A stretch of DNA of 64,000 nucleotides, taken from assembly GCA_965216755.1 (NCBI GenBank), contig CBDCGL010000011.1, positions 3,872,001 to 3,936,000 on the forward strand. Direction: 5' to 3'. Below are positions 1 to 64,000 of the stretch, in pieces. How positions within the stretch are numbered: the stretch's first letter is position 1; every line of letters starts with the position of its first letter. The DNA is from Alphaproteobacteria bacterium. Lineage in GTDB: Bacteria; Pseudomonadota; Alphaproteobacteria; UBA7887. A program made the translations under genes and the position numbers. The notes beneath the pieces are model-generated. The model was not told the DNA's origin. It saw nothing but the letters and a program-made list of their open reading frames with translations, and searched no databases.

Positions 1-103
1 CGGCGACAACAACGTGACAGGTCGAGGGCAGGGCGGCGCCGCGTCGCGCGGCCCCGATCCCTGCCCCCAATCGTCATCGAGTGACGAGTGGATTTGGCAT
101 TGC

Positions 104-616
104 TTAGCAAGTGGGGGTGCCGAGCGTGCCGATCTCCATGCAGGTGGTGGTGTGGTTGCCGACAGACACCGCCGCGTTGCGCTTCGCGATCACGGCCTGC
201 TGCACGACACCGTTGACCTCGATGTCACGCGCCGTGCCGATGTGCTGGCGGCTGTAGGCGTAGTTGCCGTAGGCGACGTTGGCGTTGTCCTTGGCGATCA
301 CGGCGCGCTGCATCACACCATTGATCTCACCATTCTCGACCGTGCCGATCCGGGTACGGGCGTCGGCGTAGTTGCCAACCGCGACCGTGGCGTTGCCCTC
401 GGCGATCACCGCATCCTGCAGCACACCATTCACCGTCAGGCCACCCTTCTTGGCGCCACTTTCCTTGCCGAAGTCGTTGTTCGACAGAACGTTCACGACG
501 GCGGCTTTTTGCTTAACCTTGGTGAAGTCGAAGTTGATGTCGTCAGCCGAAGCGGCCGAAACGGAAACCACGGTCAGAGCCGCAACAGCCGCCGAAATCT
601 TCAGAAGTGCGTTCAT
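104..616 (-). CDS. Secreted beta-repeat protein A1 (3 x 36-aa repeats, C-terminal C-x10-C), putative fibre/functional amyloid subunit
   Basis: Sec signal ending ASA|DD; repeats NGVLQDAVIAEGNATVAVGNYADARTRIGTVENGEI / NGVMQRAVIAKDNANVAYGNYAYSRQHIGTARDIEV / NGVVQQAVIAKRNAAVSVGNHTTTCMEIGTLGTPTC; two paralogs nearby. CDS is secure, function inferred. Confidence 0.85.
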   Translation of the reverse strand: MNALLKISAAVAALTVVSVSAASADDINFDFTKVKQKAAVVNVLSNNDFGKESGAKKGGLTVNGVLQDAVIAEGNATVAVGNYADARTRIGTVENGEINGVMQRAVIAKDNANVAYGNYAYSRQHIGTARDIEVNGVVQQAVIAKRNAAVSVGNHTTTCMEIGTLGTPTC

Positions 617-702
617 TGTTGAATCCTCAAATTAGGGTGGGTTTGATCTAGTCGCGTGACGACCGGGTCGTTTGGCTCTAACCGTGTCGCCCGGCCTGCC
701 TG

Positions 703-733
703 TAAACACGCTGCCCGCGGCACAGAGGGGTGA
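703..733 (-). promoter_or_regulatory. Putative ECF sigma promoter upstream of A1
   Basis: Minus strand TCACCCCT-N15-CGTGTTTA, same motif and spacing as upstream of the ECF sigma gene. Confidence 0.75.
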
Positions 734-786
734 TCAGCTTGAATTTTTTTGTTTCATGTCTGTTTGGCGCCGGCGCGAATACTGCG

Positions 787-834
787 AAAAAACAAAAAAA
801 TAAACCGCCGCAGCATTTTAAGCACTGCGGCGGT
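787..834 (-). terminator. Rho-independent terminator after B1
   Basis: ACCGCCGCAG...CTGCGGCGGT stem followed by long T tract on minus strand. Confidence 0.8.
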
Positions 835-888
835 GTCGGATCGTGGGGCATACACGTCGCCAGGTTGGCGACTCCCAAACAGCCAGAA

Positions 889-1191
889 TTACCTGCATCC
901 GCCGGCGCCGACCACGTTGATCACGTTCTTGGCGACGACGATGATCTCACGTGGCGCCTGGCCGTTGCCGGGATCGACATTGCCGATGCTGACATTGCCG
1001 CAGTCGCTGGAACGTTGCTCCAGACGCCGGGCCTCGCCACGCGTCAGGAACGTCTTGGCGAAAGCGCTGTTGACGCGCGACTGTGATCCGGAATCCAAAT
1101 GCGGCCGCTGATTGAACTCTTTGGCGCTGACGCTGGCTGCGGCCAGGGTCAACGAACCGGCCAACGCGATCACGAAAGCTGTTTTGGTCAT
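889..1191 (-). CDS. Small secreted Cys-pair protein B1, putative accessory/nucleator subunit
   Basis: Signal peptide ending VSA|KE, AGGAG RBS, paralog of 2029..2337, C-terminal 36-aa Cys-to-Cys segment. Confidence 0.85.
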   Translation of the reverse strand: MTKTAFVIALAGSLTLAAASVSAKEFNQRPHLDSGSQSRVNSAFAKTFLTRGEARRLEQRSSDCGNVSIGNVDPGNGQAPREIIVVAKNVINVVGAGGCR

Positions 1192-1223
1192 TGGTGATCT
1201 CCTATGTCCCGGTGAAAGGCTTT

Positions 1224-1256
1224 GGCGGAACCCGGGACTTTGCCGCGGGTTCCGCC
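1224..1256 (-). terminator. GC-rich hairpin between A2 and B1 (attenuator or mRNA-stabilising stem)
   Basis: GGCGGAACCCG...CGGGTTCCGCC inverted repeat with no U tract on minus strand. Confidence 0.5.
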
Positions 1257-1281
1257 GTGTAAGCGGTGGATTTGGCGTTGC

Positions 1282-1794
1282 TTAGCAGGTGGGGGTGCCG
1301 AGCGTGCCGATTTCCATGCAAGCGGTGGTGTGGTTACCGACGGAAACGACCGCGTTGTCCTTGGCGATCACGGCCTGCTGGACGACACCGTTGATCTCGA
1401 AGTCACGCGCCGTGCCGATGTGCAAGCGGCTGTAGGCATAGTTGCCGGCGGCGACGTTGACGTTGTTCTTGGCGATCACGGCACGTTGCAGAACACCGTT
1501 GACCTCACCGTTCTCGAGCGTACCGATGCGGGTGTAGGCCTCGGCGTAGTTACCGACCGCGACCGTGGCATTGCCTTCGGCGATGACCGCGTCCTGGACC
1601 ACACCGTTGACCGTCAAACCGCCCTTCTTGGCGCCGGTACCGGGGCCGAAGTCGTTGTTCGACAGAACGTTCACGACGGCGGCTTTTTGCTTAACTTTGG
1701 TGAAGTCGAAGTTGATGTCGTCAGCCGAGGCGGCCGAAACGGAAACCACAGTCAAAGCGGCGACGGCGGCGGAAATCTTCAGAAGTGCGTTCAT
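1282..1794 (-). CDS. Secreted beta-repeat protein A2
   Basis: 170 aa, about 18 differences from A1 counted by eye, first 50 aa identical, same 3 x 36-aa architecture. Confidence 0.85.
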   Translation of the reverse strand: MNALLKISAAVAALTVVSVSAASADDINFDFTKVKQKAAVVNVLSNNDFGPGTGAKKGGLTVNGVVQDAVIAEGNATVAVGNYAEAYTRIGTLENGEVNGVLQRAVIAKNNVNVAAGNYAYSRLHIGTARDFEINGVVQQAVIAKDNAVVSVGNHTTACMEIGTLGTPTC

Positions 1795-1881
1795 TGGTCA
1801 AGTCCCCTAAGAAGCGTTGATGTGTTGCTGGTGACGTTGCGTTGTTGGTGATGGCGTGACCGTGTCTTGCCGGTCTGCCCT

Positions 1882-1912
1882 TAAACACGCAGCGCTTCCG
1901 AAAGGGGGGTTA
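1882..1912 (-). promoter_or_regulatory. Putative ECF sigma promoter upstream of A2
   Basis: Minus strand TAACCCCC-N15-CGTGTTTA; downstream leader (GGCAG.CCGG...ACACGGT) conserved with the A1 leader. Confidence 0.75.
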
Positions 1913-1950
1913 GGGACGCCAAAAAAATGTCGGGGCACGCCAGTCAATAG

Positions 1951-1977
1951 AAAAAGGCCGCCCGATGGGGCGGCCCT
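1951..1977 (-). terminator. Rho-independent terminator after B2
   Basis: GGCCGCCC...GGGCGGCC stem plus TTTTT on minus strand. Confidence 0.75.
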
Positions 1978-2028
1978 TGCATCTTCAGTGGCACCAGCCT
2001 ATTTGGCGCCAAACGTCTTGATCACGTT

Positions 2029-2337
2029 CTATTGGCAACCGCCTGGGCCGACCACATTAACAACGTTTTTGGCGACCACAATGATCTCGCGTGGTGCCTG
2101 GCCATTGCCAGGATCGACGTTGCCGATACTGACATTGCCGCAATCACCCGTGCGCTTTTCAAGCCGTCGCACTTCTCCACGTTTTTGAAAGTTCTTCGCC
2201 AAAGCGCTGTTCACGCGCGATTGCGAACCGGAGTCCAGATGCGGCCGTTGGTTAAACTCGCCGGCTTGCGCTGCGCCGGTCAATGCCGTCACGCTGAAGG
2301 CGAAAGCCATGGCGATCAAAGGGGCAGGAAGTCTCAT
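2029..2337 (-). CDS. Small secreted Cys-pair protein B2
   Basis: Signal peptide ending AQA|GE; mature region nearly identical to B1 (EFNQRPHLDSGSQSRVNSA...CGNVSIGNVDPGNGQAPREIIVVAKNV). Confidence 0.85.
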   Translation of the reverse strand: MRLPAPLIAMAFAFSVTALTGAAQAGEFNQRPHLDSGSQSRVNSALAKNFQKRGEVRRLEKRTGDCGNVSIGNVDPGNGQAPREIIVVAKNVVNVVGPGGCQ

Positions 2338-2445
2338 GATCCGTCTCCGTGTCTAAGGACGGTGCCGATAGAGTAACCCGGCCTTGGCGAGAAAACCACG
2401 TCGAAGCCGCGTATATGTCTACCGGCGCCCCCTAACTGGCCAAAT

Positions 2446-2461
2446 AGCAATGCCAATGCCA
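2446..2461 (-). promoter_or_regulatory. Possible sigma-54 promoter upstream of B2
   Basis: Minus strand TGGCATTGGCATTGCT fits TGGCA-N6-TTGC(W) spacing. Confidence 0.4.
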
Positions 2462-2507
2462 TGCGGTCTTTCAATGCAACACCGCTCGGCGATAGGTCAT
2501 GTGCAGC

Positions 2508-3014
2508 TTATTCACACGTCGGTGTGCCAACCGTGCCAATTTCCATGCAGGCGTCGGTGTTGTTGCCCGAAGAGACCACTGCATTATCCTTGGCAATAAC
2601 CGCTTGCTGAACCACGCCGTTCACTTCTACGTCGCGCATCGTGCCAATATGCAATGTGCTTTCGGCATTGTTGCCGGCCGCGACATTGACATTGTCTTCG
2701 GCGATCACGGCGCGTTGCACGACGCCGTTGATTTCGCCACTCTCAATCGTACCGATGCGTGTATTGGCTTCGGAATTGTTGCCAACCGCGACTGTGGCAT
2801 TGCCGTCAGCGATGACAGCATCCTGCACAACGCCATTGATCTCAACACCACCGGATTTGGCACCCTTGCCGTCGGCGTCGTTGTTTGACAAGACGTTGGT
2901 AACGGCCGCTTTTTGTTTGACCTTATTGATGTCGACTTCTTGTGCGACAGCTGTCGAAAACAACAACACCGCAATTGCACTCGTTGCCATCAGAACTTTA
3001 CCAAAAGCGCTCAT
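2508..3014 (-). CDS. Secreted beta-repeat protein A3 (more acidic, divergent paralog)
   Basis: Start MSAFGK after GGGGGA RBS, signal ending AVA|QE, same three 36-aa repeats and terminal Cys pair. Confidence 0.85.
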   Translation of the reverse strand: MSAFGKVLMATSAIAVLLFSTAVAQEVDINKVKQKAAVTNVLSNNDADGKGAKSGGVEINGVVQDAVIADGNATVAVGNNSEANTRIGTIESGEINGVVQRAVIAEDNVNVAAGNNAESTLHIGTMRDVEVNGVVQQAVIAKDNAVVSSGNNTDACMEIGTVGTPTCE

Positions 3015-3205
3015 CTCACGATCCCCCATCGGAATGTTCGGTCAAAAGTACGGAATCTTTCGCTTCGTTCGCCTCCGATGTCTTCCAACAGCAAATACTA
3101 TAGCGTGGCAGTCGAATTTCGCACCTACAATTCGGCTCTGTCGCGAAACATTCATTCTGGGATTTGTCGGCGCGGGCCGACCTATAACCACAGTCGTAGT
3201 ACAAC

Positions 3206-3240
3206 AAAAAGGGGCGCTGTCCCGATTGGTCAGCGCCCCC
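3206..3240 (-). terminator. Rho-independent terminator after the anti-sigma gene
   Basis: GGGGCGCTG...CAGCGCCCC stem plus TTTTT on minus strand. Confidence 0.75.
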
Positions 3241-3263
3241 GCACGACGTCGATTGTTCAGCCT

Positions 3264-4775
3264 CTAGCCCGCGTCGCCTGGCCCGAACTCAAGAAAGATG
3301 TGATCGCTCAACACTTGCGCCTCACCACCCTTTTCCAGCTCGACCAAGGCACGACGCAGATGGGCAAAGTAGCTCTGCGCGTTTTCCACTTCGGGCCGGG
3401 GCTCGGCAAACAAAGGGTGTGACGATGAAATGATCGTGATCATTTCCGTGCCAAACGGTGCCACCACTTCATACGGTTTCGGGCCGTCGCCAATGCGCAT
3501 GGCCTGCCCGCGCGGCACGGCCTGGGTCGGATCCCGTCCGGCCAGCGTCAGATGGCGGACGGACCCGTCGCCCTGAATGAAATCGACATAAACGTAGCTG
3601 TCAAACAGGCTCGTCGCCGTCGCTTCCAAGAGCAAGGTCTCGCCCTCGACATAGCTTAAGGTGTGGGCAACCGGCCGGATCATGGGTGCGGCGCCGACGC
3701 TGGCGTCGGTGACCGTGAAGCGGTGCAGGATTTGCAGCGTCTCGCAAAATGGCCAGTCGCGCACGAGGACCTTGTCCGTATTGACGGCAACCTGTTCGGA
3801 AAGATCCGAGACTTCTCGACGCAGCAACGCGACATCGCTTTTGCGCGAAACATAGCCGGTGATGTTCAGCGCGTCGGCGCCCTCGACATGTGCGCCGAGC
3901 CGGGCGCAATCAAAGTCGTCCATGATCGACGTCAGTTTTTTCAGCGGGAAACCAGCCAAACCGACCGGGCCTTCCAAGGCCCGTGTGCGCGGTTGGCTGA
4001 GCTGTTGATTCTGTTGCGCCAAGCGCGCGTTTTCCTCGGCCAATCCGGCATTCGATTGCGCCAACCCGGCGTTTTCCGCGGCCAACTCGTTATAGTCGGG
4101 TGAAACGCCCAAATGCAGGTATGGGGTCACGCCTTGGCCGACAAACATGCCGATCAGCAAACTGGCGGCCATCGCGAAACCGGCGACCGGCGAATGGACA
4201 ATGCGACCTACCATAGACCGCCGCCGCGGCTGGAACCGCACCACCGTGTCATCGGATGGATCGGTTGCTTCATCGGTTATCTTCGGTGTCGGCGCATCAA
4301 CGGTTTCGACCGACGCGTCCCGGCCCATGTCTTGTCCGACGCCATTCTTGGCGTAAGCCAAGATGGCGTCATCATGGCCGTCCCAGGCAATCGGTTGCTT
4401 GGTCTGTTCATAAAGGCCGTAAATCGCCCGATCGGCTTCCGACATGTCGTCGTCGCCGATAGCGGGGCTCTGGTTCGCGCTGGGTCGGGCATGCACTTCG
4501 CCGCTGCGGGCATACGTCAGAATCGACTCATCCCAGGCATCCCACGGGATCGTGTCGCGGCCGCGGTCATACAATTCCAAAACAACGGCCTCGGCTTCAT
4601 CGACATCGGCGTGACTATCACGCGCCGCGTCCTGGGATTCCTTGGCGAAGCCCAGAATGGCATCGTCAGACTCGTCCCAGTCAATCGGGTCCTGTGTGCT
4701 TTCATAAAGACGCAGGATGACGCGGTCTGCCGCTGTCAAATCCTCGTCGTCGCGTTTTGTTTTGTCCTGTGCCAT
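3264..4775 (-). CDS. Putative membrane anti-sigma factor with triplicated N-terminal module, TM helix, coiled coil and DUF4384-like domain
   Basis: Directly downstream of ECF sigma; three LY...I.WD..D..IL..A[KR] repeats; TM GFAMAASLLIGMFVG; heptads LAAENAG/LAQSNAG/LAEENAR/LAQQNQQ; C-terminal YVYVDFIQGDGSVRHL...APFGTEMITIISSSHPLF typical of DUF4384. Confidence 0.7.
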   Translation of the reverse strand: MAQDKTKRDDEDLTAADRVILRLYESTQDPIDWDESDDAILGFAKESQDAARDSHADVDEAEAVVLELYDRGRDTIPWDAWDESILTYARSGEVHARPSANQSPAIGDDDMSEADRAIYGLYEQTKQPIAWDGHDDAILAYAKNGVGQDMGRDASVETVDAPTPKITDEATDPSDDTVVRFQPRRRSMVGRIVHSPVAGFAMAASLLIGMFVGQGVTPYLHLGVSPDYNELAAENAGLAQSNAGLAEENARLAQQNQQLSQPRTRALEGPVGLAGFPLKKLTSIMDDFDCARLGAHVEGADALNITGYVSRKSDVALLRREVSDLSEQVAVNTDKVLVRDWPFCETLQILHRFTVTDASVGAAPMIRPVAHTLSYVEGETLLLEATATSLFDSYVYVDFIQGDGSVRHLTLAGRDPTQAVPRGQAMRIGDGPKPYEVVAPFGTEMITIISSSHPLFAEPRPEVENAQSYFAHLRRALVELEKGGEAQVLSDHIFLEFGPGDAG

Positions 4776-4826
4776 GTCTTGACCATTTAGGAAGCCCGAC
4801 GCAAATCGGACCGTTTCCAATACTTT

Positions 4827-5450
4827 CTATTGCGTGCCCAAGACCTTGTTCTTCAGGTGCTGGCGGGCGTAGCGCAATCGCGTTTTCACCGTTTCTCTAT
4901 TCGTGTTCATGACCTCGGCGATTTCCTCGTAGCTCATGTCACCTTCCAGATGCATCAGAAGCGTGGCCTTTTGCACGTCCGAGAGTTCGTCGATGGCTCT
5001 CATCAGAATTTGGGCCTTTTGCTTGTCGCCGTAGATCTCTTCGGGGTTGGCAATATCGATGTTGAACGTGTCCAGGACTTCTTCATCGCCGACCACGGTC
5101 TCGTCGAAATCTACGGTTTCGTAGTTTTTGTTCTTCCGATACCAGTCAATGAGTTGATTCTTCGCCAGTTTGTACAAGTAGGTCGTGAACTTTGCCTCCG
5201 CTGTGTATTGGCCCGATCGACACGCCCGAACCAGCTTGAACCACGTTTCGTGGGCCAGCTCGTCGCCAACTGCGGGAGATCCGCACTGGCGCGCGAAAAA
5301 GCGCCGTAAGCCTTCTCTTCGTCGGCGGTATACCGCCTCGAAAGCACCATCATCGCCCGACAAGTACTGTTTCATCAGATCTTCGTCGGTCAGAGATATG
5401 TCCGCTACGGTCATCTCCGCGCCTGGCTGTCTAGTGATCAAAACGGCCAT
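4827..5450 (-). CDS. ECF subfamily RNA polymerase sigma-70 factor
   Basis: TDEDLM...GD..AFE, region 2 AKFTTYLYKLAKNQLIDWYRK, region 4 MSYEEIAEVMNTNRETVKTRLRYAR; alternative start at 5414. Confidence 0.92.
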   Translation of the reverse strand: MAVLITRQPGAEMTVADISLTDEDLMKQYLSGDDGAFEAVYRRRREGLRRFFARQCGSPAVGDELAHETWFKLVRACRSGQYTAEAKFTTYLYKLAKNQLIDWYRKNKNYETVDFDETVVGDEEVLDTFNIDIANPEEIYGDKQKAQILMRAIDELSDVQKATLLMHLEGDMSYEEIAEVMNTNRETVKTRLRYARQHLKNKVLGTQ

Positions 5451-5460
5451 TACACTTCCA

Positions 5461-5490
5461 TAACACGCGTGCCGCGGCAAGAAGGGGTGA
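5461..5490 (-). promoter_or_regulatory. Putative autoregulatory ECF promoter
   Basis: Minus strand TCACCCCT-N15-CGTGTTA ending 10 nt before the ATG at 5450. Confidence 0.75.
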
Positions 5491-5618
5491 CCGTTGGCGA
5501 TGCGTTAACGACAAAAATCCGGCGCGCGATGTCGTTTCGATAATGCATTGATTTTTCTTAAATTTATTTGCAAACCGCAAATTCGCGCCGCCGTCGCGGC
5601 GATTTTTTTGCCGTCCGG

Positions 5619-5648
5619 TGACCCTCATCCATTTCAACCGACGTTTAA
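5619..5648 (+). promoter_or_regulatory. Putative ECF promoter of the 54-aa ORF
   Basis: TGACCCTC-N15-CGTTTAA preceded by a T7 tract. Confidence 0.55.
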
Positions 5649-5727
5649 AGAAGTGCGCGGGCACGGATCGCGCGGTCGGCCGGTCGAAACGCCAGGCCGA
5701 AGACTTAGCGGACAATGGGAGGCAGAA

Positions 5728-5892
5728 ATGGCCAACAATTCAGACTATCAGCGTGCTTTTGCCCGCGAGTTGATTAATTCCATGGGCGTCGACGGCGCTA
5801 TCTATATTGCCCAGCAGCATCATTGGGACGGCGTTTTGGCCCATTGCCTGCGCGCCCAAGCCGAAGACCGCGTTCAGGCCTGCGCCGCCTAG
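5728..5892 (+). CDS. Small hypothetical protein (54 aa)
   Basis: GGGAGG RBS before ATG, own promoter motif and downstream terminator; MANNSDYQRAFARELINSMGVDGAIYIAQQHHWDGVL... Confidence 0.7.
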   Translation: MANNSDYQRAFARELINSMGVDGAIYIAQQHHWDGVLAHCLRAQAEDRVQACAA

Positions 5893-5928
5893 TCGGTCCC
5901 CGGCATCACATCACACTGTCGATAAAAC

Positions 5929-5960
5929 GCGCCGCGTCTTGCGGCGCATATTTCTTTTTT
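5929..5960 (+). terminator. Probable terminator after the small ORF
   Basis: GCGCCGC-GTCTT-GCGGCGC stem followed by T-rich run. Confidence 0.6.
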
Positions 5961-6021
5961 GGCCGTCGACAATGTCCGCGGATCACCAAGTGACAGACAA
6001 CCGCATGGGGCGCACATAACT

Positions 6022-6075
6022 CCTGCCGCCCAAATGCGCCCTGCCGCCCAAATGCGCCCCGCCGCCCAAGTGCGC
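6022..6075. repeat. Tandem repeat, 3 x 18 bp
   Basis: CCTGCCGCCCAAATGCGC twice, then CCCGCCGCCCAAGTGCGC. Confidence 0.9.
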
Positions 6076-6116
6076 CTTATGACCGGGTCACACATCACAC
6101 ATTTTTTTGTCGGCAC

Positions 6117-6147
6117 CAACCCCGATCGACGCGCTCTCCCGTGACTA
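6117..6147 (+). promoter_or_regulatory. Putative ECF promoter of the OmpA gene
   Basis: CAACCCCG-N15-CGTGACTA preceded by a T7 tract. Confidence 0.55.
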
Positions 6148-6258
6148 TAGGTGAGACGTGCCCCGGCCCTGGCGGCGGGGCGCCCGTGTAACAGGTTAGA
6201 CAACAGGTTTGGCGGTCGGTCCTTGGTTTGAGAGCCGACACCTTAAAGGGAGCGGATT

Positions 6259-7095
6259 ATGACTAGGCTCAAAACAACTTTGATGGCGACGGTGTGGAGC
6301 GCGAGCGTGGTTTTCGCCGCGGCCCAGGCTCAAGCCCAAGATGTGAATTATCTTGATGAGAATGCCACCCATTGTGAAATTTTCTCGTCGATCAGCATGG
6401 TGATCCCGGGCGACTGTGCCCTCGGTCTCGATGCGCCGGCGGCCAACCCGGCTACCGGTTTGGCGCCGCGCACCCGTGGCATCGTGCGCTACGATACGCC
6501 CGGTGGTACCCCGACGCCGGTGGTCCAGGCGACCGTGCCGTCGGCCCCGGCCCCGGCGCCCGTGGCGGCGGTCGAAACGCCGGAGTGGGATGACGTGCAG
6601 ATCGAGGACGCGGTCGCGGTCGCCGCACCGGCGCCGGTGGTGGCGGTCGAAGTGACCCCGGTTGCCGAAGAGGCGATCGTCGCCGACGCCACGCCCGTGC
6701 CGGCTGCCGTCGTCCAACAGGACAAGGACCCAGAGGAATTGGGTGTCGCGCTGCGCGTCGAGTTCGAGTACGACTCGTACCGATTGACCGGTGAAGCTCT
6801 TCAGGTCCTGGATCGTGTCGCCGCGGTGCTCAACGATCCCTTGCTGCGCGACAGCATGTTCCTGATCGAGGGACACACCGATGCCGCCGGCCCCGACGCT
6901 TACAACGTGACCTTGTCAGAGCGGCGTGCACAGAGCGTGCGTCAGTATCTGGCCCAGGCTCACGGCGTTGACTTCTCGCGCTTGGCCTACATGGGCAAAG
7001 GCGAGAGCGAGCTTTACAATCCCACGGATCCGTATGCCGCGATCAACCGTCGTGTCGAGATCCGCAACATCAGTGTGAACACGCCCACCGGCTAA
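6259..7095 (+). CDS. Secreted OmpA-family peptidoglycan-binding protein
   Basis: Signal peptide ending AQA, Pro/Ala/Val-rich linker, OmpA_C motifs FEYDSY.L, IEGHTDAAG..AYN..LSERRA.SV, GKGE, INRRVEI. Confidence 0.9.
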   Translation: MTRLKTTLMATVWSASVVFAAAQAQAQDVNYLDENATHCEIFSSISMVIPGDCALGLDAPAANPATGLAPRTRGIVRYDTPGGTPTPVVQATVPSAPAPAPVAAVETPEWDDVQIEDAVAVAAPAPVVAVEVTPVAEEAIVADATPVPAAVVQQDKDPEELGVALRVEFEYDSYRLTGEALQVLDRVAAVLNDPLLRDSMFLIEGHTDAAGPDAYNVTLSERRAQSVRQYLAQAHGVDFSRLAYMGKGESELYNPTDPYAAINRRVEIRNISVNTPTG

Positions 7096-7125
7096 TTGCC
7101 GCTACCACTCACACCACCAGCGACC

Positions 7126-7158
7126 ACGCCCTTCGCGCTTGCCGCGGAGGGCGTTTTT
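7126..7158 (+). terminator. Rho-independent terminator after the OmpA gene
   Basis: ACGCCCTTCGCG...CGCGGAGGGCGT stem plus T run. Confidence 0.7.
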
Positions 7159-7245
7159 GCCTGCGCGGTCCGCGCCGCTCCCTTGTTGGCATTCCGCAGG
7201 CCAGGTCACACGGGCGGTTGGGCGCAAAACGCATTGTCGGTGATT

Positions 7246-7281
7246 GTGTTCACTTGTGGCCGGATCAAGCCCGGCCACGAC
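7246..7281. repeat. REP-like palindromic element, same family as 57205-57449
   Basis: GTGTTCACTTGTGGCCGGATCAAGCCCGGCCACGAC matches the reverse complement of 57273-57309. Confidence 0.7.
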
Positions 7282-7368
7282 CACTTCTCTTTAGGAACGA
7301 GCTCTTTTGGGGATGAGTGCGTTCAACGCGCGCACCGCAGGTCAGCTTCAGACCGCAACACTGCTCTA

Positions 7369-8202
7369 GGGCTTGTTGAGATTCATCGAGAATTGATGAC
7401 CGCGGCGCATGCGTGAATCATGGAACAAAAGTTACGATCTGTCTTTTCGCAACGCATGGCGACCGCTTTGAATTCCTTGAGCTTCGCAAAGAAGTTTTCG
7501 ATCAGGTGGCGCCACTTGTAGATCTCCAGATCAATCTTGAGAGGGGCCAACCTCTGGGGGCGTTGCGAAATGACGATCTGCGCCCCGCGTTCATTCATCT
7601 CTTCGATGATCCAGTTGGAATCGAATGCTTTATCGGCCAGCACTGCGTCGAATTCGATGTCTTCGATTAGCGGCGCAACACCGACCGTATCGTAACGGTT
7701 TCCCGCCAGCAGGACAAAGCGTACGAGATTTCCCAAGCCATCCGTCAGCGCAAGGATTTTGGTGGTCCAGCCTCCCTTCGACTTGCCGATGGCTTGATTT
7801 TGAGTCCCCCTTTTGCGCCGTGTCCGTGGCGGTGGACCGGAACAATGGTGGCGTCGATCATGGCATATTCCATATCAGGGTCATCCGAGACCGCGGCAAA
7901 GAGGCGTTCGAAAACGCCCGCCTTCGACCAATCGTCAAACCGCTTGAATACCGTGTTCCACTTGCCGAATTCTTCAGGAAGATCGCGCCAAGGACTGCCC
8001 GTCCGCGCCTTCCACAAAACCCCTTCGACAAACAACCGGTTGTTATCACCACTGCGGCCCGGATCAGTCCGCTTGCCTAAGCAATGCGGCTCCATCTTGG
8101 CCCATTGATCGTCTGAAAGTACTGTACGCGTCATCAAAGCCCCCAAAAGGAAGCTTGAATCACAAATACAACACCATGGGAATCCTAATTCTCAACAAGC
8201 CC
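7369..8202 (-). mobile_element. IS5-family insertion sequence (two-ORF type), about 0.83 kb
   Basis: Terminal inverted repeats GGGCTTGTTGAGA / TCTCAACAAGCCC, CTAG/TA at both junctions, internal transposase. Confidence 0.92.
7383..8134 (-). CDS. IS5-family transposase made by -1 frameshift joining orfA (7745..8134) and orfB (7383..7736)
   Basis: orfA LSDDQW...RTGSPWRDLPEEFGKWNTVFKRF..W, IDATIV; slippery AAAAGGGGGA at 7814-7805; orfB LADKAFDS, YKWRHLIENFFAKLK. Confidence 0.88.
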
Positions 8203-8684
8203 TAGTTCAGCTGTTTGCCGAGACCCTTGATGGCATCGTTAATCAACCTGGCGCCACGTTTTTCGTCGACGGTGTTCTCGATCGCATGTGCCGTCGCCGA
8301 CATGGCGATGTCTACGGTTAAGGACTGAATTTCATCCAGCGCGCGTGCTTCGGCTTGGCCAATCTTGTCTTTGGCCAGCTGCTCCCGGCGCGCGAGTTGG
8401 TCGGCGATATGGGTCTTGGCTTCCTCTGATATGCGTGCTGCTTCCTCGCGCGCATGGGTGATGATCGCCTCTGCCTCGGCGGCCGCCTCGCGTTGTTTAC
8501 GCTGATACTGCGCAAGCAGGTTCTGCGCTTCCTCGCGCAAGCGCACCGCTTCCTCGAGTTCTTGGCGAATGCGTTCGCTGCGGGCATCCAATTGGCCAGT
8601 CAGCGCCCGATAGATCTTGGCACCGAAGAAAACGAAAAACAGGACAAACGCGACCGCGACCCAGAATTCCGGACTGCTCAGCAT
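8202..8684 (-). CDS. atpF: F0F1 ATP synthase subunit b
   Basis: N-terminal TM PEFWVAVAFVLF, long coiled coil LDARSERIRQELEEA; operon position; alternative GTG start 8690. Confidence 0.92.
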   Translation of the reverse strand: MLSSPEFWVAVAFVLFFVFFGAKIYRALTGQLDARSERIRQELEEAVRLREEAQNLLAQYQRKQREAAAEAEAIITHAREEAARISEEAKTHIADQLARREQLAKDKIGQAEARALDEIQSLTVDIAMSATAHAIENTVDEKRGARLINDAIKGLGKQLN

Positions 8685-8727
8685 GGTCACCTTTCCTTTT
8701 TTCGCGCCGCCATGGCCATCATCATGC

Positions 8728-9210
8728 TTACTCTTGAACCTTGGCCAGGGCGGCCTTTACTGTCGCGGCGGTTGGTTTCGCGCCAATCAGTTTCTTGGTG
8801 GCGTCCGTTACCAATTCAGCCGCGACGCCACGGATTTCAGCCATGGCCTTGGTTTTCGCGTCGGCGATACGGCCCTCCGCGTCCGCGACCATCACATTGA
8901 GGCGCGCGGTCAGTTCGTCGTTGCGTTGGGTCGACAGGGCCGCCACCTCTTGTGTTGCGCCCACGGTCACGTCATGCGCTTCGGCGCGCGCCCGGGCGAG
9001 CGACGCCTCGTAGGCGGCCAGCACTGATTCAGCTTCTGCTTTTAGGGCCTCGGCACGCTGCAAATCGTTTTCCAAGCGTTGGCGTCGCGCCTGCATAACC
9101 TCTTGGATGCGCGGCAACGCGGTGCGCGCCATCAGCACATAAAGCACCACGAAACATACGACCAACCAAAAGATTTGCGGCAGAAATGTCGCGCTATCGA
9201 GTTGCGGCAC
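8728..9210 (-). CDS. F0F1 ATP synthase subunit b'
   Basis: MPQLD..TF.PQIFWL signature of alphaproteobacterial b'. Confidence 0.92.
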   Translation of the reverse strand: MPQLDSATFLPQIFWLVVCFVVLYVLMARTALPRIQEVMQARRQRLENDLQRAEALKAEAESVLAAYEASLARARAEAHDVTVGATQEVAALSTQRNDELTARLNVMVADAEGRIADAKTKAMAEIRGVAAELVTDATKKLIGAKPTAATVKAALAKVQE

Positions 9211-9274
9211 GCGCGCCTCCTACAAGTCGAACCTTAGCCCAACGACCAAGGCGTTCAAAAACGCCGACGGCCAA

Positions 9275-9499
9275 TCAGGTGAACAGAATGAGGAATGCGA
9301 TCAGCAGCGCGAACAACGCGATCGCTTCGGTCAGCGCGAAGCCCAGCAACACATTGCCAAACACGCGTGACTGTGCGGCCGGGTTACGGGCGACGGCGGA
9401 TACGAAGCTGCCGAAGATTGTGCCGATACCCACCCCCACGCCAGCAAGCGCTATGGTGGCGAGGCCCGCGCCGATCATTTTGGCGGCGTCAAGTTCCAT
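9275..9499 (-). CDS. atpE: F0F1 ATP synthase subunit c
   Basis: [15 protein letters not shown] loop, ALTEA with the proton-binding Glu. Confidence 0.97.
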
Positions 9500-9545
9500 G
9501 GCAAGGGATCCTTTCTGGTCTCACTTTCGGTTTCGATGATCTGAA

Positions 9546-10382
9546 CTAGTGATGCAAATGGATGGCGTCGTTTAGATAGAGGCAGCTCAACACCGCGAAC
9601 ACATAGGCCTGCAAGAACGCGATACCCATTTCCAAGCCGGTCAAGGCGACGATCAGCAAGAGTGGCGCGATGCCCCCGACCAGCCCCAGCGCGATGACGA
9701 AGCCGCCGAACACCTTGAGCATTGTGTGGCCGGCCATCATGTTGGCGAAAAGCCTCAGGCTGAGGCTGACCGGGCGGACGAAATAGGACATCACCTCGAT
9801 CGGCACCAAAATCGCCAACAGCGGTATGGGCACGCCTTCGGGTACGAAAAACGACAGGAATTTCCCGCCGTGTCGGGCGAAGCCGATTAGCGTGACACCG
9901 ACGAATACCACTGCCGCCATCGTGAAGGTCACGATGATATGGCTGGTATAAGTGAAGCTGTAGGGAATCATGCCAAGCATGTTGCCCATCAAAATGAACA
10001 CGAATAGTGTAAAGATGAACGGGAAATAGCGGCGGCCCTCGCTGCCCACATTATCGCGAATCATGTTGGCGATAAATTCGTAGGACAGCTCGGCGATCGA
10101 TTGCCAACGCCCCGGTACCAGGGCGCGGCTACGCACACTGAAGGTAAACAGCAGCGTGGCGACAACAATGCCGATCACCATCCACAACGCGGAATTGGTG
10201 AAAGACAAATTTAGATCGCCGAAATGAAGGCTGATCAATTCCTTGATTTCGAACTGCTCCAGCGGGCCGTGCGCTTCACCGCCGTGACCATCCGCCACAC
10301 CGTGGCCGTCGGCGGGCGCGTGGTCACCGTCAGTCGCTGCAGCGCCTGACTCCGGATGCTCGTTTTGCTGTTCGTCTGCCAC
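9546..10382 (-). CDS. atpB: F0F1 ATP synthase subunit a
   Basis: PLEQF, SFTNS, RPVSLSLRLFANMMAGH, LQAYVF. Confidence 0.97.
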   Translation of the reverse strand: MADEQQNEHPESGAAATDGDHAPADGHGVADGHGGEAHGPLEQFEIKELISLHFGDLNLSFTNSALWMVIGIVVATLLFTFSVRSRALVPGRWQSIAELSYEFIANMIRDNVGSEGRRYFPFIFTLFVFILMGNMLGMIPYSFTYTSHIIVTFTMAAVVFVGVTLIGFARHGGKFLSFFVPEGVPIPLLAILVPIEVMSYFVRPVSLSLRLFANMMAGHTMLKVFGGFVIALGLVGGIAPLLLIVALTGLEMGIAFLQAYVFAVLSCLYLNDAIHLHH

Positions 10383-10409
10383 GCGCTGTTGCTTCCTTCG
10401 TCCGACGCA

Positions 10410-10808
10410 TTATCTGCGGTCTGAGTCTTCGTCTTGCGTGCCCGACTGGCTTTCCGCCGGTTGACCGAATCCCGCCCGCATGATCGCCCGATACGTATTA
10501 AGGGCGCCCGCGCCGGCGCCCAAAAAGAAAAACACAATGAACATGAACGGTTTTGTCCCCAACCAATGGTCGAGCACATAACCGAAACCCAGCCCGACAG
10601 CGACTCCCGCGACCATTTCGACACCGACTCGCAATGCCATGCTCAAAGGCGTTGCGCTCCGGCCGACCGCCGGCCCCCGCGATGGGGGCGGTGCCGTCGC
10701 GGTGCGCAAACGTTTCAGCCGTTCGCCGAGTGTGGCAAGCTTATCCGACTCGGAATTCCTTGGATCCGAAGGGTCTGGACTGTCTGGCCGAGGTCGGCTA
10801 TCCGGCAT
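10410..10808 (-). CDS. atpI: ATP synthase protein I (AtpZ/AtpI family)
   Basis: EMVAGVAVG.G.GY.LDHWLGTKP motif, first gene of F0 operon. Confidence 0.88.
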   Translation of the reverse strand: MPDSRPRPDSPDPSDPRNSESDKLATLGERLKRLRTATAPPPSRGPAVGRSATPLSMALRVGVEMVAGVAVGLGFGYVLDHWLGTKPFMFIVFFFLGAGAGALNTYRAIMRAGFGQPAESQSGTQDEDSDRR

Positions 10809-10858
10809 GAAGGCCGCGCACCATTGGGCCACGATGGGTACCATCGAAAGGCGGCCGC

Positions 10859-10887
10859 ACGATACGCATTGCAGGAAACCCTGTCAA
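10859..10887 (-). promoter_or_regulatory. Sigma-70 promoter of the atp operon
   Basis: Minus strand TTGACA-N17-TATCGT. Confidence 0.7.
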
Positions 10888-10951
10888 GACCGCGGCTTAA
10901 CAATTAAATATATGTTATGTAAGGGTTTTTCGAAATTCGTGCGGACCGGTT

Positions 10952-13900
10952 CTATTCCGCAGCTTGCAAATGCTCGGCATCGCCCAAATCAACCGAAACC
11001 AATTTGGAGATGCCGCGCTCGCTCATGGTCACCCCGAACAGGCGATCAACCCGGGCCATGGTCAGCCGATGATGTGTGATCACCAAAAAACGGGTCTGGG
11101 CGCTGTGGGCGATTTCGGTCAAAAGGTCGCAAAACCGATCGACGTTTGAATCGTCAAGCGGTGCGTCAACCTCGTCCAACACGCAGATCGGGGCCGGCTT
11201 GGTTAGAAATACGGCAAACAACAAAGACAGGGCCGCCAAGGCTTTTTCACCGCCCGATAGCAGCGACAGGTTCTGCAGTCGCTTGCCGGGTGGGCTGGCA
11301 AGGATTTCCAATCCGGCCTGCAAAGGATCCTCGTCGCCGACCAGCGACAAGTGGGCGCGGCCGCCGCCGAACAAGCGCACGAACAGTGGCTGGAAATGGG
11401 CATTGACTTTGTCAAAGGCATCCAGCAAACGCTGACGGCCTTCACGGTTCAATGAGCCGATGGCGGCGCGCAATCGTGTAATCGCCGCGATCAGGTCGGC
11501 GCGTTCCGTTTCCAAGCCGTCGATGCGTTCGCCCAGCTCGCGGGCTTCTTCTTCGGCGCGCAAGTTCACGGCGCCCATGCCGTCACGCTCCGCCATGAGC
11601 CGACTTAGCCGCCGATCAATATCTTCGATCGATGGCAAATCCTCGGCTGCGGCAATTTCCGCAATGGCCAAGGCTTGGTCCGGCGCACAGTCGAGTCGCT
11701 CGCGGAGCCGTTGGACCTCGACATCACGCAAGCTTGTCGCCTGTTCCAGCCGACCGTCGGTGCGCGCTTTTGTTTCACGGCCGGCGGCCAAAGCTTCGTT
11801 TGCCGACCTTAGCGCGCGATCACACTCGGCCGCGTGCGCCTCGGCCCGCGCCAAAACATCGGCCGCCTTGCCGTGCAGATCTTCGACTTGTTCCATCTTG
11901 TCGAACAAGACTTGCCGTTCGGCGTCGATCTTGGTCGGCTCGGCGCTCAAGCGCGCCAGCTCAACCGCCATGTTGTCACGGCGCTCACCCAGCGCCGTAA
12001 GGCGGTTGCCGGCGCCATCGCGGCGTCGCGCCCAGTCACTGGTCTCGCGCGCGATATCGTCGAGTCGGTGCCGTCGGGTGTTGGCCTCGCCAGTAAGGCG
12101 ATCATGGTTGCGCGCCAACTCGTCCCGGGTGGCGCGGGCGGCAGCCAGGCGCGCACGCGCGGCATCACGCGGCTCGCGGACATGATCCGGGTCGGGAAGA
12201 GAGGCGAGCGCGTGCTCGGCCGCATCCAACTGTTCGACGTGCTCATGCTGGTCGGCCCGCAACTGCACCAGTGAGTCCGTCAATGTGTCGAGGCGTGATT
12301 GGTTCTTGGCGTGAGTTTCCGCCGCGGCACTGTGTCGCTCCGTGGCATGATCCAAGGCTCGCTGCGCTTCGGCATAGCGTTTGCGGGCGGCCGCTTCCGC
12401 CGCGCGTGCGCCCTCACATGCTTGTCGGGCGTCGGTCAGCGCGCCATTGCGCGCCGTCAAATCCGCTTCGGCGGTGGCCAACGCGGCGTCGCTTTCCGTC
12501 ACCATGTCTTTGAGATCAGCCAGTCGATTGCGCTGTTTGAGTCGCGCGGCGGCGGCGCTGGGCACGTCTCCCTGAACCACCAGGCCATCCCAACGCCACA
12601 GCCGACCGTCCCCGCTGACCAAGCGTTGGCCCTGGTGAAGGTCACGTTGCAGCGCGAAGCCATCGTCGGCGGCGATTACGCCAATTTGCGAAAGCCGGCG
12701 CTGCAATGATGCCGGGCCATTCACAAATTTCGTCATTGGCGTGGTGCCTGCCGGCAAGGGCGGTAGCGTTTCCGCCGCACCCAGGTCGCGCCAAAAGATC
12801 GGCATGTTACCGTCGTCGTCGGCCGCGGCGAGGTCGTCGCCGAGCGCCGTACCGAGCGCGGTCTCGTAACCGGCGGCGACGGTCAGTTGGTCCAGTATCG
12901 GCGCGACATCCGTGCCAATTTGCTCAGCTGACGCCAGCAAATCCTCTAACGCCGCGACTTCGGCGGCGAGTCGCGCGTGCCGCGCCTGGGCGTCATCGAA
13001 CTGGTCCCGCGCCAGTCGCTGCGCCGTTTCGGCGTGGTCGCGACCATGTTCGGCCGTGCTGCTGTCGGCTTGCGCCTGATCAAAGTACGCGCGCGCCGCG
13101 GCAACGGCGGCACGCGCGTCTTCCTGGTCTTGCAGCGCCTGTTGCGCCTCGTCATTTGGCGTATCGGTAAGCGCGCGCAATTGTGCACATTGCTGTTCCA
13201 ATTCGGCCAACCGCGAACGTATTGCCGCAGCGCGGCGCGACAAGTCTTCCACGCGGCGCGCACTTGCGGCGCGCTCGGCTTCCGTCTTTGAGACGATATC
13301 GGTATGACGCGCGGCCTCGTGTTCCAGCGTTTCGATATTGTGGTTGGCGGTTTGTAGTGCCGCCGCGCTATCCGCCAAGCTGGCGGCCTCGCCGTCTTGG
13401 TCCTGACGCAAGGCCCGTGCTTCACCGTCCATCCGCGCCGTTGCTTCGATCGCGTCTTCGCGCAGGCTTTCTTCGCGGGCGATGTCGCCGTCGATTTGTG
13501 CCGACTGCCGTTTGATCGAGTCAATTTCCTGCTGCACGCGTTGAATGCGATCGTCCAGCCGTTCACGGGCCAGGTTTAGATGATGCACGGCCGCGCCGGC
13601 CTCCGCCTCGGCCTGGCGCAAACCCGGCAACGCGGCCGCGGCCTCAGCCTGGGCTGCGGCGCAGCCCGCGGCCCGGCGCGTGCAGTCCGTCAACGCCTCG
13701 GTGGCCGATTCCGACTCGGCGCTGGCGATTTCGACCGCGGACTCCGTTTCTTGCCATTGATGGAACAACTTGGCCGCTTCGGCTTTGCGAATACGGTCAT
13801 TGATCGAGCGATAACGCGCGGCCTGCCGGGCCTGTTTTTTCAACCCCTGAAGTTGCGATTGCAAGGTGCCGATCAAGTCTTCCAGCCGCTGCAAATTGCC

Positions 13901-14464
13901 TTCGGCGGCATTCATGCGCAGTTCGGCTTCGTGACGGCGGGTGTGTAGGCCCGTGATGCCGGCGGCTTCTTCCAACAGATGCCGACGTTGGGTGGGCTTG
14001 GCGCCGATAATGGCGCCGATTTGGCCCTGGCTGACCAAGCTGGTCGAGCGCGCCCCCGACTGGGCGTCCGCAAACAGCAACTGGACATCGCGGGCGCGCG
14101 CGTCCTTGCCATTGATGCGGTACACGGATCCCGAGTGCCGTTCAATCCGGCGCGAGACATCGATGTCTTCCGCGGTATTGTATGGCCCGCTGGCATCAAG
14201 CTTATCGTTGCGCAAACTCAGCGCGACTTCGGCGACATTGCGTGCCGGACGAAACGCGGTGCCGCCAAATATGACATCGTCCATTTCGCCGCCACGCATT
14301 TGCTTGGCGGAGTTCTCTCCCATGACCCAGCGCAGCGCTTCGACCAAATTGGACTTGCCGCAGCCATTCGGTCCGACAACGCCGGTCAAGCCAGGCAGGA
14401 TCAGCAGCTCAGTGGGGTCGACGAAAGATTTGAACCCGGTCAGCCGGAGGCGGGTGAATTGCAC
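10952..14464 (-). CDS. smc: Chromosome segregation protein SMC
   Basis: GFKSF, Walker A GPNGCGKSN, long coiled coils with hinge, LSGGEK signature, Walker B VLDEVDAPLD. Confidence 0.97.
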   Translation of the reverse strand: MQFTRLRLTGFKSFVDPTELLILPGLTGVVGPNGCGKSNLVEALRWVMGENSAKQMRGGEMDDVIFGGTAFRPARNVAEVALSLRNDKLDASGPYNTAEDIDVSRRIERHSGSVYRINGKDARARDVQLLFADAQSGARSTSLVSQGQIGAIIGAKPTQRRHLLEEAAGITGLHTRRHEAELRMNAAEGNLQRLEDLIGTLQSQLQGLKKQARQAARYRSINDRIRKAEAAKLFHQWQETESAVEIASAESESATEALTDCTRRAAGCAAAQAEAAAALPGLRQAEAEAGAAVHHLNLARERLDDRIQRVQQEIDSIKRQSAQIDGDIAREESLREDAIEATARMDGEARALRQDQDGEAASLADSAAALQTANHNIETLEHEAARHTDIVSKTEAERAASARRVEDLSRRAAAIRSRLAELEQQCAQLRALTDTPNDEAQQALQDQEDARAAVAAARAYFDQAQADSSTAEHGRDHAETAQRLARDQFDDAQARHARLAAEVAALEDLLASAEQIGTDVAPILDQLTVAAGYETALGTALGDDLAAADDDGNMPIFWRDLGAAETLPPLPAGTTPMTKFVNGPASLQRRLSQIGVIAADDGFALQRDLHQGQRLVSGDGRLWRWDGLVVQGDVPSAAAARLKQRNRLADLKDMVTESDAALATAEADLTARNGALTDARQACEGARAAEAAARKRYAEAQRALDHATERHSAAAETHAKNQSRLDTLTDSLVQLRADQHEHVEQLDAAEHALASLPDPDHVREPRDAARARLAAARATRDELARNHDRLTGEANTRRHRLDDIARETSDWARRRDGAGNRLTALGERRDNMAVELARLSAEPTKIDAERQVLFDKMEQVEDLHGKAADVLARAEAHAAECDRALRSANEALAAGRETKARTDGRLEQATSLRDVEVQRLRERLDCAPDQALAIAEIAAAEDLPSIEDIDRRLSRLMAERDGMGAVNLRAEEEARELGERIDGLETERADLIAAITRLRAAIGSLNREGRQRLLDAFDKVNAHFQPLFVRLFGGGRAHLSLVGDEDPLQAGLEILASPPGKRLQNLSLLSGGEKALAALSLLFAVFLTKPAPICVLDEVDAPLDDSNVDRFCDLLTEIAHSAQTRFLVITHHRLTMARVDRLFGVTMSERGISKLVSVDLGDAEHLQAAE

Positions 14465-14617
14465 GGATGGGTTCCCTAAACGACCCCACCAGGCGCGCGC
14501 CGAGCCCGTGCCGGCGGCTTGTCTGCGAAAGACCGCGTGGGCCTCAGATTGGTCTTGTTCGGCCCCATATCTGCTTTGTTACGCACGCCGCCCTTCCCCC
14601 GTGGATCGACCGAGGCT

Positions 14618-14731
14618 CATCTATATATGGATGTGAGCCCAGGTCAAACCACAAAATAAGGGCGGATCCCGCGCTTCGTACTTGACATTGCGACCAAGCC
14701 ACAGCGGCACGGGAACCACGATATGTAGTGG
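14618..14731. promoter_or_regulatory. NrdR-box-like palindromes upstream of smc
   Basis: CATCTATATATGGATG (14618), weaker CCACAAAATAAGGGCG (14649), CCACGATATGTAGTGG (14716) resemble acaCwAtATaTwGtgt. Confidence 0.45.
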
Positions 14732-14746
14732 CCAAGGGGCGGCCCC

Positions 14747-15412
14747 CTATTGAGCCGCCGCTTCGATCCGCTCGGTTAAATCGTCTTTTGACGGAATGCC
14801 ACTGATGGTTTCGTCGTTGATGACGAAGCTCGGTGTCGACTTGATGTCATGCGCGTTCTGACCGTCGAGCCGAATTTTCAGGATCTCGTCCTGCAGGGAT
14901 TCATTGGCCATGCAGGCTTCGAAAGCCTCTTTGCTCACCCCGCCCATGTTGGCGATTTTCGCCAATTCGGCTTTCGGATCATCAGCAAAAGCCCATTTGC
15001 GCTGGCGCTTGAACATCAACTCAAGGAACGGGAAATATTTGTCACGATCGGTGCAGTGCGCCAATTGCGCCCCCCAAAGGGCCGGTGCATTGAGCGGAAA
15101 GTCACGATAGATCAAATTGGCCTCGCCGGTGTCGATGAAAGTCTCTTTCACCCACGGCATCATGTCATTGTGGAAATCGGCACAATGGGGGCAACTGAGC
15201 GATGCATATTCGATGATTGTGACCGGTGCATTGGGGTCGCCCAGCATAGGGTCCTGGTGTGCGGTGGTCCGCACGGCGACATCGGCCGTCACCTGGTCTT
15301 CCGCCGTCGCCGACCAGCCCAAGCCCGCTGTCAGCAATACGCCAATGCACAACGCCGCGAGATACCGGGTCGCGTGGTGCTTTGCCCCATTCTTGTCCAG
15401 AGCTGAGATCAT
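14747..15412 (-). CDS. DsbA-family thioredoxin-fold protein
   Basis: LGDPNAPVTIIEYASLSCPHCADFH, YRDFPL, STPSF. Confidence 0.92.
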   Translation of the reverse strand: MISALDKNGAKHHATRYLAALCIGVLLTAGLGWSATAEDQVTADVAVRTTAHQDPMLGDPNAPVTIIEYASLSCPHCADFHNDMMPWVKETFIDTGEANLIYRDFPLNAPALWGAQLAHCTDRDKYFPFLELMFKRQRKWAFADDPKAELAKIANMGGVSKEAFEACMANESLQDEILKIRLDGQNAHDIKSTPSFVINDETISGIPSKDDLTERIEAAAQ

Positions 15413-15537
15413 GGCGTTTCCTTTCTGCGCGCGACCGATGCGTTGGCGCGTGATTTTGGCGAACTTTCCCTTGATAGCTAGGGAATAAGCGGCGACGGCG
15501 CAAGGGTTGTTGTTTACGGCAGAGATAAAGCGCCCTG

Positions 15538-16026
15538 TCAGTGACGGCGGTCGCCTTTCGGCCGCGCCAGAACGGCCTTGCCCAGATCGGTCAACGCGTC
15601 CTTGAGGGGGCCGTCGTCCATATCGGCCAGTGTTGCGCGCAAACGCGCGGAATCATACCGTGCGGGCGCCTCGGTCGCCGCCGGCTTGGCGGTGGGGCGA
15701 ATGATCGGGCCCTGACGCAATGCCAACTTCTTGACCGCGCGGAATCCGAAATATGTGGCAATACGGTCCAGCAAGACCGGTTCCAAATGCTGAAGCTCGA
15801 GCGCGAAACCACTATTGACGCGAATCGCCAACGTGCCGTTGCGCCGCAGGCGTTCGGGGCAGCTTTGGCGGGCAAGCAAAGGGCCGACGATCTGTGGCCA
15901 GTCGGTCAGGATCGCCGCCTCGTAGAACCCCCGCGAATCGAATGCGGATTGGGCGATATCGCTGACCATTGCGCCTAGCGGTTTGATCTTACCGCGCTTG
16001 GACCGTCCTATCGCCATGGGCCGCAT
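15538..16026 (-). CDS. DUF721/DciA-family protein
   Basis: RGF..A.IL.DWPQIVG..LA..S.PERL, ALELQH..P..LDRI..YFG..AV; usual position divergent from mutY; start 16026 or 16017. Confidence 0.82.
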   Translation of the reverse strand: MRPMAIGRSKRGKIKPLGAMVSDIAQSAFDSRGFYEAAILTDWPQIVGPLLARQSCPERLRRNGTLAIRVNSGFALELQHLEPVLLDRIATYFGFRAVKKLALRQGPIIRPTAKPAATEAPARYDSARLRATLADMDDGPLKDALTDLGKAVLARPKGDRRH

Positions 16027-16118
16027 ATCACCAATATATTCTGCTTGCGCGTCGAACTGATTGTCGCGCGCAGCTGATACTGCCAGAGTGGCGCACCGCG
16101 CGCGAACGGTAACATGCC

Positions 16119-18358
<2,240 letters not shown>

Positions 18359-18488
18359 TCATAAATCAATATGGAACTAACGCAAGGGCTCGCAAGGACG
18401 GGCACAGCGGGGCTGCGTCGCGCGTGCGCGGCCAACCGGCCGACCGCCGGCGGATAACCCGCCGACCACACCCGGGCAGATCGGAGAG

Positions 18489-19272
18489 ATGGCTGAGACC
18501 GAACATGATTACGCCTATGACGATCGCTTTGCGGCGATGGCCGAACTGGTTTGGGGGCCGGGACTTCTGTCGGGCGCGGCGGCGACTTACCGGCGCTTGT
18601 TTGACGGCGTGGCAACGCGCGGTTGTCGAATCCTGGATATCGGTTGTGGGCTCGGCGGCGCCGATATCATGTTGATTCGCGAGTGTGGCTGCGCGGCATG
18701 TCACTGGGCTTGAGGTCAACTCGGCATTGATTGCGCGCGCGACAGCCCTGGCGGATGCCGCGGGCGTGGCGGACAGAATAACTTATCGGCTAGTGTCGCC
18801 CGGACCGTTACCGCTACCGGATCAGAGCTTTGATGTCGCGTTTAGCAAGGGTGTTCTGATCCACATAGCCGACGAAACGGCGTTCTTCACTGAGGCGCTT
18901 CGAGCCTTGTGCCCCGGGGGTCGATATTTGGCTTCGGATTGGACGGATGGCGATACCGGTGGCGATAGCCCGGAAATGTTGGCTTTGCGGGCGGCTTTTG
19001 GTGGTCCGGTCGCGCTGCGCACGGCCGCCGATCGGCATCGGGACTTGGTCGCGGCCGGATTTACCGATGTCACGTTTTGGGTCGATCCCCACGCGGCGGG
19101 TGTCGCGCGACGCGAGCACGCGCAAATGACCGGGCCGTTGCGGTCGGCATTGGTTGGTCTGCTGGGGCCGGAACGCTATCGCCACGAGTGTCATCTTTGG
19201 CAACTGACCGTCACGGCGTTCGAAAGCGGCGCGCTTCTCAACGGCAGATTTCAAGCTCGCAAACCGGATTGA
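18489..19272 (+). pseudogene. Class I SAM-dependent methyltransferase split by a frameshift near 18685-18700
   Basis: 5' part WGPGLLSG...ILDIGCGLGG (18489..18713) continues in another frame as HVTGLEVN...PLPLPDQSFDVAFSKGVLIHIAD...L.PGG (to 19272). Confidence 0.75.
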
Positions 19273-19284
19273 GCGGTTGGCGCT

Positions 19285-19947
19285 TTACGGTTCGCCCTCG
19301 CGCAAAGCGCGGACCGGCCGAAAGCTCTGCCGATGATGGGGGGTGGCGCCCTGGGCCCTAAGCGCGGCGATATGCTCGCGCGTGCCATAGCCGGCATTGT
19401 GTTCCCAGCCGTAGCCCGGAAACGCCTGGGAAAGTTCCGTCATGATACGGTCGCGCGTTACTTTGGCGATGATCGAAGCCGCAGCGATTGACAGCGAGCG
19501 GCCGTCGCCGCCTACGATGGTTGTCACCGGCACCAGCAATGTCGGCGCCCGATTGCCATCAACCAAGACGTGATCTGGCCGCCGACGAAGGCGCGCAACA
19601 GCTCGTTCCATGGCCAACAGTGTCGCACGCAAAATGTTCGCCTGGTCGATTTCGGTCACTGTCGCGAGCCCGATTCCGACGTCGGCGGTGGCCCGGATTC
19701 GGCTGTATAGAACGCGCCGTTGCGCCGCTGACAGCTGTTTGGAATCATTCAATCCGGCCGGCCAGTCGTGCTCGGCCAGCACCACCGCGGCGGCAATAAC
19801 CGGCCCCGCCAATGGTCCGCGTCCGGCTTCGTCGACACCGCACACCCGGCCGCCGATCGCGGATTCCAAGCTATAGGTTGGCGCGTCTCGATCGCTGGTC
19901 ACAATGTGGTGCAGTATAGCCCTATCTCTGACCCCTGTCAGAGACAT
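19285..19947 (-). CDS. rnhB: Ribonuclease HII
   Basis: GVDEAGRGPLAGPV, LNDSK, VDGN, SIAAASIIAKVTRD, GYGT; true start may be slightly downstream. Confidence 0.95.
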   Translation of the reverse strand: MSLTGVRDRAILHHIVTSDRDAPTYSLESAIGGRVCGVDEAGRGPLAGPVIAAAVVLAEHDWPAGLNDSKQLSAAQRRVLYSRIRATADVGIGLATVTEIDQANILRATLLAMERAVARLRRRPDHVLVDGNRAPTLLVPVTTIVGGDGRSLSIAAASIIAKVTRDRIMTELSQAFPGYGWEHNAGYGTREHIAALRAQGATPHHRQSFRPVRALREGEP

Positions 19948-19976
19948 AATTATTGTGCCAAGTTTTTATTCGATGT

Positions 19977-21047
19977 TCAAAACAGCGATAGCTGTGGACC
20001 CGGCACCTTAAACAATCCGGTTTCCAGGGCGAAATCGCGGCGGTCCATGCCATGGCGCCGTGCCGCGGCCGCGAAACGCTTGCGGATCATCTCAGCATAG
20101 GGGCCCTGACCGGTTTGCCGAAGCCCGAAGCGGGAATCGTAAAGTTGGCCTTGGTGGCTGTCCCGCATCAATGCCAAAACCCGCCGGGCGCGGTCTGGCG
20201 TGTGGGCCGCGAGCCATTCAGTGAACAAAGTCTTCAATTCGAGTGGCAAACGCAACAAAACATAGTTGGCTTCCGATGCGCCGGCCTCGGCCGCCGCCGC
20301 GACCACAGTTTCTATCTCGGGGTCGTTCAGGCCCGGAATAATCGGCGCCATCATGACCCCGGTTGGAATACCAGACTTGTGCAGCGCCGCCAGCGTTTTC
20401 AGCCGTTTGGCCGGGGTCGCCGCGCGTGGCTCCAAACGGCGCGCCAAGCCGCGATCCACTGTGGTCACCGAAAGCATGACTTTGACCAGATTTTGCGCGG
20501 CCATGGGCGCCAATATGTCAATGTCGCGGGTCACCAATGCCGATTTGGTGATAATCGCGACGGGGTGATTGTGCGCCGCCAGCACTTCCAAAATGCGGCG
20601 CGTCACTTGTTCCTCGCGCTCGATCGGTTGATAGGCGTCCGTATTGACCCCCAACGCGATGACAGCGCAGCGATATTTGTGGTGCGCCAGCTCTCGGCGC
20701 AATATTGCCGCGGCGTCGCGTTTGGCGAACAGGCGGGTTTCGAAGTCCAAACCGGGCGACAGTCCCAGATAGGCATGGGTCGGCCGCGCGAAACAATAGG
20801 CGCAGCCATGCTCGCAGCCCCGATAGGGATTGATCGATTGGTCGAAACCCACGTCAGGGGAATCATTGCGGGTAATGACGCGGCGGCTGTGATCCGTTTG
20901 CACGGTGGTGCGGGGCCGTGGCGCCAATTCCTCAGGCGGCCGCCAGCCATCGTCAAACGCCTGCCTTTGTTCGCGTTCAAACCGGCCGGATCGGTTGCTC
21001 GTTGCGCCGCGACCTTTGGTCGGCTGTACGGATGGAATTCTTTCCAT
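19977..21047 (-). CDS. PA0069-family (SplB-like) radical SAM protein, probable DNA repair
   Basis: NDSPDVGFDQSINPYRGCEHGCAYCFARPTH, NTDAYQPIE; upstream LexA box. Confidence 0.9.
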   Translation of the reverse strand: MERIPSVQPTKGRGATSNRSGRFEREQRQAFDDGWRPPEELAPRPRTTVQTDHSRRVITRNDSPDVGFDQSINPYRGCEHGCAYCFARPTHAYLGLSPGLDFETRLFAKRDAAAILRRELAHHKYRCAVIALGVNTDAYQPIEREEQVTRRILEVLAAHNHPVAIITKSALVTRDIDILAPMAAQNLVKVMLSVTTVDRGLARRLEPRAATPAKRLKTLAALHKSGIPTGVMMAPIIPGLNDPEIETVVAAAAEAGASEANYVLLRLPLELKTLFTEWLAAHTPDRARRVLALMRDSHQGQLYDSRFGLRQTGQGPYAEMIRKRFAAAARRHGMDRRDFALETGLFKVPGPQLSLF

Positions 21048-21060
21048 AAAATTATGCTAC

Positions 21061-21777
21061 ATGATGGAACGAACAAATCAAGAACATTCGGCAAAATCGA
21101 CCGCGCCATCCATCGGTGCGGTTATCCCGACATGGCAGGCGGCGACCGCAATTGTCGCGACCCTTGAAGCGCTGCGTGGCGGCGTGACAGATATGGTCGT
21201 CGTTGACGGCGGGTCAGACGACGGGACGCCAGAGATAGCCGCGCGGCAAGGTGTTCGCGTGGTCGCCGCGGCGCGCGGCCGTGGTCGCCAGCTTGGCGCC
21301 GGGGCGGCCGCCGTAGCCGGCGATTGGTTGTTGTTCATCCACGCCGACACGGTGCTGGAGCCGGATTGGGTGCACAGCGCGCATCAGTTTTGTCGGCAAC
21401 AGGAAAATCAAACCCGCGCCGCCGCGTTTCGCTTTGCCACCGACCTGTCAGGTGCCGGCGCGCGCTGGCTCGAGCGTTATGTCGCGTGGCGGTGTGGCTT
21501 TTTTGGGCTCGCTTACGGTGATCAAGGCTTGCTGATTCACAGAGAGTTTTACAATCAGCTTGGTGGCTACGCGCCGATGCCGATCATGGAGGACGTCGAT
21601 TTGGTTCGAAGAATCGGCAAGCGCCGTCTGCAAATGCTGTCGGCGGCCGCCGTGACCTCAGGCCGGCGTTACCAGAAAGCCGGTGTCTGCGCCCGTGGCG
21701 CGCGAAATTTGGCCTGTCTCATCGGTTATTTCTTGGGTGTGCCAACAACCGCTCTGGCGCGGCTCTACGGGTCATGA
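21061..21777 (+). CDS. GT2 glycosyltransferase, TIGR04283-like
   Basis: VIPT, VVDGGSDDGT, GRG.QL.AGA, LFIHADT, YGDQGL, MEDV; paired with next gene; start uncertain. Confidence 0.85.
   Translation: MMERTNQEHSAKSTAPSIGAVIPTWQAATAIVATLEALRGGVTDMVVVDGGSDDGTPEIAARQGVRVVAAARGRGRQLGAGAAAVAGDWLLFIHADTVLEPDWVHSAHQFCRQQENQTRAAAFRFATDLSGAGARWLERYVAWRCGFFGLAYGDQGLLIHREFYNQLGGYAPMPIMEDVDLVRRIGKRRLQMLSAAAVTSGRRYQKAGVCARGARNLACLIGYFLGVPTTALARLYGS
21071..21085 (-). promoter_or_regulatory. Alphaproteobacterial LexA box
   Basis: GAAC-AAATCAA-GAAC (GTTC-N7-GTTC on minus) 23 nt upstream of the radical SAM start. Confidence 0.75.
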
Positions 21778-22376
21778 CGCGTCGCGTGTTGGTCATCTTC
21801 TTGAAAGCGCCACGCATGGGCGCGGTGAAAACGCGGCTTGCGCGGGACATCGGTCGCACCGCGGCGTGGCGTTGGTACCGAAACAACAGTGCCCGGACAG
21901 TGCATCGGCTTGCCAGGGACCCGCGATGGCGGAGCATCTTGGCCGTGACACCGGACCGGTTCGCGCGACGCGGCCGTTTCTGGCCCGGTGGGCTGGCGCG
22001 TGTTGGGCAGGGGGCCGGCGATTTGGGCGCGCGAATGGCGCGCCCGTTTTGGCGCATATTCGCTGGTTGTCGGGGCACGCGCGTGGTTCTGATCGGCGGC
22101 GACATTCCGGGCATAACGCGAAGCCACATCATGGTGGCGTTCCGGGCGCTTGACGATGCCGACGCGGTTTTTGGCCCGGCGCGCGACGGCGGATTTTGGC
22201 TGGTCGGTTTGCGGCCGCGTGCGTTGACGGTGCGGCCGTTTCAAAATGTCCGTTGGTCTCACGCCCGCGTGTTGACCAACGTCATCGACAATCTCGGCGC
22301 AGATTGCCGGATTCGGTATGTTGCCACGCTGCACGATGTTGACGACGGCACCGATTGGCACTGCAGTCTAGGTTAG
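21774..22376 (+). CDS. TIGR04282/DUF2064-family transferase
   Basis: KAP..G.VKTRLA, QG.GDLG.RM, IGGDIP, FGPARDGGFWLVG, L.DVD. Confidence 0.88.
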   Translation: MTRRVLVIFLKAPRMGAVKTRLARDIGRTAAWRWYRNNSARTVHRLARDPRWRSILAVTPDRFARRGRFWPGGLARVGQGAGDLGARMARPFWRIFAGCRGTRVVLIGGDIPGITRSHIMVAFRALDDADAVFGPARDGGFWLVGLRPRALTVRPFQNVRWSHARVLTNVIDNLGADCRIRYVATLHDVDDGTDWHCSLG

Positions 22377-22904
22377 CTGTTCCTGCAAGCGCGGCATCAG
22401 CTCGACGAAATTGCATGGCCGGTAGCGGCTGTCTAGCTGATGCACCAGAATCTCGTCCCAGCCATCGCGACACGCGCCCGGGGAGCCGGGCAGGGCAAAC
22501 AGATATGTGCCGCCGGCAACACCGGCGGTGGCACGCGATTGGATGGTTGACGTGCCAATCTTCTGAAATGAGAGCATGCGAAATAACTCACCGAAACCTT
22601 CAATGGATTTCTCGTACATGCTCTCAAACGCTTCGGGTGTCACATCGCGCCCCGTCACGCCCGTGCCACCGGTGGCAATCACCACGTCGACCGCCTGATT
22701 CTCGATCCAATTTTTGAGCTGCGCACAGATTGCCGCCTGTTCGTCACGGACAATGGCACGGTCAGCCAGCTTGTGACCGGCGGCAACGACCCTTTTGGCA
22801 AGCAGATCGCCAGATTTGTCATCGCCCGACGTGCGCGTATCCGAAACAGTCAGGACCGCGATATGAATCGGCAGAAACCGCCGTGATTCGTCAATTCCCG
22901 CCAT
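22368..22904 (-). CDS. moaB: Molybdenum cofactor biosynthesis protein B
   Basis: [50 protein letters not shown]. Confidence 0.95.
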
Positions 22905-24786
22905 TTTGCGCCATCGTCGTCCGGTTATCGAGGCTGCTGTAGCGTGGCCAGCCGCCGCCCGCCAAAGCATCCAGTGATACCGTCGACTGCCCGAAACGAT
23001 CACGATAGGCCCACAAATTGGTCAAGACCCGACGCACATATCGCCGCGTTTCGGCCAGTGGGATGCTTTCCAAGAACATCAGCGGATCGCCCCCATCAGC
23101 AATCGTTGCGCGCCATTTGCCGAGGGTTCCGGGTCCGCCATTATAGGCGGCCAGCAGATAGATCAGATTGTCGCCAATTTCCGGATGATCGAGAAGATAG
23201 CGGACGTATTTTTGGCCGAGACTCAGATTGAGCTCCGGCGCAAAAAGCTTGTCGGCCTGTGCACCGCGATAGTCACCGCCATCGTCGATATAGCTTGCGG
23301 TACGCGGCATAATCTGCATCAGACCACGCGCGCCGCGACGACTTTTGGCGTCCGGATCAAAGCCCGATTCCTGCCGGATCACCGCCAAAACCAATGCCTT
23401 GTCGACGTCGAAACCTTTCTCCGGTGTCCACTGCGGTACCGGATACAAGGCTTGGTCGCGACCGACGGGTGTGTGTGCTGGCAGCATGCTGCCGATACGA
23501 ATTTCGACCGCCGGCAGTTGTAGAAGCTCGGCAAGCTTCAGCAAGGCGGGGCCGTGTTCGCGGCCAAGCTGCGGATAAAGGCGCCGCAATTCTTGTGCTG
23601 CCAAACCGTGCCTGCCGATTTCGCTGAGCGCGACCGCGCGTCGGGTCGCATCCAGATCGCGCACCGCAGCCAAAGGATCACTGGCGTGCAGGGTCGGCGC
23701 CCAATCGAACGCGGTCGTCTTGCCCAGTGCCCGCCGCGCGATCATGCCGTAGAAAGTGCGGGTATGGCCGGCGGCGACTTCCAGCATGTCGCTGGCCAAG
23801 GCCGGCTGGCCACGGACCGCGGCGGCGCGCGCAGCCCAATAGGCGGCGCCACTTACCAGCCAGGCATTGTCGGCGCCGGATCGTGCGGCGGCCTGGAAAT
23901 GGCGCGCGGCACCGTCGATGTCGCCCAAACGCCATGTCGCCAGGCCGGCGGTCCAATGACCATATGCAGCCACGGGTCCGTCGCGGGAAATCGCACCCTC
24001 GGCCAGATGTCGGGCCCTGTTTGGCTGACCGGCGGCCAAGAAACCGTGGCTGACTTCGGCCTGCAAGACAGACCGCGCCAGAGGTGTGGCGTGCCGGCGA
24101 AATTCGGGACGTCTCAGAATCTCGACCGCCGCGTCGAGTGTACCGCGGCGCACGCAGGCGCGGATTTCACGGGCCAGTGTGCGAATGATTTCGCGGCGTC
24201 GTGGCTCCAAGTCGCGCGGCGCCAATGCCGCAAGCGACGGCCCATGATTGTCGCCGATGCCGCCAAGATAGCCCGAATTGGGCTTTTGCGGTGCTGGCGA
24301 TTCGCTCGGCTTGCGTTTCAGCGCCAACCTGTAGACGCGGCGCGCGCCGGGCAAATCGCTGTATTTGTCGAGCCAGCCGGCAAGTTCCGCAAACGACGAA
24401 CGGTAGGCGGTTGGGTGCATATAGCGTTGAAAGGCAACATGCCCCATCAGCACCGGGTCGGATATTTGGTCGATCAACTGATCCGCGGCCCGCCATCGAC
24501 CATCATGCTGCAGCGCGAACAAGGCCTCGTACAAACGCCGGTCTTGAAGATTGAGAACGCCGCGTAATTTCTCGTTACCGGTGGTCGACGCGTCCGGCAC
24601 TTGCCAGTCGACCATCAAATCTTGGGCGCCAACGCGCGCAGCCGCGGCGCCAACAGCGTCCGACGCGGTGAGCCAAGACGGAGCAATCGTGTTTTCCGCA
24701 AGCGCCGACCCGTGGGCCAGAATCACCAAAGGCAGCACGGCTGCCATCTGTGACAAATTCAGTAATTTTCGGCGACTTTTCGACAT
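22891..24786 (-). CDS. Soluble lytic transglycosylase (SLT domain)
   Basis: AVIRQESGF, GARGLMQIMP, AAYNGGPG, ETR.YV; N-terminal signal and helical repeats. Confidence 0.9.
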   Translation of the reverse strand: MSKSRRKLLNLSQMAAVLPLVILAHGSALAENTIAPSWLTASDAVGAAAARVGAQDLMVDWQVPDASTTGNEKLRGVLNLQDRRLYEALFALQHDGRWRAADQLIDQISDPVLMGHVAFQRYMHPTAYRSSFAELAGWLDKYSDLPGARRVYRLALKRKPSESPAPQKPNSGYLGGIGDNHGPSLAALAPRDLEPRRREIIRTLAREIRACVRRGTLDAAVEILRRPEFRRHATPLARSVLQAEVSHGFLAAGQPNRARHLAEGAISRDGPVAAYGHWTAGLATWRLGDIDGAARHFQAAARSGADNAWLVSGAAYWAARAAAVRGQPALASDMLEVAAGHTRTFYGMIARRALGKTTAFDWAPTLHASDPLAAVRDLDATRRAVALSEIGRHGLAAQELRRLYPQLGREHGPALLKLAELLQLPAVEIRIGSMLPAHTPVGRDQALYPVPQWTPEKGFDVDKALVLAVIRQESGFDPDAKSRRGARGLMQIMPRTASYIDDGGDYRGAQADKLFAPELNLSLGQKYVRYLLDHPEIGDNLIYLLAAYNGGPGTLGKWRATIADGGDPLMFLESIPLAETRRYVRRVLTNLWAYRDRFGQSTVSLDALAGGGWPRYSSLDNRTTMAQNGGN

Positions 24787-24990
24787 ATACGGCAGACTTG
24801 CACGTCACTCTTGGCGATATGCTGGCGATATGTGGGCCAACGCGCCGGGCAGGATACATTTTGACCGGGCAATCATACAAATGGCGCGGAAAAAGGAAAT
24901 CCCGTGAATATCTCAGAAACATATGGTGGGCCAGGCCCGGCGCCCTCTGATCTGCCCACAAAAAGTATAAATACTAAAGTTTTCATATTG

Positions 24991-25848
24991 TTAAGGCACG
25001 TCAAGTCGGCTCTTGATCGCCAGCAAATCACGCCACGCGTCTCTTTTTTGTCCCGGCTGTCGCAGCAAATAGGCCGGGTGGTAGATGGCGATCGCGGGAA
25101 TTGGCGCGGCGCCATCTGGGCCGTCTTCGTCGGCCGTGAAATTGTGCCAACGGCCACGCAAGCGCGTTATGCCTTCTTTTCTTTTGAGCAAGGTTTTCGC
25201 GGCGATCCCGCCGACGAAGACGAGCACGCGCGGCTTGATCAATGCAACATGGCGGCGCACAAAGGGCAGGCACAGGGTGATCTCCTCCGGCGTCGGATTG
25301 CGATTTCCCGGTGGTCGCCAAAACAACATGTTGGTGATGTAGGCTGTTGTGCGGTCACGCTCGATCGTGCCCAGCATCAGGTCAAGCAGGCGTCCGGCGG
25401 CGCCGACGAAGGGCAGGCCGCGACGATCTTCTTCGGCCCCCGGCGCTTCGCCGACGAGCATCAAGTCCGAATTCGGATTGCCATCAGCGATCACCGTGTT
25501 GGCGGCTGTGCTTTTCAGCGCACAGCCATCGTAATCGCGAATCGCCTGCAACAATGCATCAAGCGAATGACAAGCCGCGGCGAGACCGTGGGCATCGGCG
25601 ACAAGGGGTTGTGGGCGGGGTGTTGGCCTGTCGCGGGGCGTGCCGGATCGATGTACGGGCGCTGGCGACGCACGGTCTTGTGGTGGCGCTGGGCCCGGTT
25701 TTGGTGCTTGCGGCGCGCCGTCGGCAAGCGCTTGCGGCGCGGTCGCGAACCGGTTGCGGGGATGTCGTCCAGTGGCTTCGTCGGCGCCGGCGTCAAGCTG
25801 CCATTTCAAGGTGGCGCGCAGCGCCGACCGACTGGCTTGGTCGGTCAC
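24991..25848 (-). CDS. Uracil-DNA glycosylase family 4
   Basis: VGEAPGAEED..G.PFVG.AG, WRPPGNRNP, YHPAYLLR. Confidence 0.92.
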   Translation of the reverse strand: MTDQASRSALRATLKWQLDAGADEATGRHPRNRFATAPQALADGAPQAPKPGPAPPQDRASPAPVHRSGTPRDRPTPRPQPLVADAHGLAAACHSLDALLQAIRDYDGCALKSTAANTVIADGNPNSDLMLVGEAPGAEEDRRGLPFVGAAGRLLDLMLGTIERDRTTAYITNMLFWRPPGNRNPTPEEITLCLPFVRRHVALIKPRVLVFVGGIAAKTLLKRKEGITRLRGRWHNFTADEDGPDGAAPIPAIAIYHPAYLLRQPGQKRDAWRDLLAIKSRLDVP

Positions 25849-25892
25849 GACAGGGCACGTGGGTGCGCGCGACTCATGTCGCCGGGTTGTAT

Positions 25893-26084
25893 CTAGATTT
25901 GTCGGTATGGGATTGGGCGCCCGCCGGCGTCCTTGACCAAAGCGCCGGACTCATCTTGGGCGGCGATGTAACGGCCATGGCCAACATGCGATCCGACATA
26001 CAACACCGGTTTCACTTTTTTGCCATTATGGGTCTTTTCCTGTGATTGCCGCGACCGTCGCGCTGGATTGTTCTTGCTTGCCAT
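25893..26084 (-). CDS. Small basic hypothetical protein (about 63 aa)
   Basis: AGGAG RBS, MASKNNPARR...NGKKVKPVLYVGSHVGHGRYIAAQ...G.PIPY. Confidence 0.7.
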   Translation of the reverse strand: MASKNNPARRSRQSQEKTHNGKKVKPVLYVGSHVGHGRYIAAQDESGALVKDAGGRPIPYRQI

Positions 26085-26347
26085 GGTCAAATGCTCCTGC
26101 TTCTAGGCGATATTGCTACCCCTCGGCGGCGGGGTGTGGACGGGTCGTGGGCGCCGGGCCACGTGCGCGACACCAAGTGCAGATTGGGTCCTCAATCGGC
26201 GGCGATGCGTCCTATATATGAGGACAAGGGAGTTTGCGCACCGACGATTGCAACTTCTTGTACCGTGACGTTTTGTGACATCGGATCGCATACGTCAACA
26301 GGGATACCGCAGTCGTCGTGGCGATCAGTGTAGTGCAGCGTGAGGCA

Positions 26348-28195
26348 ATGGTGTTGGTTCGAGACGATAGTCCTGTCGCATCACAACGATCAGACGATGC
26401 CCGTCGCAAACAGGGACGACGACGGCGGCAAACGACCTTTTGTCTGGGCATTGCCATCATTGTCGGTGCTTGCAGTGGTGCGCCGACCCGGCCAGAGGTT
26501 CAGTCAATCGCCAGCGCCTCCGACATCGCGGTAGGTGCTGGTGCGGAACTTCTCGCGACCAGCGACGAATCACCATCGGCATTGGGCAGCTACCTGGCCG
26601 CGCGCCATGCCCAAAAGAACAATGATGCCGATGCGGCCGCCGAGTTTTTTGCCCGCGCGCTAATTGAGGATCCGGGAAATCTGGAGCTCCTGCGCAACGC
26701 TATGGTGTCTGCTTTGGCATCTGGCCAGATCGATAAAGGGCTCAAATACGCGTCCCGCTACTATGACATTGAAAAGAACGCGCCCATCGCGACCTTGGCG
26801 TTGGCGTCGCGCGATGTCGCACAGTCCGAATTTATCGGTGCCATGAGTTGGTTGGAGGCGACCGAAAAGAACGGCTACAACCGCTATTTCGTGCCGCTGT
26901 TGGAAGCATGGGTGCTGACCGGACAAAAACGGCCGGAGCTTGTTGCCGAACGGCTTGAATCTCTTGAGGAGTTTTCCGCGGCCGCCACCCAGCATGCCTA
27001 CCATGTCGGCTTGATTTCGGATTTGCTGGATGATCCGGTGCAGGCCGAGACCGGTTATGCGAGCGCGGTCGGCGCGCGCCAAGGCGGGGCATTGCGTTCG
27101 GTTTTGGCCGCCGGGCGTTTTTACGAGCGTGCCGATCGTGCGGACGAGGCGCGCGCTTTGTACGACGTGTTCCAGGACGAGAATCCGGAAACACTGTTTC
27201 TTGAAACGGCGCTGCGGCGGCTTGCGACGGGCGCCACACCCGATCGTTTGGTGTCGGACGCGCGAGCCGGATTTGCCGAGGCGCTGCATGGTGCCGCGAC
27301 GGCGTTCTTCCAGGACAACGCATTCCAATTGTCACAGGTCTATGCGGCACTGGCGCTTCATATTCGGCCGGATCTGGACGTCGCGCATATGCTGTTGGGT
27401 GACATTTACACGACCCTTGGGAATAACGCGATGGCCGCCGAATCGTTTGGTGCGATCGGCGACGATTCGCCGCTCAGCTGGGCGGCCAGGCTGAGATGGG
27501 CAAGCAGCCTCGATGCCGCTGAGCAGACCGAAGAGGCGGTGGGTGTCTTGGAAGCAATGGCGTTGGAGCGACCTGAACGTGCCGATGCCCTGATCTCGCT
27601 TGGCGAACTCTATCGTATGAAGGAGCGCTATGCGGAAGCGGTCGATGTGTACGATCAGGCGTTTACGCGGGTGCCAACAATCGAACCGCGGCATTGGACT
27701 TGGCTTTATGCCCGCGGCATGTCGCTGGAGCGGACCAAACAATGGCCGCGCGCGGAAAAGGACCTTTTGCACGCCCTTGAACTGGAACCGGACCAGCCAT
27801 TGGTCTTGAACTATTTGGGTTATTCGTGGGTGGAGCTGGGGCTCAATCTCGACGAGGCGCGCGACATGATCGAACGCGCGGTCGAACAGCGGCCCAACGA
27901 CGGATATATCGTCGATAGTCTGGGCTGGGTTCTCTACCGTATGGGCGAATACGCCGATGCCTTGCCGCATTTGGAGCGCGCGGTCGAAATTCGGCCAAGC
28001 GATCCGGTCATTATCGATCATTTTGGTGATGCATTGTGGCAGGTCGGTCGTCACGAGGAGGCGCGCTTCCAGTGGCGCCGGGCATTGTCCTTCGAACCCG
28101 AACCCGATTTGGTCGAACTTATCGAGTTAAAACTCGATGGTGGCCTCACCGAGGCCCTGATGAAAAGCGACATGACCGAGTCGGACGACCTCTAA
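26348..28195 (+). CDS. Tetratricopeptide-repeat lipoprotein
   Basis: Lipobox-like VGAC, GSYLAARHA, TPR motifs LNYLGYSW, DSLGWVLY, DHFGDALW; usual position upstream of ispE; start uncertain. Confidence 0.88.
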   Translation: MVLVRDDSPVASQRSDDARRKQGRRRRQTTFCLGIAIIVGACSGAPTRPEVQSIASASDIAVGAGAELLATSDESPSALGSYLAARHAQKNNDADAAAEFFARALIEDPGNLELLRNAMVSALASGQIDKGLKYASRYYDIEKNAPIATLALASRDVAQSEFIGAMSWLEATEKNGYNRYFVPLLEAWVLTGQKRPELVAERLESLEEFSAAATQHAYHVGLISDLLDDPVQAETGYASAVGARQGGALRSVLAAGRFYERADRADEARALYDVFQDENPETLFLETALRRLATGATPDRLVSDARAGFAEALHGAATAFFQDNAFQLSQVYAALALHIRPDLDVAHMLLGDIYTTLGNNAMAAESFGAIGDDSPLSWAARLRWASSLDAAEQTEEAVGVLEAMALERPERADALISLGELYRMKERYAEAVDVYDQAFTRVPTIEPRHWTWLYARGMSLERTKQWPRAEKDLLHALELEPDQPLVLNYLGYSWVELGLNLDEARDMIERAVEQRPNDGYIVDSLGWVLYRMGEYADALPHLERAVEIRPSDPVIIDHFGDALWQVGRHEEARFQWRRALSFEPEPDLVELIELKLDGGLTEALMKSDMTESDDL

Positions 28196-28229
28196 AGGTT
28201 TTTGGTCTTTCGCCAAATAGATCACCACC

Positions 28230-29120
28230 ATGCCGACGGTTCGCGCCGCCGCGCCGGCAAAAATCAACCTTTGTTTGCATGTCACGGGCCGGCGGCCCGA
28301 CGGCTATCACCTGATCGATAGCATTGTGGCATTCGCTGCCGTTGGTGATGTGGTGACGGTCGCGCCTGCTGATGCGCTGACTTTGTCCGTCGACGGGCCG
28401 TTCGGACCGGTATTGCAGAGAGATCCAGGTGAGAACCTGGTGCTGCGTGCCGCCGCCGCGCTGCGGCGCTTGGTCGGCACGACCGTCGGTGCGCACATCC
28501 GGTTGACGAAAAACCTCCCCGTGGCAGCAGGCTTGGGTGGTGGATCAAGTGACGCGGCCGCCGCCGCGCGGGCATTGAGCCGGTTGTGGCGCATTTCGCT
28601 CACACGCCGATCGTGTGACCAATTGCTGCTGCCCTTGGGGGCCGATTTGCCTGTGTGCATGGCGGCCAGGCCGACCCGCGTCACCGGTATTGGCGACCGT
28701 CTCGTGTCGTTCGATGGTCCATGTGCCGACCTTCATATCGTGCTCGCGAATCCGGGTGTCGCCGTGCCGACAGGGGCCGTGTTCGACCGACTTGACGACC
28801 GGTTCGGCGCGCCCATACCGGTATTGGCGTCAACGACCGCACCGAGCCTGCTACGTGCTCTGGCCGCTTGTCGCAATGACTTGGAACCGCCGGCGCGCCG
28901 CATCGCGCCCCAGATCGATGCTGTGTTGGCGGCACTCAATGGGCTGCCACAATGCGCATTCGCACGCATGTCGGGCAGCGGTGCGACATGTTTTGCGTTG
29001 TTCGAATCGGCTGCGGCCGCGCGCCGCGGTGCCCAACATCTGGCGCGCACGCAACCCGATTGGTGGGTGGTCGCAACGCGCCTTAATGGTCTTGGCGCTG
29101 TCCAGGACGTGTCAGAATAA
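28230..29120 (+). CDS. ispE: 4-diphosphocytidyl-2-C-methyl-D-erythritol kinase
   Basis: APAKINLCLHV.GRRPDGYH, KNLPVAAGLGGGSSDAAA, GADLP, MSGSGATCF. Confidence 0.95.
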   Translation: MPTVRAAAPAKINLCLHVTGRRPDGYHLIDSIVAFAAVGDVVTVAPADALTLSVDGPFGPVLQRDPGENLVLRAAAALRRLVGTTVGAHIRLTKNLPVAAGLGGGSSDAAAAARALSRLWRISLTRRSCDQLLLPLGADLPVCMAARPTRVTGIGDRLVSFDGPCADLHIVLANPGVAVPTGAVFDRLDDRFGAPIPVLASTTAPSLLRALAACRNDLEPPARRIAPQIDAVLAALNGLPQCAFARMSGSGATCFALFESAAAARRGAQHLARTQPDWWVVATRLNGLGAVQDVSE

Positions 29121-29544
29121 ACACGGCGATAGGCGCGACGACGGCGGCAACGACCAACGGCAGAATCCAGTTTTCAGCGACAACAGCGAGGATTACTAGG
29201 CTGAGCGTCATGACGCTGATGGCGAGCAGTTTGGCGCGCGACGAGATGACACCGTGGCGGGTCCAATCGCGCAGCGGCGGACCAAATCGTGGGTGCGTGT
29301 AGAGCCAGTTATGGAAGCGGTCGGAGCTTTTGGAAAACGCCCACAGGGCGATAATCAGAAAAACCGTGGTCGGCAAACCAGGCACGACAACGCCAACCGC
29401 GCCAGCCCCGACATTCAGCCAAGCAAACGCAAATAATGCGTGGCGGGCACCGGGCCGCGTTAGCCAACCGCCTTGTGGTTTATCGGTTGCCGGTTTCTCG
29501 GGTGCGTCCGCGCTCTCTGGCGGGCAACTGTGGGCCATGGTCAT
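29083..29544 (-). CDS. YbaN/DUF454-family membrane protein
   Basis: G.VGVVVPGLPTTVFLI.A.WAF.KSS.RF..WL..HP.FGP.L.DW. Confidence 0.85.
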   Translation of the reverse strand: MTMAHSCPPESADAPEKPATDKPQGGWLTRPGARHALFAFAWLNVGAGAVGVVVPGLPTTVFLIIALWAFSKSSDRFHNWLYTHPRFGPPLRDWTRHGVISSRAKLLAISVMTLSLVILAVVAENWILPLVVAAVVAPIAVFILTRPGQRQDH

Positions 29545-29615
29545 GTCGTGAGGACGCTGTTCATGGTCAAAAGTGTAGGCATGTGCCGTCACGCCGACAA
29601 GCAGGCGACCAGGCG

Positions 29616-30596
29616 TCACAGCCCGTGATAGTCACGGAACCAGGCGACAAAACGAGGAATACCGACTTCAATTGGCGTCGATGGCGCAAATCCCAAGTCG
29701 TTTTGTATGGCGGTGATGTCGGCATAAGTGGCGGGAACATCACCAGGTTGCATCGGCGCTAGGATCTTTTCGGCTGTTCGCCCGACCGCCTCTTCGATGA
29801 CTTCGATGAAACGCAAGAGCGGCTCTGGTCGATGATTGCCGATATTGTACAAACAGTGGCGGACGCCGCCATCATCGGCCGGCGGTGGGCGATCGAGCGC
29901 GGCGATAACGCCGGCGACAATATCGTCGATGTAGGTGAAGTCGCGCTTCATGTCGCCATTGTTGAAGACCGTTATCGGTTGATCATCGAAAATCGCCTTG
30001 GTGAACAGAAAAGCGGCCATGTCAGGTCGGCCCCAAGGGCCATACACGGTGAAAAATCTCAGTCCGGTCATGGGCAGATCATAGAGATGGCTATAGCAAT
30101 GACCGAGCAATTCGTCGGCGCGTTTGGTTGCGGCATAGAGCGACACTGGTCGGTCGACGCGATCGCTTTCCGCGAACGGCAATTTGGTATTGCCGCCATA
30201 GACCGAGCTCGAACTGGCATAAACCAAGTGCTCGAAGCCGTCGCTGTGCCGGCACGCCTCCAAGATCACAGCTTGGCCGGCCAGGTTGGCCTGTATGTAG
30301 GCCATCGGATTGGTCAACGAATAGCGGACGCCAGCCTGCGCCGCCAAATGGACAACGCGGCGGATTGGCGCGTGGCGGCGGCACACGTCTTCCATGCCAG
30401 CGGCGTCGGCGATATCTTGATGATAGAACGTAAACCCGTTCTGATCGTCGAGTTGCGCCAGGCGCGCGCGTTTCAGACCGACGTCGTAATAGTCGTTCAG
30501 ATCGTCGACCGCGATAACGGTTTCGCCGCGGCGACGCAGCGCGGCACATACATGATAGCCGATGAAGCCGGCGGCGCCGGTAACCAGGACGGTCAT
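29616..30596 (-). CDS. NAD-dependent nucleotide-sugar epimerase (UDP-glucuronate 4-epimerase-like)
   Basis: VTGAAGFIG, HLAAQAGVRYS, YASSSSVYG, YAATK, RFFTVYGPWGRPDMA. Confidence 0.92.
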   Translation of the reverse strand: MTVLVTGAAGFIGYHVCAALRRRGETVIAVDDLNDYYDVGLKRARLAQLDDQNGFTFYHQDIADAAGMEDVCRRHAPIRRVVHLAAQAGVRYSLTNPMAYIQANLAGQAVILEACRHSDGFEHLVYASSSSVYGGNTKLPFAESDRVDRPVSLYAATKRADELLGHCYSHLYDLPMTGLRFFTVYGPWGRPDMAAFLFTKAIFDDQPITVFNNGDMKRDFTYIDDIVAGVIAALDRPPPADDGGVRHCLYNIGNHRPEPLLRFIEVIEEAVGRTAEKILAPMQPGDVPATYADITAIQNDLGFAPSTPIEVGIPRFVAWFRDYHGL

Positions 30597-30826
30597 AAGC
30601 CCTCGCTTCGGTTGGCGGTGGTCCAGGCCCCGGGCGGCGCATGGACATGTGGTCTTGCGCGTGGTGCGGTCATCATTAAAGGGTCAAATTCGTCAAAGGA
30701 CCGTGAACCAAAGCGCATTGGTCAAATAGGTCAGCCCTTATTACCTTTATTTGGTGGATCGCATGCGCCGAACCCGAATGTTTGCCTGATTCATCGCCGT
30801 GCACCCGTTCTCAAAGGACAGCACTT

Positions 30827-33800
30827 ATGACTATCGCCGCCGTTTCCCTGGATGACAAATACGCACTCGAGTCGGGGCGGGTATATTTGACCGGCACCCA
30901 AGCCTTGGTTCGTTTGCCAATGATGCAGCGCCAACGTGACGCTGCGGCGGGTTTGCACACCGGCGCGTTCATATCCGGCTATCGTGGCTCGCCGCTCGGC
31001 GCGTATGACATGGCGCTTTGGCAAGCGCGGTCGTTCTTGCAGCGCAACCACATTCGTTTTCAGCCGGGAGTCAACGAAGACCTTGCGGCGACCGCCTTGT
31101 GGGGGTCGCAACAACTGAACTTGTTGCAAAAGACCGACTATGACGGGGTCTTTGGTATTTGGTACGGCAAGGGTCCCGGTGTGGATCGGTGTGGCGATGT
31201 GTTCCGGCATGCCAATTTGGCGGGCTCGGCGGCGCATGGCGGGGTTCTGGCCCTGTTGGGCGACGATCATACGGCCAAATCCTCGACCACCGCCCATCAA
31301 ACCGAGTTCGCCATGGCCGACATGATGATCCCGGTTCTGAATCCGGCCGGGGTGCAGGAATTCTTGGACCTGGGTTTGCACGGATGGGCGTTGTCGCGCT
31401 TTGCCGGCACGTGGACGGGGTTCAAGTGCGTCACCATGACGGTCGATTCCTCGGCATCCGTCTATATCGATCCGCAGCGGGTCAACATTGTAACGCCAAG
31501 TGATTTTACCAGGCCCGATGGTGGGCTGAACATTCGCTGGCCGGACGACATATTGGCGCAAGAAGAACGCTTGCACACGTACAAAATGGCGGCCGCGCAG
31601 GCCTATGCGCGCGCCAACCATTTGGATCGCGTGGTGATCGACAGCCGCACGCCGCGTTTGGTCATTGTTACCACTGGCAAGTCTTACCTGGATGTTCGCC
31701 AAGCGCTGGATGATTTGGGCATCGACGAAGCGCTGGCGGCCGAGATCGGTATCAAACTATACAAAGTAGCCTTGGTATGGCCGCTCGACGGACAAAGTCT
31801 GCGCCGCTTTGTCGATGGCGTCGACGAGGTCGTCGTCGTCGAGGAGAAGCGCCCCTTGATCGAAGATCAGCTGAAGGCCTTGATGTTTGGCGACCATGTG
31901 CGGCCACAACGGATTGTCGGTAAGTTCGCCGAGAACGGCCAGCCCTTGTTTCCCTCGCACGGCGAGGTCAGTGCCGAGCGCATCGCCATCGCTCTTGGCG
32001 AGCGCATTGGCCGGTTTTGGCGCAGCGACGAATTTGACGCGCGACTCAAGCGTCTACGCAAGGTCAGTTTGGCCGTGGTTGACGGCGCCCGCGTCACGCG
32101 CACACCCTATTTCTGCTCGGGCTGTCCGCACAATAGTTCAACCAAAGTGCCCGAGGGCAGCCGCGCCTTGGCGGGCATCGGCTGTCACTTCATGGCCCAG
32201 TCGATGGATCGCAGCACCGCGACCTTTACCCATATGGGTGGGGAAGGCGTGACTTGGGTTGGCCAGGCGCCGTTTAACGGCAACCAGCATGTCTTCGTCA
32301 ACTTGGGTGACGGCACATATTTTCATTCCGGCTTCTTGGCCATAAGGGCGGCCCGCGCGTCGGGCGCCAACATGACCTATAAGATCCTCTATAACGACGC
32401 TGTCGCCATGACCGGTGGACAGCCGGTCGATGGCCAGCTCACCGTGGCCCAGATCGGCCGGCAGTTGCAGGCCGAAGGGGTCAAGAAAGTCGCCGTGGTC
32501 GTCGACAATCCGGCCAAATACCCGCTGGGCATGGATTTTGGGCCCGGCACGACGATCCATCAGCGCGACGACCTGGATGCTGTGCAGCGCACTTTGCGCG
32601 ACACCCCCGGCGTGACGGTGTTGATTTACGATCAAACCTGCGCGACCGAAAAACGCCGCCGCCGCAAACGTGGGGCGATGGCCGACCCCGCGCGCCGTGT
32701 GATCATCAATGAGTCGGTGTGCGAAGGGTGTGGCGACTGCTCGGTCGCCTCGAACTGTGTTTCGGTCGAGCCCTTGGAAACGCCGTATGGGCGCAAGCGG
32801 CAGATCAACCAGTCGACATGCAACAAAGATTTCTCGTGCTTGAAGGGCTTCTGCCCGAGCTTTGTCACGGTCGAAGGTGGCCGCTTGCGGCGCCGAAAAG
32901 GCGCGGGCATTATCCAGTTGGCGTCGGCGGTGTCCGCGTTGCCGACGCCGCCCGAAGATCCACTCACCAAGCCATTCCATATTCTCGTAACGGGTATTGG
33001 CGGCACTGGCGTGGTTACGATCGGGGCGCTGGTCGGTATGGCCGCCCATCTGGAGGGCAAAGGCTGCAGTGTGTTGGATATGGTCGGCATCGCCCAAAAA
33101 GGCGGTCCGGTCCTCAGCCATATCAAAGTGGCGGCGGCGCCCGATGCGTTACACGCGGTCAGTATCGGCAGTGGCGGCGCCGACGCCCTGCTTGGCTGCG
33201 ATCTGGTCGTTGCGGCCGGTCGCGACGCGTTGGTCAAAACTATGCCCGACAAGACTCAGGCGGTCATTAACAGTCATGCCACACCCGTGGCGCAGTTCGT
33301 GCGCGATCCGAATTTTGACTTCGGTGCGGCAGCCAACATGGCCGCGATCGAAACCGCGGTCGGTCGCGACAATGCATTTTTCGTTGAAGGGACCCATTTG
33401 GCGACGGCGCTGTTCGGAGACTCAATCGCCAGCAACGTGTTCATGTTAGGGGTCGCCTTCCAAAAGGGTTTGATACCGGTTTCGGCCGATGCCCTGATCC
33501 GGGCCATTAAGCTGAACGGTGTGGCCGTCGATGTGAACACCAATGCTTTCGCCATGGGGCGGCTCGCCGTGCACGATCCGGCGGCATTGGAACGCGCCGC
33601 CGGTACGCAAACGTCGGCATTGCCCGGCAGTGTCGCGGAACCGGATCTCGACGCTTTGATCGCGCAACGCAGCGCGAACCTGACCGCTTATCAAGACAGC
33701 TCCTACGCCGCGCGCTACCGCGCCCTGGTCGAGGAAGCTCGTGCGGCTGAAGCAACGCGTAGCGCCGGGGTGACGGGCTTCGCCGAAGCGGTTGCCCGTT

Positions 33801-34303
33801 ACGCGTTCAAGCTCATGGCCTACAAGGACGAGTATGAGGTGGCACGTTTGCACAGCGACGGCGCCCTCAAAAACAAAATCGCGTCAATGTTCGAAGGCGA
33901 TTACACCTTGCGCTTTCACTTGGCGCCGCCATTGCTGGCGCGTCGTGATCCAGCCACCGGCGTGGCACGCAAGATAACGTTTGGCCCTTATGTAATGACT
34001 GTGTTTCGTTTCTTGGCGAAGCTCAAGATACTGCGTGGGACGCCGTTCGATGTTTTTGGCTACACCAAAGAACGGCGTACCGAACGGCAGTTGATCGCCT
34101 CTTACTTCGACACCATTCGCGCATTGATCGCCGATCTCGACCATGACAACCATGCCCTGGCCGTGCAAATCGCCGAGATCCCTGAGCAGATCAGAGGCTT
34201 CGGACATGTCAAGGCGCGCCATTTGGACTCCGCGCGAGCCGCTGAAGCGGAGCTGATGCGCCGTTTCCAAACGCCGGCGGCGCGGCAGCAGGCGGCCGAA
34301 TAG
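30827..34303 (+). CDS. Indolepyruvate ferredoxin oxidoreductase family protein (fused subunits)
   Basis: SLDDKY, ISGYRGSPLG, FCSGCPHN, GDGTYFHSG, CEGCGDC, GIGGTGVVT, KLMAYKDEYEVARL. Confidence 0.93.
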   Translation: MTIAAVSLDDKYALESGRVYLTGTQALVRLPMMQRQRDAAAGLHTGAFISGYRGSPLGAYDMALWQARSFLQRNHIRFQPGVNEDLAATALWGSQQLNLLQKTDYDGVFGIWYGKGPGVDRCGDVFRHANLAGSAAHGGVLALLGDDHTAKSSTTAHQTEFAMADMMIPVLNPAGVQEFLDLGLHGWALSRFAGTWTGFKCVTMTVDSSASVYIDPQRVNIVTPSDFTRPDGGLNIRWPDDILAQEERLHTYKMAAAQAYARANHLDRVVIDSRTPRLVIVTTGKSYLDVRQALDDLGIDEALAAEIGIKLYKVALVWPLDGQSLRRFVDGVDEVVVVEEKRPLIEDQLKALMFGDHVRPQRIVGKFAENGQPLFPSHGEVSAERIAIALGERIGRFWRSDEFDARLKRLRKVSLAVVDGARVTRTPYFCSGCPHNSSTKVPEGSRALAGIGCHFMAQSMDRSTATFTHMGGEGVTWVGQAPFNGNQHVFVNLGDGTYFHSGFLAIRAARASGANMTYKILYNDAVAMTGGQPVDGQLTVAQIGRQLQAEGVKKVAVVVDNPAKYPLGMDFGPGTTIHQRDDLDAVQRTLRDTPGVTVLIYDQTCATEKRRRRKRGAMADPARRVIINESVCEGCGDCSVASNCVSVEPLETPYGRKRQINQSTCNKDFSCLKGFCPSFVTVEGGRLRRRKGAGIIQLASAVSALPTPPEDPLTKPFHILVTGIGGTGVVTIGALVGMAAHLEGKGCSVLDMVGIAQKGGPVLSHIKVAAAPDALHAVSIGSGGADALLGCDLVVAAGRDALVKTMPDKTQAVINSHATPVAQFVRDPNFDFGAAANMAAIETAVGRDNAFFVEGTHLATALFGDSIASNVFMLGVAFQKGLIPVSADALIRAIKLNGVAVDVNTNAFAMGRLAVHDPAALERAAGTQTSALPGSVAEPDLDALIAQRSANLTAYQDSSYAARYRALVEEARAAEATRSAGVTGFAEAVARYAFKLMAYKDEYEVARLHSDGALKNKIASMFEGDYTLRFHLAPPLLARRDPATGVARKITFGPYVMTVFRFLAKLKILRGTPFDVFGYTKERRTERQLIASYFDTIRALIADLDHDNHALAVQIAEIPEQIRGFGHVKARHLDSARAAEAELMRRFQTPAARQQAAE

Positions 34304-34424
34304 TGCAATCCGGCCAAAACCCTTACGCACATCAAATCGGTGGCGACGTGCACAAAACCTCTTTTTTGCAAGTGCGAAGGTGTTTATACTGCAACGCAGC
34401 ACGACCAATTCTGTATTGAATTGT

Positions 34425-34488
34425 TGTGCTTGCCCTTTTGGGCGTTTCCTCCCTGAACTCGGGCTGCCAACAGGCAGCCCCTTTTTTT
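34425..34488 (+). ncRNA. suhB/MmgR (alpha-r8)-like small RNA
   Basis: Hairpin GCCCTTTTGGGC, then TTTCCTCCCT 10-mer, then GGGCTGCC..GGCAGCCC-T7 terminator; convergent with an N-formylglutamate amidohydrolase gene; 5' end approximate. Confidence 0.75.
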
Positions 34489-34546
34489 GCGTTGCACACG
34501 GATCGTTCGCACCGGCGCCGATGTTGCCGCGATGCGCGCCAATCGA

Positions 34547-35533
34547 TCACTCCGCGGCGAGCTTCGCGGTGCCCATATCGGCCAGCGCAAGGAAAAACTG
34601 GTTTAGATCCGCAGCCAGGCCATCGTAGGTGGGTAGCAAGTCCAGGCGGCCTTCATCCAGATAAAGGGCCCGGTTGATCTCGATTTGCAGGGCGTGGACG
34701 CTCGCCACTGGGCGCCCGTATCGCTTGGTCGTAAAGCCGCCAGCATAGGGGTAGTTCTTACTGACAACGTAGCCCAGGTCAGAAAGCACTTCTTCCGCGC
34801 GGATCGACAGGTCCGGCGCACATGCGGCCCCATGGCGGTCGCCCAAGACGATGTCGAAACCGGTGCCGCCATGGCGCCGAGGTCGGCGATCGACATTGCC
34901 GCCATGGCCGGCCAACGCCGCCTGTGAAGGCATGGAATGACAATCGATCAATATAGCCACGCCGAAACGGGCTTTGGTTTCCTTGATCAAGCGTTTAAGG
35001 GCGCGGTGGTAGGGCAGATAAAGCGACTTGATGCGCCTGCGGCCTTCGTCAACGGACAGCGGCACGCCATATATTTCCGCGCCGCTCGCGGCAACCCGCG
35101 GAATCGTTCCGAGCCCCGACCTGACGCGGGGCGATGCGCTGTTGACATAGCCTGGTAGGGCGCCGACGAACATGTCTGGATCAAGTTCAAACGGCTCGCG
35201 ATTGACGTCCACAACGGTCCGTGGGAATAGCGCCCGGATCATCGGTATGCCGAGCGACGGCGCAGCCGCAACCAGGTGGTCGACAAAACTGTCTTCCGAA
35301 CGACGCAGCGCGGCCAGACGGAGCCTGGATTGCCGCAAGAAATGATCGCTATAGAAACGGCCACTATGCGGTGACGCGACCACCAAAGGCAAGCGCTGGC
35401 GGACCGGCAACAGGACTTCGAACGCGATGTCCTGCCAGGGATTAAGGTGAGTGTCAGGCACGGTTGCGATGATTGGGGTACGGCCTTTGGTTTGTCGGCG
35501 ATCAAAGTCTAGCGGATCTGCCGGCGCGTTCAC
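34547..35533 (-). CDS. N-formylglutamate amidohydrolase family protein
   Basis: ASPHSG, LRRSEDSFVD, DVNREPFELD, GLGTIPR, PYH, DCHSMPS, YAGGF, QIEINRALY. Confidence 0.9.
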   Translation of the reverse strand: MNAPADPLDFDRRQTKGRTPIIATVPDTHLNPWQDIAFEVLLPVRQRLPLVVASPHSGRFYSDHFLRQSRLRLAALRRSEDSFVDHLVAAAPSLGIPMIRALFPRTVVDVNREPFELDPDMFVGALPGYVNSASPRVRSGLGTIPRVAASGAEIYGVPLSVDEGRRRIKSLYLPYHRALKRLIKETKARFGVAILIDCHSMPSQAALAGHGGNVDRRPRRHGGTGFDIVLGDRHGAACAPDLSIRAEEVLSDLGYVVSKNYPYAGGFTTKRYGRPVASVHALQIEINRALYLDEGRLDLLPTYDGLAADLNQFFLALADMGTAKLAAE

Positions 35534-35652
35534 CAGTGTCTATATGTGGCCGTTGGCACAAAATTCAGCGATCAACGGCGCAAGGTCCAGATTGCAAAGG
35601 CCGGCGCTTCGATTATGATGCGCCGCTTAGCGGCAGTTTTGTGCCGACGAAG

Positions 35653-35727
35653 GGGCGCGTAGCTCAGCGGGAGAGCACCACGTTGACATCGTGGGGGTCG
35701 CTGGTTCAATCCCAGCCGCGCCCACCA
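35653..35727 (+). tRNA. tRNA-Val(GAC)
   Basis: Acceptor stem GGGCGCG/CGCGCCC, anticodon arm CCACG-TTGACAT-CGTGG, GGTTCAATCC, encoded CCA. Confidence 0.97.
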
Positions 35728-35765
35728 TTTTCTTAGAATGACGAGAGACAGGCTCAACCCCGCGT

Positions 35766-36326
35766 GTGACCCCAGATTTCTCTCAATTGTTTGGCCGAAG
35801 GTGGCGCGCCGCGATGGCGGCCGCCCTGTGCTTGTGGGCAATCGCGCTGGTTGCCGCCCGGCCGCTGTCAGCCGCCGAGCCGGTGCAGGCCGAAGTTAGC
35901 CGGGTCGTTCCGTATCCGCCCAAACTGGTGTGGGGTTTGATCGGTGAGTTTGGGCGGATCCATGTGTGGCATCCGGCCATCAAGTCGACAACGCTGAAGG
36001 GTGACGGTGGCCGCGGTCTTTATCGGATTCTCGGTCTGGAGGATGGCGGCGAGATTCATGAACTGTTTCTCGGCTATTCGTATCGGGAGAGGTTTTACGG
36101 CTACACGATCCTGCGCAGCCCTCTACCGGTTGACAACTACACGGCCGCGCTGACCGTACAACCGGGTTCAAAGGCGGACGAATCTGTGCTGATCTGGTCG
36201 TCTCAATTCGAGCCCAAGGATTTGCCGGCCGACGAGGCCATCGCGGTTATCGAAGGCATGTATCGAGACGGATTTGATTATGTTGACAAGGTATTGTCCG
36301 GAGAGGTTACGGTTCGCAAACCGTGA
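35766..36326 (+). CDS. Secreted SRPBCC (polyketide cyclase/MxaD-like) family protein
   Basis: Signal peptide; VW.LIG.FG.I..WHP, R.L.L.DGG.I.E, Y.Y.I..SPLPVDNY. Confidence 0.8.
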   Translation: MTPDFSQLFGRRWRAAMAAALCLWAIALVAARPLSAAEPVQAEVSRVVPYPPKLVWGLIGEFGRIHVWHPAIKSTTLKGDGGRGLYRILGLEDGGEIHELFLGYSYRERFYGYTILRSPLPVDNYTAALTVQPGSKADESVLIWSSQFEPKDLPADEAIAVIEGMYRDGFDYVDKVLSGEVTVRKP

Positions 36327-36506
36327 ACCGGGTTCCGCTCGCGTGGTTGATCTAAACCGATTTCGTAACACATATTCATAATACCAACGGCGAACTCCGG
36401 ATGAGCCGACTAGGCGGTGGTGCTGCTGGTACGGGGACCTTTCAACCAGGCGGCGCTGGTCGCGCCATAAAGGCGGACGAAATTCAACAAATCCGTCGTT
36501 CTGGTC

Positions 36507-37487
36507 ATGGCTGAAACAATCACATCTGCACAGGAAATTGATCAAGAACCCGCGGCCGAGGTGGTGCCGAGCCGGCTCGCCCCGCTGATTGCGCGATTCA
36601 ATGCGTGGTGGGAAGGCGAGGAATATGTACCACCCGACGTTGTCACGGCAGTGCCGGCGCGCGGGCTGTCGACACCTGAGACGCCGGTCACAGGCTGGAG
36701 CGAGGCACGGATCGATGTTGCCGAACGTCTGTGGGGCGAAGGTTTCTCCACACCGGGCGAGAAAGATTACGTCCTTGAGTTGGTCAAGCCATTGGCGTTG
36801 CACAATAAACTGAGCGCGCTGGACATTGGGGTTGGGCTCGGCGGCTCAACCCGCACGATCGCCACCGGCACAGATGCTTGGGTCGCGGGCCTGGAGGTTG
36901 ACTCTGACTTGCGCCGCGCGGCGATGAAGCGCTCAAAGCTCGCTGGGCTGGGGCGAAAAGCCCCGATCAAGCACTTCACGCCGCCCAACCTGATGGTGCG
37001 CGATCGCTCGATGGACGCGGTATTTTGCAAGGAGGCGATGCACGAGTTTGCGGATAAAGAGGCCATGTTTGCCGCCATCGCCGCCGCGCTCAAGCCCCAG
37101 GGCCAATTTTTGATGACCGACTACCTGCTGGCCGATTCCGAAACCGTGACCGACCCGGTGGCCCCCTGGCACGCGACGGTTCCCGACCAGGTCGAACTTT
37201 GGTCGCATCAGCGCACCGTGGCGCATCTACAAAACCTCAACCTGATGATCCGCGTTTCCGAAGATATTTCGGATCGCATCAAAGGCATGGTGTTGGCCGG
37301 ATGGCGCGCCTATGTGCGTACTTTGCACCCCGGAGCGCTGTCGCCGGCTGATGCGGCAGCGGTCATTGCCGAGGTTGAACGGTGGACCAATCTGCTTTCG
37401 GCGTTTGATTCCGGCGCACTGCGCGCGTACCGAATTCTGGCGATCAACAATATCAAGGACAAAAAACGGCGGCTCGGCTTGGGTTAG
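36507..37487 (+). CDS. Class I SAM-dependent methyltransferase
   Basis: LWGEGF..PG, LDIGVGLGG, LKPQGQFLMTDY. Confidence 0.8.
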   Translation: MAETITSAQEIDQEPAAEVVPSRLAPLIARFNAWWEGEEYVPPDVVTAVPARGLSTPETPVTGWSEARIDVAERLWGEGFSTPGEKDYVLELVKPLALHNKLSALDIGVGLGGSTRTIATGTDAWVAGLEVDSDLRRAAMKRSKLAGLGRKAPIKHFTPPNLMVRDRSMDAVFCKEAMHEFADKEAMFAAIAAALKPQGQFLMTDYLLADSETVTDPVAPWHATVPDQVELWSHQRTVAHLQNLNLMIRVSEDISDRIKGMVLAGWRAYVRTLHPGALSPADAAAVIAEVERWTNLLSAFDSGALRAYRILAINNIKDKKRRLGLG

Positions 37488-37537
37488 CAGCCTCTCCCTA
37501 TTCGGCCTCTGACCGACACGTCACATCCGTCGGGTGA

Positions 37538-37566
37538 TTGACACCCGGGCCCCACTTTTTTATCGT
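37538..37566 (+). promoter_or_regulatory. Sigma-70 promoter of rpmJ
   Basis: TTGACA-N17-TATCGT, same hexamers as the atp promoter. Confidence 0.7.
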
Positions 37567-37641
37567 CGCGCGCCTTCGCGATCAGGCCGAGGCGTCGAGA
37601 CGGCGGGACCTGACCGCCGAAAGTACACAGGTGGTGCCACG

Positions 37642-37767
37642 ATGAAAGTTTTGCGCTCACTGAAATCGGCCAAGAATCGCCATAAGGATTGCCGGGTTAT
37701 TCGGCGTCGTGGCCGGATCTACGTCATTAACAAGACCAACCCGCGCTTTAAAGCTCGGCAAGGTTAG
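37642..37767 (+). CDS. rpmJ: 50S ribosomal protein L36 (type B, non-zinc)
   Basis: [41 protein letters not shown]. Confidence 0.95.
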
Positions 37768-37900
37768 GCGCCAACAGCCCCTCTGAATTGGGGCGCCGCC
37801 CGTATGGGCGCGCGTGTTTGACGGCTGCCGTGTCCGCGACGACAATGGCCATGTTCGGTGCGCATATTGGCGTTGCCGGTGCATGCGGAGAGATGCGGCC

Positions 37901-39388
37901 ATGATGATGCCGGAACCCGATAGAGAAAGCTTGGCCGCGCGTGACACGTTGATCGCGCGGTTGGCTGATATTGTTCCTGGCGAGAGCTTGATCACGGAAG
38001 CGGATGCGCTGCGGCCGTTCGAGAGCGACGGACTGACCGCGTATCGCCAGGTCCCGATGGTCGTCGTTCTGCCCGAAACCACCGCCCAGGTCTCGCGCAT
38101 CCTCAGGGTTTGCTCGGAAATGGGCATCAAGGTCGTGCCGCGCGGGGCCGGTACGGGCCTGTCCGGTGGTGCGCTACCGTTGGCCGACGGCGTGACGCTT
38201 GGACTGAGCCGGTTTAACCAGATCCTGGACATCGATTATGCGAACCGCTGCGTGGTGGTCCAGCCCGGCGTGACCAATTTGGCGATCAGTCAGGCGGTCG
38301 CCGATGCCGGGTTCTATTATGCACCCGACCCATCCAGCCAAATCGCCTGCACGATCGGTGGCAATGTCGCCGAGAATTCCGGCGGCGTGCATTGTCTCAA
38401 ATATGGTGTGACCACCAATAATATTCTTGGCATCGAAATGGTGTTGGTCGACGGCGAAGTGGTGCGCCTCGGTGGTCGCCATTTGGATAGCGAGGGCTAT
38501 GATCTGCTCGGGTTGCTGACCGGGTCCGAAGGGTTGCTGGGCGTTATCACCGAAGTTACCGTCCGAATCTTGCCGACACCGGAGACCGCGCGCGCCTTGC
38601 TGATTGGGTTTCCGACCACCGAGGCCGCCGGCCAAACGGTCGCCGACATAATCGGCGGCGGCATCATTCCCGCCGGCATGGAAATGATGGATAAGTTGGC
38701 CATCGAAGCCGCCGAAGCATTTTGTCAGGCGGGCTATCCGCTGGACGCGGCGGCCTTGTTGATCGTCGAACTCGATGGGTCCCAGGTCGAGGTTGATCAC
38801 TTGCTTGAGCACGTCCATGGTTTGGCGGGCGCCAATGGCGCCACATCGATCCGCGCCAGCCAGAACGAGGAACAGCGCCTACGTTTCTGGGCCGGACGCA
38901 AGGCCGCCTTTCCGGCGATCGGTCGTCTGACGCCAGACTACTACTGCATGGATGGGACCATACCGCGTGGTCGCTTGTCCGAGGTCTTGGCACGGATGAG
39001 CGCACTGTCGGACTCCTATGGCTTGCGCGTCGCCAACGTGTTCCATGCTGGCGACGGCAATTTGCACCCCTTAATCATGTATGACGCCAATATCCCCGGT
39101 GATCTTGAAAAGACCGAGGCGTTCGGGGCCGACATCCTCAAATTGTGCGTCGAAGTTGGGGGTGTGCTCACCGGCGAACATGGCGTCGGCGTCGAAAAAC
39201 GGGACCTGATGGGTACGATGTTTGGCGACGATGATTTGAACCAACAACAACGGGTGAAATGCGCGTTTGATCCCGACGGGCTGCTCAATCCCGGCAAGGT
39301 GTTCCCGACTCTGCACCGGTGTGCGGAACTGGGGCGCATGCACATTCATCGCGGCGCCATACCGTTTCCGGATTTGCCCCGGTTCTAA
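37901..39388 (+). CDS. glcD: Glycolate oxidase FAD-linked subunit
   Basis: PRGAGTGLSGG, YAPDPSSQIACTIGGNVAENSGG, HAGDGNLHP, GEHGVGVEK. Confidence 0.93.
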   Translation: MMMPEPDRESLAARDTLIARLADIVPGESLITEADALRPFESDGLTAYRQVPMVVVLPETTAQVSRILRVCSEMGIKVVPRGAGTGLSGGALPLADGVTLGLSRFNQILDIDYANRCVVVQPGVTNLAISQAVADAGFYYAPDPSSQIACTIGGNVAENSGGVHCLKYGVTTNNILGIEMVLVDGEVVRLGGRHLDSEGYDLLGLLTGSEGLLGVITEVTVRILPTPETARALLIGFPTTEAAGQTVADIIGGGIIPAGMEMMDKLAIEAAEAFCQAGYPLDAAALLIVELDGSQVEVDHLLEHVHGLAGANGATSIRASQNEEQRLRFWAGRKAAFPAIGRLTPDYYCMDGTIPRGRLSEVLARMSALSDSYGLRVANVFHAGDGNLHPLIMYDANIPGDLEKTEAFGADILKLCVEVGGVLTGEHGVGVEKRDLMGTMFGDDDLNQQQRVKCAFDPDGLLNPGKVFPTLHRCAELGRMHIHRGAIPFPDLPRF

Positions 39389-40611
39389 TGACGACACGGT
39401 TAAAGCCCGCGGACCTCGACCAATTGCGTGACGCGGTTGCCTGGGTGGTCGCGGAGGAAAAGCCGGCCGAAATCGTCTGCCACGGCACCAAGCAAGATTT
39501 TGGCCGCACAACCAATAGCGAAGTGACCCTGGATATGTCAGGGCTGGCGGGCATTGTCTCCTATGAACCGGACGAATTGGTTCTGACGGCGAAGGCAGGC
39601 ACGCCCATGTCCGAAATCACGGAAATCCTTGCCGCCGAGAAACAAGCGCTTGCGTTCGAGCCACCGTCATACGGGCCCATGTTGGGCCATGACGCGGGCG
39701 GTTCGCTGGGCGGCTCCATCGCCTGCAATCTGTCCGGGCCGCGCCGATTCAAGGTCGGCGCCGCGCGCGATCATTTTCTCGGCGTCAGCGCGGTCAACGG
39801 TCGCGGCGAGATCTTTAAATCCGGCGGCCGGGTGGTCAAGAACGTCACCGGCTATGATTTGTGCAAGTTGCTCGCTGGGTCGTATGGCACCTTGGCGGTG
39901 ATGGCCGAAATCACGGTGAAGGTGCTGCCACAGCCCGAGAAGACCCGCACGGTCCTGATCAGTGGCCTTGATGACGCGACGGCGGTGCGGTTGCTGGGCG
40001 ACATCGCCAGCGGTCGCCACGAAGCGAGTGGCCTCGCGCATCTGCCAGAAAACAGCGTTGCGCGCTCCCAGGTCAGTTATCTCCGCGGCGCCGGCCGCGC
40101 CGTGACCGCCATCCGCCTAGAGGGTCCGGCGCCGTCGGTGCTGGCGCGCTGTGCCGCGCTGAAGAATTCCTGCGCGCCCCACGGCGCGATCGAGGAACTG
40201 CACGGTCACAATTCATCGCAGCTGTGGCGCGAGGTCGGGGAGGCGCGCTTGCTGACCGAGAGCGCGGCGGATTGTATTTGGCGCATTTCCCTGCCGCCGG
40301 CGGCGGCGGCGGGCGTTGTCGCGGCGTGCCGCACGGGTTCGGACATAGTCGGCTGTGCCTATGATTGGGCCGGTGGCTTGGTTTGGCTTGCGACCGCCCC
40401 CCATGGCGACGGCGGCGCGGCTGTAATCCGGGCGGCGCTCGCCCGTGATGGCGGCCACGCGACGCTGATCCGCGCGCCGGTGGCGATGCGCAACGCGGTG
40501 GCGGTGTTCCAGCCGCAGGACGGGGTCCTCGCGGCCTTGTCGACTCGGGTTAAAAAGCAGTTTGATCCCCGTGCCGTATTGAATCGCGGCCGCATGTATG
40601 CCGGTCTGTGA
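39388..40611 (+). CDS. glcE: Glycolate oxidase FAD-binding subunit
   Basis: YEPDELVLTAKAGTP, LSGPRR, GGRVVKNVTGYDL; start overlaps glcD stop (TAATG). Confidence 0.92.
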   Translation: MTTRLKPADLDQLRDAVAWVVAEEKPAEIVCHGTKQDFGRTTNSEVTLDMSGLAGIVSYEPDELVLTAKAGTPMSEITEILAAEKQALAFEPPSYGPMLGHDAGGSLGGSIACNLSGPRRFKVGAARDHFLGVSAVNGRGEIFKSGGRVVKNVTGYDLCKLLAGSYGTLAVMAEITVKVLPQPEKTRTVLISGLDDATAVRLLGDIASGRHEASGLAHLPENSVARSQVSYLRGAGRAVTAIRLEGPAPSVLARCAALKNSCAPHGAIEELHGHNSSQLWREVGEARLLTESAADCIWRISLPPAAAAGVVAACRTGSDIVGCAYDWAGGLVWLATAPHGDGGAAVIRAALARDGGHATLIRAPVAMRNAVAVFQPQDGVLAALSTRVKKQFDPRAVLNRGRMYAGL

Positions 40612-40629
40612 CGGCGGGGTCCACAGGCA

Positions 40630-41919
40630 GTGCAAACCCATTTTACCGATATCCAACGGCAAGACCCGAATGTGCAAGAAGCCGAGCGCGTGTTGCGATC
40701 GTGCGTCCATTGCGGTTTTTGCACGGCGACATGTCCGACATATGTATTGTTGGGCAACGAGCTCGATTCGCCGCGTGGGCGGATCTATTTGATCAAGGAT
40801 CTGCTGGAAAACGACAAGACGCCGACCGCCGAGGTGGTCACCCACATCGATCGATGCCTGTCGTGCCTGTCATGCATGACCACCTGTCCTTCGGGCGTCA
40901 ACTATATGCACCTGGTTGACCAGGCCCGGACCCACATCGAACGTCGGTTTCGACGGCCCCGCGCCGAACGCTGGTTGCGCTGGCTGCTGGCGCTGGTGCT
41001 GCCGCGTCCCGGTTTGTTCCGATGGGCATTGCGGGGCGCGCGCTTGGTCCGGCCGCTGGGCCCCTTGATGCCCGGCCGGCTGGCCGGTTTGGTTGCCATG
41101 GCGCCGGCGCGTGTGCCGCGACCGTCCGCCCTGGATCGTCGGCACGTGGTCGCTGCCGAGGCGTCGCGGCGACAGCGCGTGGCGTTGCTCACGGGCTGCG
41201 CGCAAAGAGTGCTGGACCCGGAAATCAATGACGCGACCATCCGAATACTAAACCGCCATGGTTGCGAGGTGGTGATGCCGCCGATGGTCGGTTGCTGCGG
41301 TGCATTGACCCACCATCTGGGACAGGAGGCGAATGCGCTCGACGCCGCGCGCACCAACATTGGCGCGTGGTGGCGCGAGATCGAAGGCGAAGGCCTTGAC
41401 GCCATCGTCATCAACGCCTCGGGCTGTGGCACAGTGGTCAAGGGCTATGGCCACATGTTGCGCGACGATCCGAACTGGGCGGCGCCAGCGGCGGCGATTT
41501 CGGAACGGACCCGCGACATCAGCGAGTTGCTCGCCACCCTTGACCTCGCCGCGCGGCGCGATGTCGGAAATCTCGTCGTTGCCTATCATTCAGCCTGCTC
41601 GTTGCAACATGGTCAAAAGATCACTGAGCCACCCAAGGCCTTGCTACGGCAGGTGGGTTTCACTGTGCGCGATGTGCCTGAGGGGCATTTGTGTTGCGGC
41701 TCGGCTGGCACCTACAATCTTTTGCAGCCCGCGATTGCCGCGCGCCTGTTGGAACGGAAGATCGGCAATATACGCAAGTTGTCACCGGACGTTGTCGCCG
41801 CTGGCAATATTGGCTGCATGACCCAAATCGCGCCGGCCATCGACGTGCCGGTTGTCCACACCGCGGCATTGTTGGATTGGGCCACCGGTGGGCCAAAGCC
41901 GCGCGCGCTTGGATCCTGA
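40630..41919 (+). CDS. glcF: Glycolate oxidase iron-sulfur subunit
   Basis: CVHCGFCTATCPTY, DSPRGRIYLI, CLSCLSCMTTCPSGV, CCG domains. Confidence 0.94.
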   Translation: MQTHFTDIQRQDPNVQEAERVLRSCVHCGFCTATCPTYVLLGNELDSPRGRIYLIKDLLENDKTPTAEVVTHIDRCLSCLSCMTTCPSGVNYMHLVDQARTHIERRFRRPRAERWLRWLLALVLPRPGLFRWALRGARLVRPLGPLMPGRLAGLVAMAPARVPRPSALDRRHVVAAEASRRQRVALLTGCAQRVLDPEINDATIRILNRHGCEVVMPPMVGCCGALTHHLGQEANALDAARTNIGAWWREIEGEGLDAIVINASGCGTVVKGYGHMLRDDPNWAAPAAAISERTRDISELLATLDLAARRDVGNLVVAYHSACSLQHGQKITEPPKALLRQVGFTVRDVPEGHLCCGSAGTYNLLQPAIAARLLERKIGNIRKLSPDVVAAGNIGCMTQIAPAIDVPVVHTAALLDWATGGPKPRALGS

Positions 41920-41944
41920 CGCCGTTGGCGTCATACTTGCGCTC

Positions 41945-42490
41945 ATGCGAACCATGTTGACTTTGTTGATCTGGGCCGGCTTGTGCAGTGGTGTTGCCCT
42001 GGCCGGTCAGGAAGATCCACGCCTTGACGGCTTGTTCGCGCAATTGCAACAGGTCAATGGGCATGCGCAGGCGGCGTCGATCGAAGCCGAGATCTGGCAA
42101 ATTTGGATCGCTGCTGATAACAGCGAGGTTGAAAATTTGATGGCCATGGGGGTTGGCGCAATGCGCAGCGGTCGCCTGGGCGCGGCCCTGTTCGCGTTCG
42201 ACGCCGTCGTGGACATGGCGCCCGAATTCGCCGAAGGTTGGAACAAGCGGGCGACACTGTATTGGATGATGGGCGAGTTCGAAGAATCGGTGGCCGATAT
42301 CGACAAGACGCTGGCTCTTGAGCCGCGCCACTTTGGCGCCCTGTCTGGGTTGGCCATGATTCGCGAAGCGCAAGGGCGCATTGACGAGGCGATCGATGCG
42401 CTAAGAAAAGCCATCGCCGTGCATCCGCACATGGTTAATGGCAAGCAGCGGCTGAGATCGCTCGACGAAAAGCTTGGCGCACCGGCCTAA
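41945..42490 (+). CDS. Secreted TPR protein
   Basis: Signal peptide; IEAEIWQIW, APEFAEGWNKRAT, LEPRHFGALSGL. Confidence 0.85.
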   Translation: MRTMLTLLIWAGLCSGVALAGQEDPRLDGLFAQLQQVNGHAQAASIEAEIWQIWIAADNSEVENLMAMGVGAMRSGRLGAALFAFDAVVDMAPEFAEGWNKRATLYWMMGEFEESVADIDKTLALEPRHFGALSGLAMIREAQGRIDEAIDALRKAIAVHPHMVNGKQRLRSLDEKLGAPA

Positions 42491-42492
42491 AC

Positions 42493-42582
42493 TTTCGGTG
42501 ACAGTTTACTAAATACACCACATATTGTGGCGAAAACAGAAGACACGCAAAATATAGTGTATTTAGTAAACTGTCACCGAAA
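42493..42582. repeat. 90-bp AT-rich palindromic element with 26-bp perfect inverted repeats
   Basis: TTTCGGTGACAGTTTACTAAATACAC (42493-42518) and its exact reverse complement (42557-42582) between convergent genes. Confidence 0.9.
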
Positions 42583-42596
42583 TCATCGAAATTGGG

Positions 42597-44060
42597 TTAG
42601 GTTTCAATAACGCCATCGGGCCGCGGCGCTTCACGACGGTCCTCAAAGGCCTTGACCCAGGAAATGTGTAGCAGATTGGTCGCGCCCGGCGTGCCGAACG
42701 GCACGCCGGCGGTGATCACGATGCGCTTGCCGGCATCGGCGTAACCGCGGAAATAAGTCGCACGAGCGGCGCGTTCGACCATTTCGTCGAAATTGCTGGC
42801 GTCGTCGCCGCGCACGCACCGGACCCCCCAAGCCAAACTGAGCCGGCGCGCGACACGTGGATCGGGGATCAGGGCGAGCAGGGGCGTTTCCGGTCGCTCA
42901 CGGGCGACCCGCAGCGCGGTCGCGCCTGATTGCGAATAGGTGACAATGGCGGCGGCGCCGATGGTGCGCGCGACCTGGCGCGCCGCGGTACTGATCGCGT
43001 CGGCCTCGGTGCCTGTTGGCGGCGCCGCGCTCGCATCCAGGAACTGGCGGTGTAGAGGGTCGCGTTCGACTCGGCAAATGATCCGCTGCATCATGGCGAC
43101 GGTTTCTTGTGGGTAATCGCCGACCGCCGTTTCCGCCGACAACATCACCGCGTCACCGCCGTCGTAGACCGCCGTGGCGACGTCCGATGCCTCGGCGCGG
43201 GTCGGCTCTGGCGCATGCACCATGGAATCGAGCATTTGCGTGGCAACCACAACGGGTTTGCCGGCCTGGCGGGCCGCGCGCACGATGGCCTTTTGGACGC
43301 TTGGCACGTCTTCCGGGGCCATTTCGACACCCAAATCGCCACGCGCCACCATGATGCCGTCGGCCTGTTCGAGGATCTCCGCAAAACGGTCGACCGCCGC
43401 CGGCTTTTCAATCTTGGCCATGATCGCGGCGCGTCCGCCCGCCAGGCGGCGGGCTTCGGCAATGTCCTCTGGCCGTTGGACGAAGCTGAGCGCCAGCCAG
43501 TCGACACCCAAATTCACGGCGAACTCCAAATCGCGCCGATCCTTGTTGGTCAACGCGTTCAGCGGCAACACCGCGCCCGGCACGTTCAAGCCTTTGTGAT
43601 CCGAGAGTGTGCCACCAATGGCAACGGTGGTTTCGGCAAATTCGGGCCCGCAGCGATCGATCGCAAGACGGATGCGTCCATCATCGAGCAACAAGTTGAG
43701 ACCCGGCTTCAGCGCGGCAAAAACTTCGCGATGGGGCAACTGCACACGTGCCGGCGAACCGAGCGCGTCGTCCAAATCAAGGCGAAAGCGCGCTCCTGGT
43801 TCAAGTGATACGCTGCCACCCTCGAAACTGCCGACCCGCAATTTCGGGCCTTGCAAGTCGGCGACGATGCCGATGGGGTGGGCCGCCTTGTCCTCAACGG
43901 CGCGGATCATGGCATGTTGGCGCGCGTGAAACGCATGATCGCCATGGCTGAAATTCAGCCGAAACGCGCTCGCCCCGGCCGCATGCAACGCCCCGATCAT
44001 CTCTGGCGTCGCGCTGCTGGGGCCTAGCGTCGCCAGGATTTTGACATTGGCTTCTTGCAC
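42597..44060 (-). CDS. pyk: Pyruvate kinase
   Basis: KILATLGPSS, RLNFSHG, DLQGPKLR, AKIEKP, MVARGDLGVE, ATQMLDSM, PTRAEASDV, MLSAETA. Confidence 0.96.
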   Translation of the reverse strand: MQEANVKILATLGPSSATPEMIGALHAAGASAFRLNFSHGDHAFHARQHAMIRAVEDKAAHPIGIVADLQGPKLRVGSFEGGSVSLEPGARFRLDLDDALGSPARVQLPHREVFAALKPGLNLLLDDGRIRLAIDRCGPEFAETTVAIGGTLSDHKGLNVPGAVLPLNALTNKDRRDLEFAVNLGVDWLALSFVQRPEDIAEARRLAGGRAAIMAKIEKPAAVDRFAEILEQADGIMVARGDLGVEMAPEDVPSVQKAIVRAARQAGKPVVVATQMLDSMVHAPEPTRAEASDVATAVYDGGDAVMLSAETAVGDYPQETVAMMQRIICRVERDPLHRQFLDASAAPPTGTEADAISTAARQVARTIGAAAIVTYSQSGATALRVARERPETPLLALIPDPRVARRLSLAWGVRCVRGDDASNFDEMVERAARATYFRGYADAGKRIVITAGVPFGTPGATNLLHISWVKAFEDRREAPRPDGVIET

Positions 44061-44068
44061 GGCATGCC

Positions 44069-45361
44069 CTAAACGTGAGCTTCGCCAATCAATATAGTGC
44101 GAAAATCATTGACATTGGTAAGCGTTGGCCCGGTCATGACCAAGTCGTCGAGGGTCCGGAACAGGGTATAGGCGTCGTTGTCGGCGAGCATGGCACGGGC
44201 ATCGCGACCGGCGGCCGCGGCGCGGGCCAGCGTATCCGGCGTGACCACGGCGCCGGCATTATCCTCGGTACCGTCGATGCCGTCGGTATCGCAGGCAATG
44301 GCGGACACGTTTGCCAAGCCGTCGAGCGCCACCGCCAGCGCCAACAGAAACTCCGCATTGCGGCCGCCGCGACCCTTGCCGCGCACCGACACGGTGGTCT
44401 CGCCGCCGGTGATCAGGGCGCATGGTGCCGGGATCGGTTGGTCGTGACGAACCACCTGTTGGGCGATGCCGGCGTGGACCAGGGCGACGTCGCGCGCCTC
44501 GCCTTCGATCGAATCGCCCAGTATCAACGGTGCGTAACCTGCTTTCGTGGCCACCGCCGCCGCCGCCTCAAGCGAAGTTTGTGGCGTCGCGATCATCTCG
44601 ATGCGCGATCGGGTCAAACGCGCGTCGCCCGGTTTCGGCGTCTCGTCCGCGGCCGCGCGTAGGTGTGCCGCGACGGGCGCGGGCGGGGTCAACGCGTATT
44701 TCTCCAAGACAGCGACGGCATCGGCGAAGCTGGTCGGATCCGGCACCGTCGGGCCCGATGCAATCACCGCCGGGTCGTCGCCCGGGACGTCTGAAATCAG
44801 CAGACTGACCACGGGCGCGGGCGCCGCGGCGGCGGCCAGTCGACCGCCTTTGATCGCCGACAAATGTTTGCGGACGCAATTAATTTCAGAGATGGTTGCG
44901 CCGCAGCGCAATAATGCGCCGGTCACGGCACGCTTGTCGTCCAAAGTCAAGCCGGGCGCCGGCAGCGACAAAAGGGCGGAGCCGCCACCCGAAATCAGGC
45001 ACAAGACCAAGTCGTCCGCGGTGAGATCGGAAACCATCGCCAAAATGTCCGCGGCGGCCCGGTTGCCGGCGGCATCCGGCACCGGATGGGCGGCTTCGAC
45101 CACGCGGATATGTTCGGTCGGCGCCGCATGGTCGTAGCGGGTGATGACCAAACCGTGCAACAGGGCCGGGTCGTGATCCGCGTCGCGCCACGCGTGCTCA
45201 ACCGCCTGGGCCATGGCGCCCCCGGCCTTGCCCGCCCCGACCACCACCACGCGGCCCTTGGGCGCGCGTGGCAGAAACGGTGCCAGACATTTGGCCGGCA
45301 TGGCGGCGTCGACCGCTGCTTGGAACATGCTGCGCAGCAATGTATCGGATAATGAAATCAT
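44069..45361 (-). CDS. Glycerate kinase type 2 (MOFRL domain, TtuD-like)
   Basis: GAGKA, EAAHPVPD, LISGGGSALL, RKHLSAIKGG, GGETTV, GRGGRN, TDGIDG, TGPTLTNVND. Confidence 0.92.
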   Translation of the reverse strand: MISLSDTLLRSMFQAAVDAAMPAKCLAPFLPRAPKGRVVVVGAGKAGGAMAQAVEHAWRDADHDPALLHGLVITRYDHAAPTEHIRVVEAAHPVPDAAGNRAAADILAMVSDLTADDLVLCLISGGGSALLSLPAPGLTLDDKRAVTGALLRCGATISEINCVRKHLSAIKGGRLAAAAAPAPVVSLLISDVPGDDPAVIASGPTVPDPTSFADAVAVLEKYALTPPAPVAAHLRAAADETPKPGDARLTRSRIEMIATPQTSLEAAAAVATKAGYAPLILGDSIEGEARDVALVHAGIAQQVVRHDQPIPAPCALITGGETTVSVRGKGRGGRNAEFLLALAVALDGLANVSAIACDTDGIDGTEDNAGAVVTPDTLARAAAAGRDARAMLADNDAYTLFRTLDDLVMTGPTLTNVNDFRTILIGEAHV

Positions 45362-45395
45362 GACCGCACGTTAGACATTTTGGCGCCGCTTTGCA

Positions 45396-46265
45396 TCATT
45401 GTGCCGCGCGGTTGCCGCGATAGGCGATAAACACGGCGGCCAGTACCAGCACGGCGCCGACCGCTTGCAAGGGCGCTAGCGCCTCGGCCAGGATGATCCA
45501 GGCGATCGCCGCTGCAAACAGTGGCTCGGACAACAGCCCAAGCGCCGATAGAGACGCCGGCAGACGGTCAAGGGCATGGGCAACCAGGCCTTGCCCCAGG
45601 GCATGGCTGATCAAGGCCAAAGCGAACAGCGTCAACCAACCGGTCGCCGACACGCCGAGCAAAGGCTCGCCTGCGATCAGGCTGATGGGGGCCAAGGTGG
45701 CGGCGGTCACCAAACTCGTCCAGGCCATGATTTCGACCGCGGTGAACCGTGTTCGCAAGCGCTTGATGGTCACCAAATAGGCGGAAAAGAACAGCGCTGT
45801 GACGACACCGAAAATGTCGCCCCACACCCGAGCTCCGCTGAAGCCCAAACTGTCTGCGACCAACAACGCGCCGCCGCCGATTCCCATCGTCAGCGCCAAG
45901 ACAAAGGTCGGCGTCGGTCGTTCGCCGAGCCAAAGCCAGGCGCCTGCGGTAACAAAGAGTGGTGTCGACGTGGCGAACAGGGTCGCGTTGGCGACACTGG
46001 TCAGAGCAATCGACCAATGCCAGAACGCCAAGTCGCCGGCGAAAAACAGCCCGGCCAGAAACAGCAAGCCGTAGCCACGCGCGGATTGCCGGGATCGCTG
46101 GCGCGGCGCGGCGCGTAGGCCAAGCCAAAGAAATAGAATCGGCACCGCCAGACCGGCCCGATGCACACCGGTCGCGAGCGGTCCGAGCTCACTCAAGCGC
46201 ACGAGAGTGGGCGAAAAACCAATGGCAAACGCGCCCAGGAACAGCCATATGAGCGCATACCGCAT
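45396..46265 (-). CDS. DMT/EamA-family transporter
   Basis: About 10 hydrophobic helices in two repeats; TSVANATL, LGERP, EP..A. Confidence 0.88.
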   Translation of the reverse strand: MRYALIWLFLGAFAIGFSPTLVRLSELGPLATGVHRAGLAVPILFLWLGLRAAPRQRSRQSARGYGLLFLAGLFFAGDLAFWHWSIALTSVANATLFATSTPLFVTAGAWLWLGERPTPTFVLALTMGIGGGALLVADSLGFSGARVWGDIFGVVTALFFSAYLVTIKRLRTRFTAVEIMAWTSLVTAATLAPISLIAGEPLLGVSATGWLTLFALALISHALGQGLVAHALDRLPASLSALGLLSEPLFAAAIAWIILAEALAPLQAVGAVLVLAAVFIAYRGNRAAQ

Positions 46266-46495
46266 AGGCGCACTGTGCGTGCTGGCGATGTTCGAGGCGG
46301 CGCGTGGTTCGGTGTGCACGGTCTGTGTGCTTTGCGAAGTGGGCAAATGGGTGGCGCGGCGGCCGCCGCGCCATAAGTCTGATTTATAGGTTCATGTTAC
46401 GGAGGTCGAAAGGATATTGCGCCCGTTTCCCGCTGGATCACTGGGCCGATCATCGTTTCCCCGGGGCGCGAAATGGTCATGTATAGTCCGCCGCC

Positions 46496-47272
46496 ATGAC
46501 AAATACCGATGCGCATGCGTTTGATGTCTTCAACGACGACGGCACCACCGACGCGTTGCTGATTTGTGATCACGCCAGCAACGCAATGCCGGCGGAGATG
46601 AATCGATTGGGATTGGCGCCATGGGCCCTGAGCCGTCATATCGCTTGGGATATCGGTGCGGCATTGGTGACCCGCGCATTGGCCGACAGGCTCGATGCGT
46701 GCGCGGTATTGTCTGGCTTTTCACGCTTGATCGTTGATCCCAATCGGCCGCTCGACCATGAGCATTCCATGCGCACGGTCAGCGACGAGATTACCGTGCC
46801 CGGCAACCAATCGATTGGGCGCGCCGACGCGGCGCAGCGCGCCAAGACCTTTTTCGTGCCCTATCACCGTGAAATCGAACGACGCATCGCCGCGTTGCGG
46901 GCGCGCACCGTCCCGGTGCTCATTTCAATCCACAGTTTCACGCCGATCATGAACGGCCGGGCGCGACCGTGGCACGCGGCGATCCTCCATGGTGACGACG
47001 ATCGCTTGGTTGGTCCGGTGTTGACCGCATTTGCGGACCGCCATCCGGCTCTAGTGGTCGGCGACAATGAGCCCTACACGGGCTATAGCCACGAATCCTA
47101 TTCGGTCTTGTATCACGCGGAGCGCAACGGACTGCCCAATATTACTTTTGAGATTCGACAAGATCTGATCGACAGCCCGCGCGGTGCCGCGCTGTGGGCG
47201 GAGCTCTTGGCGACCGTCTTGGCCGCGCCTTTGGCAGACCCGGCCGTGCGTCAGCTGTTGGGCGAAGGATAG
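46496..47272 (+). CDS. N-formylglutamate amidohydrolase family protein (second type)
   Basis: CDHASN, HIAWDIGA, FSRLIVDPNR, PYH, SIHSFTP, GDNEPY, EIRQDLI. Confidence 0.88.
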   Translation: MTNTDAHAFDVFNDDGTTDALLICDHASNAMPAEMNRLGLAPWALSRHIAWDIGAALVTRALADRLDACAVLSGFSRLIVDPNRPLDHEHSMRTVSDEITVPGNQSIGRADAAQRAKTFFVPYHREIERRIAALRARTVPVLISIHSFTPIMNGRARPWHAAILHGDDDRLVGPVLTAFADRHPALVVGDNEPYTGYSHESYSVLYHAERNGLPNITFEIRQDLIDSPRGAALWAELLATVLAAPLADPAVRQLLGEG

Positions 47273-47275
47273 GTG

Positions 47276-48430
47276 ATGGTCCATAGCACACCACCGCTGA
47301 CGCTGGGCGTTGAAGAGGAATATTTGCTCGTCGACAGGAATACACGTGACCTGATTTCCGAGGCACCGGCCGAACTGATCAGCCAATGCGAACAGGCGTT
47401 GAGCAAGCAAGTCACGCCCGAATTTCTGCAATCGCAAATCGAAGTTGGCACGGTTGTTTGCGAGACCATCGCCGAAGTGCGCGTCGAACTGTGCCGCTTG
47501 CGGCGGACCGTGGCGGCCGTGGCCGGCGAGCATGGCCTGGGCCTGATCGCCGCATCGACCCATCCGTTCTCCAGTTGGCACGGCCAGCGCCATACGCCGA
47601 AAGCGCGCTACGACGAAATCGAGATCGAATATCAAGCGGCGGCCCGGCGGCTGCTGGTGTGCGGCATGCACGTGCATATCGGCATCGACGATGACGGCCT
47701 GCGCATTGATTTGATGAATCAGTTCGCCTATTTCTTGCCGCATCTGCTGGCGCTTAGTACCTCTTCGCCTTTCTGGGAGGGCGAGCACACGGGGCTCAAG
47801 TCTTATCGGCTGACGGTGTTCGATGGCCTGCCACGCACCGGCTTGCCGCCGCGGCTGGCCAGTTGGCATGAGTATCACGATCTGGTGACCCAGCTGGTTG
47901 GCACTGGTGCCCTGCAAGACGCCACCAAATTGTGGTGGGATATGCGCCCTAGCGCGCGATTTCCGACCTTGGAAATGCGCGTCACCGATATCTGCACCCG
48001 CTTGGAGGACGCGGTGACGATCGCGGCCCTTACCCAGTCGATATTTGCCATGTTGTGCCGCCTGCGTCGCGAGAATCGCCAGGCGCGCATCTACGCGACG
48101 CCTCTGATCGCGGAAAACCGGTGGCGGGCGATGCGCTACGGCTTGGACGAGGGCTTCATCGATTTTGGCGAATCCGTGCTCAAGCCGATGGCGGTGTTGG
48201 CCGAGGAGCTGGTCGATTTGCTGCGCGACGATGCGCGCGCGCTCGGTTGTTTGACAGAAGTGGAACGGGTGCGCGACATCGTCCGCCATGGCACCTCGGC
48301 GCACCGCCAGGTGGCCTGCTGGCAGGCGGCGTGCGATGCTGGTGCCGACCCGCAAGAGGCGCTGCGCGCTGTGGTTGATATGCTGATCGAGGAAACCTTG
48401 GCTGACACGAGCCCGGCGTGCGATGTTTGA
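47276..48430 (+). CDS. Carboxylate-amine ligase (glutamate-cysteine ligase 2, YbdK-like)
   Basis: TLGVEEEYLLVD, EFLQSQIE, CGMHVHIG, SSPFWEG, WWDMRPS..FPTLEMR, ENRWRA.RYG. Confidence 0.9.
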   Translation: MVHSTPPLTLGVEEEYLLVDRNTRDLISEAPAELISQCEQALSKQVTPEFLQSQIEVGTVVCETIAEVRVELCRLRRTVAAVAGEHGLGLIAASTHPFSSWHGQRHTPKARYDEIEIEYQAAARRLLVCGMHVHIGIDDDGLRIDLMNQFAYFLPHLLALSTSSPFWEGEHTGLKSYRLTVFDGLPRTGLPPRLASWHEYHDLVTQLVGTGALQDATKLWWDMRPSARFPTLEMRVTDICTRLEDAVTIAALTQSIFAMLCRLRRENRQARIYATPLIAENRWRAMRYGLDEGFIDFGESVLKPMAVLAEELVDLLRDDARALGCLTEVERVRDIVRHGTSAHRQVACWQAACDAGADPQEALRAVVDMLIEETLADTSPACDV

Positions 48431-48480
48431 TAAAATGTGTCGGCGCGCCGCGCCGACCGATGGCGATGAGAGGACGAACC

Positions 48481-48777
48481 ATGGATGATGCCAAACGGAC
48501 CGAGCTGGAGGCGGCCGCGTTTCGCCAGCTGGTGGAGCATTTCAGGGACAATCCCCAGGTGCAAAATATCGATCTGATGGATCTTGCCGGCTTCTGCCGC
48601 AATTGCTTGTCGAAATGGTACCGCGCCGCAGCTGAGGAACGGGGCGAAACCATGAGTTACGAGGAAGCGCGCGAGGTCATTTACGGCATGCCGTATACGC
48701 AATGGAAAGCGCAACACCAGACCACGCAGCCCCAGGACCGCCTGGATAAATTCGCCGCCGAGCATCCGCACGAATAG
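48481..48777 (+). CDS. DUF1244-family protein
   Basis: ELEAAAFR.LV.H, VQNIDLM.LAGFCRNCLSKWY, ARE.IYGMPY..WK..HQ. Confidence 0.9.
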   Translation: MDDAKRTELEAAAFRQLVEHFRDNPQVQNIDLMDLAGFCRNCLSKWYRAAAEERGETMSYEEAREVIYGMPYTQWKAQHQTTQPQDRLDKFAAEHPHE

Positions 48778-48886
48778 CCGCCCCGGCGGGCCGCGGAACC
48801 CCACGCAAGGAACGCCGCGCCACGCTTGCACGGCGGGTGGCGCTTGCGCTACCTATAGCTACCCGCGCGCCGTGGGGGTGTGTCGA

Positions 48887-48960
48887 TGGGGCGTAGCCAA
48901 GCGGTAAGGCAACGGGTTTTGATCCCGTGATCCCTGGTTCGAATCCAGGCGCCCCAGCCA
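48887..48960 (+). tRNA. tRNA-Gln(TTG)
   Basis: TGGGGCG/CGCCCCA acceptor stem, anticodon arm ACGGG-TTTTGAT-CCCGT, GGTTCGAATCC, encoded CCA. Confidence 0.97.
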
Positions 48961-49951
48961 GATATCGGTTTTGCTGTCATCCGCGTGTTTTTTGGGCTCA
49001 TTCTGAGCGGCCGAGAGCGCTGTCTTGGCCAACAATTCAAAAGGTTGGTGGAAGGCGACAGCCACCTCGCCATCTTCCCAAGAACAGTTCGATAGCAAGA
49101 AATTCAGAAGGCGCCGTTTTTTACGGACGCCCTGCTGTTCGAATAGTGATTGGGCGTTCTACGCGTCCGAAAATCTCGATGCTTTCATCGCTTTCAGCTC
49201 CCCCAGCCCGAGAATACTGTCACCGAAAACTCTAACCAAATTCGATCCAGTTTTGGGGAGCAGCCCACATCAACCAAGGTCTCTGCTTCTGATTGAAGGT
49301 AACAAGGGACTCACGTCACACTTCACTGACACAGTTCTGATCCTATCTTCAGCGAAACAATACTTCTCTGTGACCCGACGTGTGACCTTATCAACTAAGT
49401 GCTTGGACGCCGTGTTCGGCGGCCCCGATCTCTAACGCATCCTTGCTCTCTAGGGGCCACGATGAAGCGGAAATCCTCCGTCGCCAAACGAACAGAATCT
49501 ATCTCATTGGCGCCGAGGTGCCCTCGCAACGCTTCATCTAGTGGGCTCTTCCTCAAGGCGATACGAATCACAGCCGTTATCCAAACGCATGTTAAGAGCG
49601 AGTTGTCAATGTCATGGGTAAAGGCAGGTCTGCTTGTTTCATGCGATTTCTTAACGGTATTCTATGATGTCATCAAGTTACGATGGCACTTTAGATTTGT
49701 TCTAAATAAATAACTTGGTTTCTTATTTATGCTATTTTCCAGGTAGCGTTGCGGATCGTTGTTCTCGAAGTTGATCTTATTGGGAACTGTTGTTGATACT
49801 GTAAAGAATATGAACATAACACTGTGCGCGCCCGAGCCAACTAAGGCTTTTTCGACGTTGGTTGCTCGTGGCGCGACACACAAATGCGATCGTTCACGGT
49901 GGGCCGAAGCGAAGCAGAGAAGTCGAGAGCCTGATAGGGACAAAGTGCTTC

Positions 49952-52900
49952 ATGGCCACTGATTACCGGAACTATGCGCTATCCCCTATCCAGCAAGACA
50001 TCCTTGCGCGTGACGGTCACGGCGGCACTGATCGATCGATCGAGCAGTTCGTTTGCATCTTGCGCGAAGCCATTGAGATCTCGGTGTTCGAAAAGGCTTG
50101 GTCCTTGGTCGCCGCGACTCACCGCAGCCTCCGAGCCTACATATCCGAGAATGGCGTCGACGCGCCGAGTCTCCGTGTCGCCGAATCCGTTGCGACCGCT
50201 TTTGTGCACGATGATTGGGGCGCGCATTCAAAGCGGGAACGTTCGCACAAGCTTAAGACGTATTTACGGGCTGACCGGAAAAAAGGGTTCGACTTAACCA
50301 GCGGACCGCTCTATCGGGTCGCGCTGATCCGTCAGGCCACCAAACAATTCGTTTGCATTTGGACCTATCACAATATTCTTTTGGATAGTCGCTCCGCCAC
50401 ACTTGTCCTAAAAGATGTCTTTGCGACCTACGAAGCGTTGCGGCGTAACCAAGAGCCGATCGTCGAACAACGCGAGGCTATGGAACAATACGCCACCTGG
50501 CAGCGGCGACAGGACACAGCCAAAGCGAAGAGTTTTTGGTGCAATCGCCTAGAAGCCCTCGCCCCGTCGAGCGGTTTCATGGTTGATCGCCCAGCGAATC
50601 CCGCAGGAGGGGATGGCGGACAGCACGGCAGCAAAGAGTGTTGGGTCGACCAGGAAACGACCGCGAAGTTGCTAAGCCTGGCGCAACGCGAGGACATCGA
50701 ATTACGCACGATTGTTGAAGGTTGCTGGGCGATTTTCTTGGGTCGCTACGCGGGTGAGGAAGATATCGTTTTTGGTGTCACCCGAACGATAGGCCCCGCT
50801 GCTGTCGTTACGTCCAACCCAGCTATCGGCACCTTCACGAATACGCTGCCGCTTCGCGTTCGCTTTGTACCCGGCGCGTCACTTGTTCCATGTCTGAAGA
50901 AGCTGCACGCGGACAGTTTGGCGATTGTCGAACATGGCCATGTTTCGTTGGCGATGCTTCGCGAGATAAATAACATCGAGGCAGATGTGCCGTTGTTCAA
51001 AAGTGTGGTTGCGGTTGAGGATCGCACCCCCAACGCGGCACTGCGGAATGCCGGCAGCCCAGGTGAACAGCGTTCGTTTCATCTCTTGAGACAGAGTGGC
51101 TACCCAATAACGATTACGGCCTACCAAGGCGCGCAACTCCTGTTGCATGTCGCCTACGATCGAGCCAGACTCGATGACGCCACGGCAGAACGGATTCTGG
51201 AGCATCTAACGACCCTGCTAAAGGGTATCGCGGCAGATCCGGATCAACCGTTGACGCATTTGCCGCTCTTGTCCGATTCCGAACGACACCAGCTTGTCGT
51301 AGGCTGGAATGCGACCGCGGTGGCATATGATCGAAACAGATGCATCCACAGCGTCTTTGAAGATCAAGTCGCAAAAACACCCGATGCCGTCGCGCTCATC
51401 TGCGGACAAGAGCGTTTGACATATCGGCAACTTAACCGACGGTCTAATCAATTAGCTCGCTATTTAATGGCATTGGGAGTCGGGCCCGATGTTGCGGTGG
51501 GCGTGTATCTTGAACGCGACGCTGATTTGGTGGTGGGCTTGCTTGGCGTGTTAAAGGCGGGCGGCGCGTATGTGCCGTTGGATCCAGCCTTTCCGTCGCA
51601 TCGAATCGCGTTTGTACTCAATGACGCAAGCGTACCTGTGGTGTTGACGACCGCCGCGCTCGCCAAGGACGTGTCCGCCGATGGCGTGCGTCATGTGTTG
51701 TTGGACAAGGCTGGCGACGTAGTTGCGGAACAGGGCTCCGAGAACGTGGATAGCGGCGCGGGTCCGAATAACCTTAGCTACCTTATTTATACCTCTGGCT
51801 CCACGGGCAAACCCAAGGGCGTCATGGTCCGGCATCGCAATGTGATGAACTTCTTCGTGGGCATGGACCAGACCGTCGGTGCGGAGCCACCGGGTGTGTG
51901 GTTGGCCGTGACCAGCCATGCCTTTGACATTTCCGTCCTGGAGCTGTTCTGGACTCTGGGGCGTGGTTTCTCGGTCGTGCTTCATGGTGAAGATAGGGCG
52001 TGTGCGTTCGCGGATCCGATCAAACGCCATCAGGTCACGCATATGCAGTGTACGCCGTCGATGGCCAGCATCATGATCCAAGATCACAAGGTGCGCGCAG
52101 CGATGGCCAGGCTTAGAACGTTCGTCGTCGGTGGCGAGGCACTCCCGCCGGCGCTTGCGGATCAGGTCAAGCAAAGCGTTCAGGGCCGTGTCATCAATAT
52201 GTACGGTCCGACCGAGACGACGGTCTGGTCGACGTCCCATGAACTGGACGCGCAAGAGCGCGATGTGCCGATCGGGCGGCCGCTCGCCAACCAGCAAGTT
52301 TACATCTTGGACCACAACCTGCACCTGGTCCCGATCGGTGTGGCCGGTGAATTGGTCATCGGTGGCGATGGTGTCACCGCCGGATATCTGGGGCGGCACG
52401 ACCTAACCGCCGAAAAGTTTGTCGCGAATCCGTTCTCCGATGATCCGGAGAGTCGTCTCTATCGAACCGGCGATCGCGCCCGCTACGGTCCGGACGGGAC
52501 GATCGCATTCCTGGGTCGGTTCGATCATCAAGTGAAGATTCGCGGCTATCGCATAGAACTTGGTGAAATCGAAGCAGCGCTTGGCGCGCACCCGAACGTC
52601 AAAGAAGCCGTTGTCATGGCCCGTGACCAGGGCTCAGATGACGTGCGCTTGGTTGCCTATCTCGTCTTGAAGCGGAACACGGCGCGTATTTCGGATGAAT
52701 TGCGCCAGTTCCTGGAACGAGACTTGCCAAACTATATGATCCCGACAGATTTCGTCCAACTCGACGCGTTCCCGCTCACGCCCAACGGTAAGATCGATCG
52801 CAAGGCATTTCCAGCGCCGGTCGAGGTTTCGGCGGACAAGGGCATCGCAATCGAACCGCCAAAGGCTGATGCCGAGCGCATCTTGATCGGGATTTGGCAG

Positions 52901-53200
52901 CAGCGCCTAAAGCGGGAACACATTGGCCGGCGAGATAATTTCTTTGCCGTTGGCGGTCATTCATTACTGGCCATCCAAGTGATCCTCGCCATCCGCGAAT
53001 CGTTCGACATCGACTTGCCCTTGATCAGCCTGTATCAGGCGCCGACCGTGCGCGAACTGGCCCAAACGGTTCGGCAGGCGCAGCGAGAACAGGCCGCATC
53101 GGGTGTCCGTGTCGCCAACAGAGTGGCACCAGGCCGCAGTATGTCCGACGGCCGAACGGCGCCGGCCGGAGGCGAACAGATGAGATCGGTGCCGACGTGA
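49952..53200 (+). CDS. Single-module non-ribosomal peptide synthetase (C-A-PCP)
   Basis: LSPIQQ start and C-domain segments; A motifs LTYRQL, YLIYTSGSTGKPKGV, FDIS, NMYGPTE, GEL.IGG.GV..GY, YRTGD, QVKIRGYRIELGEIE, NGKIDR; PCP FF.VGGHSL. Confidence 0.92.
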   Translation: MATDYRNYALSPIQQDILARDGHGGTDRSIEQFVCILREAIEISVFEKAWSLVAATHRSLRAYISENGVDAPSLRVAESVATAFVHDDWGAHSKRERSHKLKTYLRADRKKGFDLTSGPLYRVALIRQATKQFVCIWTYHNILLDSRSATLVLKDVFATYEALRRNQEPIVEQREAMEQYATWQRRQDTAKAKSFWCNRLEALAPSSGFMVDRPANPAGGDGGQHGSKECWVDQETTAKLLSLAQREDIELRTIVEGCWAIFLGRYAGEEDIVFGVTRTIGPAAVVTSNPAIGTFTNTLPLRVRFVPGASLVPCLKKLHADSLAIVEHGHVSLAMLREINNIEADVPLFKSVVAVEDRTPNAALRNAGSPGEQRSFHLLRQSGYPITITAYQGAQLLLHVAYDRARLDDATAERILEHLTTLLKGIAADPDQPLTHLPLLSDSERHQLVVGWNATAVAYDRNRCIHSVFEDQVAKTPDAVALICGQERLTYRQLNRRSNQLARYLMALGVGPDVAVGVYLERDADLVVGLLGVLKAGGAYVPLDPAFPSHRIAFVLNDASVPVVLTTAALAKDVSADGVRHVLLDKAGDVVAEQGSENVDSGAGPNNLSYLIYTSGSTGKPKGVMVRHRNVMNFFVGMDQTVGAEPPGVWLAVTSHAFDISVLELFWTLGRGFSVVLHGEDRACAFADPIKRHQVTHMQCTPSMASIMIQDHKVRAAMARLRTFVVGGEALPPALADQVKQSVQGRVINMYGPTETTVWSTSHELDAQERDVPIGRPLANQQVYILDHNLHLVPIGVAGELVIGGDGVTAGYLGRHDLTAEKFVANPFSDDPESRLYRTGDRARYGPDGTIAFLGRFDHQVKIRGYRIELGEIEAALGAHPNVKEAVVMARDQGSDDVRLVAYLVLKRNTARISDELRQFLERDLPNYMIPTDFVQLDAFPLTPNGKIDRKAFPAPVEVSADKGIAIEPPKADAERILIGIWQQRLKREHIGRRDNFFAVGGHSLLAIQVILAIRESFDIDLPLISLYQAPTVRELAQTVRQAQREQAASGVRVANRVAPGRSMSDGRTAPAGGEQMRSVPT

Positions 53201-53282
53201 CGAACACGCGAATTAGGACCACATTCAGGTTTGCCGTGACCTTTGCCCGTAACGAGCCAGCCCCCAGCTAAAAGGCAACACC

Positions 53283-54215
53283 ATGAAACAACCAGATCTT
53301 GAGAAAATTGGGCGAACGCTGAAACGACTGTCGTTTCCGACCCGCTTCGCGGTGGAAGTCACCGCTGACTGCAACCTTGCCTGCGCGATGTGTCATCACC
53401 CATCGATGGTCAGGCCGAAGGGCAGGATGCCTTTCCCTCTGTGGACAAAATGTGCTGACGAGATCGCCGCCGTTTCACCGCGGACGCAATGCTGGTTCTC
53501 GTTTTGTGGCGAACCATTGCGCGAGCCGGAGCTTTTGTTTCGCATGTTGCGTTACGGAAAGTCCGTCGGCCTCGAATCGCTAAACGTCAACACAAACGGA
53601 ATGTTGCTGAAGCCCGAGTTGGCCGAGCCGTTGTTGGATTCGGGCGTCGATTTGGTGGTCATCGGCATCGACGGTTTTTCGACCGAGACCTACGAACGCA
53701 TTCGCGTCAATGGCAGTCGCGACGAGCTCTACGCAAACGTCGAACATCTGCTCGCTGCCCGGCACGCGCGCGAAACTGGCGCCGAGGTTCAGGTACAGTT
53801 TATCGAAATGGACGAGAATGAGCATGAGCTCGAACCGTTCAAGGCCTATTGGCTGGAACGCGGCGCGACCCTGAAAGTCCGTAACAAGCTCAGCTGGGGC
53901 GGAAAGTTCAATACACCGTTGGAAATCTCGGACGACTCACGTATCGCCTGTCCTTGGGCGATGACGATGATGCATGTGTTCTGGGATGGACGGGTGCCGC
54001 GCTGCCCCGGCGATACAGAGGGAGAGGATTTTCTCGGTAACGCATGGGATGACTCGCTAACCGACTTGTGGGGCCAATTGGGCGTCTTCCGAGAACTCCA
54101 TTTGGCGCATCGATTCGATGATCTGCCCGAACGCTGTCATACCTGCAAAGATTGGATGACCGGTTCGGCGGATCGGATCCAACCGGGGGCGGAGTCAGTC
54201 GGCAAGCCGGCTTGA
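53283..54215 (+). CDS. Radical SAM protein with SPASM/twitch C-terminal domain
   Basis: CNLACAMC (CxxxCxxC), GEP, NTNGMLL, C-terminal CPWA...WDGRVPRCPGD...GNA...CHTC. Confidence 0.9.
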   Translation: MKQPDLEKIGRTLKRLSFPTRFAVEVTADCNLACAMCHHPSMVRPKGRMPFPLWTKCADEIAAVSPRTQCWFSFCGEPLREPELLFRMLRYGKSVGLESLNVNTNGMLLKPELAEPLLDSGVDLVVIGIDGFSTETYERIRVNGSRDELYANVEHLLAARHARETGAEVQVQFIEMDENEHELEPFKAYWLERGATLKVRNKLSWGGKFNTPLEISDDSRIACPWAMTMMHVFWDGRVPRCPGDTEGEDFLGNAWDDSLTDLWGQLGVFRELHLAHRFDDLPERCHTCKDWMTGSADRIQPGAESVGKPA

Positions 54216-54230
54216 TGCGCGGGCGAACCG

Positions 54231-55235
54231 ATGAAAACGCTGTACCTTTGTGGCGCCGGCAATTCCGAGGGTGTTCGTCTCGCCCTCACGATCAACCGCA
54301 AATATAAGCGCTGGGACCACATTTATGTTTTAGACGACGACGTGTCGAAGGTCGGGCAGTCGAGGCTCGGCGTCGAAATCGTGGGTCCGTTTTCCACGTT
54401 GAAGGACTGCGATCCCGGCGCAACAGAGGTCTGCAACCTGGTCGCCAGAACCTGTACCGGACGATGGGGCGCGCGAAGCAAGATCGCCGACTACGGCATA
54501 CCATTTGCCCCGCTCATCAATCCGGACGTCGACACGGAAGGTGTTGCCTATGGCCAGGATATTTTAGCGTATCAGAACGCCACCCTGGGTCCGGAGGTTT
54601 CACTGGGCGAGGCGTCGGTGGTATTCATGGGCGCCGTTGTCGGCCATGAAAGCCAGGTCGGACAATGCTGCGTCGTGGCCGCCAACGCTGTATTGAATGC
54701 CCGCGTGGAGCTCGGCGATGGCGTCTATGTTGGCACCAACGCGTCGATCTTGCCGGAAATCACGATCGGCCCGTGGGCGACGATCGGTGCTGGCTCCGTC
54801 GTGCTTCAGGACGTGCCGGCGGGCACGACGGTTATGGGCGTTCCCGCCATTCCCCTATTCGCAACCAATGTTGAGGGCCCGCGAGACTCTCACACCGTTG
54901 CCTCAACGGGCGCGGCATCGGGTGCGGGCGGAACGGAACCGCAGACCGAAGTCGAACAAACGCTTTTCAATATCTGGAAGAAGGCATTCAACCGCAATGA
55001 TTTGAGCATCCACGACAGCTTTCTTGATCTGGGCGGCGATTCGCTGATGGCCGTTAATATGGTGTTCGCGATTCGCGAAGCGTTTCAGGTGGACGTTCCG
55101 TTGAATGAACTGTTCGAAGCCATGACGGTGAGCAAGCTCGCCGAAGTCGTCGAACAGACCATCATCGAATCCGCCAGCGATGAAGATTTGTCTGCTTTAC
55201 TGGCGGATCTCGAAGAGTACCCGGACGAGGCCTAG
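54231..55235 (+). CDS. NeuD/PglD-like hexapeptide acetyltransferase fused to a C-terminal carrier protein domain
   Basis: LCGAG, LDDD, VGHE catalytic-His motif, left-handed beta-helix hexapeptides, GVPA; then W...F...[13 protein letters not shown] phosphopantetheine site. Confidence 0.85.
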
Positions 55236-55267
55236 AATCGCGTCAATTTCTAGGGATAGCAGTCAGC

Positions 55268-55520
55268 TGTGGTTGGATCAAACAGAGCGCCGGTCTGCGG
55301 CAGAGCAAATTCCGCGGCCGCAAACGCGTTAATGTCAAATTCACCTTGGCGCTGGCGGCTTTCAACCTTATCCGTCTACCGAAACTCATCGCGATGCCGC
55401 TCTGACGACCACGGCCCTGAGCAAGCGACAAACGATGACAAACCGACAAGCAGGAACAAGCGCTCTTCATCCTCCGAAACCAGATAAAACAATCACTGCA
55501 CAGACTTCTTTAGCAGCCCG
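55268..55520 (+). mobile_element. IS5-family remnant (transposase C-terminus plus right end)
   Basis: 55268-55405 reads CGWIKQSAGLRQSKFRGRKRVNVKFTLALAAFNLIRLPKLIAMPL*; terminal-IR-like TTCTTTAGCAGCCCG followed by CTA near 55520; absent from ORF track. Confidence 0.75.
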
Positions 55521-56086
55521 CTAATGCATTTCACCCTCCCATACGATGGCGTGTCATGCTCTATTTATCTGATATTGATCAACTTATCTTCGTTCAAACG
55601 ACCCCGTTTGAGCGAAGATTGATTTGATGACGGTGATAGGGCACGGAGGCGTCTGGCCGTCATACCGGTCGAGGCCGCCACTGTGCCGTGGCGCGCTCAT
55701 CGTCGCGTCGGCGTCATGGCTGCGGCCGGCGAAAAACGGTACGGGATCGCGTTGGTTGTTATGGCCTGTGACGAACGCCGTCAAAATTGTTGCAACGACA
55801 ATTATCGCAGAAATCCTCCCAATTCTTGTCCTATTTCGCTCCTTCAATGCATGGGAAATCGCATGCAGAAGCTGATATCGGCGCGAGCAAAACCATGACG
55901 GGTGCATGGGTGCTTTTTGCTTCTATTTGGAATCGTTGAGTCAGCAAACTCGCAAATGGCGAGAAATCCTTGCCAGCCACGTCGGGAATCTTCACTCTAA
56001 ACCATCTGGGAACTCTATTGATCGGGGGCCGACGATTGGGCAGGGCCCGTGCGCTAAGGACGGGCCGATCACACAGGGAGGATTCC

Positions 56087-56584
56087 ATGACAGTACAGCT
56101 TCGCGCGCTCGCAATCGGCGCGGTGTTCGGATTGGGCGTCGCCATAGCAACGAGCAGTTGGGCCGAAGAGATGAAGCCCACCGGCGAGTTCGGCTGGTTC
56201 GGCGTCGGTACGGCCCATGTTATCGAGGAGGGACACGTCTACTGGGTTGGCGAGTTTTCGGGCACGTTCTTTGCCGATGATGGCGATGCCAGCCCGATGC
56301 ACCGCGCGGCGGTGAAATGTCCCGCCTTCAACGATCTTGATTTCAACAAAAACGAAAGCGGCGCCGGCGGCTATTGCATCGTCACCGATGGCGACGGTGA
56401 CATCGCCTACCTCAGTTGGCAGATCCCGTGGAGCGAAGGAACGGTTACCGGTGATGGCACGTTCGAATGGACCGGCGGCACGGGAAAATATGACGGGATC
56501 ACCGGCACCAACACATTCACCGGCGTGACGACCGTAAACCACGCGGATGGTACCGCCTCGGGCTACGCGATCTGGAATCGTTGA
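56087..56584 (+). CDS. Secreted hypothetical beta-rich protein
   Basis: GGAGG RBS, signal ending SWA|EE, motifs GYC..TDGDGD and GGTGKY.GI.G. Confidence 0.8.
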   Translation: MTVQLRALAIGAVFGLGVAIATSSWAEEMKPTGEFGWFGVGTAHVIEEGHVYWVGEFSGTFFADDGDASPMHRAAVKCPAFNDLDFNKNESGAGGYCIVTDGDGDIAYLSWQIPWSEGTVTGDGTFEWTGGTGKYDGITGTNTFTGVTTVNHADGTASGYAIWNR

Positions 56585-56621
56585 GTGCGGCTGCCGGCAA
56601 TGAAAATCAGGTAAAGGGGGA

Positions 56622-57110
56622 ATGATGATGACAAGGCACAGTATTTCGATTGCAGTCGCTGCGGTGGCCACGTTGACCGTCGCGGCATTGGCTTTCGCGC
56701 CCGTGGGCCACGCGGCCGAGTGCGTGGGTACCGATTATTGGACTATAGAGCTGGCAGACACACTCGATCTGGGTGAAGGCCACTCAGTGACGCTCTGGAA
56801 GGCAAACAATATCGGGGTTCCAGATGACCCAAATGCACCTGACTACTTAGCTGGGGGGCCGTGTTCTGGGTGGATAGAGGTCCTCCCCGACGGCGGTCTA
56901 AAAATGGATGGTTATTGCTCTAGAACCAACACGGACGGCGACATGCTGGTTGATCACTGGTGGCAAAACCCCGGAGATGAGAGGGGAACCTGGGAGTGGG
57001 TTCGTGGCACCGGCAAGCTCGCATCATTGGTCGGTCAGGGCGGCTGGTTTGAAACGGCGATGGAGAACGGCGTTCTCGGCGCGACACGGTGGGCTGTTGA
57101 ATGCGAATAG
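56622..57110 (+). CDS. Secreted hypothetical protein, distant paralog of the preceding gene
   Basis: Signal ending GHA|AE, motifs GYC..TNTDGD and RGTGKL. Confidence 0.8.
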   Translation: MMMTRHSISIAVAAVATLTVAALAFAPVGHAAECVGTDYWTIELADTLDLGEGHSVTLWKANNIGVPDDPNAPDYLAGGPCSGWIEVLPDGGLKMDGYCSRTNTDGDMLVDHWWQNPGDERGTWEWVRGTGKLASLVGQGGWFETAMENGVLGATRWAVECE

Positions 57111-57138
57111 CCGCTGTCTGCGATTGATGTGCCGGCTA

Positions 57139-57170
57139 TGGGGCCGCCGGGAAACCGGCGGCCCATTTTT
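57139..57170 (+). terminator. Rho-independent terminator
   Basis: TGGGCCGCCGG-GAAA-CCGGCGGCCCA followed by TTTTT. Confidence 0.75.
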
Positions 57171-57204
57171 CGCATCGGGCGGCTTCTCATACGCGCCTTG
57201 GTTG

Positions 57205-57449
57205 GTGTTTACTTGCCCACGGGTCAAGCCCGTGGGCGACGGGGGAGCGAAAATCGTTCGCCCCCAAAGCTGGTCATGGCCGGGCCCCGACCCGGCCACA
57301 AGTAGACACAGCCGTTGGCGATGTGCGCTGCTCCCCGTGGTTCGTGTTTACTTGCCCACAGAGCAAGTCCGCGGGTGACGGGGGTGTGAAAAGCGTCCGC
57401 CCCCAAAAGCTGGTCATGGCCGGGCCCCGACCCGGCCATAAGTAATCAC
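57205..57449. repeat. BIME-like array: two tandem units (139-bp period), each with two inverted REP-like palindromes
   Basis: GTGTTTACTTGCCCAC at 57205 and 57344; AAAGCTGGTCATGGCCGGGCCCCGACCCGGCCA present twice. Confidence 0.85.
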
Positions 57450-57935
57450 AATCGCCGGCGATGCGGGCTCCCCGCCGCGCTTGCTATCGCTGTACACTGT
57501 GCCGCGCAACAGGCCCTGGCCCTAGTCGACATGCATTCTGGCGATCTGACCGCGTGCGGCGTCATATCGGCGGAATGAGGCGCGGCGGGATCGCGGTCTG
57601 ACGAAAAAGAACGCGGGCCATCCGACGTCGTTTCGGGGGGGCGACAAGATGGCCCGCGCTGGGTGGTCGAATGTGTAAGTGTTGCACAGATTTGTTACGA
57701 TATCGCAACATCTTGTCGTGTGTTCACGCTTTTGTGAGCGACTGGTTACGCAGCGGGACGATGTCCGGCTGTATTCACACATGACCGATGGGGATGTGTT
57801 TGCCAACAACCATCGCCGTGCTGGTCGACGACTGCACCCGTCGGCGATAAGCAGCCATGCCACGGTCGCCCTGGCACCCCGATGCGATTTCGGTCATCTT
57901 TGCGCGCATGCAGGGGTATGCGAACGAGTGGCCGC

Positions 57936-58976
57936 GTGAAAACACTGGTTTATTTCAATCGTTGGACACATGCTGACGGCCTGAATGCGGTCACCGCCGA
58001 AAACGGCCGCAAAGTGATCAAGCTCGATTGGCATGCGCGCGAAGACGACATTTGGCCCGTGCTGAAACGGGCGCACGGTTATCAGATTTCATCGGCGCGC
58101 CACGAACTGCCGACGGCCTATCGTGGCGACGCGCCGTTGCTGGCGCGCTGCCAGGAGCTGTTGGCCATTTGCACCGACGGTGCCGGCTATGACACGCTCG
58201 ACCTCGATGCCTGCACGGCGGCGGGCGTGCTGGTCGCCAATCAGGCCGGCGCGAACAAGGAAGCTGTTGCCGAACACACGCTGGGCATGATGCTGGCGCT
58301 GTCCAAGCGGTTGATCGAAACCGACCGCGCGATGCGCCGCGACCGTGATTGGCATAGAAACGATTTTATCGGCAATAATTTGGTAGATAAAACGGTCGGC
58401 ATAATTGGCTTGGGGCATATTGGCAGTCGGCTTGCGACATTGTGTCGGGTCGCTTTTGACATGCGCGTTTTGGCTTATGATCCATATCTGACCGAAAAGC
58501 AGTTTGCCGAGCGCGCAGCTGAGTCGGTGGCGTTAGAGACTCTGTTGACCGAATCCGATTTTGTCACCCTTCATTGCCCGTTGAGCGATGAGACCTGCCA
58601 CATGATCGATGCTGACGCCTTGGCGCGCATGAAGCCGTCGGCCTATTTGGTCACCACCGCGCGCGGCGGCATTCATGATGAAGCGGCGCTCGACGAAGCG
58701 CTCGGTGCGGGCGCCATTCGCGGTGCCGGCCTCGACGTGTGGGATATGGAACCGCCGCCACTCGGCCATCCGCTGTTGCGTCATGACAATGTCATTCTGA
58801 GTCCACACACGGCCGGCGTGACCGACGAGTCGCGGCGGCAAGCGTCGTTATGTGCCGCCGAGCAATGGCGCGATATTTTCCAAGGTCGTGAACCGCCGCG
58901 GGTCCTTAATCCCGCTGTGTTGCCGCGTTTTCGCGATCGCTACGCGGAGCTGTTCGGGGGCGCCCACGGATCGTAA
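57936..58976 (+). CDS. D-isomer-specific 2-hydroxyacid dehydrogenase (SerA-like)
   Basis: GAGYD, AVAEH, GIIGLGHIG, TLHCPL, ARGG, GAGLDV, LSPHTAG; start uncertain. Confidence 0.9.
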   Translation: MKTLVYFNRWTHADGLNAVTAENGRKVIKLDWHAREDDIWPVLKRAHGYQISSARHELPTAYRGDAPLLARCQELLAICTDGAGYDTLDLDACTAAGVLVANQAGANKEAVAEHTLGMMLALSKRLIETDRAMRRDRDWHRNDFIGNNLVDKTVGIIGLGHIGSRLATLCRVAFDMRVLAYDPYLTEKQFAERAAESVALETLLTESDFVTLHCPLSDETCHMIDADALARMKPSAYLVTTARGGIHDEAALDEALGAGAIRGAGLDVWDMEPPPLGHPLLRHDNVILSPHTAGVTDESRRQASLCAAEQWRDIFQGREPPRVLNPAVLPRFRDRYAELFGGAHGS

Positions 58977-59383
58977 CTGCCGAAACTCCATAAGTGGCCT
59001 TCCAAATCGCGACACATATAGAGCCGGCTGCCATAGTCCTGGTCCGCGATTGGCATAACGATGGTTGCACCGGCTGCAACCGCTCGGTCGTAATGGCGGT
59101 CGATATCTTTGATGACCACATAAGACGATTGCGTACTGCGTCCGCCGGCCTCGTCAGGTTGGCAGGTCAGGTCACTGGTGTCGCAATCATCTACCGCGCC
59201 GAGCATCACCATACTGTTGCCCAGGGTGAGCTGTGCGTGGGCGATGCTGCCGTCGGCATCGGGGACAACCCGATGTTCCGTGAACCCAAACGCCCCACAC
59301 AGCCATGCCACGGCGGCGCGGGCATCGCGGTATCGTAGGGCCGGAATGATGTAGGTCTTGCCTGCGGCAGGCGCTTCAGCCAT
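58940..59383 (-). CDS. VOC/glyoxalase/bleomycin-resistance family protein
   Basis: IPALRYRDA.AA..WL..AFGF, HAQL, DQDYGSR...RDLEGHLWSFG. Confidence 0.9.
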   Translation of the reverse strand: MAEAPAAGKTYIIPALRYRDARAAVAWLCGAFGFTEHRVVPDADGSIAHAQLTLGNSMVMLGAVDDCDTSDLTCQPDEAGGRSTQSSYVVIKDIDRHYDRAVAAGATIVMPIADQDYGSRLYMCRDLEGHLWSFGSYDPWAPPNSSA

Positions 59384-59426
59384 TTACGACCTCCTTCGAA
59401 CATGACCCCGGCCTGACGTCATATCT

Positions 59427-60110
59427 TCATTCCAGTGCAGCGATAAGCCAGTGATGCAGTGGCGCCAGCGGCCGCCAAATGTCGATACAATGGGACACCA
59501 GCGCGGCCGAACGCAGCTCAGTGGGATGCCGTGCTTCCACCGATGCAAACAAAGCGTTGTGGCGCAGCAGCCGGTCCTGTTCGGTTGAGGCCGCCGCATA
59601 GCCGCGCGGCAGCTTGCTGTAATGAAGGCCGCGCACCGGATGGCCGGTCTTTTCCAAGCGGTTGACTGTTTTGATCAGAGCCGGGCCGTCATGCGGGTCG
59701 ACCACCGCATCGCGATAGGCGTGCAGTTGTTGGCGAACGAACTGATGGGCACCGACGCCCAAGATCAGATGCGTTGCGGTCAGGCGAAAAAAGAAACTCG
59801 AAACCGCGCTCTTGCGTTCGCCTTCCCAAAACCATAGGTCGAGATGGTCCTTGTAGGGCGTTTTGTCTTTGGAAAAGCGGATGTCACGGTTGATGCGAAA
59901 GATCGAACCGTTGACGCGTGGCGCGGCGACGATATTGGGGGCGAGGTCACCGAGCGGTGCGGTGAGGGCCTCGATAAAGGCCTTTGCGGGCGCAATGTAG
60001 TGGTCGTTATAATCAGCGCGGTGCGCCTCGAACCACGCTTTGTTGTTGTTGCGCCCGAGACCGTCAAGAAATGTAACGGTCTGATTCGAGAAGCCGGAGA
60101 ACTCTGACAT
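59427..60110 (-). CDS. DUF2461 (TIGR02453)-family protein
   Basis: FL..L..NNNKAWF.AHR..Y, IFRINRDIRFSKDKTPYK. Confidence 0.9.
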   Translation of the reverse strand: MSEFSGFSNQTVTFLDGLGRNNNKAWFEAHRADYNDHYIAPAKAFIEALTAPLGDLAPNIVAAPRVNGSIFRINRDIRFSKDKTPYKDHLDLWFWEGERKSAVSSFFFRLTATHLILGVGAHQFVRQQLHAYRDAVVDPHDGPALIKTVNRLEKTGHPVRGLHYSKLPRGYAAASTEQDRLLRHNALFASVEARHPTELRSAALVSHCIDIWRPLAPLHHWLIAALE

Positions 60111-60143
60111 TATGTGCCTCCACGTCCGGCTGGCGATTGTCGC

Positions 60144-62864
60144 TCAGGCGACCCGGCCGTGGCAGTGCTTATATTTTTTTCCGGACCCGCATGGGCAGGC
60201 CTCATTGCGGCCGACCTTACCCCAGCTTGACGGATCGGCCGGATTGCGCTCTGGCGCCGTGCTACCCGCGCGTGTTCTTTGGGCGGTGGCCATGGCCGCG
60301 GCGCGGCCACCGCTCGGGGCGGCACCTCCACCAGCGGCCGCCATGGCCGGTTGCGCACTGGCCGTGGCCATTTGCTCTTCAGGCGGCGCGACCCGCAGTT
60401 CCAAATGCGACAACACCGATGTTACCGTCTCGCGGAAGCGGCTCAACATCGATTCAAACAGAGAAAACGCTTCTGTCTTGTATTCGTTGAGCGGGTCGCG
60501 CTGGGCGTAGGCGCGCAATGAAATACCCTGGCGCAGGTGATCCAACGACAGCAAATGGTCTTTCCATTGCTGATCGAGAATTTGCAGAACCAGGCTCTTT
60601 TCGGCGACCCGCATGACCTCGGGGCTGTAGTGCACCACTTTCTCGGCGTATTTGCGGTCGACGGCATCGATCAGACGGCTACGAATCTCATCGTCGGCGA
60701 TGCCTTCCTCTTGCGCCCAATCGCCGATCGGCAGGTCGAGGCCAAATATCCGACGCACCTCTTCGTGCATGGCGGCGGTTTCCCATTGCTCGGGATACGC
60801 CTTTTCCGGGATAAACCGGGCCACGATGTCTTCGGCCAACTCATGGCGCATGTCGGTGACGGTATCGGCCACGTCGTTTGCGCGCATCAGTTCAATGCGC
60901 TCTTGGTAAATCACTTTGCGCTGGTCGTTCATCACGTCGTCGAAGCGCAGCAGGTTCTTGCGAATCTCGAAGTTGCGCGCCTCGACCTTTTGTTGGGCTT
61001 TCTCCAGGGCTTTGTTGATCCACGGATGAAAAATCGCCTCGCCTTCTTGCAGGCCCAACTTGCGCAGCATGCCGTCCATGCGCTCCGAGCCGAAAATGCG
61101 CATCAGGTCGTCTTCCAACGACAGATAAAATTTCGACTCACCGGGATCACCCTGCCGCCCAGAGCGTCCGCGCAACTGATTGTCGATGCGCCGGCTCTCA
61201 TGGCGTTCGGTGCCAATCACATAAAGTCCGCCGGCGTCCAAGACCTCATTGTGGGCGGTGGTGATTTCCGCGCGGATCTTTTCAGTCAAGGTATGCTGCT
61301 TGGCGTCGTCGGATATGTTGTCCAGCTCATCTTCCAGGCGCATGTCCAGATTGCCGCCCAATTGGATGTCGGTGCCGCGGCCGGCCATGTTGGTGGCGAT
61401 GGTCACGGCGCCGGGTCGGCCGGCCTGCGCGATGATGTGGGCTTCCTGCTCGTGATAGCGCGCGTTGAGCACATTGTGCGGCACTTTGCTTTTCTTCAGC
61501 CGCTTTGCCAGGTCCTCGGATTTTTCGATGCTCGTGGTGCCAACCAAGACCGGTTGCTGGCGTTTGCGGCACTCCGCGATCTGGGCCACGACGGCGGTCC
61601 ATTTTTCCTCCGCCGTACGATAGATCTCGTCATCATTATCGATGCGGATCATCTCTTTGTGTGTCGGCACCTCGACCACTTCCAGGCCGTAGATCTCGCC
61701 GAATTCGGCGGCTTCCGTGGCCGCGGTTCCAGTCATGCCGCCGAGTTTCGGATACATACGGAAATAGTTTTGAAACGTGATCGATGCCAGGGTCTGGTTT
61801 TCGTTTTGGATGATCACATCTTCCTTGGCTTCCAACGCCTGATGCAAGCCGTCTGAATAGCGTCGGCCCTCCATCATGCGGCCGGTGAACTCGTCGATAA
61901 TGATGACCTTGTCGTCCTTGACGATGTAATCGGTATCGCGCGCAAACAGCTTGTGCGCGCGCAGGGCTTGGTTGACGTGATGAACGATGCTGACGTTCTC
62001 GAAGTCGTACAGCCCCGGGCTTTGCAGCATGCTGGCGTCGCGCAGCAGCGCCTCGATGCGCTCGCTGCCGACTTCAGTCAGGGTCACGGCGCGCGCTTTT
62101 TCGTCCTTTTCGAAGTCGTCTTCGCCCAGTTGCGGGATTAACGTGTTGACGGCCACATAAAGCGCAGAATTGTCTTCGGTCGGACCGGAGATGATCAGCG
62201 GGGTGCGGGCCTCGTCAACCAGGATACTGTCGACCTCGTCGACAATGGCGAAATTGAAGGGCCGCTGGACCATGGTCTCCAGCGTGAATTTCATATTGTC
62301 GCGCAGGTAATCAAAACCGAATTCGTTGTTGGTGCCGTATGTGACGTCGGCGGCATAGGCATCGCGCCGCTGTTGATCGGACAAGCCGTGCACGATGCAG
62401 CCGACGGTGAGGCCAAGGAAGTTATAGATCTGGCCCATCCAGCCGGCATCGCGCTGGGCCAAATAGTCATTGACGGTGACCACATGGACGCCCTTGCCTT
62501 CGAGCGCGTTCAAATACACAGCGAGGGTCGCGACAAGGGTCTTGCCCTCGCCGGTCTTCATTTCAGAGATCTTGCCTTCGTGCAAAACCATGCCACCGAT
62601 CAGCTGCACGTCGAAATGGCGCTGGCCGAGCGTTCGTTTGGCGCCCTCGCGGACCACGGCGAACGCTTCGGGCAGCAATTTGTCGAGCGCCGCGCCGTCA
62701 CGCAGCCGGTCGCGAAACTCGGTCGTTTTGGCCTTGAGCGCGTCGTCGGACAGGCCCTCTAGGTCATTTTCGAGCGCATTGATTTTTTCGACGGTCTTCT
62801 GATGTTCTTTGATGATCCGATCATTGACCGAGCCGAAGAAGCGCCGGGACAGGCGGTTTAGCAT
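60144..62864 (-). CDS. secA: Preprotein translocase subunit SecA
   Basis: [78 protein letters not shown]. Confidence 0.98.
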
Positions 62865-63128
62865 CGAGGATCCTCGGGGCTGGGACGCACGTACGCGAAC
62901 AATAGAACAGCGTCGCTGCGTTTCACATAAGCGTCTGCCCGATATGTGTCAACGCGTGGCGCGAACAAGCGCTCAGGCTTTCTCGTTGTTGCGTGCTGGC
63001 GGCCCTGGAGTCACCGCTCTTGTCCGACCAAATCTGTTTCGGCATGATGCCGCCCCTGGCGCCGACGTGGCCGGCGTTTTTTCCAATGCGACAAGACTTT
63101 GTGCGGCGATTCGGAAACTGGACCGGCG

Positions 63129-64000
63129 ATGACTGAGCGCTCTCCCCTTGCATCTGCGCAATTTCCCGAGATGGCTCCCGTGCGCGGCGTGCGCATGGCG
63201 GCAACGGCCTGCGGATTGCGCTATCGCGACCGCACCGACTTGATGCTGGCGACATTCGATCCTGGTACCGCTGTCGCCGGCGTGTTCACGCGTTCGACCA
63301 CGGCGTCCGCGCCCGTCGATTGGTGCCGCGAAATTATCGATCAGGGTCGGGCGCGCGCATTGGTCGTCAATTCCGGAAACGCCAACGCGTTCACTGGCGC
63401 GGCGGGCGCGCTATCGGTGCGGCAAACGGTAGATGCCACCGCGGCGCTGGTCGGATGTGCCGGGCAAGAGGTGTACGTGGCGTCGACTGGCGTGATCGGT
63501 GAACCGCTAGATGCCGCGAAGATCGTCGATTCGCTGCACGATCTAAAGAAATCGCAGCGCGAAGACGCGTGGCGCGAGGCGGCGGCCGCGATCATGACCA
63601 CCGATACGTTTCCCAAGGGCGCCAGCCGCAGCGCGCTGTTGGGCGACCGCACGGTGACCATCAGCGGTGTTGCCAAGGGGTCAGGCATGATCGCGCCGAA
63701 CATGGCGACGATGCTGGCGTTTTTGTTTACCGACGCGCACCTACCGGCGGAAGTGTTGCGGGACCTTCTGTTGGACGCCAATAGCCGGTCTTTCAACGCG
63801 ATTACTGTCGACAGTGATACATCGACGAGCGATACCGTGTTGTTGTTCGCCACGGGTGCGGCCGAGAATGCGCCCGCGCCCGGGTCGATGACCGCGCCCG
63901 AACTTCAGGCTTTTCGTGCCGCGCTGGAAGAAACGATGATCGACCTCGCCCAACAAATCGTGCGCGATGGCGAAGGCGCGTCGAAATTTATCACGATCAC
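63129..64000 (+). CDS. argJ: Bifunctional ornithine acetyltransferase/N-acetylglutamate synthase, truncated by the window end
   Basis: MTERSPLA...AGVFT, VNSGNANAFTG, STGVIGE, IMTTDTFPK, KGSGMIAPNMATML, TVDSDTSTSDT, RDGEGA; not in ORF track because no stop is in the window. Confidence 0.95.
   Translation, partial: MTERSPLASAQFPEMAPVRGVRMAATACGLRYRDRTDLMLATFDPGTAVAGVFTRSTTASAPVDWCREIIDQGRARALVVNSGNANAFTGAAGALSVRQTVDATAALVGCAGQEVYVASTGVIGEPLDAAKIVDSLHDLKKSQREDAWREAAAAIMTTDTFPKGASRSALLGDRTVTISGVAKGSGMIAPNMATMLAFLFTDAHLPAEVLRDLLLDANSRSFNAITVDSDTSTSDTVLLFATGAAENAPAPGSMTAPELQAFRAALEETMIDLAQQIVRDGEGASKFITI

Follow-up and report, generated by a model that had tools for sequence, protein, structure and literature searches.

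A candidate curli-like surface-fibre locus with a new repeat-subunit family in an alphaproteobacterium

Introduction

What do the small secreted repeat proteins encoded near one edge of a 64,000-nucleotide stretch of an alphaproteobacterial genome (hereafter, the window) build, and how would they leave the cell? A first-pass annotation had proposed that three of them, A1 to A3, polymerise into a functional-amyloid fibre under the control of an ECF sigma factor, with two smaller proteins, B1 and B2, as seeds or caps. Curli of Escherichia coli, which use type VIII secretion, are built from CsgA/CsgB subunits with the CsgG channel and the accessories CsgE, CsgF, and CsgC. The Fap system of Pseudomonas comprises FapC/FapB, the FapF pore, and the FapD protease, and the FapC tail carries a CxxC motif. 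FapC has three repeats, each about 35-40 residues long and contributing a single cross-beta layer (PMC12392863). In the Caulobacter holdfast anchor, the CsgG-like HfaB exports HfaA and HfaD, whose SDS-resistant multimers retain a polysaccharide. HfaB is required to bring these small amyloid-like proteins to the cell surface (PMC6707917).

Results

All ORFs named in the first-pass annotation were found where it had placed them. On the minus strand, the order is an ECF sigma factor gene (4827-5480; matches to Sigma70_r2, r4_2, and ECF families), a membrane anti-sigma candidate of 518 amino acids (aa; 3264-4820), A3 (2508-3029; 173 aa, 68% identity to A1), B2 (2029-2337; 102 aa), A2 (1282-1794; 170 aa, 89% identity to A1), B1 (889-1191; 100 aa, 70% identity to B2), and A1 (104-616; 170 aa). 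On the plus strand, the OmpA-domain gene (6259-7095) encodes a secreted protein of 278 aa with a linker rich in Pro, Ala, and Val and, at its C-terminus, a peptidoglycan-binding OmpA domain (Pfam OmpA, E 1.6e-20). The divergent 114-aa ORF (5548-5892, plus strand), previously counted as part of the system, is probably not a gene: it has no Pfam or NCBIfam family and no homologue among 80 related loci, and it overlaps the ECF promoter region.

The array does lie on one strand, but it does not form a single operon. Terminator-like hairpins follow B1 (804-834; 12 pairs and a T run) and B2 (1953-1978; 11 pairs), and a GC-rich hairpin (3211-3239) with a 9-bp stem, an 11-nt loop, and a T run follows the 518-aa gene (3206-3239 overall; all minus strand). 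The last was missed by our scan tool because loops longer than 8 nt are not flagged. These hairpins therefore divide the array into several transcription units. Positions 1-103 (minus strand) belong to a 410-bp gap that runs from the A1 stop codon to a gene for a CsgG-like lipoprotein; within this gap we found no terminator-like site and a weak B-like remnant (tblastn E 0.003). The lipoprotein gene (L006:8197-9693, minus strand) sits just left of the window and downstream of A1, where an export pore had been predicted, and is followed by the gene for a 121-aa secreted protein (L006:7807-8172). Elsewhere, the same genome carries two further, dispersed copies of A as well as another complete module (A-A-B-lipoprotein).

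Each A protein begins with a Sec signal peptide and ~30 further residues, followed by three linker-free 36-aa repeats. The consensus N-G-V-x-Q-x-A-V-I-A-x2-N-x5-G-N-x7-I-G-T was invariant in all 9 repeats of A1-A3, as was the terminal C-x10-C in all three tails, just as had been described. Because the repeat architecture and Cys tail recur in distant homologues, this pattern is not due to chance. A-related ORFs span 64 to 421 aa, and the homologues we inspected contain 2 to about 11 repeats. Neither A nor B matched any Pfam or NCBIfam family above noise, curlin repeat included, and a sequence search of solved chains, with those of the FapC and CsgA fibrils among them, gave no match to A at E 10 or better. 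By family, profile, and solved-chain searches, the A repeat is thus neither curlin nor FapC, in line with the original claim.

AlphaFold2 modelled A1 as a beta-solenoid in which each 36-residue repeat supplies one rung of four strands (pLDDT 85-94 across residues 41-140, about 90 for the repeats), preceded by 31 disordered mature residues. The predicted solenoid has no cap at its ends, which argues against a capped globular enzyme. In the three-copy model, subunits stacked head to tail and in register, as the annotation had anticipated, with ipSAE values of 0.81, 0.80, and 0.82 against 0.45 for the best control. Of the solved pairs, 20 of 30 passed at the control mark, compared with 1 of 23 single chains. 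In the interface, residues 105-146 of each copy pack against residues 33-72 of the next, and the contact spans the whole terminal rungs, with 168 of 169 contacts at an expected error under 8 A and agreement among three runs. In 11 of the 25 best interface pairs, the residue numbers differed by exactly 72 (2 x 36), and in 17 by 68-73. This result may also reflect a general bias towards placing solenoids end to end, or solved amyloid fibrils that the predictor has memorised. The nearest solved folds were the amyloid fibrils of FapC (9u4u), at Z 3.7 with an rmsd of 3.9 across 99 residues, and of CsgA (8enq), at Z 3.8 with an rmsd of 7.6 across 69 residues, but all matches were weak, and none of the 48,161 chains searched reached a Z of 5.

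The B proteins combine a conserved N-terminal motif with a 36-residue Cys-to-Cys segment, and Cys64 and Cys99 were invariant in 31 B sequences. If oxidised in the periplasm, the Cys pairs of both A and B would form disulfide loops ill suited to passage through a narrow CsgG-type channel, a point against a curli-like reading. A single weak match between the B and A profiles (hhalign probability 51%, E 1.5e-4, 28 columns) suggests that B could seed or cap an A filament.

The lipoprotein carries a CsgG-like N-domain, a PG_binding_1 domain, and a DUF4384 domain. Its best Foldseek matches were CsgG structures (4uv2, 7brm, 4uv3, 6l7c, and 6l7a; E about 6e-5, probability 1.00), although its model had a mean pLDDT of only 60.5, and the matches also included lipoproteins with this superfold that are not pores (PelC, FlgT, and HpaA). 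By sequence, the relationship to CsgG is sub-threshold (hhalign probability 27.6%; 19 bits vs. a cut-off of 20.8), and a profile search of the PDB returned no match. Pfam CsgG weakly matched 11 of 25 family members, and many members of the family bear the name CsgG in JGI. Long Gly-rich hairpin segments align with the first CsgG membrane hairpin; by contrast, the 12-residue loop responsible for the constriction of the CsgG channel appears deleted in the hhalign alignment. Computation thus showed a predicted CsgG fold for the N-domain, with segments equivalent to membrane hairpins.

To see how this gene set is distributed, we sampled 80 loci around lipoprotein homologues. B was present somewhere in 67, an OmpA-domain gene in 64, A in 49 (it went undetected in 31), and the small secreted protein in 42. 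In 55 of the 74 loci with enough flank, B lay immediately upstream of the lipoprotein gene and in the same orientation. Together, A, B, the lipoprotein, the small secreted protein, and the OmpA-domain protein form a neighbourhood conserved across several proteobacterial classes. C14 caspases and DUF4384 proteins, suspected neighbours from the outset, both turned up, with PG_binding_1-containing caspase-domain proteins in 37 of the 80. By contrast, only about 4 of the 80 contained an orthologous ECF pair; the components that co-occur across many genomes are A, B, the lipoprotein, and an OmpA-domain gene.

Still, the proposed ECF control has some basis in the promoters. An ECF-type motif, CACCCC-N16-CGTGT, occurs 90 nt upstream of A1 (706-732) and at the sigma gene itself (5463-5489), a signature of autoregulation; AACCCC-N16-CGTGT lies 91 nt upstream of A2 (1885-1911; all minus strand), and an exact AACCCC-N16-CGTG lies 115 nt upstream of the OmpA-domain gene (6118-6143, plus strand). 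No such motif was found upstream of A3. Motifs of the AACCCC-N16-CGTG type also precede the two dispersed A copies and the second A-A-B-lipoprotein module, mark a caspase/DUF4384/OmpA locus, and occur once upstream of a 520-aa membrane protein. Orthologous sigma genes in three related loci (L051, L067, and L078) have the same motif upstream. The sigma promoter overlaps the listed TTG start of its gene, and translation probably begins at an ATG further downstream (codon 11 or 23). The motif common to the sigma gene and its presumed targets favours ECF control, but the rarity of the ECF pair indicates that this control is lineage-specific, judging from sequence comparison.

The 518-aa protein is an anti-sigma candidate by position and topology. 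Its cytoplasmic N-terminal part contains three internal repeats and is followed by a single membrane helix, a coiled coil, and, in the periplasm, a DUF4384-like end that scored below the Pfam cut-off (E 8.6e-5, 23 bits vs. 27) and aligned with the lipoprotein DUF4384 at an hhalign probability of 28%. No anti-sigma domain family in Pfam or NCBIfam was matched.

Discussion

On balance, we lean toward reading this locus as an undescribed surface-fibre system of the curli/Fap/Hfa (type VIII-like) kind with a new subunit family. The underlying observation was confirmed, and its interpretation gained support as the computable predictions of fold, stacking, pore, and co-occurrence came out as expected. 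Unfolded A would cross the outer membrane through a multimeric lipoprotein pore and polymerise outside the cell after export. B, which may be a single A-like rung closed by its Cys pair 36 residues apart, could act as a template or adaptor at the pore, whose gene it adjoins. The wall-binding domain of the lipoprotein and the OmpA protein would fix the machine to peptidoglycan, and the 518-aa membrane protein may keep the sigma factor inactive until its DUF4384-like end senses an envelope signal.

As in curli, Sec-exported imperfect-repeat subunits, here predicted to elongate by stacking beta-solenoids, are encoded near an outer-membrane lipoprotein with a CsgG fold, and a second small protein resembles one repeat unit. 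However, no curlin repeat turned up in A itself, among 27 members of its family, or across the genome, CsgA did not match the A profile, and a rung of A takes 36 residues and four strands rather than about 20 residues. Neither CsgE nor CsgF was found here, the putative channel is fused to PG_binding_1 and DUF4384 and seemingly lacks the constriction loop, and the regulator is an ECF sigma factor instead of CsgD. No published relative supports a curli-like reading. Like FapC (PMC12392863), A has three imperfect repeats. Fap also shares a C-terminal Cys pair and a minor paralogue-like partner, and FapC and CsgA are the two closest, if weak, fold matches of A. Yet the A repeats abut without linkers, the tail is C-x10-C instead of CxxC, and the predicted exporter is a CsgG-like lipoprotein rather than a FapF-type barrel; no neighbouring gene matched a Fap-named family in Pfam or NCBIfam.

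The same machinery could instead make a multimeric anchor or surface patch that is short and stays bound to the cell, and no long free fibre. A wall-anchored pore and an OmpA protein would suit such a fixed structure, and the motif upstream of the 520-aa membrane protein fits as well. Hfa is likewise alphaproteobacterial and pairs a CsgG-like translocon with small amyloid-like proteins (PMC6707917). The lipoprotein does weakly match NCBIfam holdfast_HfaB (E 0.0058 and 1.4e-5), but its scores of 15.9 and 24.4 bits fall far under the 300-bit equivalog cut-off, and no HfaB was detected in the genome itself at E 1e-20 or better. In 8 hfa loci, the A and B profiles matched nothing, and the Hfa proteins carried no PG_binding or DUF4384 fusion. 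Among 201 sampled members of the class, HfaB occurred in 15 and the lipoprotein in 5, with no genome in both among the matches listed. Given also that open-ended, in-register stacking sets no obvious length limit, we consider an anchor of this kind rather unlikely.

Somewhat less probable is that A and B remain periplasmic or outer-membrane-associated beta-solenoids, such as a wall-associated scaffold, perhaps acting with the DUF4384, C14-caspase, and OmpA proteins as their substrates or partners, with the lipoprotein as a wall-bound organiser instead of an export channel. The conserved Cys pairs are typical of periplasmically oxidised proteins, the apparently missing constriction loop and the non-pore lipoproteins of the same fold are compatible with such a role, and both the frequent caspase neighbours and the caspase/DUF4384/OmpA locus with the shared promoter motif point the same way. 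However, the lipoprotein retains the Gly-rich hairpins, CsgG itself is its best structural match, and, unless exported, A with its uncapped stacking ends would pose a hazard in the periplasm. We give very little credence to A being a soluble secreted beta-solenoid for ice or mineral binding, a lectin-like adhesin, or a bacteriocin-like peptide, with stacking as an artefact. Ice-binding, pentapeptide-repeat, and two-partner-secretion adhesin domain proteins do appear on the weak fold-match list, and 3 of 27 family members matched the YadA_head repeat (best E 4.2e-5). Yet the solenoid has no predicted cap, the whole-rung interface was consistent across runs, PADLOC returned no matches, and the linkage to B and the CsgG-like lipoprotein would be left unexplained.

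If our favoured surface-fibre reading is true, this locus would represent curli-type fibre export with subunits unlike those of known bacterial amyloid systems, together with a relative of the curli pore that is anchored to the cell wall.

Organization of the module

The genes at the left end of the window form a module that is real, conserved and unannotated, and it is best read as a predicted secreted beta-solenoid fibre system resembling curli, Fap and Hfa. The ORF list places seven genes on the minus strand in the order described in the first-pass annotation: an ECF sigma factor (4827-5480, recognized also by Pfam and NCBIfam), a 518-aa anti-sigma candidate (3264-4820), the secreted repeat protein A3 (2508-3029, 173 aa), its small secreted partner B2 (2029-2337, 102 aa), A2 (1282-1794, 170 aa), B1 (889-1191, 100 aa) and A1 (104-616, 170 aa). 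Two divergent plus-strand genes had also been proposed. One, at 6259-7095, encodes an OmpA-domain protein by Pfam (PF00691, E 1.6e-20, 73.7 bits against a cut-off of 27.2). The other, a 114-aa ORF at 5548-5892, matched no family and lacked homologues in the 80 related loci; we excluded it from the gene count.

The window is part of a 4.85-Mb contig, and an export pore had been suspected to its left. Downstream of A1 on the same strand lies a candidate, the gene for a CsgG-like lipoprotein (P0003, L006:8197-9693, 498 aa, database gene call), accompanied by a same-strand gene for a 121-aa secreted protein. Terminator-like hairpins were found 3' of B1, B2 and the 518-aa gene, and none was found between A1 and the lipoprotein gene. 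A further, 20-pair hairpin separates the module from a minus-strand gene for an autotransporter beta-domain protein (L006:6130-7518, 462 aa). From these positions, the likely transcription units are sigma with the 518-aa gene, A3-B2, A2-B1, and A1-lipoprotein-small protein, with the autotransporter apart. We rejected the autotransporter barrel as the pore because the 20-pair terminator sets its gene apart and its homologues occur in only 7 of the 80 loci. Its passenger comprises only ~185 residues.

The 410-bp spacer between A1 and the lipoprotein gene (L006:9694-10103, whose last 103 bases are window 1-103) corresponds to a site occupied by B in related loci. It contains a weak B-like stretch (tblastn E 0.003-0.019 over 24-34 residues, in a tiny search space) that may be a decayed B gene. 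Contigs from four DNA runs of one study bridge A1-B1, B1-A2 and the interval from A2 upstream to the sigma gene; we count them as non-independent because the runs may be the source sample.

Several other features were noted nearby. Long open plus-strand frames at 14-622 (202 aa) and 1222-1851 (209 aa) run antisense to A1 and A2; they mirror the repeat genes and are not genes in their own right. Adjacent minus-strand ORFs of 117 and 133 aa (7383-8146), with the OmpA gene on one side and the apparent ATP synthase genes on the other, look like two halves of an insertion-sequence transposase.

Conservation across genomes and within the genome

When species-representative genomes were scanned with an alignment of the lipoprotein, 111 relatives came up, from which 80 loci were kept. 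These came from Alphaproteobacteria (Geminicoccaceae and other MAGs, Magnetospirillum, Magnetovibrio), Betaproteobacteria (Rhodocyclus, Propionivibrio, Azonexus, Noviherbaspirillum) and Gammaproteobacteria (Thiodiazotropha, Halioglobus), together with a Myxococcota MAG and a deltaproteobacterial MAG. Harmless, cultured carriers of the module include Magnetospirillum fulvum DSM 13234, where the gene order is A-A-B-lipoprotein (L062), as well as Rhodocyclus purpureus DSM 168 and Propionivibrio dicarboxylicus DSM 5885. The module is patchily distributed: the lipoprotein was found in 4 of 23 genomes from our organism's family and in 5 of 201 sampled from its class (our genome counted in both). Our literature search found no publication describing the module.

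The first-pass annotation had expected A, B, OmpA and the ECF pair to co-occur in other genomes, and this expectation was borne out for the first three but only rarely for the pair. B homologues were present in 67/80 loci and lay directly upstream of the lipoprotein gene on the same strand in 55 of the 74 with a flank of at least 600 bp. A homologues were present in 49/80, within 4 kb upstream on the same strand in 36 of the 71 with a flank of at least 1.5 kb. An OmpA-domain gene was found in 64/80 loci and the 121-aa protein in 42/80, usually encoded just 3' of the lipoprotein gene. By contrast, the sigma factor was matched in 13/80 loci at E <=1e-4 and in only 4/80 at E <=1e-30, and the 518-aa protein in 5/80. 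An ECF switch accompanies the module in our organism's own lineage. The suggested neighbourhood search for CsgG-like pores, caspases and DUF4384 proteins was also productive: besides the CsgG-like, DUF4384-bearing lipoprotein, it found caspase-domain proteins in 37/80 loci by phmmer and 40/80 by BLAST cluster. Several of these also contain PG_binding_1, and some of the weaker matches may be due to that domain alone.

The module has relatives within its own genome. A second module (C11:2457925-2460736) carries two A-like genes, a B-like gene and a lipoprotein paralogue, and other sites hold an A-B cassette and a solo A. The solo A and the A2 region share 98.9% DNA identity, promoter included. 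A gene for an S41 tail-specific-type peptidase (L096:9850-11379) is directly upstream of the second module, and a gene for a protein with an apparent trypsin-like active-site motif (L007:9417-10487) adjoins the dispersed A-B cassette. Judged by eye from translations, the A array adjoins apparent ATP synthase membrane-sector genes (window 8202-10382), and the dispersed cassette directly follows apparent ATP synthase gamma, beta and epsilon genes (L007:3539-6334); on this reading, both A sites neighbour ATP synthase operons.

A new family of repeat subunits

Identity to A1 is 89% for A2 and 68% for A3, and each protein consists of a signal peptide, ~30 residues and three contiguous 36-residue repeats. 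The repeat pattern reported from the sequence alone (N-G-V-x-Q-x-A-V-I-A-x2-N-x5-G-N-x7-I-G-T) was invariant in 9 of 9 repeats of A1-A3, and the terminal C-x10-C closes the third repeat in every one. Immediately before the first repeat is a conserved basic site, K-K-G-G. Neither A nor B matched any Pfam or NCBIfam family, with no curlin repeat (PF07012) at E <=1, and PADLOC matched neither of these nor the lipoprotein, the 121-aa protein or the anti-sigma candidate. A three-sequence A profile, run exhaustively with HMMER against 1.84 billion representatives, found 26 proteins at E <=1e-3 and, besides the window's own cluster representative, two at E <=1e-10. A word-indexed protein search (with A3, then the family alignment) cannot size the family, as nearly all its matches were paralogues from our genome.

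The A homologues inspected are small and secreted, with two to six repeats of unchanged length, and most end in A-C-x2-I-G-x-I-G-x3-4-C. One genome of the same family (G010) encodes versions with two, six and about eleven repeats. Iterating the profile over the related loci (109 sequences) retained the core N-x-N-a-A-x-G-x2-a-x-A-x3-I-G-x-I, in which two glycines are kept in 158 and 159 of 160 repeat cores. YadA_head was matched by 3/27 family members and the curlin repeat by none of the 27. No solved chain matched the A-family profile at E <=10 in a set that includes the FapC chains 9u4u and 9nqd. By sequence, the A repeat is distinct from those of curlin and FapC, as had been claimed, and the A subunit family is new. 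One protein of the representative library (P0123, 149 aa) begins with 56 residues nearly identical to the A signal peptide and N-terminal extension and continues as unrelated hydrophobic sequence; it could be a chimeric or truncated A gene of a related assembly.

Predicted fold and stacking of A

Structure prediction had been proposed as a check for a head-to-tail stacking beta-solenoid, and this is what the models returned. The AlphaFold2 model of A (27-row alignment, mean pLDDT 77.2) leaves the initial 31 mature residues disordered and gives the repeat blocks a pLDDT of 85-94, with four strands per 36 residues. Foldseek found no match at E <=1e-3; its best two were the FapC fibril (E 0.015) and the CsgA fibril (E 0.019), followed by ice-binding proteins and bactofilin. 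VIA-align likewise found no chain with Z >=5 among 48,161, giving FapC a Z of 3.7 (rmsd 3.9, 99 residues) and CsgA a Z of 3.8 (rmsd 7.6, 69 residues). The modelled fold class is a beta-solenoid with no close solved structure.

When three copies were predicted together, the ipSAE scores were 0.81, 0.80 and 0.82 versus 0.45 for the best control. In the calibration, that mark was reached by 20 of 30 solved pairs and by 1 of 23 single chains; our run departed from the calibration set-up in using a custom alignment and three copies. Partner pLDDT was at least 87, and contact agreement between runs was at least 95%. The interface sets residues 105-146 of one copy against 33-72 of the next, and among the best 25 residue pairs the offset is exactly 72 in 11 and within 68-73 in 17. 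A 72-residue offset places positions of repeat 3 on the equivalent positions of repeat 1 in the next subunit, so the predicted arrangement has one rung per repeat and grows head-to-tail in register. This stacking is the model's opinion, and the pattern may have been learned from solved amyloid solenoids.

A small partner that may carry one A-like rung

B1 and B2 are 70% identical. Their homologues share a signal peptide, a conserved start (K-E-Y-N-Q-R-P-x-L-x-P-G-x2-A-K-V), a variable stretch, and a segment running from cysteine to cysteine (C-G-x3-G-x-V ... P-R-E-x-I-V-V-A-x-D-I-I-N ... C). Both cysteines, Cys64 and Cys99, are invariant in 31 sequences and span exactly 36 residues. In a profile-profile alignment of A with B (hhalign), this segment pairs with the I-G-T ... 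N-G-V-x-Q portion of the A repeat (probability 51%, E 1.5e-4, 28 columns). The pairing is no more than a hint that B carries one A-like rung, which a Cys64-Cys99 disulfide would close.

A probable wall-anchored relative of CsgG

The lipoprotein combines PG_binding_1 (E 7.4e-9) and DUF4384 (E 2.6e-18) with an N-terminal domain of ~250 residues that has no family assignment. We found 403 homologues at E <=1e-3, and among those carrying a JGI label it is often that of the curli channel CsgG. All 25 aligned members contain both DUF4384 and PG_binding_1, and 11 of the 25 match the CsgG family (PF03783) weakly (best E 5.2e-4); in our genome the strongest PF03783 match, at 19 bits, falls short of the 20.8-bit cut-off. 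Searching PDB sequences with the lipoprotein-family profile returned only PG-binding domains and no CsgG.

Structure points more clearly to CsgG. Residues 20-270 were modelled by AlphaFold2 with a middling pLDDT of 60.5, with low-confidence stretches near two long hairpins, and the top Foldseek matches are all CsgG (4uv2, 7brm, 4uv3, 6l7c and 6l7a; E ~6e-5, probability 1.00, TM 0.35-0.45), followed by PelC, FlgT and HpaA, lipoproteins of the same superfold. The hhalign probability between E. coli CsgG and the lipoprotein family is low (27.6%), and in that pairing the lipobox Cys, the D-E-T-G turn, the subsequent helix and the first hairpin region line up. Opposite the CsgG segment KPYPASNFSTAV, the family has a 12-residue gap with well-matched flanks, in an alignment of only that overall probability. 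In CsgG, this segment carries the constriction residues Tyr51, Asn55 and Phe56. The two lipoproteins score 15.9 and 24.4 bits against HfaB (NCBIfam NF037935, cut-off 300), which places the N-terminal domain about equally far from HfaB and from CsgG. The lipoprotein is probably a wall-anchored CsgG relative, predicted to form a pore that probably lacks a gate. Our literature search found no publication linking DUF4384 to CsgG.

Probable ECF control

The sigma factor is a clear ECF member (Sigma70_r2 E 1e-10, Sigma70_r4_2 E 6.9e-14 and Sigma70_ECF E 1.6e-6 in Pfam; TIGR02937 at 87 bits against a cut-off of 42.9). The 518-aa gene begins 7 nt after it. Its product matched no anti-sigma family in Pfam or NCBIfam; it has one membrane helix and, at its C-terminus, a DUF4384 match of 23 bits, below the cut-off of 27 and aligning with the lipoprotein's DUF4384 at a probability of only 28% (hhalign). 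The anti-sigma role is proposed from its position, the membrane helix and the DUF4384-like end. The cytoplasmic N-terminal third holds three copies of a ~30-residue motif (…LYE.T..PI.WD…D.AIL.YAK…) that matches no family.

Control of the array by this sigma factor, as originally suggested, gains support from a shared promoter motif. The motif [AC]ACCCC-N16-CGT[GT]T occurs 19 times in the genome versus ~14 expected from composition, so the case rests on placement rather than number. Copies lie 90 nt before A1, 91 nt before A2, 78 and 91 nt before two dispersed A copies and, at distances of 47, 65 and 203 nt respectively, before the second module, an OmpA paralogue and a caspase gene. Another is in the sigma gene's own start region, the signature of an autoregulated promoter. 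A related form, exactly AACCCC-N16-CGTG, lies 115 nt before the window's OmpA gene, and A3 has no ECF-type motif upstream. Within the window, a scan allowing up to one mismatch found 7 sites versus 6.3 (sd 2.4) by chance, and 4 of the 7 precede A1, A2, the sigma gene and OmpA. Three tandem copies of an 18-nt unit (CTGCCGCCCAAATGCGCC-like) stand at ~6010-6065 on the plus strand, upstream of OmpA's promoter motif.

Related genomes carry the same signal. We compared three loci with close orthologues of the sigma factor and 518-aa protein (L051, L067 and L078; a fourth, L013, E 1.4e-37, lay outside the comparison), and in all three AACCCC-N16-CGTT precedes the sigma gene. Of the 4 A genes examined in them, 3 have a near-identical motif upstream (both in L051, the only one in L078); the A start in L067 seems to be miscalled. 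An alternative reading of the promoter, with GTGTTTA as -35 and CACGGT as -10, is in the wrong register, as the relatives put GTGTT in the -10. The paralogous A promoters are not mutually independent; the sites at the sigma gene, OmpA, the second module and the caspase gene, and those in the other genomes, are. Five of the 19 copies, including that of the OmpA paralogue, fall within 10 kb at another locus (C11:2563001-2579000), where genes lie for a Sel1/coiled-coil/C14-caspase protein of 1118 aa, a Sel1-DUF4384 protein, an AAA ATPase (PADLOC PDC-M37B, E 3e-27) and two OmpA proteins, one coiled-coil of 1075 aa and the other of 201 aa. This locus may belong to the same regulon.

Relation to curli, Fap and Hfa

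Curli and Fap have been studied in depth, and Caulobacter supplies a third CsgG-linked case in its holdfast anchor. The module shares with curli its predicted assembly logic and probably its pore fold but lacks the curlin repeat, CsgE and CsgF. In searches with positive E. coli controls, our genome contained no curlin repeat and neither CsgE (PF10627) nor CsgF (PF10614) at E <=0.1. Against the A profile, E. coli CsgA aligned through its signal peptide alone (hhalign probability 11%), and CsgF did not align with the B profile (0.4%). An early survey placed only 171 of 601 Pfam CsgG matches inside curli operons and the majority elsewhere (PMC3521004).

In the Fap system, FapC has three imperfect, linker-joined repeats of 35-40 residues that form three layers (PMC12392863). 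Three repeats with one layer each are also predicted for A from its strand pattern and 72-residue contacts, although the structural match to FapC is weak, and the A repeats are contiguous rather than linker-joined and show no sequence relation. The predicted exporter differs as well. General Pfam and NCBIfam scans named no FapF or FapD among the neighbours, and the barrel encoded nearby is that of an autotransporter and belongs to another transcription unit. Hfa pairs a CsgG-like translocon with small amyloid-like partners (PMC6707917). Atlas look-ups returned unnamed clusters with HfaD as the sole lead (rank 22, score 0.81). Profiles of the two systems did not cross-match: the HfaB scores of the lipoproteins are far below the cut-off, HfaB (NF037935) was absent from our genome at E <=1e-20, and the A and B profiles found nothing at E <=10 among ORFs of eight hfaB loci.

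A more ambitious reading is that the module represents a third, independently evolved family of Gram-negative functional amyloids. The fibre would be a beta-solenoid with a 36-residue rung, seeded by a partner with a disulfide-closed single rung and exported via a gate-less, wall-anchored CsgG relative. The ECF sigma factor would tie it into a wider network in the envelope, made up of DUF4384, OmpA and C14-caspase proteins. There, a periplasmic caspase-like protease may process the subunits, for example after K-K-G-G, and DUF4384 would be a sensor or docking domain common to the pore and the anti-sigma factor. We regard this proposal as rather unlikely; the reading as a predicted curli/Fap/Hfa-like fibre system remains our preferred one.

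If the fibre system is confirmed, curli, Fap and the holdfast anchor would be joined by a new family of subunits that has a distinct rung geometry. Its short, linker-free, disulfide-stapled solenoid unit may be of interest for protein-materials work, and its parts list (subunit, partner, pore, small protein, wall anchor and sigma-factor switch) is testable. The module also offers a first functional context for DUF4384, a domain of unknown function, and points to a possible function for the CsgG-like lipoproteins that carry fused PG_binding_1 and DUF4384 domains, which form a large, unstudied group.
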